Shown here: positions 1 to 64,000 of the stretch, piece after piece
Layout: every line of letters begins with the position of its first letter
How positions within the stretch are numbered: position 1 is the stretch's first letter
Assembly: GCA_001949185.1 (NCBI GenBank)
Contig: BDGG01000002.1
Span: 6,748,448 to 6,812,447 of the forward strand
Direction: 5' to 3'
Length of the DNA stretch: 64,000 nt
Origin: Ramazzottius varieornatus
Taxonomy: Eukaryota > Animalia > Tardigrada
Position numbers and translations under genes: made by a program
The notes under the pieces: model-generated
Told to the model about the DNA's origin: nothing
The model's database searches: none
What the model saw: only the letters and a program-made list of their open reading frames with translations

Positions 1-22
1 AAAACGCACTGACACGCGTCAG

Positions 23-336
23 GTCCTGGCGGTTTGTTACCTCGTCATCTTGGTATACAACAATAAGCCCAGTCAAACCTGGGTGAGCAAGTGGGCAGTA
101 TCGCAAAGACCGAACGTAAGTTGTCCCGCCGCTCACCATGAAGACCTGTAAGCAAACACAGGCCCGTGGTGGCAGTCACAGAAATGTGACATGGGTCCAC
201 CTCGGCCAGTACTACGTCGCTAAATACCCTGATCTTTCTGTTTCTTCTTCTTTCCTGTCAAACTCAGCAGATGCAAAAAAGCACGCACGACCAAACGTTG
301 AAGTCATCTTTAGAGGTTGTCTGCTCTTGGAATAAA
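23..336 (+). other. Possible 3' end of an unidentified convergent gene entering from the left edge
   Basis: Branch-like ctgac plus cag at 9-22; open 31-codon exon 23-115 (VLAVCYLVILVYNNKP...); donor gtaagt at 116; strong polypyrimidine tract ending in tcag at 267; AATAAA at 331. No recognisable family, and an open minus-strand exon is also possible here. Confidence 0.3.
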
Positions 337-364
337 TACAAATACAAATACAAAATACAAATAC
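331..364. repeat. (AAATAC)n microsatellite
   Basis: aataaatacaaatacaaatacaaaatacaaatac, about 5 imperfect units. Confidence 0.8.
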
Positions 365-453
365 GCTATGACAGTCCTGGGCGGAGCGCAGTGAGTAAAA
401 TATGCCCATATTCTAGAGATACCAAACACCAGGAACCCTGCATATAACAGTTT

Positions 454-3400
454 CTATATGCTAATGGAGTTCGGGATGCCGTCGGGATCCAGCCATGGAT
501 AAGGGAACTTGGTGTGTGGAGATTGGTTTCTTTTCCGGATGGCCTCCGATATACTTCGAAGATCCTGACGGAGCTGTTTTGCAGCGGAGACACTAACTGG
601 ATCGTAAAGGTACTGCACTTCGAAGTCTCCCAGCGCCTGGGTTCCCCTAGAGCTGAGTAACCGTGTCACTACCATGGTGTCCAACGTCACGCTTCTTGAG
701 GGTAACTGGTCGAAGATGTTTTTCTCCGTGAACCCAACCTACAACAATAAACAGAGCGACGACTTGGGCGGGATATGCATGTATGACAGTGGTGAAGTCA
801 TTTGAAAAGTACTTTCTGCGTTGGAACTTGTCCACAAAGGATCCCAGGATAGTTCGGCGGAAACCCATATCTGTTAGAAGCAAAATTATCGGCCAGTCAG
901 ATGCCAAAACTTCTCACACTGGCTCACTTACTCGTCGTACTGGTTGAAGTTCGCAGCGGCGTGACCCAGGCTACATGTGCTGATTATAGCAGTCATCGTA
1001 ACGATAATTTGTTCCACGTCTGTGAACTTTCCGTTACCGGGAACACCCTAAATTGACAGATCTCTTCTGCTTACGTTCCGGGTGCCAGGTAAGCTCTAGG
1101 CATTTCGTACCCTTATGCCACAGCCTCCTCGTTTCTTCGATTTCACGAGCTCAGCAGCCCAGCTTTGAAGTTCGCCGTCCTCCTCAACCTTTTCAGGAGA
1201 ATCTGCAAACAATAAATATCACAGCCATACATCCTGATAGAAACTGGTACGGTTTCGTAATTGAAACTGATACAGTTTGGTAATTGGTGAAAAGCTTAGC
1301 CAATCCGAGCAGGTACAAACCGTAAAAATGCTCGACCATCGATTTTACATATTTCTCGATCGCCTCATAGACTGCTACAGCGTCATCCCGATAAGGATAG
1401 TACGGCAAAACAGTTTTATCCAGCACCTACAAACAACAAACAAGAAGGTCATCGGTATAGAGATGAACCTCGAAAGTTCAAATTTTGGTTAAAAACGAAA
1501 TACAATTTTAAAAGAAGAAAGCGAGGGATTCTCACCCCTCTTCGCGCGATTTCTACAGCTGGTACAGCGTGAACATCTAGTCTCCAGGCTTTCACTCTGC
1601 AAAGCACTAATGTAAGATACAGTCTCAGTACCAAGGGAGGCGAGTCAAAAAGTGACGATTCAGCTATGAAACAACGTACCCTCGTTTCACGATCTCGAAC
1701 ATCCCATTGCAGCCCATGGTTGTCGTTTTGTCCACCCATCCTCCAGGGTTTATCAGCTTCTGGAGTCCCCGGCTGAAAGGCCAAACGAGATTACCTCTAT
1801 AGGCATCGGTACTTTCTTGACAATCAGACAACCCGGAAGTGAAAGTAGCGCTTACGTATTGATGGCTAACAAGAAAAGAAAATGTGGAGCGAGAAGTTTG
1901 AAGAGTGGATGTGAGGGGGATAGGTTCCGATGAGTGCACACGGCAATGCCTTCCATCATCAAGTGCGTGAAACCTGTTGAATACATATAAAGTCAATTCT
2001 TGATGCAGATGGGTATAGTTTCCGAGAATGACAGGCAACTTTGTAACTTTAATTTACCAAGATGTGTACACGACTGGTGATATGCTGCGTCGGCATTATT
2101 GTACCACATTTTTGCCAAGAGCCACCTGGAAGTAGCGAACAGATTCTTGATAACACAATGACCAACTCCAGTATCCGACTAACAGCTTCTGAAGAAAAAG
2201 TACTTACGCATAAGGTGGGTCCGTTGGGTAGAACACCTGTGGTTTTCACAAGAATTAGACTGGAGTATTGCTAAAAACTGCGAAGGAGTGCCGTACCGGG
2301 TTATCACCGCTTGGTATCTGGAACAGTTGGATGCAGAGAGGAAGTAAGTCTTGTCTCTTTTCGTCCAGGTAAAATAGCGCTATGGGCGAACACACCTATA
2401 AAATCAATTTGTTGGCGCAACCTCTACAATCTGAGCGTGTACGGAACATCGATGATTTGAAACCTTGCTTACTTTCCGTCCTTCGGGGCAAGGCAGGTTA
2501 CCGAGTATCTTCAAGTCCACTATGAATATCCTTTGGGCTTTCACCGCGCTATCGAGACTCAGCCCGCCAAGAAGCTCCTTGACCACATCGGGATCAACGT
2601 TCAAGCTGAAATAAATAAAACCATTGCAAGCTGAAAGATTAGCGTCACACATATGAAGAGGCTCGATGAGTACTTCGGCGGGATCCTGGTTGCCAGTGCC
2701 AGAAGAACCGGGTTACAGCCTTGCAGACGCTGTATCGCAAACCAGAGATCATTGGTCCAGTTCCTCATACTGATGGGCACGCCCATGGTGCTCGTCTGCC
2801 TGTACAGTTTCTTCAGGTCCCCGAAAGATTCGAAATATTCTCGAACTCCGCTAACGGCAGACAGTACCCTACTTTCCTTTAGCAGATTCATTTTATTGAC
2901 GACAATATCCCACTAAACAGAAAGACAAAATTGTTGCAGAAGAGAAACCAACATTTCGGGGGTCGAAGAGAACATACTTTGTATGAGTCCGAAAAGGATT
3001 CATCTTCCGGTAGCTTTTTCACTTGTGCCGGTGCTCCAGAAAAGTTCACGGCATACTCGTAAAGTCGTTTCTTCGAGAGTAGCTCTTCGTTCCGCTGTTC
3101 GGGACAGTCATCGTATTGTGGAAGGGATGTGTCGTAGTGGCGGAATACATATCGGGTGTCCGCTTTGATCCAGCTACGAAGTAGGTAAATATTTACTGCT
3201 TCCGCGCAGTCCGTACGTGTGCACGTATATGACGATGCACCCCCATAGGGGATTGCCCATTCTGCGAAACCGAACCGGACTGTACTTCACGTGTACATTG
3301 TCGTACCACGCGGATGCAGCGAATATTTACAGTACTGTATTAAAGAAGTGATTTTCTCGGTTTGATTATGAATTATGTCTTTGGTGGATCTCTTACCGCT

Positions 3401-3886
3401 GCGCCGGAAAATGGAACATTTGCTTGGTCTTATTGTTTTCAATGGTTATGAGGTCCAAGTACCTATAAGGAATAGACACGTGTTACCTGGTATTGGTATT
3501 TGACAGAAGCTGGAAAAGGCACCCACCAGTTGTCTCCAAGTCCGAAAGAGTCCCTCCAGAGCTCCAGCTTATCAATATCGCTGAAGTCGAAGGATAGCTC
3601 GGACAGACCCATTGGAAAACTGTCGATCTGACCGCGTTCGTGGTCATTCTTCCAGAAACGGGAGAGCTTGAGCTCATTCGAGACCTGACCTTCTTTACTT
3701 ATCAGCCTGATTTTCACTCTAGAAGAAAAATAGGTCATGGTATCAAAACACAGAAAGTGGAAATTCTCAACCACCGGAAGAAACGGCAAACGGAAGGACT
3801 TACGTGGCATCGGTGCCGGCTCCTTTCCGATCCCCAGTTTTCACGTGTACCGTATAAGGTGAAATTGAGCTAGACGAGTTCCCCAT
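454..3886 (-). CDS. Arachidonate-type lipoxygenase (N-terminal PLAT/LH2 domain + catalytic LOX domain), multi-exon
   Basis: Start MGNSSSSISPYTVHVKTGDRKGAGTDA (PLAT). Spliced WLLAKMWYNNADAAYHQSCTHLG|FTHLMMEG...HPLFKLLAPH, HAAANFNQYD and C-terminal YPWLDPDGIPNSISI*. All five iron ligands (3 His, Asn, terminal Ile) are present. Confidence 0.95.
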
Positions 3887-4813
3887 AGTGGAGTAGAGGA
3901 ACAATCAATGAGCTCCAAAACCAGATGGTCGAAAGGAACTTGGAACTCTGGACTACGAGATAATAGTAAATGTGTTCGAGGGACTGCAGTTCCCTGTGCG
4001 ACGCGACTGAAAGCGTTACGCTTTTCCGGCTGGTTGCTCTTTTGGCTGGTTGCTCTTTTGGCTGAAGGGTATCGTATACTCATTTGGAGCGGAAGTCGGT
4101 CGATGGTACTATGTAGCACGTCGTTTGCTTACTCTAGCAGCGCACTGTGATATTGTCGGCTATTGTTTGACCATCATGGAAGTCATTGGTATGCTTGCAT
4201 TTGCAAACATGGAACAATAACCCCATGAATTTTTTCCATAGCAGTGTTGGACTGGCCATTGTAAGATACACGAATTTACGACCAATATTGACGCAGAACA
4301 ACGCGAGCTGTAATGTGCAGTCGGATGGAACGGGCGAGGTGCTTTGGGTGAATTCTATAAGAAAATTTTGTGAAAGGAACGATGCCGGCATATTTACGGC
4401 AACAATAACAAGAAAATTAAAACACCTAATGATAAAATAGTTAAGAAATGAAATGCACTGAAAGGAGAGACAGCATTAGGGACACCGATGTTTGTCAAGA
4501 GTACAACTAAGGAACACGCTTTCATCAGCGGTTGAGAAGGCAGTGAAGGATTCGAATACTCTGTTTTCCGGTTGTCGCAGTTTGGAGAACTGGGACACAA
4601 CCAAATGCGTTTTTCAGAGAGCGATACAACTGGACTTTGGTATAAAAACTTTCTTGGAAGACGTTCTTCGACCGGGATGGGGGAACTGCTCTCGTTTTGT
4701 TTCTTCTTCCATGAGAACTTACAGTAGACTTAGGGCAAGGGTTTTGGACCTTCAGTGAGTATTCATCACCTTACTTGGGCATACCGAGGTCTCCCATCCG
4801 GCAAGGCACCGTT

Positions 4814-7800
4814 CTACGTAACGCACCGTTCGCGGCCACATGGTTTGGTGTTTGGAGGTTTCAGAGACTGTTTACAGAAGGACGGAGCAAGTTGAAGTTG
4901 CTCTTTGGCGTGGACGCAGTGAACATCGCGTGATGAGATTCCACCGCCGCAGGTCTTTGAGCACTGCCAAAGCGCATAGTGAGTTATCTAGATCGCACCA
5001 ACGTCACTTGGGATGTAGAAAAATGAGCTGAACCAGATCGCCACTTTGGAAAACGATCTGGATCGATCCATCTGCCCATGTCTCACTTGTTCTGATCGAG
5101 CACTCGGAAAAAAGTTGCCCTAGGACGATATTGAAACTTACCGGAGACCATTTGTCAACCTTCCAAGCATAGGAAGAGCACTTTCCGTATGTGCACGACG
5201 TACGCTCCTTCGGTCTGGTTCGAGTATCACATCTGGGAAAACATTAGCGATCAGACTATACTTATATCGTCTTATCCATCGCCAAGTACAATATACTTGC
5301 CTGTAGGGAGACTCTACCGGATGCCATATCGTCTGCCCGAACTCATCCACCTTATGACAGTTAACTCGCCGCCACCGCTGTCCCAAATCACATGTTCGCG
5401 AACCTGTCGAAGTGTCCGATTAGGTCAGTGGAATAAAATGGGCTTCAAGAGAACGTACAGTCCGACCAATCGCCGGCTATCCATCGGAAGGCGCAGGCTT
5501 TTCCTGTTCGGCAGATCTTGGACGCAGCAGGCTGCTTTATCCGGGCACCCAATGCCAGTCGGCACCGCATGGGGGGTACCGACGTTCTGTTTAGTACAAG
5601 GACGCAGTCCACCGTCCGCGACTGCTTCCTGGTATCACAGCTGGTAGAACAGACTGACCACTTGGAGATCGACCATCGAACAGGTGCCGACAGACCAGGG
5701 CAGGAGTAAACCTCGCAAGACCGCCGTTCTTTAGGCTTGTGTCCTCGACAAAGACTGTCGTCGACCCGTGTCATCGTTGCTTGGAACAGCTGGTTTAGTC
5801 CTCCTTGAGCACAAACAATCTCTCGGCTTCGGTAACCAACTCCGCAGCTCGTGGAACACTGAAAAGTTCAAACGAGTCTCTGCGTAATTTTCTTATCAAT
5901 TAGTTTGCAAGAAATATTTTCAAAAGGTAAAAGTGGCAATTGCGTTAATGTTTACATCACAGAATTAATATGCTCAGTTTTAGTGAAAAAAAAGAGCATT
6001 TGATTTGGAGATACAGTATCATCGAACCTCAGACCAAGGCATCACGCGCCACTTTGGGCAGACTTCCATCCGGCATTGTTCGACAGATACCGGTTTGTCT
6101 TCTTCCAGACAGAACGTTGAATTGACTTCCTTGTGCTCGTCCAATGGGTTGACACAGAGAACCTGGCGCTCCTTCAGCCCCGTTCCGCACGAACCAGGAC
6201 TTGTGCACTGTAAAAGAAAACCCCATCATGATGTATCGTTTCATTGGTCGATAAGCAAAGACATTGAAGAGCGCAGTGAGCTAACTGGCCAGCGTTGTCT
6301 GGGTTCGCTGTTTGGCACACGTGCGGAGTACCCAAGTACCCAAACACGAGCCAAACGTTTGCACCGAACCGCGAGCTATGTGTTAGAGCAGTCCGTGTGT
6401 AACAGAGTTAACAGATGGGCGGACCCCGTGAAACAACAAGCGATCAATTTAGGTGCTTTGTGGGTAATTGTGAGTGGCAGCTCCACTTCTGCATCAAGTG
6501 GGAGCATCGATATGGCACCGATGCTCCCAGTCAACGATTTGAGCCATGTTGGCGAAAACCTGATCATGTCTTTAGACAGAGCTTCTGGCCTATCTTGTGT
6601 ATGACTTTTGTACATATCTGGGGTTGAGTATTAACGCACAAATGTTTCGTTTCGACAGTTACAAAATGGTTCAGAAGAAGAAGTACGACAAAAAGGCACC
6701 TGCTGAGATAGTTGGAGGCAGTGAGAAAATCACAGATGCATTTCAGTGAGTAAATGCAGTTCATGAGTCACTATTTTCCCTCCGTCGCCGCCTACGTTTT
6801 TCTGTTTCAGTGGGACGACGTGAGAGTTTGCTGTCGGAAAACCCAGTGCCTAAAAGGTTACGACCAGCAAGTCTACTGCGCGCTCTACGAGTTGTTCTCT
6901 TTACCGGCGACCACGATCCAGCCAGCCATTTTCCCAGTTGAGGTCGGCGATTGGTCCAGTCGGTCAGAGAAGGATTGCTTGGTGAGTCCAGGGGTACGGA
7001 CGGGGAGTCGTCTAAGCAACGTTCGTCAGAGCAAGCCTGGGAGTTTTCGGGCCTCGAAATGGCTCGACAGTGGTAGTTGGACATGTGAGATCCTCGGCTG
7101 TCTATGCACTGGACGATCCGGCGTTGCCTACATCCCGCAGACGTTTTATCGCACTGAAAGTAAAAGCAACTTTTCACATAAGCAGATCTATCATAGGATG
7201 TAAAGAAGGTTGTCACACACTACGTCACAACACACATAGCTGACAAGATTGTTTTGCCAAATGGTGTACGTTCTCAGTGTTAATAGCCGAGAGAGTGCGC
7301 CACTTGGAAAAAATAACGATCTGGTCAAGTTTATTTGCCGGGCTCCCAAATACGGAAATTAATTCCACTGAAACCATCAGAAGCTTTGTTTTTAATGAAA
7401 CAATCATCCCAAGATACCACCTCGAAGTGCCACTATTAAATTGCTAAACTGAAAATTTGATGTCCGCATTTCAAATTCAGAGATGGGATAGTGTACTACT
7501 TTCATTTGCTTCAGAGTATTACGTTGAGGACCTACCTCTGACCACCTTCCGACGATCCATTCCGGACAAGCTTGCTCATTACATCTCGTGATGTTCGCAG
7601 GCCGACTGGATGCATCACACCCTTCGGACTCTCTCATGGAACTTTCAGGTGCTTGGCAGACAACCAGACGCAGCTTCTGCCCTCCGTTACAAGACTTCGA
7701 ACAGCGTCCCCATCCTCCCGTTATCCACACTCCACGTCTCGGGGCCGTGGAGGAGTGCACAGTGGTGGTTCGCACATCCGTGGCAGGAGGCTTTGTGACT

Positions 7801-10800
7801 TTGTCAGCATTTCTCTTGTAGTTGTAGTAGTTCTCGTACTTGACTTCCGTGAGGGAATGCCCTTGACCACTTTCGTCGAGACCGTTGTCCACTACGCGCA
7901 TCATGCTCTGTGTTTCGCAGGTTGGCAGGTCGGAACACCTTTGATGTTCCATTGGTCTGGTGTTCTTGTCGCACTCGCTTTCATCCTTGATCACTTTGTG
8001 ATTCACGACGCAGGCAACGTATCTTCGTTGCATGGAACCACCAAGCCCGTCATCGCATGTTGCCGTGCCTGCCAAATAAGATTTAGATCCAACAAGTTCT
8101 GGATAAAACTCAAATTCAATATTGTTCTTATTCATTCTTTTCTCCTGTCATATATTGATATCTTTTATTCGCACCCTCTCACTTGTTAGTGTGAAATTAA
8201 TTATATTTCGGGAAAAAGATCGTGTGGGGAATGTCTTACACGATCCCCATTCGCCAAACTGCCACGCGCCGCACTCAGCTTGGGCGCACTTTTCGCGTTC
8301 ATGAGGTTTCGGAAGATCCACACAAGCCACATGTGCCAAATACTCGCCGCTGTTGATCCCTCTGCAGCCCACTGATCTGTACTTCTCGCCAACACCACAC
8401 GTCTTTGAGCAAGCTGTCCAGGGCCCAGTTGCCCATTCAACTTCCAGTCCTCCCGGCTGAGCTTTTGGTAGTGCATGGACCATCACAGGCGGACGAGGAA
8501 CCGGTGGCGGCCGCGAGATAGGTGGCGGTGGACACGGGACATCCGGGCACCGAACAGCAACCGCTGGTTTCTTTAATGGATCGCAGAACGAGTCTTCGGT
8601 CTCGGTCCCTTCAGAACGGAGCAGACACTTGACAGCTCTGCGCATCACACCTGGACCACACGTCATCGAACACGTACTCCAAGCTCCCACTGTAACAAAG
8701 TAAAACATTCAGGCGAAAAGGCAGACGTCACCTAGGCAAACAGACCCGACAAGATTGTTCTCCCAACTGGCGCACGCTTTATGCCCAATGACGAAGACGT
8801 GCGCCACTCAGGAAAACGATTCGGTCGAGTTGGCTTGCCAAGCGAAACCCTCCATTAATAGTTACCCGTCCAATCAGCAGCACACGGTTGTGGGTTACAG
8901 TTCCGCTGGACAGGTTCGGGAGTTTGATGGAAGGAACAGTTGTATGGCGGGACGGACTGGCTTGTAGTCAGGTCCACACAGATAGACGACCGGCTTTGGT
9001 ACCCTCCACCACAAGGTCGACTACATTCTGACCATGCCGTATACCGCCATCCTACGACCCTGCAACTACCTGTGCAAGGTATTTCATCCGCCGGTTTGGG
9101 TTCTGCCAGTTCGTTGCACTTTTCCAAATCCACTTCCTGAACTCTCGGCATGGAACTGCGCTGGTCCTGCGAGGAAAGGTTGTCCTGGTACCACAGGTGA
9201 GTTTCGCCATGTCGCTGTCTTTCCGGCTCGTCCTCCCGAAGACAGCGAATCCTTCGACGAATTTTCCCTACTTCGTTGCATGCAGCATCACACTGTGACT
9301 CAGGGTCCTCGACCACGTCCCATCGAAGTGTACAGAGTTCGTTACATGGTCGGCTCTGCTCGGCAGGCTTCTCCTGCCCCATGCAGTTGCCAGTAGGAAC
9401 TGGGTGGCGGTCCATCTTCCGCACACAGACAAAACCCTTGTACTGCGTTCCTGTAAACACCATATGCAATTTTTTTCTGTTTTCCCTTGCAATGTTACAC
9501 TATGGGGGCAGGTGTGCGTTCACCTCTACATTCTTTGCTGCAGGGATTCCAAGAGCCCATCTCGGAATCCCATCGATACTCGTCGCCAACTGAGATCATG
9601 TATGAGTAGTAAATATCCGGGGGATACAGCTCTCCGACCGTTAATACCTGTCCAAAGAGACAAAAACATCATTGGTAATTTTGGTGAAATTTATGGCCAG
9701 TCTCATTAGCAGAAGCAACGAGTCGATCATATTACATTAAGATCCAAGAAACGCTGCTTAAAATTCTCGTCTGTGTCTTCATAACTATAAGTTACTCTTG
9801 CGCGCTGCCTTTGAGGTTCTGGCTAGAGGTCGTTAGATAAGACCAGGTGGATAACAAGAGATGATGAACCGTCAATGAAGTATAAAATTACGACACATAC
9901 GTAAAGAGAGAGGGCTTCTCCAATGGCATGGGTGCTGTTGATGCGCTCTACAATGGTGTCTGAACCGGTGTAATCAATCACTGCATTCTTCACCGGAATT
10001 TCTTTGCGGAATATCGAGACGATGAAATCGCCGTTGAACAGGTAGACGCCTTCGGAATTTGTCAGCGCTGGAAAACAAGATCATTAATAAAGTTTCGTCC
10101 GACGACAGGCGCGTGTGTAGGCATGAAGTGTCGCTACCCACCGAGATAATTGTAGTCATCCTTCATTCCTTCATAGGCATGTTGGCGAATATCGATATTC
10201 GATGCGCCCATCGGAATTGTGGTGACAAAATTGTACCCTAGAAATGCAATCAGAAGTAACCTTCCAACCTATGTCGCAACCAGAGTCTGCCACTAAAAGT
10301 TTGATTCCACCGTTAACTTAATAAATCCTTCTTTGATAGCGATAGAAAGCACATAAATTTACAAGTCAGTTTTCGCAATAAATCTGAAATTAATTCATAC
10401 CGTAATTTCTCTCGTTGTAAGTTCCGGCAACCGTCCGGCAGGTAGAGTTGTCGCCTCCGCAGACATTGCACGTATCGCGACTCATCAGCGAATCCAGTTT
10501 CCCGTCGCAACCAGCTTTCTGCATCCAAAATTACACACACCGTCACCACAGTTTTTGTATTCAATCTCAAATTGACGACCTCATCCAAGATAAGGTTCGT
10601 CATCAAATGATTCTTATCGCGTACCTTACAAACGCCGTTGACACAGATATCCGAAGGATCAGGACCGCAGGATGTTCCGTCGATAACCTTCTCCTTCAGC
10701 AAGAAGAACTTACTGGTGCCGTCCACTTTGCAGTACAGCTTGCACTTTTGGCGATTCGTCTCTACCATAACAAGCGGTAAATCTGGTGACGCAGTATCGA

Positions 10801-13800
10801 CGATACCAGTAGTTTCATGTGAGCTTACGGCCGTAAAGCTTTGCCTTCCAAATGACGCTCGGTTCCACGCCCTTGTAGCCCATTGTCTTTCCATTGAAGG
10901 CCGCGCACTGCTGTTCCCGGAAGTCAATTTGTCCAGCTTCGCATTCCTTGATGTTGCACGACTTGTACCGTTTCCGTTCTCCGATGCAGTACTTGCCTCC
11001 GTTCTCCGGCCTGCAATTAATAGTTCTTGTACCAGCGGTAGACCCTTCTGTGATGCGGAATGCACAGTACTCACTTTGGCCTATTACATTCCCGCACTTG
11101 TTCCTTCACTCCTCCTCCGCACGTTCTCGAGCATTTCCCGGGTGAGCTCCAGTCATTCCAGCCGCCGTCAATGGGCTTCAGAGGTTCGCGAAGATCTTTC
11201 TTGACACATTCCCCTCGTCTACACCACATGTTATTCGCACAGAATGTTCCATCCGCCCAAGGTAGGTGCTGTGTCCGGCAACCCGTTTGGTTCCCCAGGC
11301 TCGTGGTGCACCAAAGACGCTTACAGACCGGCATGAAAGGACAGACGGTTGCGCCTTCGCCGAAAACTAGCTGGCACTGCTTGTCAACTTCGAACATTTC
11401 TCCGGGAAAGAGGAAAGAGTGTATGGGCGACGACAGTCCGGAGTAGTCCTGACCGCCTTGAGTCAGGTAAGCTCGACCAGGAACCGTGGGGATGTTGTTG
11501 GAATTGGCGCCAGGTTCGTCGAGCAAGCAGCTTGCTTCTCCCGATTCCAAGAAGTCGGTCAATTTCTTGGCACTACAAGGACTCCAGCTCCACGGATTAG
11601 TGTTGTGATCCAAACGAGGTGCCATAACGCTGAGGAGAAGATCAGTTGAATCAGTTCTAATTAGAATACAGTAGTGCGGTAAATCTGAAATGGGCCAAAC
11701 GCGCTAAGTCGGCCACCCCGACTTCACCAAGCAACGGGGAGTCCGACTTAGCGTCCTTGCCTCAGGCAAACCAAGGCTTGATTGTACGTTTGTACTGTCG
11801 GTTTAAAAGAATTTTTTTCGGCCACTACTTTACCTGGTGAAAGGGGAGAACGTGGTCGGTAAATGGTTCCTACATACTCGATCGTCATCGTGAGGAATGT
11901 TGAACAAGTGACCGAGTTCGTGAGCGATGGTGAAGGCCGAACTGAGTCCGCTGTCTTCGACGATCGCGCAGGATTTCTGAGAGTTGCACATTGTGCCGAT
12001 TTCCGCAAGGCCAAGGGTATCGCACTTGTTCTTGATGCGACACAGATCTTGTCGAGTAAGCAGCAGGGCGGCATCGTGATGATAAGGATGAGAATCTTCC
12101 CCAGTGTTGTACGTGGACTGCCATTTGCAAAAGCTTTCTAAGGTGTCTTGTGCGCTCCAGCTGACGCGTGGTCCTTCGGATTCCGACTCCAGAACAACAA
12201 GCTTTGTAATGGAAATGGTGATGGAGTTCCCAATACTGCAAGCAAATCAGACAGCGGTTAATTTGTCCGGAAGATATAAGAGCTTTTCTACCTTACTACT
12301 TGTTAACCTTATCAGAAGAAAATTAGCGCCGACTTGACGACTTCCCTTTAAATTTTCTAGGGTACCCAGTTTCAGCAACACCCCAGGGCCCCAGGGAGCC
12401 GAAATTAAGCGCTTTGTGCTGTTTTTTTCGATTTTCAAAATTTTGTAGTCTTCGATTTTTCCCGGATTTTGTCCGGATTTGTCAGTGTTACTCTTGCTCT
12501 GCTGCATCTTCATCCCTTTGATGTAATCCTCGTCGGAAATGGCTCTACAGTCAAGTCCCACTCGCTGCGATCTTCTGTTCCAGGCTGACCGGGCAACCCG
12601 GTGGAATGGCTAGTGAGTACTTTATTTACTGTAGGAGTACAGCACTAATTATCCTTCCTACTCACCACATCAAGGGTTTTTTCTTTCCACGGTACGTACC
12701 TAGCGTCGCGGTAAATCATGCTGACGATCGACATCAGCGTCAAGATGTATTCATCCAGATCCCTCCCATGGAACTGCCGCATGGAAAAGTCGGCCACAAT
12801 CAGGAGCTCCACATGGTAGTCGAAGGCATTGGAGGCAAACTCGCTCAGATCCAGCTCCCTCTTCCTCCGGCCGGAACGAGGTACGGTTTTGTACAGCAGT
12901 GGGCTTACGGAGGTATGGATGTGATCGCTATTGGTGATCGGTCTGCTTTTGTAAATAATGTGAGGACTTGATCGTTTTCTGTTAGAGTCCGAATTTGAAG
13001 GCGTTAGGCCGCCAGCAGGTTGTATGGTGTAGTGACCATTGGCCAGCTGGAATGCGCCCATCTACAACAGAAATCGCCTTCTGTTCAGTTGTAGAAGCAA
13101 CTTTAGGGATTTTTAGTCTTTTCGTTGCTTTTGAGTGACTGTAGGGAGCGAGAAAGGCATTATATTCGCACCACCAAAGTCCAGGTTCGCTGGAACGGCT
13201 CTTCATCAGAAACAGGGCAAGGAGAGAGAATCGGTCCCCGTCGCATTTTGCATTGTGACGTCATCGTCATTGTGACGGTAAGGTGAAGGCAATGGGTGAC
13301 CGATTTGTTCGATATGATCAGACATGGCCCGGTCTTTGCCATGTATGATTCTGAGCTCAAAAACGGATCTATGTCTTGGCTTTTGACTCGAGCGAGGCTT
13401 CAGCTATTCGGGTAAAGATAGTCTTGATCGATTCCTGAAGCTAGTGACTGTAATTGAATCGGTAGAGATGTTCACGTCTTTGTTGACGAGATATGAGCAG
13501 GTAATTATTATCGCAGATCTATGTTCCCATTGTCCGTGAACTGCGCTGCATGTCGGCAGCTGAAATAATTTGTATGACAGCCACCTGTGCGCAGATTGTC
13601 GCCTGCAGTAATCAACCGTTTGACACAGATATCGTCGCATCAATGATTTCTGGCATATTGTTAGGGCTTTTCGAGTAGCGCCGCGAAGTACAGAAGAATC
13701 TTCAGCCTGCGAACTCGCACGACCGTCAACAACAGAGCTTACTAAGTGTTTCGAGATTAGATACATTTTGAGTTTTGTAAGATAACGAGCCAGAACACTC

Positions 13801-16800
13801 AGCAAAGTGTTAATTTATTCCGCGGCTAATATCAATGATGGAATATTCTAGTTGCAGGGGAACATCGCGGTCTCGAAAAGTTTGCTGAGGCAGCATTAGA
13901 GTTCGAGCGATATTGGGTTTTCAATCTATCTCAATCAGTGACTTTTGCGACGCAGAATGCTGGGGTAATTGTTCTTTTAATAGGTCAAATTAATTTTTTG
14001 GTAAAATAGTTCACATCATTTTGCCAATTCGCGATCACTAAGACACGCGAAGACGTTAGGCGACCAGTGCCGACCACTAGCGCGACTGTCAAACTGCACA
14101 CCCAGCTTGTCTTGTTTTGACATGGAATAAATCGTTGAAGCGTCCATCAGTGTCAACCGGTATATGGACGAATCTTTTTAATGGCTACTACTGCCCCAAT
14201 GGTTTTATGCAATCCGATAAATGGACATTACATGCCCAAGATCAATAAGAATGACCGGATTTACAACATGTCAATCTTTGAAGATACAGTTTAGCTCCCT
14301 GCGATGAAAATGGGTGATCTCCATTTAAGCAGTAAGCCTTATGAGTTGATGTAAACACGTGTTCCCAAGAGCTCCAACGGTCTTCTGACCATTGACGATC
14401 CGAAGGCTGAACTTCGAAATTTCACTTTGACTTCGACGGACAGTCCCTCTGTTTGTGAAGTTTTTAACTGCTGATGCGTTTTAAATCGAAATTTCTTTCG
14501 TTGGCCAGTTCAGTGATCAGATTCGATCATCACAAAGTCGTTATAATGTTTTGGTGGCAATTATGCATGGACGAGAGGGGGCTTTCGCTAAGCTGCTGTC
14601 AGGTTCAAAAAACACGGACAATAAAAAGTGATGCGCTTAACAGATGAGTTGCGGTTCGTGATGCGTCGAAGGTGGCGATCGCACGTGTGAGGGCGGTGTG
14701 GTCCTCGAACTTCCCACACGACGAACGTAACTGTCGACTTTAATACAAACAATCACGTAATAATGGGCCTCTTAGAAAAGTCGCTACAACGAAGTGCCAA
14801 GCGCTAGCGCCTCTTTGTCTAAGCTCTTGAGCTCTTGGTGGTTACCGCGGTTTGGCGTCACGTTGCATTAGCTTTATGGTAAGCGCATCCGGAAGAAGCG
14901 AAATATTTTCCATGGTCGATTTTCTTGCAGCGCTGGGTTCTCTGCGAAGAGCCCACAGAAACAAACGAACAAGTGCCACATTTTTTCAGAAATGATTTTG
15001 GTCCCATATTTAGCTCAGGAGAATAGCCCTAACCAACACGGTTCGACCGTACGTCAAGGAAAACACCCGCGGAAAAAATACGAGTGTGGGTAACCACCAT
15101 TTGTGCTTGTCATATTAGCCGGATAGGTCGTAAAAAACCGGACAAAAAATTATTTATAATCCGTAAATTGATGGTTAACATGCTTTTAACTGCGGGCGCA
15201 GGGCTGTTCCGACAGCTGGGCTCTGCATCTATTGACCTCTTCCGATTTGTCTTCTGGTACACAAAAAACATTTCCGAGTTGATAATCGGATCATTGCGAT
15301 GTGATTAACAGGCTTCAATAGGTATACTAACTTTCATACGTCCTGAAAATTGCTCACTGACCAGTGACCGAAAAATTGACTGTCTGTATCATCAAACGAG
15401 TTTTTGCTCACCAGTCCGTAGCGATGAGAACCTGGTACAGCATTCGGGTTCTTCGATGGCCTCTTCAAGTTATGCATCGTATTCCAACATAGATCCATAA
15501 CGGCTTTCGATTTAGAGTTGCCATTGACACTGCCGGTACGAAGACACCGCTGCAGCCAGTCTCCATCTTCGATGGACTGAGCCTCATCGAGCCAAGTGGT
15601 TGATTGGTTCACACGCTGGACGACGAAGTGGGGTGCGAGTATTCCAGAGAAAGGAGTTGAGGAAGTGGGTTCTTCGTTCCATTGAAAATTGAAACTCTTC
15701 CCGAAGGCTTGGATTATGTAGTTTGTCTCGCTCGTTGAGTTCGTTAAGCTGCGACGAAAACGAGATGTTTTGCTTTCGAATTCCTCGGCATTTGGTATCA
15801 TTGGGTACACCAGCTCGTACTCGTGAAGATCCAAACTGAGTCCTTCTAAAACAGTCAAAGCGAATTAGATATTATGTCAGTTCCAGGCACTAAAATTCTG
15901 TCTATTTTGGCAAGGGCTTTGAATTCAGTAGATTGAATGGATCATTTAATCAAGAAATATCTAATGTCCATAATTACCTTACACGAACCCTGGAGCGACA
16001 GTTCTCGTAACGATGCATGGGTGAGATTAAGTACCCGACATTTTTGAAAGCAAACGGCTAAAGTTTGCTCACGACCCAAAATAAATTCTTTTGTCGAACG
16101 AATTAGTCATAAGGACATTTCCTGCTGGTTAAATTGATATGTATGAGCGACTGCTCAGTTGACCAATTTGTGAGTGTCTCCAATTGGTTCGTGCTGGGAA
16201 TGTCCGTTGAAGGTTTTGAAAATTTGAGAGGAGCGTGTCTGACACTACGTTAACACCTTGTCAACATTTCAAGAGCTTCCAAAATTGAAACCATTTTTTA
16301 GATTATCACCCTAGCTCTTCTTCTAGGGAAGGTTCGTTAAACGTCGTGGGTTGCCCTGAAGACTACGCGACGAACATCAGACACAAACTTGTGAGGCTGG
16401 TATTCTCGAAAGGTGCGGTATCTGAATAATAAGAAGGAACTTGATCGTTTCATTGACTTTTTGACTCGTCTATAATTTTTTATCAGTTTTAGATGGACTA
16501 AAGATTCATGGCTTGCAACTCTGTATAGCGTGGTTACCTTGCGCTAGGAAGTAGACATGATGAATGTCATTGGCAATATTTGTAGTGTTGACATTTTTGA
16601 TTGTTCTTTGAAAATATGACTGAGGATGACAATCAACAATGCGGGAGGGCTTCGCTGTAGTGCCTAATCTGATTTCCCAAGGTTGACAACGCGGCAGCTG
16701 TTGGTGGAGAATGAATTTGCAATGAGAATGGGCCAGTGCAGTCTGCTGTCGAGACGATGACGTCCATCCTGTCCCAGTGGAAAGAGTCTGCCGGCTACCA

Positions 16801-17270
16801 TGAAGGAACTCATGTTGATCGGGAAGATTACACGCCCATCCAAATCCATTTTGGGCGGCTTCGTTATGCACTGTATGTTTATCGTCCTGTGATGAATTTC
16901 TTTGGTCATTTTGTGGGGACAAATTTATTAGTTTAATTTGCCGGTTCGGTCTGTCATCCCTGCAGCGATTCGCATCCCATCCGCACAAACAATCTGACAC
17001 AGTAATATTACTATCCCTTTGGTCGAAAGACTGACGCGGTCTTCTCGTAGGTTGGTGCCAGTTACGAGGCGATACGCTCCCGTACCCGCCAGAGCAGGTG
17101 TTTCGTCTCTCTGGCAAAATAAACAAGGAAGTCCGGCGTTCGGCTGGCGCAAACAGGTCGCAGCAACATGCTGAGCATGGAAGGCCTGGATGACAGGACA
17201 GAAGAAATGCTGCCAGAAGGATGCACAAGCATCTGAGATCCACGGGTAATGTGGTAAGAGCGAGAGCCAT
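4814..17270 (-). CDS. ADAMTS9/20/GON-1-like secreted metalloprotease, about 14 TSP1 repeats, multi-exon
   Basis: Signal-like MALALTTLP...CILLAAFLL exon (17270-16538, 5' end less certain); prodomain exon 15845-15412; furin site RRKR; Zn motif [12 protein letters not shown] (11887-11922); disintegrin-like, central TSP1, Cys-rich, spacer and about 13 C-terminal TSP1 repeats; TAG at 4814-4816. Confidence 0.93.
5026..5077. repeat. Internally deleted copy of the palindromic N25 element (ADAMTS intron)
   Basis: Left-arm ctgaaccagatcg joined directly to right-arm ccactttggaaaacgatctggatcg. Confidence 0.55.
7257..7307. repeat. Palindromic N25 element core, copy 1 (ADAMTS intron)
   Basis: ccaaatggtgtac-N25-gtgcgccacttgg with arms gacaagattgtttt / aaaaaataacgatctggtc. 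Confidence 0.8.
8763..8811. repeat. Palindromic element core, copy 2 (ADAMTS intron; 23-nt loop)
   Basis: ccaactggcgcac-N23-gtgcgccactcag with arms ggcaaacagacccgacaagattgttctc / gaaaacgattcggtcgagttggcttgcc. Confidence 0.8.
11702..11753. repeat. Intronic inverted repeat (hairpin)
   Basis: cgctaagtcgg...ccgacttagcg is a perfect 11-bp stem, with an inner ccccg/cgggg pair. Confidence 0.7.
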
Positions 17271-20200
17271 CAGATCTGAGGCGCAATTGCCAGCAGCAGC
17301 TAAGCAGCAATTTTGCAAGCGAAATAAGCAGCAAAAGATCGAAAGCTGAGGACTTCATGAACGAAGTAGGTAATCCGATCTTAGTTCCAAGGGTCGCAAC
17401 AATATCGAAAAGAAGAAAATCACAGGGATAGTTTTTCGCGATGTTTCCGCCAGAGAGCCATTGTGAGACATCGAGGGAAGCAAAAGCCGGAAAGCTCGAT
17501 TGTCCGGATGTAACTGGGATGTTCATGACCATTCCAAATAGCCACCGACATTCGAGCCGGCAAGAAAGAGACAATCAGGCATTATCATGGGAGAATATGC
17601 AGAAAAACCACGGAGAACTCTGGCTGTCTTTGGCCGTCTTTGGCCGGGTCCACGATTCGCACAATATGATATTCAAAATATTTGACACAGAGAATTCCAG
17701 CACCGGGTGGTTTTCTTGGCCGCAGAGTAAAAATAGAAGAGATAAAGATTATTGGCAACAGAACCAGGTTAACTTACAAGACGTTGCTGTGCTGCTGCTG
17801 GATGGACAGATAGAAGAAAATGTATTGTGGGGTACTACACTCCATGTGTCAAATGAGGATCGCCACGTCTGGTTAAAATGCACGCAGTTGGCCCATTAAA
17901 GACATGTTTGATATAATACTAAAAACAGAGCATTCCTCGCCCGCAGCCATCGCCTTCCTTTTGTGAAAAGAATCACCGCGCGGAGCGGTATTGATAGTTG
18001 ATGGCGTTGAAATCCAGGTACGAATAGTCTTCCGGACAATGAAGCGGTGAAATGTGTCAGATTATATCAACTGTGCAGTGTAGCGTCAAAGACATGCATA
18101 CAATGAGTTTCTTCCAGGACAATCAAGAAGTATGTCCGTAAAACGTGTCGGAAGACCGGTCAAGTTAAACGTTGGAAGGAATTCCGTATCGGACGCTGAC
18201 AGATGGTTCCCACGCAAAGCATCCTCTACCGGCCAAAGATGTCCGTCGTACCACCACCAAGAACCTTAGCTTCGGCGACCGATGGCTGCGCTAGCACATC
18301 CGACTACTTGCTAGACATAATGATGATACATGTTCGTTCGAACACAGCTGTGGTGTATAGGAAAAAAGTCAGCCGCAAACACGAGTCAAATGGAACGGTA
18401 CAGATGACGCCAATACGGGTCTAGGGCAACCAATAGCAAATTGTGGTGGCGCTTTTATTTACTTGCGTGGAATGCTCCAAGGCACTATGCCTCAATTGTC
18501 GATAGATTGACAGTCTGTTAGTAGGTATACATAGTAGCGGCGTCGTTATAAGGCATAACTCACTCTTTTACTCGAGGTTCTTCGCTGATCTGGAGTACTA
18601 TAATACAAAATGTCTTCGTTCCGAACGTTCTGCAGGGTATAATAGGCGGGCAGACGCGCGTGGAATGGATGGAAGATGAACCGTGGTACGGCGAAAATTT
18701 TGGCAAATGTGACTGAATATGTACGACCTAAGTACGTCTTATTTTCCAGCGCGTTCAGAAGTGCTCTTTACACATAGGCAACCATCCGTAGGAAAGCTGC
18801 GGAGCAAGACCATATAATGCTGTAGATAACTATGTATATTATGTCTATCTTGTTGTGATCCATCCTACGTGGCGCTGCCCGTATCAGCGGTGTATATTAT
18901 AGTGTCGGTAAAAGTTATAAAAAAGCAAAATGTCGGCTGTTTTCAAGAGGCTGTTATTCAGAACTAAAGTTAAGAACAGTCTTTCCACTAGAATTAGAAG
19001 TAGCCGGCTTATGGCTCCTTGAAGAAATCGAAGAATCTTATCCGGTTCTCAGAGGTGCGATTTGCAAGGTTCTCACACCAGCCCACACCTTCTTTAGGTT
19101 TTTCCTTCAGCCAAACTTCAAATTTTTCAAATTTGGCGTAAACGTGATGGGTTATGACGTTACTTGCCTCGACGGACCTGTAATGCGATCTGCGACTGAG
19201 TTATGTAATGGCCCCATGCGAGCTCGTGCCGTGCATTTTTCGATATGCCGATGTTTTTTCCTACTGTGACGAGCCACTTGCTTCGTTTGGTAATGTGTCA
19301 CTGGGAGTAAGAACTAGAATGTCTGATTTTTGACAGCAGAAACGCCCTTTTTGCGCAGTTTCGACACGTTCTTGACTGTCTGCAGACCAGTTTCCGTTGA
19401 ACGTTCTGACATCTTGTCAGATACAGGCAATATTCAGTTATTCATTCACTGGATATATACTTCCTCTTTCAATAAAAGACAGGCTTCTTCTTTGTCTGTC
19501 ACCAGATAGAGCTTGAGGGGCCTGCTGATAAATACCTTCTGTAAAACCGTGTTTGCTGTGATCAACAGGAACAGTACACGGGTACGATGTTACTGGGCTC
19601 CGCATTGGCTGCGCAGACATTAATGAAATATTTAACATTATCCCTGCTGACTTCGACGATGGACAAAGTCGATCCGGTTGCAACGAAAAGAAGGCGCATA
19701 GCTAGAGGTTGAATATTTGCCTATGAGGTCCACCTAGCGACCCATGCCGCGTTTATTTGGGGCATCATTTCTCTGTATTGTCTCGCAAATTGTTCAAATA
19801 GCGCGAAACCTACATTTTATGCTGAATATGAATGGCCACTATTCTAACGTTAGCTGTGACATTGTGTAATGTGGACAAGCAAAAGCCATATTTCGGCGGC
19901 GAGAGGACAATAGATATTTCAACAGACAAGTAGAGGCGTGTTTGCTACTCGCCTGATTTCCACTTGTTACACCATGTCAATCGTCGCTCGATCGCCAGCC
20001 GTCAAAAATGACCATGGCCGGCTAGTTATCTCGCGTGACTTTTCCTGCATGCACGCTTGACTGCTGTTCTACCACTCTGGTTCTACCCACCGCACTGGCA
20101 AATCATGTTTTCCTTTCATGGAATAGATTTTTAATTGACCGATGTGTCGAAAAGTCTACGGTACATGCCGTCAAAATTATGTCGGACACAGAATATTCGT

Positions 20201-20332
20201 CCATGGAAAACTTCAAGTCTTTCAGCTCATATGTCAACATCAATTAGGGGGCTGTTTTTTTCTCACTGGACGTCGTGGACGATCTCAGACTGATACGGGA
20301 CGTGGGTAAATGATTTGAGCCAGACCGCTCTC

Positions 20333-20383
20333 CCGAGTGGCGCACACTTCTATCTAAGAACAATGCGAACATGCGCCACTTGA
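20333..20383. repeat. Palindromic N25 element core, copy 3 (intergenic)
   Basis: ccgagtggcgcac-N25-atgcgccacttga. Confidence 0.8.
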
Positions 20384-21822
20384 GGTAATGATCTGACTCA
20401 GCTCATTCTGGCCACGGTTTACAGTATACTGTTTTACCACTATTAAGCATGTATGGTCCGAAGAAAAACTCAGACGGGGCTCTGCAGTTGGAATGCAAGA
20501 TCGTAAACGCGTATAATATTATTGCTTTCTCATCAGATCGAGCGAACTTGAACTGCAGTCTGTATTAGGGAAAGTCGTTGGAGTACCACCCGGTACGTTC
20601 TGCTCTGTGTGACATCCTTCCGGGATCTAATTAAAGACGGAGCACCGCAGGCAGACATAAAGATAATAAATCCACGTTCGATCGCTGTGAAATATGGTAA
20701 TGCCTTTGATCGTTTGGCAGCCACCACGAAGGAAGTGAGATATCTGGGTATCTCGAACGAAATAGTTCAGCCAGATGTCTTATGTTAGGGTGAGGAGGGT
20801 CAAACCATAGCTCGGTCTTTGGGCCTCGATGAAGTTTGGAGTCTCCTCATTTTCGGATGTCGAGGACCTGCTCACACTATTCTCGGCGGCCATCTGGCAC
20901 CTCGTAATCCATTTCTCATTCCACGGTCTCCGACCGTCGAGCTCTATGAGTCGGTATTCTTCGAAAGAAAAAACCGCTCTTTCATTCACGTAATGCTCTT
21001 ACTCCGAGAAACGGCTAGTGCCGACCGGATCACTTCTACTTCTGAAGAGGATGCGTTTTTCGTTAACTTTGTTGCAAGCATGACAAAATGAAGTTTCTGA
21101 CACACGCGCAGCGCCACCTATTTTCCAGTGGAAAAGTATACTGGAACTTCGCTGAATTTCGCTCAGCTTTTAAAAGAACTTTCCAAAGCTTCCAGCGCGT
21201 GGGTAGGTCGTTAGAAAAACTGATATCATAATGCTTCTTTTTCTAGGTCAATGAGGAAACGATAAGCGCGCGCAACCGCGAGTACGTCACGCTTCACGAT
21301 CCCGGAATGCATAAGTATTGCTACTGTTGAGATCACCGTCTGTCTTCTTTACATGGGATTATTAATATAATTATTGGAGAAGCGTAACAAGGCGCCTAAA
21401 CACGCAATGCCCGCAGTCTAGGTCAGGACTTGCCAGTCCAAAATAAACTTACTAATAAAGTTAGGCTATAGGGGCTACGGTAAAAAAAGAACAAGGTTTG
21501 AAACAGAAAGTATAAAGTGTATACAGACATGACTACAAACCCCATCAAGCAAACGAGATGTAGTGAGTGTGTAACCAGCGTCTGTAACGAACGAAAACAT
21601 TCAAGCAGGAAAAAGAGCGCCACTTCCAAGATGCCACATGAGTAGTCAAACATAATACGAGACATGATTCGACGAAAGAATATTTCTTGCAGGTATATTC
21701 AATAAAAGAGGAAAGCCGCATTGAGCTTTCACAAGAAAAGCCTCTTTGCTCGCTATGCTCCACCAACTTCTCTCAAACGACAACCACCTCAATTTACCTC
21801 AACTTGGCCAATTTCGTTCTTT

Positions 21823-24800
21823 CTATTCAGCTAAAGCCCCATTTCCCTCTTGGGGATTACAGATCACCATCAAGCAGCCAAGTTCTTCGTCGCGGACTGT
21901 CGTGCCGTTGTCAGGCATGATCAGCGTCGGCATGTCTTCGCCCACAATCTTGTTGGCGAAGCCGCAGGTCGGGAAAATGTAGACGATGGCTTGTTGTGCG
22001 TTGATGACACCAGCCGCGTCCTTCTCCAAAAGGTAGCTTTGCAGGTGCTTGAGGGTCTTTGTACCGGCTGCTTTCGTTGGAGCGTCGAAGCAGAGCATAG
22101 TCGCGCTTTCGGACATGCTCATCTTGTCCGTCACGTCTTTCAACTTATCCTCTTCCAGACGAAGCCTTCTTGTAATCTGGAGTTCTTGGCCTTGTGACAG
22201 CACCTGCAAAAAATATATTGCCAGTATCGCTCGCTTATGCGAAATTACTGGGGTCGGCAAACGAAAGGTAGAAGATCGTTATTTCAAGTGGCGCATGATC
22301 TCATTGTTGTTGGATGGAAGAGTGCGTCACGTAAAATGACAATATTGTACGTTTCGTCTTCCGGCCTCTTCTAGTTTATTCTGGAATTTATTGCATTGTG
22401 GCTAAGTTTGCGCATATTCTTCTGGAGCGCATGCGTACATCGTTCAGCCAGGCGATGGGACCTCGCAGAAGGTGGCCTGCGATATGGTAGCTTGTGCTCT
22501 TGAGGGTAATGGTTCCTTTCCACACAGGGCTGGACTTCTCCTTGAACTGCGTCAGAGTTTCTGCAGGTCGACTCCTGGTCTTTGTCTTATCACCATTTCG
22601 TTTCTCTCTTCTCTCCTCGGGAGGTGGTGTTACAGACTCATCCCGAACGATGCGCTTGGGCGGACGTTCTTCGGGTTCCGACTCGGCATCCACGGACCTC
22701 TGACGTCTCTTAACCTACTCAGAAACATACGCGTGCTATGATCATGCGAACTGAAGATCCACAAAGTAAAACAAATAAAATATCTAAAATTTTCAGAAAA
22801 ACGGAAACCTGGTGAACAGATCCGACAATATTGCTCTCCCAAGTGGCGCACGTTTCCAGTATTACTGGCAATTAGCGTGCGTCTCTTGGGGAAAAACGAT
22901 CGGGTCGAGTTTGCTGGCGCAGGTCCCAATTTAGCTTTTTCCTTTATCATGAAACACAAATACAAAATAAAACCATAACAAGAAAGAAGGAACTGCATTT
23001 GACAGGAACAGGCACTTCTCTTACCTCGCGAATGGCAGGAGAGGGTGATCGCGATGTGGACGCCACCTTGCGCCGTCGATCGGCTTCGCCACTTCCTCTC
23101 GAGACATCGTCTCCACCACGACGTCTGGCGCTAGTGGAGCCTTCTCTTTCTCTCCCACCAAGCTTCGGTAGGTATGGGTCCGAATCTTCAGCATAATCGA
23201 CTCGAATGCGGACTTTCTTTGGACCTCGATCACCATTGATCTTGAAAACTGCGCCTCGCATTGTAGTCACCGCCTCCTGTGACGCCGAGATCGACGCGAA
23301 GGTAATGTAACCGTAGTGCTCTCCCCGAACATAGTCGATCTGCAAATATTCCCATATTATGAAAGAAGGCTGAAATAATACTCAGGTGCTACTATAGTTT
23401 CGAAAATCCACTCAGGGAATCCTGCACAGACATCATTTTACAATGTATACCTTCTTAATGAGTCCAAAGCGATCGAACTCATCGTTGAGTCTACTTTCAT
23501 CGAGGTCGGAGGCAACGCCGGCGTAATGCAACCCACCAACCCACACTCTGGCAGTAGGATTGGTCTTGCCATACCCAATCTTGCACTGGTAGTTACCGAT
23601 CCTCGAGCCACTCAACGCGACCTTCGCTCGGTATGCCATGTCCAAAGTGAGGAAGCGCACGAACGAATACGCGTTCCCCGAACCTACAATCGAAATCCAA
23701 CATGTTAATCTGAACCGTCAGCTCACATGAATACGGAAAGGGGTAACTCACTTCCGCCTGGTCGCTTGATATCGATATCCTGGACCATTCCGTACTTGGA
23801 GAAGATGCTTCGAAGCAGAGACTCTGTCACACCGTACTCCAGATTACCAACGAAGAGTGTCCGTGTAGCTTTGTCGTCGTCTTCGGGAGCTAGATGGGTC
23901 TGTTCTTGTCCATTGGTACCATTACCGTTGCTGACAGAACCCATTCGGTTCATCGAACCACCGCGGTCCACTGCAGACACAGAAACCAGTTAGACAGAAA
24001 CCTTCCAAAAAATCAATGATAAAATTAAGGTAAGATGGTAATAAGTGACGATTAGGGGACGAGTCAAGATAGATTGGGGGATAGCAAGGAAGTAGCATTT
24101 TAGAACGAAAAAAGAAGAAGAGAAGGATGAGAGAGATACCCCATTCGCGCGCGGAGCGATCTGTGGCAGTGGCGGACATTTGTCGTCTGACAGCTCCACC
24201 ATGACTCAGCTGCATCATACCTGGATCTCGCATGCCTACATCCCGCATTCCCATGTCTCGCATCCCACTGCCCATTCTTGAGGGGAACGCCGAACGCATC
24301 GGGGGAGGAGAGTCGTCCATGCGCCCACGAGCTCCTCGACCAGCAGTCTGCGCCACTTCAACCGTGCACACCCGATCATACAGCTCGATCTCCCCCGCCT
24401 GCCACACAAACTTCGCGTCGGTGTCACTCACGAACTGAACCATGGCTTCTCGATCACTGCTAGATCCCCGTCGGACCTAGAACGACCCCAGAAATACTAC
24501 TTTCATTTCTGGTTGGGAAATGGGAACCTAAGCAAACAGAACTCGACCAGATAGCATTTGCAAGTGGTGCATGCTTTGGGTCAACAACACTGAAAATGTG
24601 CGCCACTTGACAAGGATCTCTCGCCGTGTCTGTTTGTCAAGCTGCCATCTCATTGAAATCATTTCGGAATGTTCTAGACTTGGAGTGTTCACTCACGAAT
24701 ATAGTAAATTTTACAGCTCAGTGAAAAAAGGATCTGCAAACCTGGTTGACTTTTCCGTAGCGTTTCTCCATGGCTCGGAAGACGTCCATTTCTCGCCAGT

Positions 24801-25653
24801 CTCGAGGCAGTCCTTGGACGCAGAGCCATACTCCTCCACCTAATCCTCGTCCGTTTGGTAAATGAAAATTTCCAGCAGCCATATCCACTGTGCCTTTCTA
24901 CAAATAGTAAGGCAGCACAATGTAACATGATCGTACGCATGACGCAGGTATCTTTTGCCATTATCAAGTCAAATATTGGCTCAAATATTTTGAATAATGA
25001 TATCAAGTCCTGCATAAAGTGCACATTTTCCCCCGTGAGATGGGATTGGACAATAAACGGGCAGGTCCCTGATCATGGCATACTGGTTGGATCGTCATTA
25101 GAATCTCGAATGGATCTACATAGACAGCAGCTAGAAGGGATTATGATATAATATTACGAATGGGAAGCAAAATAACCAGAACGGCTCATTCGATCGTCAG
25201 AGCTTTTTCGCTCATATTCTGCTCCTTCTTCCACCAGAAAGATAACTGGACGAAAGGACAGAATATTCCTCGAGCTCGTTCGGACGTTTCTGACCGTGAC
25301 GATATTCTGCAACCTGCAAGACACAGCTTTCTTCGTTGGGACACATATGGAGACTATGCCCTACAGAACAGAAAGATGCAACACGAAACACAGGGTAAGA
25401 TCGGTGGAGTAAATGAAAAACACAACTATGGAACGCGGTGCCAAAAGATGCTTGCTTCCTTCACAGTGTCACGAGCATGTTTTTCCTTGACAACTCCTAT
25501 ATGGAATCGATCGATTAGGCAGCTGGAAGATGGAGCATAAGCCATCACGACGGACAAGAATCTGGCGATATCCATGGCATATCCCACAGTAAACACTACG
25601 ATCCTGTTCCCTAAACCATGGGTCGGCCGAAAACTTACATCCCGTTGGTTCAT
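21823..25653 (-). CDS. nito: Spenito/RBM15 (3 RRMs + C-terminal SPOC), multi-exon
   Basis: RRM1 LCVQGLPRDWREMDV...; RRM2 PEDDDKATRTLFVGNLE...AYAFVRFLTLDMAYRAKVALSG; RRM3 RVWVGGL; SPOC WKGTITLKS...ITRRLRLE...LQSYLLEKDAAGVI. Start is either a 5-codon exon MNQRD (25653, gtaagt donor, in frame with the acceptor at 24897) or the ATG at 24882. Confidence 0.93.
22284..22334. repeat. Palindromic N25 element core, copy 4 (nito intron)
   Basis: tcaagtggcgcat-N25-gtgcgtcacgtaa. Confidence 0.75.
22839..22889. repeat. Palindromic N25 element core, copy 5 (nito intron)
   Basis: ccaagtggcgcac-N25-gtgcgtctcttgg, right arm gaaaaacgatcgggtcgagtttgc. Confidence 0.8.
24560..24610. repeat. Palindromic N25 element core, copy 6 (nito intron)
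   Basis: gcaagtggtgcat-N25-gtgcgccacttga, left arm gcaaacagaactcgaccagat. Confidence 0.8.
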
Positions 25654-26635
25654 CTTCGATAGATATGATACTTAGTTATTGAGCAAAGATCAAGGATAAC
25701 GTGGCGTAGGAACAAAGCAAGATGGCTCCTAATTAACAATGCACTCGTGGCATGCAGCGGCTGGCATACGCGGTGAGATTAACACAACTCCATACCTGGT
25801 CAACAGAGGGAACAGCACTTGCGATGATGACGATCTTCCAGAAACGCTCACCTTCAGACAAAACTGGACAACATCAAAAGCAAAGCAGAGCAGAAGAAGA
25901 ATGACAAGATCGATCTGAAAACAAGAAAGGGAAAATCGAAACGAAACACGTCCAGCAGAGAATGACACGTACAAAGTTCGCCCCGACCAGCCCCTGGGTT
26001 ACCTCGGGTGTCAGGGGCAGATCGTGGGGGAACCCCAATGTTCGATTCTTCCGAACATACAGTAATATCAATACCTACGTGTATTCCTAGCTATTAGTCA
26101 GGTTTTTACCAGAGTAACGATTATTCGATCGATTCTGAGATGCTTGATCGGAAAGAAACACTGTTGGAAGATCAGGAAATGATGTGAGCACCTCTACATA
26201 CGTTGATTTACACTTACACAAAACCCGCACTTCCTGAGGTACTTCCGAGCTCTCTGACCGAGGAACTCCAGGCCGAAGTTCCCAGAGTAGTCAATATTAA
26301 AAGTGAATGGACAAATTTTCAACGTTAAAAGTGTGAGGGAGAGACAGATGCCCTCACAGGTGGCAAACAAAGTCTCCCAATTGAGCAAAACCTTTCAAAA
26401 GGGAACAATAATATTACCAAGAGGAATAAAGACACAATGACTACGAGTGTACGACGACTTTCATCTCGCAGGCCTCGAGGACCGACCGTGAAGAAAAAGC
26501 TTTCGGTCAGATTCCCTGGCAGTCCGCTCGGAAGTCTTTAGGGTCCCTGCTTGGTACGTCAGTCAGGGACTGTTTGCGCTCGTAGTTAGCAGTGTGATCC
26601 GTCTTACTTCCTTTCGCCTGCAATTTGGATGATGT

Positions 26636-28149
26636 TTAGCGGTGTTTATGTTTGCTCGAGCGATGATGAAACAAAGAGGTGTTCAGGAGCCCACTAGACT
26701 GCGTCGACCGGGTTCTGCCTGGTGCCGTCACGTACTGGTATCCGTCTTCACACTCCTGGTAGACGGTCCGCTCGTACTTCAGCGCTTGCTCCAACGTTAG
26801 ACCATACCAGTGGTCAATCCAGCAAAACATTTTCCGGTAAAATGTGGTGAATATCTTTTTTTCCGTCTGGAAAAGTGTAATGAGACTGGACGTGGAACAG
26901 ATAAAACTCGGCTCATGACTTTCTGACACAGATATACATTTACCTCTGCGGCGTACTGTTCCACCTTTCCTTGCAGCCCCATCCATTTGAAGTCCATGAG
27001 AAGCAGCTTATAACAACACACCACCGGCGAAGCAGTATTCTGGAACGTTTAACGAGTATTTCCGACTCTTCGCGCTCAAAGTAGAGTAGAAGAGTGAAAG
27101 CGTTACCTGCCACGCACCTTGGAGAGAACCGCGACCAGTCGTCAGCGACCGAAACGTCTTCGGGTCCTCGTCCTCCCTAAGCTCCTGCAAGAATTTGCAC
27201 AAAGATTAAGCATTACCGAGAAAACTTAATGTCGTACCTTTGACGTGTAATGGTCATCCGTAATATCCAGGTAAATAACTTCTCGCTGAGCGAGTTGTTT
27301 GGCCGAAAGACGATGTACCTAATTTTAAAAAAAAAATGCCGAACGATTCAGTTTCGAATCTGTAGTTACATAGGTCATGGATCTGGTGCTTGTACAGATT
27401 TACTGACGTTCTCTGATGTTCCTCGATCCGATAGGCACACGGAATCGAGCCGCACGTACAATCTGTCTTTGAGAAAATCTGGATTCTGCAAGAACGTGCC
27501 CGGTACGATTAAGTAAGTCATAAAAGGAACCATCCATTATGCTATTCCTTACCGAAAACTCCGTCCTGGAGTACGGAAAAGCGTCCCATGTCTTCTCGTG
27601 AAAGACTAGAAGCTCTTTCGGAGCCAGAATTTTTGCCCACCGTGGAACCTTGCTAAAACGGACGCAAAACGCTGCGGCATGGTGTACACCGACAACATTT
27701 TATTAATATTGACACCAGCGGTAGAATCCGCAGTGATGTCACAGCGAACAACGGGATTGTATGCGCACCTTTTGTAGTAAAACACTTTGTGTGTAAACTG
27801 TCCGCGATCCGGGTGCAGGTTTCTGTCTGGACCTCTGTGGCGATAGCCTTGTGGTCCAGGTTCATCCGGAAATCCATTAAAAGGCTCATTCTTAACGAGA
27901 TGTAACTGGTCCCCGGTGTCTCCCGTATCCTTCAAACCAAAAGGTGACCGTTATGCGCTGGCAAAGAAACTCCTATAGCCTCAGATCTACTTGTTGTGTA
28001 ATCTTCGCTGTTGTCCATGCATGGGCTTTCTCGTATTCGCTCAAGGCTATGGGCAAAACGATCCTGCTGAAAAACAAAATCAGAAAAGGTTTGGACGAAT
28101 AATCGCAAAATACGTGAGACGTTTCAACTTACTATTCCTTTGTTATCAT
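26636..28149 (-). CDS. Phosphatidylinositol transfer protein (single-domain PITP, divergent), multi-exon
   Basis: MITKEY|RIVLPIALSEY..., KNEPF, GQFTHKVF, SKVPRWAKILAP...HEKTWDAFPYSRT, EDPKTFRSLTTGRGSL, CCYKLL..FKWMGLQGKVE, FYRKMFCWIDHWYGLT. Confidence 0.93.
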
Positions 28150-28884
28150 AGCGGCGAGTTCGAAAAGCGAAATCGGGACAGTCGGTAGAATGAAGTTGGT
28201 TTGCTGGTGGTAGTCCTCGATCGACCAGGACCAACGTTCAACACAGTTACACTTGTCATAGAAACAATCACAAGATCTTTCCGCGTTCCAGGATAAATGT
28301 TGGCGGTAATCGAACGGACGATTGTTCTATATTTCATTCACGAATAGAAACTTGCTAGTTGTTACTACACTTTCAACCAGTACAAAATAACACTACCAAG
28401 CATAAAACAGGCAAATGAACATGCTAGAATGGTTAGTAATATATGAGAAAACATCTGAAAAATAAAAACTGTTCTCAGATTCTCATCTTTGAGAGGTAAA
28501 ACCTTTTTGGAGTTCAAAATGCAAAGGAGAGAAACCAGCACGGGTTGAAGACTCTGCAACGTTTCTTTGGCAAAGGCAGTGCTTAGGCCTTAGAAAAACC
28601 AATGTCTGCGCCAAGAGCGCAGAAACACCGGGAAACAAAACTAGTACGGCAGTGATGTGGTAATACAGGACGTCAGCGAGACACTGTTGGAGCTCGTCCG
28701 CATGAAGATGGAATGTCTCGTTGTCAACAATGGTACTTGACAGCACATAATTTGGTGAAAGGATAATGGTCACAAGGATCACACATGTCAGTAGTCGGAA
28801 GATGCAGTTTGGTTAAAGCTCGTTCATTACCGGGTCAAAAGAGTTCAAATGTCAAAAACTCGCTCTTCGAGATTTCGCGAGGCG

Positions 28885-31800
28885 TTATACGAACGTTGAT
28901 CCAGCCGGCTGAACTGTTGTGGTCACTACGGCGTCGTTCGATCGTACTGTTGTGTTGGCGTACTGGCCTATCCACGAGCCATCTTCCGTAAACATCTTCG
29001 GTTGATCTGGGTCGCCATATTCTTCCATACTATCAGCCTCACTTCCAAGACCTGATGCAAAACAATATTATGATTAGAACATATTATTCGTTTGTGATGA
29101 GTGACTAACAAACCTTCTCCGTTGATTATCGAAGCATTCTCGTCTCCATTAACAATGCCATCAGAAGGTCTAATTGCCGGCTTCGGTATGTTGCCTGTTA
29201 CGATGTTCGTGGGTGCCTTCTCGTAGTAGTGCGGCGCTGGTTGTTGTAGACGCTCCCGTTCGGAGACATCATAATGATCCTAAGACAACAAAAGGCGCTT
29301 CGTTATTGACAGGATAACTTGATTGTAGCCTTGCACTCATAGGCAACATACAGACAAAAAACGTACCTTTCGCTTTCGCCTTCGGCAACACCAGATAATG
29401 CAACATATGAGAAGCAGTAGTGCAAGGAGGCAAATTAGCGCTATAACCCAGCCAAACCACGAGCTTCCATAGAAGGGTCCATCCCCGGCTCTGGCACCTT
29501 CAGTAGTCTCTTTCCGGATTGGTCCTCTAGTCTATAAAAGCCCGGAAAATTCATGGGGATGTGCTTCCCGTAGTACCGCGGAAGTGCTCTTACCTCTTGC
29601 ATTCCTTCGACGGCGACTACCCGAAACTCATACGGTGTTCCCGGCTCCAGTCCATGGATTTCCGTCGAGAGATCCTCCAGTTCCGCACTGGTTTTGGTCC
29701 ATCCGGGGTCTCCTTCCCTTCTATGTTCTATATAGAAGTACTCCCCAGTTCGATGTCCACCACTAGCTGCCTTACCCGGAAGCCAGCTGGCAATAATCGA
29801 TTCATTAGTCCTTCCCGACAGCACCAGTTCCGGTGTTCCAGGTGGCGGCAGAAGTGCCATAGCTTCCATGGTTCGGTTACTCTCGGTAGCTGCTTCCACA
29901 ATACCCACATCGCCTCGACCAGCCGAGGTAGTGGCGTACATGTTGACGCGGTATGTCGTGTCAGGCTTCAGTCCGGGAAGTTTAATGCTGTGCTGATTCA
30001 TATCGTAAATGACAGTTGGATCTCTGATGGGTCCAGTCACGTCCATTCCATTAACCTCGTACAGTTCAATTTCGTAGGTTTGCAGTCTGCCGTTTGGCTC
30101 TGCAGGTGGCTGCCATTCTAATAGGACTGCCCCTCTTCCCATCGGGTAAGCACGTAAGTCTGTCACGCGGCCCGGTGGACCTTCCGGCGTCGTTATTTGA
30201 AGCTATAAAACAAACAACGAAATTTTGAAGAATCAAAAACTACCATATAAAATATTTCCCTTTTTCCACAAGCAGGTGGCGCCACCGGTGGCATGAAAAC
30301 GTCACTGGCTTGTTTCAAAAAAGCGAAGGTGCGAAACGGAAAGTTACCGCTGGACTAGCTGGTCCATCGTACTGGCTGTTGTATGGAAGAACCTTGATCG
30401 TATTCTCGGAAGCTGGCTTCAGGACGTCAACCACAGCCGAGTTCTGATTTGGTCCAATCAACACCTGTCGCGGCTTGCCTTCTTCGCCTGTAGGCGTAAC
30501 CAGCACCTTATATCCTTTGAAGTCCCCTGCAGAATAACACACGCTATATTCACCATTTCAGAAGCCAAGTGTGTGGATGCTGGTGAAGAAAGAGGTTCCT
30601 ACCTTTGACGGATTCAGGAGGTACGGGTTCCCATTCGAGCCTCACAGTCTTTCCGTCGATGATCTGTGACGCCACGAGGTTCTTGGGCGCCTCATTAGGT
30701 TTATCTTCTCCAGAAAAGCCTCGCACCGCCGGAGCATCCGCGGCCCTGGACCGTCCGATCGCGTTATGAGCGATGACTTTGACATCATACGGGACGAAAG
30801 TTGGCTGGCCGGGAATGGTGTGACTGCCTATATGCCAGTCGGAAACGATAGCTGACTGTTCTATGCGCTGAGCATTGGGATCGGGGTCGGCGCGAATCCA
30901 TTTCACTTCGTAATAAAAGCCCGGTCCGTTGTGGTCAATCTGTGGCATAGGCTATGGAAGGAAAGGGAAGGGATAATTTAAACATTGGAATAATGACTTT
31001 GAGGGCGACTTTGTCAAGACTTACAGTCCAGGAGATAACCAAGTTTGTCGGGTCTGTGCCTTTCGCCTGGATATTATCAGGATTTTTATAGGGGACATCC
31101 GGTGGTGTCGAGCAAACTTCTTGACTTGGGTTACTCTCATTACTCAGTCCAATCTGGTTTCGGGCTTTGACGCGGAAAGTGTAATTGACCCAACTGCAAC
31201 ACACACACAGAACACAACCATATACATATCGATTAGTTGTGCCCCAGATATTCCCGGGTGAGACCTCTCCCCATTATTCCCATACAAACGCCAGTCTGTC
31301 TACTCGGGTTATTCAACCCTATTCTAAATTTCGAAATCCTTCACTGCAGATTAAGTCGCAAAAAGATCATCCAGATTACTTCATTCCAAAGCCAAATTTT
31401 GCGCTTATATTTCCAACCCGATCATCGAACGGTCTTATCCGAGATTCATTTTATAATTCGAAAATATTTTCAAATTTTAGGAGCTCGGCAAAGAACTCAG
31501 CCATCTTCTCAAGTGGCGCGTGCTATTAGTAGTATTGTCTGTAAACGTGCACCACTTGGAAAAGCGTTCTTGTCGAGTTTGTATGCCGACGCCTTTCAGA
31601 GTATTTTCTTTGAATAATTTCAAAGGTCATATTTTTTCATGTGTCATATTTTTCTTTCGCTGTATGGTGTACTGTACGTACGGGCTTAGATCCACTGTGG
31701 AAGACAAGTCCGTTCCCGGAATTCCTGCTTTGATGTCTCTCCACTCGCCAGGTTCGAACGAGGTGCTATACTGGATGACAAACTCTTGGATGGGTTCCCT

Positions 31801-34800
31801 GTTGTCGCCATTGGGTTCCCAGTAGACGGTCGCCGTCAAGGGTTCGCACATAGCTCTGACATTGATTGGTGGATTCGGTACGTCTCTCACCACCAGCGTA
31901 CTTTGTGCCTCTGTAGTGTCCAGCCTTGTGCGGGCTATGCACGTGTACACTCCACTATGCGCTTCGGTAGCTTGGGAAATGGTCAAGCTGTTGTCATTAT
32001 TCTGGAATATGCGGCCATTCTGGCCCATCTTGATGGGCTCGCCATCACGCAGCCACTCAATCTGAACGTCCAAATTAGGGTCGGCAGTGGCCGAACAACG
32101 GAAGGTGGCCGAATCTCCAGCTTTGCGCTCAATGTCTTCCGGCGGCGCTGTGATTACAGTCTTTCCTGTAGGGACAAGTACATGAGCCAAGTTCAAATCA
32201 ATCGAACACTTCATACATGTCATTTCCGCTCCATCCATCAAAACAGTCACAACACTACGTACTCTTAATGTCCAGTCTTCCGGAAGCCCGCTTTTCCCCA
32301 AAGCGATTCTTGGCTATGCACGTGTACTCGCCGATGTCGGTGAACGTCGCGCCATTGATGACCAAATCACCGTTCTTCCGTATCTCGTACCTGGCGCCAC
32401 CTCCGGGTTGAACATTGATTGTCTGAAATTATACAGAAAATTTCACAGCCACGGAAAAACCAGATAAGCAGAGACTCCGTAGTCCACCAAGGGCCTGATA
32501 ATCCTGATTCGGACACCTGGATACATTTGGTCGTATGAGGAGTACAAGGACCAAGTATGCAGGTAAATGAAACGGTAAAATCCCAATTTAGCCGCCTTCT
32601 AGCACCGTTCGAACTGAGATTTCCGCATTGGGAAAACTAACCTGCCCGTCTTTTTCGTAGGTTACTCTGGGACTCGGAGCGCCATAAACACGACAAGTGA
32701 TGCTGGCTTGCGACCCTTCGACGGCTTCGGATACCTCAGCGGGTGGTTCAACAATCTCCGCGGGCAAAGCTGAAACCAATTATAATCGATTCACAGCAGA
32801 TCATACTTTCCATGAGCATTAGTTATCAACAGTGCGGGCAATAACGTTCCAAAGTGCCTATTTCAAAGATGGCCGAGTCACCCACCCAAAACATTCAGAT
32901 AGACATCGGCAAATATGTATCCGTGGACGTTACTGGCGTTGCACTGAAAGTTATCTGTATCGATATCTTTCTGGACCCTTGCTATCGTGATGTGGGTACC
33001 GTTGCTGCGCCGGCGGTCATTCGGCGGCAGATCTGCGAAACGAAAGAATTACATGACGGGGTTTTTTACATCATGGCTGATTCGTCCGGATGATGGATGA
33101 AGGACAAATATAGAACGCTAACTCAACCAACAAAAATATTCAAAATTCCCCGGCATTTTTTTCCCACGACAGTGCGAAATCAAAAAGTAATCGATCAAAA
33201 CCATCCAGTATTTCAAGCCTATTGCTTCTTCGACCCTATATGCATTGCAGTTAGCACTTACTTTCTAAGCTAGTGCCATTGACGAACCATTGGATCCTGG
33301 GTTCCGGAACACCACCTGCTACGCATGCAAATGTCTGGTCCTCATCCTCCGCCTTCATTGCCACTTCTGGTGCCGTTATCCAATATGGTTCAGCTAGAAG
33401 TATAGAAAAGCGATCAGCTTCAATAGTGTTGCATTCAAAACGCATTAATTTTGATGCGAGATTGGCTTACATTCCACCGTCAGTGTAAAGGCGTGGTTCC
33501 CAACTGAGCCTACACCGTTCGAAGCGAAACTAAAATACACAAAATGTTTCATGTTAATACTTTGACCGGAAGTAAATGATGAGGGTGGTTTGAATTTACC
33601 ATTCGTAGGTTCCAGCGTCCTCAAACTGAACATTCTTGATTCGGAGGACTTTGCCGTAATCCGACAGCGAGTTCCGACGAGGGGGTAATGGAGCATTCTT
33701 GCGGTCCCAGCGGATTTGTGGTAGTGGTCTGTGGACATAACATAAGAGAGGGAATAAAGATACATATCAGTGAGTGTCCACTTGGATAACAATTAATATT
33801 CCGGACATACGTTCCGCCATAGACGCAGTAGATGTTGACAGATTGCCCGCGCATGGCTGTGATGTGTCTGGGGCTGGTGTACTGACAGGTTGGGGCAGAC
33901 TTGTGTGGTGCAGCTGAGCCCGATGGGTTGACAATGAGCTTCTTCAGCTCGCCGGTTTTGTATTCGCGCAAAAAGGGGGAAAATGCCGAACAGGCATAGT
34001 AGTTATCGCCGCTGGCATCCGCTAACGTTACGTTGGAGAAATGCAAATCTCCTTCGGGATCGACAGAAACACGGCTGCCATTAACCGTCGTCATTGCCCC
34101 ATTGCCAGACTGTAAAATCCAAAAGACATTGGGCCGCGGATTTCCGCTCGGCGGGTTGCATTTGATCGTCAGAGGCTCTCCTTCGTTCACCACAATCTCT
34201 TCGGGAGTATTTTCCGTGCGAAACGTGTCCAAACCTACGAAAGAAAAAGTCTTCGAACTTATGTAATCCTTTGCAAACAATCGTCTTTCCAAGTGGCGCA
34301 CGCTACCAGCCATCAACACAGAGCAAGTGAGCCACTTGGTCCGTTTTTGCAATGCACTATCAAACTACAACTGTATTATTTTACTGGAGTGAATTTTTCG
34401 AAGTTGTCAGCAAGAGAACGATCAATCAACCCAGTTGTCCATCCATCCGACCATAAACTTTGCAATTAGAAGAATTTATTCAGCCTAATTTCATCCTTTC
34501 GGACAATGGACCCCCTTCAAGCTGTCACTTTTTTATAGCATACAGCGTGGTTCTCACATGTTGCGATCATGGCGGCTTTCTTGCCTCAACTGTCAAGAGC
34601 GTTTAGTCCAATGGTCAATATTAAACAATCTTGTCAGTGGTCTTTCCACTTGGCCGAGCATTTGCAACGTTGATTGATGAGAATTTAAGTACCTGCTCTC
34701 CGCAAATAGACAGCGTTGGACAGTGAGATGCCGTATGAATTCTCCGCTCGGCACTGATAGAGCCCTTCGTCGATGTCGCGGGGTCGATGGATCGTCAGTG

Positions 34801-35286
34801 TTCCTTTGCCGGGTTCTTGAGCCACGCGATCGTCACTGCCAGACGTGGAAAATTCCTGGCCGTTTTTGGTCCATTTGTATTCCGGCAAGGGTTCCCCCTT
34901 TGCTTCGCATTCCAGTATCACTGGACGGTCTTCTCGGTTCACACTGGATTCTTGGTACAAAAGCTCGTGAGGCGGTTGCCGTACCAAAAATGGTGGCGAC
35001 GTCACTGTTAGACAAAGAACATTCAATTAACCCATAAGAATAGGAATAATAAAATCATTCAGAATACCGGGCGAATAAAATGCCTTACGCAAAAATAAAA
35101 CCAAAATACTAATTTTATTCAGAAAATATTATAATAGGCTTCAGGACTTTTATTACCTGCTATTGATAAGGAGAAAATGTTCAGGAGGAATAATAAAACA
35201 ATAAAGGCTGGATTGCTGAGCATTATTGTTGAGGTTGTGGTCGGAACGGAAGAGCAAAAGACGGGTACTTTCCGTCTAGTCCGCAT
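28885..35286 (-). CDS. Nrg: Neuroglian / L1CAM-family adhesion molecule (signal peptide, 6 Ig, 5 FN3, TM, cytoplasmic tail)
   Basis: Signal exon ...PAFIVLLFLLNIFSLSIA|VTSPPFLVRQPP; Ig domains; FN3 PDVPYKNPDNIQAKGTDPTNLVISWT|PMPQIDHNGPGFYY; TM WFGWVIALICLLALLLLICCIIWCC; tail DSMEEYGD...FTEDGSWIGQY...STFV*. Confidence 0.96.
31509..31559. repeat. Palindromic N25 element core, copy 7 (Nrg intron)
   Basis: tcaagtggcgcgt-N25-gtgcaccacttgg, outer arms ctcggcaaag / gtatgccgac. Confidence 0.8.
34289..34339. repeat. Palindromic N25 element core, copy 8 (Nrg intron)
   Basis: ccaagtggcgcac-N25-gtgagccacttgg. Confidence 0.8.
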
Positions 35287-38200
35287 TTTTGCTGGCTGGT
35301 ACCCGTCGCACCAGCTTGCAGCGAGAGCGCGAGAGATGCAAATTGAGCAAAGTGAGAGTATCGGGGAATCGAGACAGAGGAGAATGAAAAAACACAGCTC
35401 AGATCAACGAACGCGTGTCTTGATTATGTTGGTGGTGGTATACACAGCCAGCCGGCGTCTCTTGTTTGGCACGTCCAACTTCATCGGAGGGGAATCCAGA
35501 AGCGCGAAGAGGAGAAAAACTCCCCGTGTGGTGAGTACGGCCTTCGTCGCTGGCGTAACCGTCGTATCCGTAGTAGTATTAATCTTTCTCAGGATCGATA
35601 AAAGACAGTCTGCAAAAAGACAAAAACCGGTCAGGACAGGAGACTCTCCACGGCAGCAGGGAACCTACTATACAACGCGGAAGAAGATCGATTCGGTGGC
35701 TATAGTACATGCCATATGCATATATATACGATCGACAGTTGTCCTACAGCCAAGGGAGGAAGGGAGCAAGGAAGACGGAGGACGTAGTAAGATTATACGA
35801 CATTCTGACAGCTAAGCTGTACACGCATGCCCCATAATTCTCGATCCATTCGTATAGTCTGCAACGGGACGCACTCTATAGCCCTCCTGGATCCCCGCAG
35901 ATAATCAACTATAAAATCTTCCGACTCTTCCCGGCCACTGATCCCAACGCCTACAGGCACTAGTAGCCCACTGTCCATCCAACACCGTGAATCAACACTA
36001 ACAAAGATTAATCCTCAAATCAAACCATGTTATATGCAAGCTGTAAGCATACAGATATTTTACGGTTTTCTATGACATCTACACGGTCAGCAAATCCCAT
36101 TCCGCATGGTTAAACCTTGTACGTATCCACGCGGTAATTTAGTTTGAGCTCCTCACAGACCAACATCACGTCTCAAGACACTGAACTATTCCACCTCCCA
36201 TCTCTGTAATGCAGTACTTCTACTGTTGAACGACGAGCACGATTACATAAAATATACTTTAATTTTTGACTTCTAACCGACCAAATAGCTTCATTTTTCA
36301 AGACACCGCCAATCGCGCCATTCAAGTTTGCAGCACAGCTTCAACCTTCTATAGAGAGCAGTTCAAAATTTGACGCTGCTGAAAGCACACAAAGCCCATT
36401 TTAAACCGACACATATTCTCCATTTGCGCCACTTCGATCGAGCTCGGCATTCTGGTAGATCAAAATACCAGCCAAAACATGACGTCAAGAAGTAGAAGGT
36501 TTTGGAGAGTACTAGGTATTAGCTGCAGTTCACCATTCGGAATCCATAGTCCAAGATGATGAACTTTTGGAAGCCCAGCTGCACATTAGTGAATGCACTC
36601 AAGCGTGACAGAAATACGTATCTCTTCTAAAGGATGCACAGACACGCATAATGGCGAGGGCCTGAATATGGATTAGAATAGCACAATTTGGTTTTTTTCA
36701 CGACCTTTCAACAATGGCGCTCCATGACGCATACAATCGGATCAAGCAGGTGAGGTTTTCCACCATATACCGGTAAAATTTCGCTTTTGCATTTTTACAA
36801 CCTTCGAATGGTAAAGTACATTCCCACGGTATAAGGACCGCATCTCATACATACAGAGGCGGAAGCTACTGCGCGTTTTGAAAATCGTAGTTCAAGCGAG
36901 GTACCATGCTACTTGAAGCAGACCGCACCATCTCAATGTAAACGAGCACTGTTGCACAACGCGTAACGGCAGCTTGCTGTGCCTGTCAAAACAAAGACCG
37001 CTATCTCAAACAGGAAAGAGCCATTCACATACGATTTTAAACAGCATAGTTTAGTTTTCCCTCCCCATACAAATACAGTTGACACTTGCGGTCACGACTC
37101 ACCACAAGCTCATGCCACATTTCTTCAATTTCATCCAGCTGGAACAAAATGATGATAACAAAATTCGCCGTAATGCCAATCTCTACGTAAGACCCAGTAA
37201 AGACTACAGGCGAACTGGGTATACTCTAATTCGGTTCTTGATGTTTGAACACACGCGGAATAATTATTTCTATCTCGAAGCGAGCAAGATTCACTCTTTA
37301 CCACGCAAACCGTATCGAAGCCTCCACGGTTCAACACAAAGAAAAATACGCTCTGTCAACTGGAGTGTACGTAAGCTTGTATTGGGAGGACCATACCAGC
37401 TACAGCTAGAAGCATAAATGAGTTGCACGTTGATCATGCTGACACAAGCTTTTTACAATAAACCTTCCTGTATAGTGCATAAGCCACACAAGTGCGCGAT
37501 TAAGCAATTTAACCTGACGGTTTGTGCGCCAATATGGGTACACTGATATTCTATTAGCGGCTTTAGAGCGCGATTCGTCGGGTCTTGTGTGAAATTCTAA
37601 TGGAATCCGTCAAGCATGAGCCAAACGAACAGGGAAATGTGCTGTTGATGCAGGCATGTCAAGAGCTCTTGGTTCTATTTGTCACACTGCCCGATGGAAG
37701 ACAGTTGCTGCATGGCGAGCCTCCATACGGACAAGGAACAAGATGCAAAGTACCGGCAAACTGTATGTATATATTCGGCCTTTATCGATTGATTGGAAGC
37801 AACACCCGCTGCCCCACCAGGAAATTGTGTACACAATTTGTGGAGCCTCTACTCGATCGGACCTCAAAACTAAGCCGATACTCTAAAACTGCGTTCTCAC
37901 TTTCACCAAACGTTGCCCTGCAATACAATGGGCAATCTTTGGAGGAAAGGGGCAAAAATTAGATCAAGTCCAGTTCAAGAGAGCTTCTCGTCAAGTATGA
38001 AAATTAGCAGCGACACAGCGTCAATGAACTTGAGAAGATGGCCACATTGTGCCCGTACGCTGTAACACTGTTAGGTCTAGTCCAGTGGACTAACGCAAGC
38101 TGTTAAGTGCAGCCACGTCTCTCTTCCCGTCCGGTGAAATGTTACCAGACGGAAATAATAGCAAGAAGCCATTAGCAATTAATGACCAGCATGATTCATA

Positions 38201-41200
38201 AACATACATCAATTCTCCTTAGCGCTGACCCAACGGAACAAACCGGACTCATCAAATGTGCAAATATGTTGTCGCCTAACATCGCTAACATAACTTTACG
38301 CATTAGTCTACAAACACCAGATGCTACCGCAGATTTAGCCCAAATGGTTCGCCCAGACAAGGTGGCGCAGGTTGGCAACCTCTCGACATCCCTAACACGT
38401 ACTCGTATATCACTCTAACTTGCGCCCAGAAGAATGTCCGAAATGTGTGCTCGAAGTACCCGAAGAACCCGCTGCCTTAATTTCAAGAAAAAAACATTAC
38501 GACTTGAGAAAGTGGTGAGGTTGAAAGTGAAAGGAGGGTTGTGTGTGAGACGAGACTAGCCTGGATGCCTACAAGGCCTCGGGGACCCAAGTACAGCAGA
38601 AGAAATGCAGCCGAGAAGCAGAAAACATCAAACAAGATCACTCCAGGCGACAACCGTCTATGCTATCCCACATCAAGAAGAAGCATGTCTTGCGTTATAA
38701 TATTATGTAATCTTCTTACAAATGCCGCCCTCACCAGTAACAGAAATTCTGCCTTTCGAAAGCTCCCGATGACACAGTACTGACAGGCGCCTCCGCTTCG
38801 AGCTTCCTGGTTCCTTGATCATCAATGCTAGGACAAACCACCGCGTTTCTCACCAGATATCAAACGCTTCAGTCGATCCGTCAAACCCACACTCCACAAA
38901 AACACGTACGAAGGTTACGTCAGGATGCGGTTAACTTTGTCACAAGAAGCAAGTTATTTTTGATGTTGTTCGAGTGAAGTGTTCATAACCATCTTGACTT
39001 CTCCGGCAGCTTTCGTAACGCGCAACAACTGCCACACAGAAAGCCTAACCTTGGACTTATTCTTCAGAAAATTCAGCACTCACTTCACGAACGATCACTG
39101 CGCTAATTATAAATCTTTCAGTGTCAGACAGCAACTTACATTCCGATGGACAGCCGACTTCCGGACAGAGAATCTTGTCAATTAATTCCACCGTGGATAA
39201 TCTCTGCGTAATTCTGACTGATAGCTTTGTTTTGAATAAAGAGTTTCCCGATGATGAACTGCAGATGGCCTGCGGTTTACTTGTTTAACAAACTGACTAA
39301 CAACGCCCAGACCGCATTACGACATGGTGCTTTATTGGATAATACGCCGAACGTGAGTTGACCAGAACAACATTCAATATCTTTCGATTAGCAATTTAGC
39401 TGATATATGGCTACCCAAGGCCGGCATCGGTGACATTACAGCCACTGTTCACCCTGATTTCCTCCTCTTAAACGGTAGCAAATCAACCCGGGATAGTCAA
39501 CAAGGAAACTCGCCAGGGACGTAATCGGAGTCCTGACTCAGTCACTAATCAGCACAAATGACCAGCGCTACGATGGGCAACTCGGACCATTCTACCGGAA
39601 CTGAATTCTGTAAATATTGCGCCTGCTTCAGCAATAAACATGCAAAGCTGCACGTACATGCTTAGCTTCCCATCATAATATATCTTCGGCCATGGATGGC
39701 TAATGGTATGTCTCGCACAAGCTTCCCTCCTAGGAGCCATTAGCCATGACACTTCACCTACAAACATTTGCCGGGTGAAAGGCAAGTTTGTTATTGAAAC
39801 ATACACCATCGAATATCGTCTCTAAGTTGCCTCCATTTGCGAATCACCGTGACTTAAGTGCCGGACAGTGGCTTCGTCACATAAACACCGATAAGCTGCC
39901 GTACCTAGATCGTGTCGCGCAAGTTGGATAAACAGTACAGCGTTACTGTATACAGTAACCCCCATCAACATCCGGGCAGGGTTTACTAGCACTTAAAGGA
40001 GCAACTCGTACTGTGAGGATGGTCTTGTTCAGTAGAATTCAAGAGTTATATTTGGCTCATATTGCCTTCCTGAAGTAAGCATACAGGTACACGTCAAAAC
40101 ATGTGCCCCGCATATCTGTTCAAACAACTTATACGCTCTCTAAACCTTCAACCTTAGGATTTCACGGAAAAAAGTCTCAAAAGGACCATTGATTCGCGAA
40201 CAGAACACTCACCTAAATTGTCCGTAATTCCACGAAACAACACCAAGGTTCAAATATCCAACCAGGAAGAAGATTCAAACAAGGGCGTTACGGAGTTTAG
40301 AATATTCAATCTACGATAAATTGGTCCTTCGATGGTTCGTGATGCCGCATTTCATTATAGAAAAAACTGCAATTCGCTGGAGAGTTGTTCAACACAAGAG
40401 GCGAGATGTCCCGGAGCTCGCTGTTATCTCAGTACGCCATGCGCATTCAGTCCCGATCCAGCAACATCGATGTCGTCAAAAGCTACTAATACACAGCATT
40501 TGCTGACACCACAAGTCACTCAACTCGGCAACTGAAACGACTACTGTGTACGGTGGAAGGAGAGAATCTATATAAATCCGCAAGCTGGGCAATTTCTTTT
40601 CTGAATAACGATCGGCAGAATTTGCACTGACAGGCTGGAAACTTACATCATCAAGCCTCCATGCAGCCTATAAGCTAAGCCTGACGCGAGCGAGAGCTTC
40701 CGCCCTACTCCTGTTTGCCGAGGACCCTCCTGTCGGCTACTGCCTATTCTCGCATGAGCACGGGGATGACTGCTCAGCTTCGCCGTGTCACGAAGGCTGA
40801 GTCAGAAAAGGAATAAGCGAGAGGAATAAACGATCTCCTGTTCCAGTCTACCGCCGGCTTACGTATGAAACTAGGGCACAAAGTTTCCTCCAGCCCTATT
40901 TTGAATAAAGAAACGTCCAACGATCTCCTTACCGTTTTCAAGACCCAAAACTCGACTATCCGGCTTTCTCATAAAAGTATTCCCAAGTCAATAAAAATCT
41001 CCCCAGCGACCAAACATTTCAGAGAAATCACAAAATATCGTCCGTAGGGAAACTCCCGATTGGGGGAGCGAGAAAAATTCAACGATGGATTAGACAAGGA
41101 AGCCTATGAGAACAGTGCAGGAATGCTACCAGGCATAGTGGTACACGCACTTTCCATTCGGTGCACGACAGTACCATGCAGGACGCTCGTTTCACACACA

Positions 41201-42378
41201 CAGCCAACCACCTGCGCTCACCTCACAGTTACCGGTACACGCATATGGTTTATCCAAACGACAAAACTATTCAAGTTTTTTTGGCAATGACTAACATGTG
41301 CGTCGATGTTTGTGATAACTCTGTCGATGCACCAGAAGCACTGTCACAGCGACAGGAAGTGAAGTAAAGTGAAGGTAGGATGGAGTGTGCTTCATCTGTC
41401 TACCTAAGCTGAACAAGCGTGAGTCTATGGCCGCATGGGTCCTGTAACTACGAGCACTGATTCAAAACCAGTTTTCCGGCTATGTACCTGTCCAACCTGC
41501 ATTACGCGACATGGTAAGGATAAACAAGTTTTCGAAGGCATGTGCATACTCTACAACGCTATATTTTAACATATAAGTGCAGTTGTTCGTGCAAACGCAA
41601 AAAACGCACCGTAAGTATGTAGAGAGACGCTTGACTCGCGACCGGAGCTTTGTACAATATTTTTTTCCATCGAGACATCTGGTGATGTTGACACAAAGAA
41701 TCATCGCGAGGATGACAAATAGTTATTATCACAGCATTTCACGCCTTTATTTACAGTCACGAAAATAATTCTGTAATTTACTCGGATTTTTGAATAAATA
41801 TTCAACTATTACGTTCGTTGCACCGATTTACAAGACGATTTACGATTTAGCAAGAACTGGCACCGTTCATAAACAACATAAGAGTACTTCGGCGCAGACG
41901 AAAGACTGGTTTGTCAACACATAAACAAGGAGCCACCATCAGACACGGCAACTAATCACGTAATCAGGTTGATATGGCTTGAAGGCTACCAGTTTTGAAG
42001 CTTGTCGATATACGATCTGCCCAATTGGACAAGGAGATCATTTCATTTTATCGGAACCTGTCAAAACTGATCGTTTCCCTCGTTAATTCTATACCGTGGT
42101 AGCGCACCACAAACTCCCCAAAAGTCGGGAACGCCTCCACGAGGAAAAAGGCGATTCAGGGACGCCCTTCGAGCAACGGGGAGAAATGGAAGTCCAGCAG
42201 GCAGGAAGCACGCCAAAAGAACCAAACTAGGCGTTGCATTGCTCGGCGAAAGCTCTCGGAGAATCCTGTCGACTGTCCGCGCGCCCTCTGCCATCACCGT
42301 GGCACTATGTTGCCTGGATTCGGGAAGCCTCAAAGCTGATCTGTCAGCTTCTCCCACCCAATTTGCGTTTGCAGCCTC

Positions 42379-42386
42379 CTATATAG
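42379..42386 (+). promoter_or_regulatory. TATA-like box upstream of the H3-like gene
   Basis: ctatatag about 25-40 nt before the two candidate ATGs (42409, 42421). Confidence 0.35.
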
Positions 42387-42408
42387 TTAACATTTTGCTG
42401 TATTCCAA

Positions 42409-42772
42409 ATGGCCGAAAAAATGCCCGAAAAAGATACAAAGGCGCCAGAGCTAGTCATCCCACCGTTCCGATTTCAGCGGCTGGTACGGGAGATCGTCTC
42501 TGAACTCGGGGACTATCGCTTCCGGTCAGACGCACTGAAAGCTTTACAGGTATGCGAGTTTAGCTGAAGCCTGAAACTGTTTTCTAGGTAACTGGATTCT
42601 TGGTCAGGTTTGACCCCGACGGGACTTGTTTCAGATCGGAGCCGAGGATTTCATGAAAGAAGTCATGCAAGAAGGAAACGTCAACTGCGAAGCTTCTGGA
42701 CGCAACACTCTTTTCCCCGAAGATATACAAGTACCTTACTGTGGCCTCGCTCTCGTAGACTTGTGGCCATAA
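42409..42772 (+). CDS. Tail-less, divergent histone H3-fold protein (92 aa; exons 42409-42549 and 42635-42772)
   Basis: [92 protein letters not shown] aligns to H3 [37 protein letters not shown]...KRVTIMPKDIQL. Phase-0 GT-AG intron; in-frame TAA at 42388-42390; AATAAA at 43012. A possible third exon 42823-42852 would give the ending DIQ|EGVQRVTEG*. Confidence 0.85.
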
Positions 42773-45700
42773 TTCATGTCAATGACTTTAAGGGTTCACC
42801 GTAACTGCTCCGTATTTTGTAGGAGGGAGTGCAGCGGGTAACAGAAGGATAGAACGGAAGTCGCATGAAAAAGATAGTCGACCGCCGAAAGTTGTGCCCA
42901 AACTGAGCAACAATTTCTTGGAAGTCGACTACCACCTAAAAAAAATCCGACGAAATAATGCCCTACTGGCGATTTCTGCATTGGAAGATGTTTCGAATCG
43001 TTTCTTTAATGAATAAATGGAACTCGAACGACGATTGCGGCATGGTTTTGGTTTCCAATGTGAGGTAGAGCAGCTGCGTGAACAGCATCAATGTATCAGG
43101 AAAGACTGGTTGTCAAGTGGGGTATCACTTGTCCACTCGAAAGCGAATTCCAGCTGGACTAAAGGACCAGGCAATTGAGATATTTTTGAATAAGTTATTG
43201 CACACTTTACACTTGTCAAGATTTATCAATATGCATCGTAGCTATTGTCGCTAAAGCCATCCCGCGCTTGAGCGATCTTCTGTGCATATCATGACCTCAT
43301 AGACTTCCTCTTCCACCGATCACAATGCAGATGCGATGCCACAATCAAGAGCTCAACACTGCCTGCATTCTTAGGACTGGCTAAGAGATTCCTCAGAAAA
43401 CAAAGTTCCAACAGAAATTGCTGGAACAACCGTTTTCTATGTGGTGAGAAATCCTGCTTGGTATCCCATAACCATTAAAAAAATCCGACACTCTCACAAA
43501 CTTAACCCAGCCTCAATGAGACGCAATCGTATTGACCTACATTTAGGGTGTCACTCTGTTGTCTGCTTGCAATAGATCAAAAACAGTAGGAAAAGGGGAA
43601 GACTAGACCATATACAAATCTTCGCATGGCGTGAAAATTGTATGGTAATCCTTGAGCAAACGATGCGATTTCCCAATCGCGGAGGAGGAGGTTGTGATAA
43701 AGAAGGACTTCAAGACACTACCGATTGTAAAATGAGAAGCCTTTGCAGTTGGTCGTACTCGGAGGAGGATGGAGCTGAGGGATAATGTACCAGCGTTAAA
43801 TCGAAATTTAAGATCGAAGCGAAGCCATTGGTGTTAATCACCACGACGGACATGGAAGGATTAGTAGAGCACTAGGTTAATATTACTCCAGACGAAACCT
43901 AACAGTACGTCCTGTATTCATCATCCCGTACGCCTGTTCGGGACTTGTCAAATCCTTTATTCATCTTCCGTTCTAACATCTTGAGGCAAGTCCTCATTTC
44001 CGGACCAACACCAAGCGGGCGCCGGCATCTGCAGAATCGAAACAGGCCTCACTAGACGGCAAGGACCACGAATCCGTTATTCCCGAAGCTCTATGATGAT
44101 GAACGCTTTTGGGATTCGCAAGCACCCACTTCCTGCTGTCAGTTGACTGCGAGCGCCATCTGTAGAGGTGTCACTGTTCATCCCTGCCAATCTGCCTTTT
44201 AGCATGCAGCCATGCGCCGCCATTTTGTTACCACGTGTATGCGAGCTCTACTATGAGCAACATGTAGTCCTCGCACCGAAGGACGCGGTCTGACATCGAA
44301 CACTACATTGAAATTATAGCCACGATACTGTTCGTCAGGACGTACGTAGATAGCACGAGTTTCGTGCCATCTGCATAAAGTAACAGGTGAACGGATGGAC
44401 CGGTTATGAAGGCCGATCAACTGCAAGGTGTTGCTGCAAGGTGCTGCTGCAAGGTCTCGGCAGTAAGTTTGCGATCGTTGATGCGAACCTATCGATCATT
44501 TCACTCACGGCATCATGCAATGTCACTTGCAAGCCTCCCAGAGGTTCGCTGGCGACCCAGTAAGATCCAACAGCTAGGCCCTCCCCGATAATTCTCTTAT
44601 TAACCATCTACCGTCAGCCTCAGGTGATAACGTACGATATCGATTCTGATCGGCATATTTTCCAGCCACAGCAATAATTCCATTGTACTTGAGATTCAGT
44701 GGAAAGAGCGATAATCAAAGAGGCACCTTTTTCGCCTTGCCTAGCGGAGTTTTTCGAGTATGATGATTCATCGTGAAGGAATGTAGTAGAACTGCTTTAG
44801 GTCGCCAGACTAGCTCGCCGCAGATGTAAGCAGTTGTGGTCCGTCAACGATAGGCTCCTCGTGTCTGTTTGTGCGCATAATCGTCTTTGAAGGTTTCTTC
44901 CTGAACTGTAAACGTCTACTGTACTTGAAAACAGTAGTGTTTTGTAAAGTGCCATCCAGTTTGTGCTAGCCTTCAGCGGAAACCTTCGAGCTACGGTGTG
45001 CGGACTGTTCCCTGCTATTACAGAAGGAGGACCAAGGATGCGACACGATAATCTGTCTATTTGAAACGGAATTTTAGATCTGAAGGATACGCCAAGCCTC
45101 GGTAAGTTCCTAGAATAACGAGCTCTTACACTTTGGAGATTCCATCAATAATGTATAGTAACTCTCGAATGCTGCCACGACCCACGTATCCCAAGTTCCT
45201 GATACAGTCCGCCTTGGTACAGCTAAAGACAAACCAGTTATAAGGACCGAACCTCGAATTCTCTCCAAGGACTGTGTTTTTCATCGTCTTGCTCTGACCA
45301 AAACTTAGTTGCACACTCAAGCGCAGAGCTGTCACTTCGGCTTCCCACAACGCCATCTGCGGTACCGCCGGCATACAACAGTTTTGCGTATACAGATACC
45401 GAGTGAGACCGCGCAGGTTCTTGGTTATTTTTATTTCTGGATTTAGATTCCCGCTCTAAGAAACGTTGGTGATATCAACGTTACCAAAACCTGCGTGACC
45501 ATCGAGATCAGGTAGCTCTTAGAACAGCAACATCACGCAGATCACCGAATCGCTACATACTCAAAATAACGTTCAAAGGAGTACACGTGTACCAGTGTTC
45601 GATATGTGTAAACGACCATAAGATACCGGAAAAAATCACGCACTAGAATACTACACACTCAAACATAATTATGGCCTAATATCGAACTCCCACCGAACCG

Positions 45701-46678
45701 TTCGAAACAGGAGTATGGAAAACTCCACACTCCCACAATTCAGCGGGAAGACAGATCGAAAGGCACGAAGGCCTGTCGAAAAAGGCATCCACCAAGAAAG
45801 ACGCGAGATCGAGATGACTTCGTGTTTGCTATCTCATCGGTGCTACTGTCTTATTGCTCAAGACAACATGAGAATCTGAGAGGAAGGTCACGTAAGTCAA
45901 CCAAAGCCCTTCGATGCCACAATTACCAAAACAATATTCTGCTCCAGTGCTCACGTACTCTAGCGGCTATGCAGCAGGATTGGCTTCAATGGGGATCGAT
46001 GATCTGCGGGCTCGGTCAAAGGTTTGCACCATTCGATTGGTAGCGCCTTCGCACACGCAGTATGCAGCATAGCACTCGACACAGCCTTCCCATGGGAATT
46101 TCAGGGAAACTTGTTCTCATCTACGGACGTCACTCAATCAGCTTCTAGTTAAAGCTATAGTTGCAATATCGATCCGCCGTAACAGAAAGCGAGGGCTGAA
46201 GTAAAGGGGCCAAACGGGAAGAAGCCTACGCCGAACCTTCCGCTCACATTGTGAGCATGCAATCACAATAGACAAGCACACGGGCAAGTGAGGGAAGACC
46301 ACACGATCGATCCAAACCAAGACGCATAACAGCCCCACACATCCAGCCACTTTCCATGTCGAGCAGGAAAGTAGCATTCGCTGTGAGAGTATTTTTCTCC
46401 TACGTCAAACTGCAACTGAGGCCTCAAATTTCTCAAGTCGTAAAACCAGGAGCAATCCAATCTATCCCCCCTTTTTGATTCATTGAACTATGAATATGGG
46501 CCTTTCGTATTTGCTTGCCTCCCGAGATGCTTGCGGTCTATCGAGCTAATTAATTTTACCTTGAAGTCTTTCGGTGTTATCATGTGGTCCGGCAAATGGG
46601 CCTTCTGGTATGGGTCCGTCCATCCGTGCTTTTGCCTGAAACTTCCGGCGGAGCCTTAACGATGTGCTTCTCTTTCAG

Positions 46679-49600
46679 GTCCAGTCAGGATCCCGGGTCT
46701 TCCCTGCAACAAAAAGGTTCGCCATCAAAAAAGGATCTAACAGCAAAGTTAACGAATGGACGGTGGACCTCTGGACAAAAAGTAGAGACGACGGTTGCGC
46801 GGGCCAGTTGGCACCCCGATGATTGTGATAGACCAAACGAGGAAGATGCTCACTTATCTGAAACCTGCTTTGTGACACCCCTACCTTCGTGTAGTCCTTC
46901 GATAGCGCTCAGCAATTACCACTTCCCGTCTTTCAACTTTGATACTGAACCGCTCGAACCCGAATCGCCTTTCTCGTCAGTGCTGAAATCGCCAAAGATA
47001 CCGGTGAGGATGACGGAGCACCGTGTACTACCAAGCACCATACATGGAATCATCAACAGCGATAGTGGTCTTCACGTACCTGATGGAAGCAATAAACCCG
47101 AATTGCAAAGGGGCGATTCAACGTCGACCACCTCTCCGCCGGTGCCGGATCATTTTCCCAGTACCAGCGGAAGTGGCGAAAGCTGGACTTTCGGTGCTTT
47201 CTGGGAAAAAACGGTGACCACTTGCATGCTGCCTTTGACCACGATGCTATCTAAGAAACAACATAGTGCCGGTAAGTCATTCCTCTTCTGTTTTGTATTT
47301 CATTCTGCTTTATGGGACGTCGGCAAATGGATTCACCCAGACCCTTCTCCGAAGTGGCGCACACTCTCAGCCAACGACACGGACAGCGTGCGCCACTTGC
47401 CACAACGACCTGGGTAAAATCGTTTGCCGAGATCAACTAGTCGTTTCTGACAGTTTCGACCGAAATATTACAGACTCTTGGGAAATTCCGTTTGAAAGAA
47501 TCCAAGACTTACAGTGGTTAGGAAGTGGAGCGCAAGGAGCTGTCTTTCTGGGAAAGTACAATGGGACTTCGGTGGCTGTCAAGAAAGTGAAGTCGTTAGC
47601 TGAGGTTCGGGAAGTGGAGCCACTGCGGAAGATAAATCACCCCAATCTAGTAGCTTTCAAGTAAGGAAAGTCAGAACAATCTAATCCTACTTACTTACGC
47701 ATGAGAAGTCGTCTTCATCAACATGTCTTTTCGTACAGAGGCATATGCACTCAACCACCGTGCTACTGTTTGATTATGGAATACTGCCAGTATGGACCAC
47801 TTTATGATCTCATTCAGGAAGACAAGAAGATTCCACCGTCACTTGTCGCCGTGTGGTCCCATCAGATTGCTTCGGGAATGACGCACCTACACGCAAATAA
47901 AATCATCCATCGTGACTTAAAGTCACCGAAGTAAGTGCCTATGGTGATAGTTTTTTAGATTGAATTCACACGTTATACATAAAGTGATCTTTTTCCGTTG
48001 TAGTGTACTTGTGTGCAATACTCACCTCGTCAAGATATCTGACTTTGGCACCATACGGCCTTGGGCAGAGGACCAGAAAAGTATGCAAATGTCTTTCGCC
48101 GGAACTGTGGCTTGGATGGCTCCTGAAGTCATTCGCAACGAACCATGCACGGAGAAGATCGATGTCTGGGCCTTTGGCGTCATCCTGTGGGGTAAGGGAT
48201 AATGGATTAAAAATAACACAAGGCTAATGACAGTGTGATTCATCGCAAGCCATTCGTATATTCGATCAGCCGTGTTTTGTTACAAGCTGTTACTCTTCGC
48301 CCTACTTAACCTTGAAGAAAATATAAGACATTCCTACGCTAATATTAAAAAGCCCGGAAGCCAGAGAAAATGTAAACTAGGATCAAAGCAATTCATAAAA
48401 AAATTTGATTTCAGAGCTTTTGGTCGGACTTCATCCTTACCCGGGTTTGGATTCGACTTCGATCATCTGGGGAGTTGGCAGTGAGAAACTTTTGGGGCTT
48501 CCGGTGCCAGTTAGCATCCCCGACGGCTTCAAGCTGCTGCTAACCCAGTGCTGGTCCGGCAAGCCGCGGAACCGTCCGTCCTTCATCCACATCCTTTCTC
48601 ACCTGCAAATAGCCGCAAGTGAAATTACAACAATGTCCGACCTTCAATTCTACACCCATCAGGCAGAATGGAAAGAGCATACACACAGCGAGATCAAGAA
48701 TTTCCGCATTAAGAATGGCCAAAGCACCACGTTCAACAAGGAGAAAGTCCACCAAAAGCGACTACGCAAGAAGGAACTAATGTTAGCCGATGGCTTCAGC
48801 GACGAATTGTATCTGCTACAAAAGAGGAGGAAAGAGGAACTGAAACATGCCGAAGAAGTCCGCATCCATTACGAAAAGAAGCTCGAGCGAGTCAACAAAC
48901 TATACCTCGAACTGACGACTTGCACTCTTCAGTTAGAAGAACGGGAGAAAGAACTTCGCCGGAGGGAGAAACTCGTAGAAAAGGCTCTTGGGAAATCTCA
49001 GGCGGAGAAGAAGTCTAGAAGGCGAATTTTGGACTCAGTCAAGAAAGCTGGTCTGGAATTGCTCAAGCCCCATTCTTCCGTCCCCATCGAACATCGATAT
49101 GTTCATCCAGAGGTGCAACGTCAGAAGTCAGCGACCCTTCCTATGGACTACGCCATCTGGACCGCGGAGAACTCAGAGGGTGCCGTGACGGAAGACCACA
49201 TGGACGACGAGGATAAATTCGGCGAAGATGTTCTCGACAACCCTATCAAGGGGACTGAGTCTGGAAAGTACCGCCATCCTTTGATGTCCATGCGTTCACG
49301 GTCGGCAGAGTCAATCGATCCTGTTGGCTCGCTCCGGTCGGTCTCTCAGCCAAAGCTATCACCGGATCTCTTTCGAGGCCTTCCTAAACGCACACCTTCG
49401 GATTCGTTAGGCTACATCTTCCGTAGCTCAGTGAGAAAGGACTTCTCTTGTCAGTGCAGCATACCTACCGAAGATCATCACGCGGACTTGGCAAAGACAT
49501 CTGACCAAGCCACGGATGTTATTGAAGAAACTTCGCGGCATTATAAGGAACTGCCGGAAGTGCCTAGCACGTCAGCTGCGCAAGAAGCCATCTCGAACAC

Positions 49601-50027
49601 TAGTCAAGTAGCGAGGTCCAGCTCAAGGGCTCGTCTGTCATCCGAAGGGACCTTCTCTGAAGGGCTGTCGGATGTCGCGACAGACGACAGCGAATCGGAA
49701 CGAGAAGAGGATCAAGAGTCTCTCGATCCCGAACGCACTACTCATCCTAGGTCAGTATTCCAGTCCGACGAGTCCTTACAAGGCAACCTCAATCCGTCGC
49801 AGCAGATGTACCGGGATATCATAGTGAGGAGGTCCAAAGAACTGGAAAGAAAGACTGAGGAAAAGCCCGTGGAAGAAAGACATGGCTCTCTTCCTGATCT
49901 TCAGGATGCTGCCTTAGATCCACCGGATCAAGACCTCCGCCGAGCAAGTACCTCACAAGCCTCAAACAACGATCTCCAACGAACCCTCAGTTACATGTAT
50001 AGCAAAATGCCCGAAAGTAACGTGTAA
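46679..50027 (+). CDS. wnd: Dual leucine zipper kinase (MAP3K12/13, DLK-1/wallenda), multi-exon; start codon uncertain
   Basis: [82 protein letters not shown], leucine zippers [30 protein letters not shown]. Confidence 0.95.
47350..47400. repeat. Palindromic N25 element core, copy 9 (DLK intron 47272-47472)
   Basis: cgaagtggcgcac-N25-gtgcgccacttgc, outer arms cggcaaatggattcacccag / ctgggtaaaatcgtttgccg. Confidence 0.85.
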
Positions 50028-51401
50028 TAATTCTTCGTGAATAATTAATAATTTGAACTGACCTGGTAAATACTTGAATCCTATAATGCTCCCCTTCCCC
50101 CAAAGATTTCTACCGTCCCTTTGCTGGTCTTAGCGCACTTCCGGTCTGTCTTTAACGTTTCTTTTCGAGATGAAATTTCTGCAACAAAAAAGCATGTTGA
50201 ACAACTCAACTATCATAGCGAAGTTTCCAACTGTATTTTCACACCGTAGCTCCGAAGGAAATACAAACACCAGCGACGGTCGTATTCGAGCTTCCCTCGG
50301 TGTGGATTCTTTCAGCAGAGAATGCATTTTCTCTTCCATTGTCTCCACCTGAAACAGGGCAAGGCCGCAAGAGTAAACCAATAAGCAACAGCGATCGGTC
50401 TAAGGGTAATGAGGTAAATCAAAGCCAAGATATATCGGGCCCCATAATATATCTATAGCCCTATATGCCAGAGCCCATGGGCTTTGCATGGCATGGGTAA
50501 TGGCATGGCATGGGTAAACATTAAAGTGATGGATAAGCCTGGTCAGCGAAGACACGTAGCTCAGAAGAAAATTCCTTCTGTTTTGCCAGGCAGCTCAAGC
50601 GAAATTAATCAACAAGTAAACAGGCAGAGAGCAAAGCCATTAGCTCAACTCACCTGCATCGTCCACTCCCAGAAGAAGCTTTTTGTTCTTTCCCTATGAT
50701 GGAAAAGGTGTAAGCAGCGCCAGGACGACATGATGCACAGTACACAACACTACCACAACAACCGAACAGGCGAAACACTTCGTAAATTCGCGTTGGAAGA
50801 TCGCAGTCATCGCACACTGATTCAGACGAAGACTGCAACTTACCTCGTTGATACTTTTCTTATCACATGATCGAGTATGTCCCATTCCTGCGACGTTGTA
50901 AAGAAATTGATCGACAAAGTACTGGATGAGCAATCTAAGCTGTCGAAGGTGTCCTCTCCAACTCCATCAAGTCCATCCCCTTTGAGCAAACAGGTCGTTC
51001 CTATCCCGCCAAAAAACCACCTGCGCGGAGCTGCCCAGAAGACTAACTATCCAGATCCCAGAAGTACGGAAAGACGGGGGAGTGATCGAGCTTAGAGCCA
51101 GAAGGATCTCAAAACGGTCAACCAAGATCGGTAAGACAATTACTTAATGAAATTCGATTCGGCAACAAATTCCCGTGAACAAAAGCGATAAGTTTTCAGC
51201 GGGTTGTTATTCGAATTGATTGGACGATCCAGCAAATCCGGCAACCCGACAGAACGATTGAATACTGTGCTCAAATGATTAGTTGATTCGTGCGCCTGAC
51301 CGGCGGTAGGACCTGTGCCCCCAGAAGGAGCAAATCACACGTTTCCATTTTTCTGAAAATCTCCCACTCCAGGAGTGCTAACCTAAGCTCATGTTAGACT
51401 T

Positions 51402-51480
51402 ACTGATGTGCTGCTAAACAGCCCATTGCTGAGTTGATTGACAATCAACTCAGCAAAAGGCTGTTCAGAAGCTCATCAGT
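51402..51480. repeat. 79-bp near-perfect palindrome
   Basis: 39-nt arms around a single central A at 51441; 34/39 positions complementary. Confidence 0.85.
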
Positions 51481-54400
51481 GTGTTAGAGTGGTTTGGTTT
51501 GTGAGCCTGAATCTTAGGCTGAAATTTAGTATAGTCGACGTTCCTGGGTCTTGTGCTGTAAGTGGGTACGCATCCCAGTAAGAATGCCGGAGACTTCCGC
51601 CTACATTATTTTTCCACCCTTCTCCCCGTTAGCTTAGGAGAGAAGACGTTCTGACGGGCCCCTGGGACTTCCGATAGTCAGGGCAGTGGACACAGGGAGG
51701 AAGACGACATTTACGAAAAAGTAGCCGACGGATAAAGACCTGGCGGTAAAAGGATTGTCTACAGGTTCTTACTAACCTTAAGGCACGCTAATTAGCAAGT
51801 TGTTACTGTAGGTTGTTGTCCGCGGACAGGTTAATTATCGGGTGAATAGACCTGTAGCTATATACCTGAAACGGCCCTTTGCGAAAACTCTGCTTGCTTG
51901 CTTGTTTGTTTGTTGGTAGTGATTAAGGTCTCGTCGTGCGGAAATTGGATGGTCGATCATGACAAGCCCCGTCGCTGGTTGGCATCTTTGCAATTTACCC
52001 ACGAAATTTTGTGCACGAACATCTGCAGTTGGAACTCGAATATTCCGTGATATTATGTCAAAGGTTTTACAGGATCGTTTGCTTTTGCAGAGCTCGGACT
52101 GCGAGACTGTGAATCTGGATTAGCTAGAGCTCTCCATCAAACTGACAGGTAGGTGGATGACAATACTGTTCCGGAACCAAGTACCCTTCTAAGACAGGAA
52201 TTGAGGTTTTCCGAGTTTGCACAAGCGAACTTGTCTGTGTGTCAAGAGACTGGGTGCTAGTATCATGATCGACGCTGTGAAGATTTTAGATCAAGACTTT
52301 AGCAGCATCCGCCGGTTAATATCCACGGCTAAAGTTGTTTTCGAAGGCGAGTAGTTTGTGAGAACGGTACAAGGCAATGTCCGGCTGATTAGAAAGTCGA
52401 TGGTTTCGATGTCGCTTGATATGAATTGTGGCGCAGTGTTTTGCTCTGCTTGAGGGAGTGTAGGTCAAGGCAGCTATGACAGCCAGATAGATAGAGCAAC
52501 TAGATGGACATCAAGGTGTATCTGTTTGTCAAGAATTGTAAAAAACATGGCCGCTCAAACAGTTAACTCTGCCGGCCACGAATGCGTCTGCGTGAAACAC
52601 TTCTAAAGAGAGCAGACAGCTTGTTTTGAGAATTTCTTTCACAGCGGATGTGTACCACTAAGGCAACCATGGTTTTGTCCATCAAAAGCAAAACTTGCCG
52701 GACAACAACATGCGTCGCGTTGAAGCCATATGCGCTGCTGACCACAGCTCAAAGTATCGCCATCGGAAAAACGACATGGCGTCAATGGCGGACAGCCACA
52801 GTGTGTTCATCTAGGTTACTGCGGCAACAAAAAAATCCCCTCCTCATATAACAAACGCGAAATATTAGAACCCATGTTGTCAAGACCTTCATGCAGCGTA
52901 TTGATAGAATGATACTGTATTAATCTGTCTTCCGACCGAGCTCGAGACCGATCAAAAACTCGGAGACCCCGGAAGGTTGCCGAAAAGAATGCGGCGATCT
53001 TCGTGTTACTCACCGCGGTGAACTTATCTCTTCCAAATCCGAAGACCTCGCACAGCGGGAACTTAGCTTTTTAATGAGGAAACTATCGGCTTGTTGTGGG
53101 AGCTACGAAAACGGGTTCCCGGTTAGTCTAAGATGGACCGTAACCCAAGACTGTCTTCGATAGTAGAGCACCATAGTGTGGTCAGGTCACGCAGATTGTT
53201 TTCGCAAAGCGACAAAGTTTGCTCAGAAGTATTTGAGCCATTAAACGCATGTTTGCAACTTGGCGTCGGTGAGTAAAGTTTGAAATGTATGAGTTTTGGT
53301 TCTGCAGTTGCTGGCCGCGAGGAAATAAATCAGCTCGTATTGTTATTGCTCGACTACGTTAGTGACCAATGGCCGATCCGCTCCGTAGGTGATTATTGCC
53401 ACAACATTCAGCACTGACCAGGCAGAAAGCGCCGTGTAATACAGCAACGAGAGGGTATCGAAGTGTACTTTAATCTTTCAAATGTTACAGTCAACATCTG
53501 GCAGAACCAAGTTTAAAAAGTTTGCTGGCTTTTGTGCTTTTCTGCTTCTTTAGACCGCAGTTCATACGCAGCTTATGATGTACTAGTTTGGTTTCTCCTG
53601 CTCAGTGCGAAGCCATTTTCTGCTTTACAGCTGGTCGAATTGGAGTACCGATGCTGACAGCAAGGAATCGAAGAACCGAGACGAAAGAACCCTGAGGTAA
53701 GTGTTTGTCTAAACTACGTTTGCCGATCGAGAAGCACGGTTGTTGTTGGTCCGTCACTAAGTTTTTGTATCGCACAAGGCGTGACAATGCTGACAAGGTT
53801 GTTTTTCTTGTTGTATTGTTTGTATATGTTTGTTGTTACTCGTAAACAAAACATGTGCCCAGTTGTTCTGGTCAAGGTCTTCGCACGAGAAAGGCGGTGC
53901 CGTAACGGCTGCTGAATTTCTTCTAAGCTGGCTGGTGTGTACCGCTTTTGGGGCTTTTAAACCATTTCCGGATACCATGGCGAGGACCTCGCAGAAAACA
54001 TCGGTTTGGAAAATCACAGTAGGTGCGTCGAAGCGCCACTCATCTGAGCCAACGCAGCCGTAGCGTGTACTCTCCACGTTGTCTGCGTTTAGTTCGTGAT
54101 CTGGATACCATCTTGAATTTGTGTCAAAAAACACCTCAACTTGTTCGTGTTTGTGAACGCAAATTTGTAGGCCAGAACACGTGGCACTTTTGGCCGTTGC
54201 GGTGTTGTCGAGTTGTCTGTTGCACGCTTATAGTAGCGTTGCCGGAAGTAGTGTCGCCACCTGGGACCACATTGTACTCTGCTCAGTGTCACCTCGAAAA
54301 TTCTTTGGTATCTGTTGGAGGTCTCTGGCGATCAAAAGGTTTTTTATAGATGGCTGAGACCCAAGAAGTCTGAGAACTGGAGGAAATTTTGGGTCCGACT

Positions 54401-57277
54401 AACGCCAGACAGTGAGAACGGCGTAGAGGGAATCTAGGTCTGGCAGGCTCTTGGTTCGTTATGACCTTATGCTTTTCGTTGTATAGCTTATTTGGAAGTT
54501 TGTTGTTGACACTAATGCATTACGGTCAGTGCTGAGCTGACAGGATGGAGGGGACTCGTAATGGCACATCGCCTCCATCAACTGCACACAGTTTGTGATG
54601 AATGAAAAGGGAGGGAAATGGGAACAGCTTCGGCGTATCATGTGTACTGCAAACCGTGGCAGTAATTGTTTTGAGTGAAAATATTGGTTGTGGCGTGTTT
54701 ACACGCTTTCTAAAACTGCAAGATGTGTCTACGTGCGATGGTTCGACCGGATTGAAAGCTCCGTTAGGCAGCAAAATCGATTATTGCACTTGCTTACTAG
54801 TGTTCCGCATCGCCAATAGTCTCTCCGACATGCAGGCTTGCTTGCCTTACTGTGAAATCCTGTCTCCACTTTTACAATAACAAGCCTTGTTTATCCCGTC
54901 TCATCAACAGTTTAGTCCTGTTCCCGACTGGAGGCGCCATGAATTGGTTCATTTCTCTGCCGAATTTCGAGTGGACACTATTCTGTCGTGGTTCACTGTG
55001 CGGTGAAAAGTTTGGCGGAGCTGTACTGGGTCCCCGATAGACGGCGCTCAAACGGTATGGAAAACTTCTATTCTTTCTTCCCTGATGCTCACTTTTTGTA
55101 ATGTTACATAAAATAGTTCTGGGTAGTATCGAGGTTCGATCTTGTTCAAATCTTCTACGGGGTAGGGAGCCAAACCAGTGGAATGGAGAAAGGGTGGCGT
55201 GGTCTTGAGACGAGGTCCAGAGACAGCCGGCTGGTTATTTTGGCCCCGCCATCAACCGGCGACACTTGAACAGTTATGGGCCTGTTGTGGCTTGTTATCG
55301 ATGAGATACGATGTTTACCGACATTTTGCCAAACTGACTTGGGAGTTGTTTTGCTTGTTGGTGATAGAAAGTGCAAGATAAGCCGGTTTCGAGAGGGCTG
55401 AAGGCAAACAGGACAGCGGGCAGAATTTTTGATAGGGTTGGCCTAGAGGCGGCATTTTTGCCGGAACCGTACTTCCACGTCGTCACTGACAGAAGGCACT
55501 TGAAAACTTATGATGGTGAAACGAGTCTGCAGCCTGACGTTCGTAAACAGCAATAATTATAAGTCGTGCCCGAGTTGCTAGTCGGGTAGTCGAAAATAAA
55601 TACCACGAGGCAACTTTAGAAATTTTACACAAAACAGTCAGAAGCACGCAGATGTTTTCTGAAAATTATAGGGAAGAAATAAGAGGGCCAAAATATGATA
55701 TTATTTTATGAAGGGAAGTAAGCTTTGGGATCGAGAATAGTAGAAAGATGGAAGGACCCAAGAAGAGCAACCGGGAATGTTTTGCCAAGTCGATGATGAT
55801 GTTGCACATACAGGGTGGAAGAAGGGTGTCGTAGTTTGTTATTGGGATGCAGCGAAGGCAATTGACGAGGAGCGATCGAGAGGCTGTTTTCGAAAGGAAG
55901 AGTTTGTGTTTAAAGTGTGGCCGGGGCGGAAAATTCGTGGGATAAAACTGGGATTCATTGGGTTGTTGACAGAGGCTAGAGCAATAGGTATTGATCGATT
56001 ACTGACGGCCTGGTGTTGTTTGTTCTGTCTGCTCCGCTGTAGCCAGGATGCCATGCATTTATGCATGGATGCTGGCCCTGCATGGTTGCCGTGAGCCATG
56101 TGAAGTGGTTTTCCCTGCGTCACTATAAACATCGGCACTGGATAAACACTGGACAAATTCCGATAAAACTGTTGTGCCATTAGTGCCATCGCCAGTTCCA
56201 GCAAAGGTCTCTCAGTTGTTGTTCAGGCTCCTTTGCCTTGCAAGCTTATCCCTCTTAGCGCATGCACAGTCTTCTTGCAGTCCATCACCCAGGTTCCCGG
56301 AAGTTTACTGTTCAGTGTGTTACTCTGAAAGCCAGAACCGCATACTTGTCCTTAGAGACCGGCGAGAGTATTCGGCCTTACGATACGGTTTCCGAAAGAC
56401 TCGAATTCGGTAAGGGTATGGACATTTGTCTTTCAGAAACATTCGGCTTTCCGGAACGGCGATTCAGTTTGGCATAAATCCACTTCTTTGAAGAGCGGTG
56501 TTCTGGTCCCACGTCTTATTGTGTGGGTAGAATGCTACCATGTCCTTCGGTTGTTGTTGTCTGAATAAAACACATCATTAGTGCAAAGTAAGGGTCGGGT
56601 TACTGCACGTGAATCGCTCGGCGAAATTGTATATGCTCGTTTGTTGATGTTGTTTTGCTAATATATGTCGCTATTGGGTTGCTGCATATTTTTCCGCTGA
56701 CGACGGTACGAGCTAGAGTAGTAGCCCTTCCGTTCTTCTGGTGCAAAATTTCAGCAAGGATTTTAGCCGTGTTTGCCTTTACATGTCCGCCTGTGGGAAA
56801 TGTTGAAGCTGAAATCTTAGGGGGATTATTGGGATATGACCAAGATACGGACACCGTCTTGCTTGCTCCCTAGTGTTTTCTTCTTACACTAGAACTCTAT
56901 CAGATTATGAATAGATTTACCAAACAAGTGGATCGCAGTGGCTGATTTACGATTTGGCTACATGGTTCGAAGTGTGGGGAACCCCAGCTGTTGTTTGCGC
57001 TGGGGCTTCGTTCGTGGGGGCCGGTCGCCCGTATGATGTTTGCCTCCATTAGATTGCATAATCACGAGCTGACAAGGTTAAGCGATAAGAGGGAATTGTT
57101 TGTTTGTTGCCTGTCCAGTCTCAACGTCTCGCTCGCATATTATCTTGTTGTCGTCGCCGTAAACCTGTAAACACTAATTTTCTTTTCGTTATAGGTTTTC
57201 GATCTAGTGGATGACTTTGATGCAGCTGTAAGCAGCCACATTGCCCACGGAAATACCTATTTTGTCTCGCAGCCATA

Positions 57278-60200
57278 ATGTCTGAGCGCGGTCGCGATCG
57301 CAGCGCCGCCCGAAGTACCCCGGACCGTCTACCGTACTCCCTCAGCACTACGCCAAGTTCGACGTCAAGTTTGGTGAACGCTTTGGTCAAGAACGCCGCA
57401 GCAAGCCTTCTCAATGGAAACTACGATCGAGAAAGAAATGGACGCGAGTCTGCGCATTCGTTAGGCTCCGAACGCGAGGTAGGATAATCACGCCCATTCG
57501 GTTCTTCAATCTAATACGCACATGTACGTTACCGGAAGAACCAGACGTTATTTTCAGTAATCAGTAATCAGGATATGCTAATCGATAGTCCGCATACACA
57601 TAGATTTAGCGCTGTTTTCTAAGAGCGTGTTCGAAGCTGTGTAGTCTGGTCTGGAACAGAGATCCGTTAGGAGAGGTTGGGTCACGAAGGAGCCTTTTCC
57701 CGTAATCGGGCAAGTGACTAGGAAACCCAGCTCCACATAAGGTAGAAAATGTAATTAGCCCAGGGACATCCGCTGGAAGTCCCAGCAAACGTCCGTGTCA
57801 ACAAAACAGCAGCCTAGTCATTTCCGGAGAGGGCGGAAGGATAAACTTGTTGGGAGCCGACTTTCGTGCTTCTTGAAAGAGCTCGCCTTTGAAATTGTAA
57901 ACAGTCTTAGTGGCGTTACATGGAATGGGGAGCCTTTCAAGAACGCAGCCGTTGAAGGGATTGTTTTTCCATCTGATGGAAGTGCGTGCGGCATGTAGTT
58001 GGCTGCATTTGAGGCTTTCTAAATACCATAATCTAAATTGGGAAGAGCTAGGATAAGCAAAATGTGGATGGAAGGGAAGTGGAATCGATAAACAAGCAAG
58101 GCAGAGCAAGGAGACAGGCTGTGTGGAGTTTGGCAAGCTGTCGTGCTCGGCGCACCCTTTCCTCACTGGGAAGCTCTGTACACAAAACTGCTTGCATCAA
58201 CATTGCACCATCGGCAAACGTAAATACGAGCTTACGTTTACAGTAGGTAGAAAGACGTAAGCTTTGCCGCCATCGAAAGCTGGAGTCAACGTAAACAGGT
58301 TCGAGGTCTTGAATCCAAGACCCGAAGAAAATTTTGTCCTAGATTATATCGAACATTGAGATTAGTTCCATCTTAAAATTGTAAAATAGTCCAACAGTTT
58401 CGATTCTTTGATAGTTTTTCTGAAACTGTAATACAGTAATTTGGTTGGCGTTAGATAAGGTTCCATAAAATTTTCTGCAAACGATCGACAAGTAAAACAA
58501 CGCGGATGTCTCTCGGGTACGTAGTGCTAATTTGGGCTTGAAGACGAACCCGCAATTGACTGCGGTTCGTTCGATGAGACGCTAAAAATGTTGTTGATGA
58601 GGGCAGATCGACTGTCATTTTTTGGGGCTGACAAGATTGCCGACATGAGCCATGAGGGGATGGTACAGTGCGGTAGTTTGTTTTGACCGCAAGATGCAAT
58701 ACACTTTAGCGTATGTACAAAGTGCAGCAACCCGCAAGCTGGGCCTTATCAGAAGTCCTCGGGTCCCGAAGCCGCTAATGCGCGGTATCGGACGTTCCTT
58801 TGCCGAGACAGCAGAAAGGAGCCGAATCATCACAACTGCATATATCTACGCACTTTTAATGCGCAAAATGTTTGTTTTGCATCTCGTACACAGCAACAGT
58901 CTTGTGTCATATTGATTTGCATGCGGGCATCCTCGTCAGCATAGGCAAATTGCAGTACTAGCGCGCACTGTAGCATCGAGTCCCACCGGAATGCTTCTAC
59001 TCAACAGCCTTTCTTTTTGATGTTTAGAAATCAAGAAACAGTTCGTCAACTGTCGGGAGCTCGTCGACCGCGGCGGTGCCGGGAGGTATGCTGGATGCGG
59101 CCACCGCATCCAATCTACTCCAGTTTAACCCATTGTTTATGGCAGCTGCGGGGATGAATGTCAATTCTACCGTTGGAAACCCTCAGCTGCAACAAATCAT
59201 GCAACAGATGTCGCCACAACAAATGCAACTTATGCAACAGCAGTATTTGATGCTCCAACAGGTACTACGTTCTCGTATTCGAAATATCAGCAAACTCAGC
59301 CTATCTGTTTGGACTGCCACTGTTTCCATCTAATTCTGTGTAACCTTCTGTTTCCTTTTCACAGGAGCATCTCCTTCAGTCCGCGGTTGCTTCAGCGGCG
59401 GGAGACAAGAGTCCATCCAGCAGCCGAGACCAGCTGGCACAACAACTGGCATTTCAGCAGCAGTATTTCCTTCAGCAATTACAACAAGCACGATACTTCG
59501 TGCCTGGTGCTTCTCCCTTTATGTTTCCCACCGGAAGTGCAGCAGGTAAGGATGTTTCTCCATGTTTAGAGCCTGCTGATGTCTTTCGCTGTCAAGTTGT
59601 TTTCGAATGTTGTTATGAGTGAGCATTTTCGTGGCAGAATCGTCGAGCTCATCGACGTCGAGGGACTCTTCATCCAGTATAAAGAACGACCCACGCGGGG
59701 ACAGCGAGGACAGCAAGTACCCCATCAGTTCATCGAGCTCCTCGAGCTCGTCGCCAGCCGTAAAATACTTGTACGGACACGGTGTCTGTCGGTGGCTGGG
59801 ATGCGAAACGCCATTCGAGAATACGACAGCTTTTAGCAAGTAAGGCAATTACGTCGAGTGTTGATGTAGTGCGGCATCGCTTGCAAAGGTTAAAACAACA
59901 CAGCTGATGCTTCTTTCTAAACTTGGTGGTTTCAGTAGCTCGGTAATTGCAGGCACTTGAACAAGGAGCACGGCCTAGACGACCGCAGTACCGCCTCCAC
60001 CAGAGTGCAAATTCAAGTTGTCTCTCAGCTTGAAGTCCAACTGCAGAAAGAAAAGGATCGTCTGGACGCAATGTTGTCCCATCTCCACATGAAGCCCGAT
60101 GACGTTGCTCTGATCGGAGCCAGCGAGACCATCGTTAAAGATGAAACGGAATCTGTAAGCCTTCGTGCAACCCTTGCCTGTCCGGTTAGGCACTAAACAC

Positions 60201-61525
60201 TGATTTCTTACTTTTATTTAGAATTCTCCCACCAGCACCCCGCCCAAGGTCACGCCCTCCCTCTTTGGATTACCTCTTTATTTCCTCGGAAATGGATCCC
60301 AACATTCCCCTACCACCACTCCTACAAGCCAAATTTCCAGCGCTTCGCGCGACCGACAGCCTTCGCAGCCGTCCCCGCCCAGTATGGCTTGCAATAGCCA
60401 GCGATCTCCCAGTCCTTCCGGTCTAGCTATACGACGCCGTGTATCCGATAAAGCCAACCTTCCCATCGCTGCAGGTAAAAGTGCCGATCTTATAGAGTGA
60501 GCATCTACTGTGTAGCGCCTTCTGTACGCAACTCTAACGTTCTGTTTTTACCAGATCTAGAAAGGAATCGAGAATTGTATCGCACAAGCCATGTTAGACC
60601 TCCATACACCTATGCATCTCTCATCCGACAAGCCATCATCGAAAGCCCGGAAAGACAGCTGACCCTGAACGAAATTTACATGTGGTTCCAAACCACCTTT
60701 GCGTACTTCCGGAAGAACGCGGCAACGTGGAAGGTATGCTGCATAGCTCACACAGACTATCTTTCGGAGTGCCGCTACTGAACTTTTATCATTTCTACAG
60801 AACGCAGTGAGGCATAATCTAAGCCTGCACAAATGCTTCGCGCGTGTAGAAAATGTCAAAGGCGCTGTATGGACCGTGGACGAGGAAGAGTTCTTCAAGC
60901 GACGACCACAGCGTATTCCCAGGTAAAACAGTTTAGTTCGAATCTTTCATTGTACAGTACACTAGTCTAATCATTTCGTTCGTCACAGTGCGAAGCCGTA
61001 CTCAATGTCGGGTAGTATGCCTGGAATGCCGGTGACCATGTACGGCGAACCATACAGTAGTGGCACCGGTACGAGTACCCCGGAACCGATGGCTGATGCG
61101 GACAGTTCACCGCAGGACTACTCCAATGGGTCGTTCGCCCGTACGGCTCCCTTCAAGAAGCAACATCAGTTTGATATGCATCCTGGAGTAGGCAGTGGGA
61201 AGGTTGAGATAATCGATGCCGATCGAGCAGGTGATCAAAGGTTCCCCGGTGGTGGAAGGTGAGAACGGGAGGAGGACTTAGTTTCATCTCATAGCCAAAT
61301 TACTTTTGAAATAACAAGGTGATATGTTTTATTAATAGTTTGACGGGCTCGGATGGCATGGATGCCGACGAAGCTTCTGACGAGTACCGTGATTACGCCG
61401 ATAATATAAGCGACGAAGAGAACGACGACCCTCCTGCCGCGGCTGAACGTGACCGCCCGTATGACGAAGATGTAGCGGAGAACGGGAGCTTCGACAGAAG
61501 ACTGACCGTAAAGGAAGAAGCATGA
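57278..61525 (+). CDS. FoxP: FoxP transcription factor (Q-rich region, C2H2 finger/leucine zipper, forkhead), multi-exon
   Basis: [13 protein letters not shown]...[42 protein letters not shown]; forkhead [14 protein letters not shown]...[12 protein letters not shown]|[28 protein letters not shown]; C-terminal VKEE. An upstream coding exon (56262-56410) is frame-compatible but unproven. Confidence 0.96.
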
Positions 61526-62326
61526 AGTCGGACTGATAGCGCGCTATACAGTAGTATTGTTTTTTGTTTGGGTATTTCTTCAGTCTGACTATGTCCCTTC
61601 TTTTGTTGTGCTGTGCAAACCTCCAAAGTATTATTCTTTCATTTTCTCCATCCCGTATCTTTGAATTTTGGTACGTGTTTTACGGTGCGATACGGTACGA
61701 ATGTTTGCGCCTCTGTGACGACGGCGGTCATATGTGGCTTCTTGGTTACAATACCTTCCCGTAAAGTGTAACTTCCTCCGTCGATACTACGAAGCATCGG
61801 TGCGGCAAACTTGTGACATTGGGTTCTTGACGACCATAGATCGCTAATGAGCTTCGTACGTAGAGTAATGAGAAACAAGAAGGCTGAAACTGAAATCCAC
61901 AAAGCTTAGACTATATAGCTAATCAGGTTTGAAGCCACAGCAGAATGCATGATTATGGACAAGGCCGAACCGTCTGAAGGAAATGAAAAACAAAAAGTCT
62001 AGACAGAGCCACTACAGGCACACTTTTATCGTAAAGACTTAAAAGCTCTGATAAATGCTCGAATACTAGTTTTACAGGTTACGTTCAGGCCTGCTGACAA
62101 ACTCGAGAGAGACGTTGACAAGAAGCCACATCGATCCATCGAGCTAATCATCACACATCACCAAGACATGGAACTGAGAACAGGCAGTGTACTAAGCAAA
62201 GAAAAAGCAACGCTCATCTAAGAAAACATCCCCGAAAGGCTGGTACGAGTAATCTAATTCCTTTCGTCTACCATACTCGAGATCGTTGGGGAACTCTTCC
62301 TTATTGCAGAGCGTTCTCTTCCGCGT

Positions 62327-63802
62327 TCATACTTCTAGTTTCTTAGAGAGATTCAGAGGCTGCTCTGAATCGCTACTGCTGACCATTGCTGACGAAGGTC
62401 TCTTTGCGGGCAGCGTGAAAGCCCCTGATGGAGAAGGAATGGGTGAAGAAGCGGTGGAAGAATGTGAGAACGAGGTGGACTCCGACGAAGGTTGTGAGGT
62501 CCGCGTTTCAGTCTGAAGTGGATGCATGGATGAAAACGCCAGTGGCGCCATCCTCGCCTGTAAACATGCAACATGGTGAGTGATCGGTTCGTTGTATTCT
62601 AGGGAGATGGTCTATGTCACCTGTGCCATTTGCATGTATGCCATTTGAGACATGTCGAACGAAGAAGGATAGAGGCTTATTCCGCTAATTTGGTGTTGTA
62701 ACGACCGCACGTCTTGTGGATGATAAAAGGAAGGAACAAAAGAAAAGGGAGATGCTTTGGAATTGAATGCTGAACCAGCCATGGCGGCCACTGCTGCCGG
62801 CATCATCCCGGCGTGTGGCGAGATGCCATAGCCGAAGTAATTGTTGGGAAAAGGTAAATGCGTGGCCGACATGGCAGAGGTCGAGGTGAAGGAAGCTTGA
62901 CTGTGACTGGTGGTGCTGTCGGGCTTAAGAGCTGCTTGTAATCGAGTTGTCGAGGTTTGTGCTGCTACTTCGTCCTTGGTAGGTTGAAGGTCTTTGCTCA
63001 TGGGCGAAGGAGCCGGACTGTCTTGTACAGGTTCCGTTGTGCTGTCCGCCCGTGCTAACGACTCGGACTCGCTCCTTCGGGCTGCCCGAAACTTTTTGTG
63101 CGTTCGGTATAATTCCGCATATATTTCCGAAGGCGGTGCTAAAGGCGGCGCTTGTAGCGCCTTCTTTAGTACCGGCGTATCACATTCCACGGGTGCTGCT
63201 TTTGAATCTGCAAAAATTAAAAGTATTATTCGCAATCCAGAAAACATAAATTCTCGAGATGAGGTCGAGTTCAGAAGTTGCATTATTTCTGCGTTGTACA
63301 ATTTGAAGTAACCCCAGCAAAATGTCCTTACCGTTTTCGCTACGGCGTCGTTTTTCCACTTCACTTTCCAAGTCGAATCTGCAATCGCTGCCGCTTTCAA
63401 CTCCAGAGTCAGCAGCACGTGTGGTCTCCGAAGACGAACAACTCGTGGGAGACCTTGAATTGGGCGAGGAACTTTCACATCGTCCAAAAGATGAATTTGG
63501 ACTATCCGCTGCTTCCACGAGGGTCCTCGGTTGCAGCCATCTCTTGGCCACTCGATTAGCCGCGCCACTGAGCGCAGGGTTGATGGACGACAGTGCGGCC
63601 ACATTACACGCTTCCATCTTGCATCCAAGAAGCTTCTCGGAATGTAGCGTGTTCAATGTGCGCAAATCAGGGATCTTGCGGAGTACTTGGGCGTAAAAAT
63701 CCGGTTGATGTCGATGGTTACGGGCCAGCAAGCGTTCAAGACACTGTTTCATCGCATCTTGCAGCTTGCCGACCAATTCCACACTGCGCAAACCAGGCCG
63801 AT
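62327..63802 (-). CDS. E75: Nuclear receptor E75 (NR1D3), 3' exons only (end of LBD + F domain); gene continues beyond the window
   Basis: DRPGLR...IPDLRTLNTLHSEKLL (includes the heme-ligand His position); E75 F-domain motifs DSGVESG, PVLKKALQAPPL, HKKFRA, QPLNLSKK. Confidence 0.92.
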
Positions 63803-64000
63803 CTGTAAAGGGAATCAAGGTCTCATCAACCGTAACACGCGCAGCAGGTAACGGCGAAAGAAAACATTAAGTGAAATTCAAGACGTAATTGTGGTCAAGG
63901 ATCCCCACAAACTACAGAGTGAAGGTAACAGCCACCACCACAAGGTTAAATGGCTCGATTGGCGATGTAGGACTGGGAGGCCGGCTCTCAGTGAAAACAC

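Follow-up and report, generated by a model that had tools for sequence, protein, structure and literature searches.

Mammalian short H2A variants (H2A.B, H2A.L, H2A.P and H2A.Q) are lineage-restricted, fast-evolving histones that have lost basic or docking elements. They are believed to make nucleosomes looser or to stay out of ordinary ones, and their expression in testis is documented. Among H3-type proteins, the centromeric histone CenH3/CENP-A is a fast-diverged version of the H3 fold with altered contacts, in which loop 1 (the CATD) is lengthened and an N-terminal tail is present. To our knowledge, no described H3 variant consists of the bare fold, is acidic, has a tetramerisation surface that is changed throughout, and is under purifying selection.

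Here we analyse a gene of the tardigrade Ramazzottius varieornatus, RvY_05658, that lies within a 64,000-nucleotide stretch of genomic DNA (the window). Its product resembles CenH3/CENP-A in its fast divergence from H3 and its altered contacts, with CENP-A appearing at rank 28 of the Foldseek matches, but it has a shorter loop 1 and no tail. It is very likely that RvY_05658 and its sister copy RvY_06104 constitute a selectively maintained, lineage-restricted, H3.3-derived family, which we call ‘short H3’. These acidic proteins of about 88 amino acids comprise little beyond the alpha1-L1-alpha2-L2-alpha3 fold.

A three-exon gene for a tail-less histone fold

Positions 42409 to 42852 of the window (+ strand) carry a real and intact R. 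varieornatus gene for a tail-less H3-type histone fold. Its three exons of 141, 96 and 30 nucleotides encode a product of 88 amino acids, and the features of the locus are as follows.

42380 to 42386, + strand: TATATAG, a TATA-like box 23-29 nucleotides 5′ of the first ATG (direct read and pattern scan)
42388 to 42390, + strand: in-frame TAA on the 5′ side of RvY_05658 (direct sequence read)
42409 to 42549, + strand: exon 1, 47 amino acids, ending in ALQ before gtatgc; 49% identical to the equal-length exon 1 of the paralogue
42550 to 42634, + strand: intron 1, 85 nucleotides, GT-AG, phase 0, after ALQ
42635 to 42730, + strand: exon 2, 32 amino acids, 96 nucleotides, following tttcag and ending in DIQ before gtacct
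42731 to 42822, + strand: intron 2, 92 nucleotides, GT-AG, phase 0, after DIQ; read through in the public model
42823 to 42852, + strand: exon 3, EGVQRVTEG plus the stop codon TAG, following ttttgtag; completes alpha3
43012 to 43017, + strand: AATAAA, a likely poly(A) signal 160 nucleotides 3′ of the stop codon

Exon 1 encodes, in order, ~11 unconserved residues, the sequence PELVIPP, alpha1 (RFQRLVREI...), a short loop 1 and the start of alpha2 as far as ALQ. Exon 2, which equals the middle exon of resident H3.3 in length, takes the protein from the remainder of alpha2 through loop 2 into the beginning of alpha3.

An earlier note on this DNA had described a hidden gene with two exons. The gene is indeed missed by a track of open reading frames, but it is already annotated publicly as the hypothetical protein RvY_05658 (GAU93771.1), with a two-exon model that starts at Met5. 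A three-exon model is better than this read-through model because the paralogue conserves exon 3, which also agrees with how the H3.3 gene is divided into exons. At the homologous place the paralogue encodes AGVQRVSQG, which is used in the public annotation of RvY_06104, and AlphaFold2 yields pLDDT values of 91-97 for the alpha3 formed with the paralogue exon 3 versus 52-74 for the read-through tail. The public R. varieornatus annotation is a merge of RNA-seq-based and ab initio gene models, and therefore the presence of RvY_05658 in it is no proof of transcription. Our look-ups of literature and supplements found no paper that names RvY_05658 or RvY_06104 and neither gene in the supplements checked, and general literature searches for tardigrade or tail-less H3 variants returned nothing relevant.

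The claim that the protein has neither a tail nor an alphaN helix holds. Only ~11-13 residues precede the fold, and the basic N-terminal tail (K4, K9, K27 and K36) is absent together with alphaN. Because of the in-frame TAA at 42388-42390, and because a direct read finds zero AG acceptors between it and the ATG (positions 42391-42408), no tail-coding exon can be spliced ahead of the ATG. This rules out the upstream tail-supplying exon that had been raised as a possible objection. In a whole-genome scan with PF00125, no tail-coding match was found in the window besides exons 1 and 2 of RvY_05658. If the TATATAG box is used, transcription would start near the first ATG and the protein would be initiated at Met5 (42421), the start codon that the public model also uses. 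The AATAAA is present as previously described; however, its contrast with a histone stem-loop is not diagnostic, because a genome-wide search finds no such stem-loops anywhere in R. varieornatus. Open reading frames within ~4 kb on either side of RvY_05658 have no Pfam match, and no candidate partner genes adjoin RvY_05658 or RvY_06104.

Assignment to the H3 class

Searches and fold predictions were conducted with the exons singly and with two proteins that stood for the three-exon product, namely P0001 (the public two-exon RvY_05658) and P0003 (RvY_06104), whereas joined exon translations were used for residue counts, dN/dS and the tree. Exons 1 and 2 match PF00125 separately (26.9 and 21.5 bits, respectively), and the full proteins score 57.5 bits (P0001) and 51.5 bits (P0003) with a cut-off of 26.4. 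Among PDB sequences the best matches are histone H3 without exception (E = 2.5e-8), Foldseek ranks nucleosomal H3 chains at the top, and the ESM Atlas matches are generic histone clusters only. A phmmer search of 1.84 billion representative proteins recovered H3-type proteins only, none of which is closer than generic H3. For RvY_06104, AlphaFold2 predicts helices at residues 30-41, 51-78 and 86-98 (64-75, 86-113 and 121-133 in H3 numbering) with pLDDT >90 across the fold, and the predicted helices of the window protein span residues 15-26, 36-63 and 71-85. The core attributes of an H3 are evident, in that PF00125 is above its cut-off with H3 as the best class and the alpha1-L1-alpha2-L2-alpha3 fold is present.

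Other histone-fold families were rejected on the basis of their scores, which are 25-27 bits for NF-Y/CBF (PF00808), 16-24 bits for Bromo_TP/TAF (PF07524) and 12-15 bits for CENP-T (PF15511), compared with 51-57 bits for PF00125. The PF00808 match is still above its own cut-off, and a Bromo_TP match is also present. Grouping with a non-H3 family had been listed as a possible outcome, and PF00125, PDB, Foldseek and phmmer comparisons all favour H3 instead. These similarities support the view that RvY_05658 is a relative of H3 and no member of a non-H3 histone-fold family.

Derivation from an H3.3-type gene

The ALQ intron position is used in every H3-type gene of the R. varieornatus genome, and canonical and long-tailed H3 genes have this first intron only. 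Both phase-0 introns of RvY_05658, after ALQ and after DIQ, occur at exactly the positions used in the resident H3.3 gene (L007; G000 C15:836.7-837.4 kb). Outside the short H3 pair, the two positions together with a 96-nucleotide middle exon are found only in L007 and in an H3.3-like gene (L008), and the DIQ position and a ttgtag acceptor are common to RvY_05658, RvY_06104, L007 and L008. As read from gene structure, the shared pair of intron sites and the equal length of the middle exon show that the short H3 family was derived from an H3.3-type gene by DNA-level duplication, in agreement with the origin first proposed in the earlier note. Such sharing is evidence of origin and no proof of H3.3 membership. 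The H3.3 signature is lacking, since S31 is absent with the tail and positions 87/89/90 are D/L/K in RvY_05658 and T/V/H in RvY_06104.

In the tree, the short H3 pair forms a clade (support 100/99) whose stem is 1.64 changes per site long. The short H3 lineage lost its tail and alphaN helix. Along the long stem branch, nearly all residues of the C-terminal half of alpha2 and of alpha3, the region that contacts the second H3, were replaced, and both paralogues then retained these replacements while synonymous sites reached saturation.

A paralogue pair under purifying selection

The sister copy RvY_06104, at C2:7964337-7964762, is located 1.17 Mb from RvY_05658, which occupies C2:6790856-6791299. 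It has identical exon lengths (141/96/30 nucleotides) and GT-AG introns, and encodes a protein that is identical at 47 of 88 residues (53%). The pair has a pS of 0.71, a pN of 0.30 and a dN/dS of <=0.18, and the case for selection rests on this one pair with saturated synonymous sites because no orthologue was found in another species. Synonymous and non-synonymous changes differ by Fisher's exact test (p = 6.5e-8), just 0.8% of neutral walks of equal length retain the ATG and no stop codons, and 22 shared-derived residues are retained in both copies. The dN/dS check that had been suggested for a pseudogene, together with the open frames, identifies no pseudogene.

Searches for orthologues returned only the two R. 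varieornatus proteins; word searches with the exon-1 open reading frame and the paralogue, and HMMER searches of 1.84 billion representatives, found no orthologues outside this species. High-scoring matches consisting of multiple stretches (P0002 and P0004-P0019) were rejected as kin because they are chimeric runs of canonical H3, and short metagenomic H3-like proteins were rejected because they form a separate clade in the tree (100/99).

Both proteins have a negative net charge (pI about 4.5-4.7). In the three-exon model, RvY_05658 contains 17 acidic residues against 12 basic ones, and a recount of the two-exon model reproduces exactly the 16 and 11 reported earlier. RvY_06104 has 12 acidic and 6 basic residues.

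A bundle surface that looks re-specified

RvY_05658 has kept FQRLVREI, Q68, R69, R72, R83, F84, R116, T118 and D123, whereas it carries the changes R63P, K64P, C110N, H113A, K115G and K122E, lacks one residue of loop 1 relative to H3, and with exon 3 also carries L126E and I130R. The kept and changed residues that the earlier note had listed are all exact, and its L126E/I130R reading of alpha3 applies with exon 3; its description of this helix as disrupted is true only of the read-through model, and alpha3 is intact when exon 3 is used.

The residues C110, H113, L126 and I130 of the H3-H3′ four-helix bundle are thus all replaced. C110N, H113A and I130R are common to both paralogues, and position 126 is E in RvY_05658 and A in RvY_06104. 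Ancestral residues occupy 8/15 positions of alpha1, none of positions 101-114 of alpha2 (10/14 shared-derived), and one position of alpha3 (6/13 shared-derived). Because the same replacements occur in both paralogues, the alpha2C/alpha3 bundle surface looks re-specified and selected, not lost. Shared changes within alpha2 (A98D, V101K, G102E and I112E) could alter the H4 handshake as well. Nine positions that are basic in H3 are basic in neither copy; R63, K64, K115 and K122, which we take to be DNA contacts of H3, are among them. An ASF1 decoy role appears unlikely because L126, R129 and I130, presumably the ASF1 contacts of H3, are all changed, and no link of the gene to stress or the germline emerged from the analysis.

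Possible roles of short H3 proteins

We infer that H4 might still be bound through the alpha1 and handshake half of a short H3, which is nearly ancestral. The bundle surface, rebuilt relative to H3 but conserved between the copies, would no longer fit canonical H3 and would instead make a new contact with itself or with another partner. Given the nine lost basic positions and the negative net charge, the product would more likely be a subunit that binds or caps H4, soluble or sub-nucleosomal, than a DNA-wrapping nucleosomal histone. As a whole, this mechanism is a tentative proposal to which we would give somewhat less than an even chance. H4 in R. varieornatus is canonical only, with three copies and one dead fragment, and no dedicated H4-like partner was found in the genome. 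Other dead H3 and H4 relics are present as well. It is a long shot that the rebuilt alpha2C/alpha3 serves specifically as a new interface for a tardigrade-specific sub-nucleosomal H4 particle or an H4 buffer or cap. If true, this would constitute a new kind of histone or chromatin handling, possibly tied to desiccation and radiation tolerance.

Alternatively, short H3 proteins might be true nucleosomal variants, in which a homotypic contact (short H3 with short H3, or RvY_05658 with RvY_06104) together with H4 yields tetramers and loosely wrapped particles. Such particles would be without the alphaN grip on entry/exit DNA, a situation analogous to that of the short H2A variants. In favour of this reading, the two paralogues show conservation and not decay in the bundle region, confidence in the predicted fold is high, R69, R72, R116 and T118 are kept, and D123 persists alongside a possible new charge pair formed by I130R and I112E. 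However, the loss of nine basic positions in both copies, the excess of acidic residues in each protein, and the absence of both alphaN and tail make this arrangement unlikely, albeit worth serious consideration.

Somewhat more improbable is a loss of H4 pairing, with the proteins serving as subunits of a histone-fold complex outside the nucleosome, in which the partner could be the paralogue or a different histone-fold protein. The four shared derived changes of alpha2 could be read in this way, as could the weaker but real matches to PF00808 and Bromo_TP. Nevertheless, PF00125 and H3 score far higher in every comparison, the FQRLVREI of alpha1, F84, R116 and T118 are ancestral, and neither copy has a candidate partner gene beside it.

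A decaying, unexpressed and non-functional duplicate of H3.3 would be in keeping with a genome that has dead histone relics, and the family is seen in one species only. This reading is very improbable given that both copies have kept their frames open, their exons equal in length and every splice site, despite saturated synonymous sites, and given the low dN/dS, the Fisher test, the rarity of open frames in neutral walks and the retained shared-derived residues. Finally, although RvY_05658 is a divergent H3 and its TLFPEDIQ recalls what we take to be TLFPKDVQ of CENP-A, it is scarcely credible as the tardigrade CenH3/CENP-A, because the protein is acidic and tail-less, keeps Q68 and F84, has a shorter rather than longer loop 1 and falls outside the long-tailed H3 clade of the genome, as is consistent with the earlier note's view that it is no typical CENP-A.

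If a short H3 does bind H4, as our preferred H4-binding or capping mechanism would have it, the protein would offer a natural tool for examining how an H3-H4 dimer behaves when it is unable to join canonical H3, and would be a new chromatin player in an animal that is studied for DNA protection. Germline gene editing (DIPA-CRISPR) has reportedly been achieved in an extremotolerant parthenogenetic tardigrade, in a paper, PMC11175437, said to cite RvY gene identifiers, and so RvY_05658 is probably open to direct test.

Comparison with known histones

RvY_05658 shares with the resident H3.3 its fold, introns, middle exon and ttgtag acceptor, and is identical to it at 29/80 fold residues (26/80 for RvY_06104). 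It differs from H3.3 by the lack of tail and alphaN, the shorter loop 1, the replacement of A87/I89/G90, the rebuilt alpha2C/alpha3 and its acidity. The long-tailed H3 variants, with copies at C6:1.782 Mb, C1:5.90-5.915 Mb and C2:6.8825 Mb, reside in the same genome, are likewise H3-derived and have the ALQ intron. Unlike in RvY_05658, their N-terminal tails are very long, loop 1 is lengthened, the C-terminus is of the ...MPRDISL type and the first intron is the only one, and they form a clade (98/98) that excludes the short H3 pair. RvY_05658 therefore widens the picture of an unusually broad diversification of H3 in R. varieornatus.

Four proteins from marine metagenomes (P0036, P0037, P0041 and P0055) resemble RvY_05658, with about 40-44% identity: their tail is small or missing, their loop 1 (GDF/GDY) is likewise short, and their loop 2 contains G-R-E/D-T. 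However, they carry acidic C-terminal extensions, are not of tardigrade origin and score no better than generic H3. By analogy, the mammalian short H2A variants may be regarded as the counterparts of the short H3 proteins, in that both are reduced, lineage-restricted derivatives of a core histone, although the former descend from H2A rather than H3 and have retained the N-terminal tail that RvY_05658 is lacking.

A tail-less histone H3 gene with three exons

The H3-type histone-fold gene reported by the earlier note is present at window positions 42409-42852 (+). Its three exons are flanked by splice signals, and the Pfam profile PF00125 matches exon 1 (26.9 bits) and exon 2 (21.5 bits) separately. 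Histone H3 accounts for all top solved-structure matches of exon 1, and a genome-wide PF00125 scan revealed no further histone-like sequence in the window. Genome searches covered the 55.84-Mb, 200-contig R. varieornatus assembly, in which the window is G000:C2:6748448-6812447. Exons were searched singly and were read in series only for counting, dN/dS and tree computations; the database proteins of the window gene (P0001) and its paralogue (P0003) stood in for the joined three-exon protein in searches and folding.

Features of the window
42380-42386, +, TATA-like box upstream of ATG1 of the short H3 gene
42388-42390, +, in-frame TAA upstream of the ATG, with no AG up to the ATG
42409-42549, +, exon 1, 47 residues ending in ALQ, followed by gtatgc
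42635-42730, +, exon 2, preceded by tttcag, 32 residues ending in DIQ, followed by gtacct
42823-42852, +, exon 3, preceded by ttttgtag, EGVQRVTEG and stop
43012-43017, +, AATAAA 3′ of the short H3 gene
46584-50027, +, multi-exon protein kinase gene, kinase-domain exons at about 47.3-48.6 kb

Because no AG lies between the TAA and the ATG, a tail-coding exon cannot be spliced on 5′ of the start, and the proposed lack of an N-terminal tail thus holds against an upstream tail exon. If the TATA-like box is functional, transcripts would begin close to ATG1; translation may then initiate at Met5, which would make the protein shorter still. The kinase gene downstream ends in a long charged, coiled-coil-like C-terminal exon and gives no sign of connection to the short H3 gene.

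The gene had been described as hidden. It is indeed invisible to the ORF track, but a word search retrieves it as RvY_05658 (GAU93771.1), an 88-aa hypothetical protein of R. varieornatus labeled ‘Core Histone H2A/H2B/H3 domain-containing protein’ in UniProt, and therefore it was not hidden from public annotation. RNA-seq-based and ab initio models were combined in the public gene set (PMC5034306). In that set the gene begins at Met5 and the second donor site is not used, so that the reading frame runs on into intron 2. Literature and supplement look-ups found neither RvY_05658 nor its paralogue RvY_06104 named in any paper or supplementary table.

RvY_06104 (GAU94306.1), the sole close relative in the genome, lies 1.17 Mb downstream of the window gene, on the same strand of the contig. 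Its exons of 141, 96 and 30 nucleotides equal those of the window gene in length and are separated by GT-AG introns. Exon 3 encodes AGVQRVSQG, compared with EGVQRVTEG in the window gene, whereas the two read-through tails show no relationship. AlphaFold2 assigns pLDDT values of 91-97 to the exon-3 alpha3 of RvY_06104 and of 52-74 to the read-through tail of the public window model. On these grounds we take a three-exon, 88-aa protein with an intact alpha3 to be the real product, in place of the two-exon structure and disrupted alpha3 proposed earlier. The public RvY_06104 model includes exon 3 and an extra short 5′ exon (MFSVLARDTGK; 1327-1359 and 1486-1500 of its locus, L002) spliced exactly at the ATG. 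At the homologous acceptor the window copy (compared over 42391-42408) has AA rather than AG, and so the 5′ structures of the two genes differ.

Selection and origin

The coding sequences of the two paralogues align without gaps, with 47 of 88 residues identical. A pS of 0.71, which is at saturation, and a pN of 0.30 yield a dN/dS of about 0.18 as an upper bound, and each exon alone repeats this pattern of low pN and high pS. The synonymous excess is significant (Fisher p = 6.5e-8), and when neutral walks of the observed length were simulated, just 0.8% preserved the start codon and acquired no stop. These values argue strongly against a pseudogene, for which dN/dS near 1 together with a lack of transcription had been the proposed sign, and functional status is well supported by the coding sequences. 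The introns show similarity no higher than background, indicating that the duplication is old.

All H3-type genes examined in this genome have a phase-0 intron after ALQ. Besides the short genes, only the resident H3.3 gene (L007, which carries S31 and AIG) and an H3.3-like gene (L008) carry a second phase-0 intron after KDIQ; both also share with the short genes a 96-nt middle exon and a ttgtag acceptor before the last exon. The second intron is absent from canonical H3 (L003-L005) and from long-tailed variants (L006, L011, L012). Descent from an H3.3-type ancestor is well supported by this intron pair, which is better evidence than the comparison with vertebrate H3.3 genes offered previously. 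Maximum-likelihood analysis places the short genes in a clade of their own (support 100/99; very long stem of 1.64 changes per site) within an unresolved H3 polytomy and outside the long-tailed H3 clade of the same genome (98/98).

In the canonical genes (L003 1294-2016 (-), L004, L005) the ALQ intron is open in frame, and therefore a plain ORF track reports canonical H3 with an odd 25-30-residue insert. Divergent H3-type genes are also numerous in the genome; they have long N-terminal tails and frequently an extended loop 1. The clade supported at 98/98 comprises four of them, and some (C16, C23, C1:5901667) contain stop codons.

Other histone loci in the assembly
C6:1781686-1782350, long-tailed/divergent H3-type
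C1:5899871-5900431, long-tailed/divergent H3-type
C1:5901437-5901855, long-tailed/divergent H3-type
C1:5914448-5915263, long-tailed/divergent H3-type
C23:80075-81178, long-tailed/divergent H3-type
C3:3662937-3663311, long-tailed/divergent H3-type
C2:6882522-6882764, long-tailed/divergent H3-type
C16:725600-725955, long-tailed/divergent H3-type
C1:7606315-7606434 (L031 1516-1635), -, dead H4 fragment, residues 28-67, 63% identical, stop codons on both sides

An argument based on the window gene carrying AATAAA rather than a histone stem-loop proved void. The AATAAA is present, but a genome-wide RF00032 search found no histone 3′ stem-loop (best match 19.9 bits, gathering score 34; 75 of 6733 candidates scored), and a consensus pattern gave two matches genome-wide versus three for a control pattern. 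Stem-loops were likewise not detected at the canonical H3/H4 loci C12:272-274 kb (L003), C2:7.597-7.600 Mb (L004) and C2:7.822-7.825 Mb (L005). Replication-type histone mRNAs of R. varieornatus may end in another way.

A rebuilt tetramerisation surface

The previously noted residue list, the 16 acidic and 11 basic residues of the two-exon model, the loop 1 shortened by one residue and the AATAAA are all correct. With resident H3.3 (L007) as the ancestral state, both paralogues retain 8 of 15 alpha1 residues (FQRLVREI), as well as F84, S86, A88, L92, Q93, E97, R116, T118, P121 and D123. The C-terminal half of alpha2 (101-114) retains no ancestral residue, and 10 of its 14 positions carry an identical new residue in both copies (V101K, G102E, L103V, E105Q, D106E, T107G, C110N, A111C, I112E, H113A). 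In alpha3 a single ancestral residue survives, and six new residues are shared (A127G, R128V, R129Q, I130R, R131V, R134G). Nine basic positions are gone from both (R63, K64, K79, K115, K122, R128, R129, R131, R134), three are gained, and three new acidic residues are common to the pair; the proteins are acidic, with pI values of 4.7 and 4.5. From nucleosome structure, we take residues 106-131 to form the H3-H3′ four-helix bundle and the ASF1 site, and R63, K64, K115 and K122 to touch DNA. Because many of the new bundle-region residues are identical in both paralogues, the tetramerisation surface appears to have been rebuilt and then conserved rather than eroded. The earlier reading thus needed refinement, in that this surface is probably re-specified rather than lost.

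The ancestral alpha1 and handshake half suggest that H4 pairing is most likely retained; the genome encodes H4 of the canonical type only, in three copies plus one dead fragment. Canonical H3 is expected to misfit the rebuilt surface, whose probable role is in a new contact. Since both the tail and alphaN are missing and DNA contacts are fewer, we tentatively favor a subunit, soluble or sub-nucleosomal, that binds or caps H4, a possibility short of an even chance. The main rival, which we consider rather unlikely, is that the new contact is homotypic and creates a tetramer forming loose particles; the shared bundle-region residues would suit it, and the missing tail and alphaN, the lost basic positions and the negative net charge weigh against it. 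The original proposal of a decoy that cannot tetramerise is plausible, although a decoy for ASF1 specifically is unlikely given that L126, R129 and I130 are all changed.

Comparison with other short H3 proteins

Among 1.84 billion representative proteins searched with HMMER, RvY_06104 scores 80 bits, and other single-domain matches, all generic H3 or H3 variants, reach at most 53 bits. The multi-stretch matches that score higher consist of canonical H3 in chimeric runs. Word searches at 90% clustering return only RvY_05658 and RvY_06104, and thus an orthologue hidden in a 50% cluster is unlikely. No orthologue was found outside R. varieornatus in these protein sets; other tardigrade genomes may carry one as a small unannotated gene. 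Some Atlas neighbors of the RvY_06104 protein (P0003) come from Nucleocytoviricota. Short H3-like proteins of 98-135 aa from metagenome and Logan contigs of marine or environmental assemblies (P0036, P0037, P0041, P0055) form a separate clade (100/99), outside of which the tardigrade pair falls; P0155, a 128-aa protein of the P0036 cluster, sits on a 128.7-kb contig. The proteins of this clade are tail-less or nearly so, have a short loop 1 and carry acidic extensions at the C terminus.
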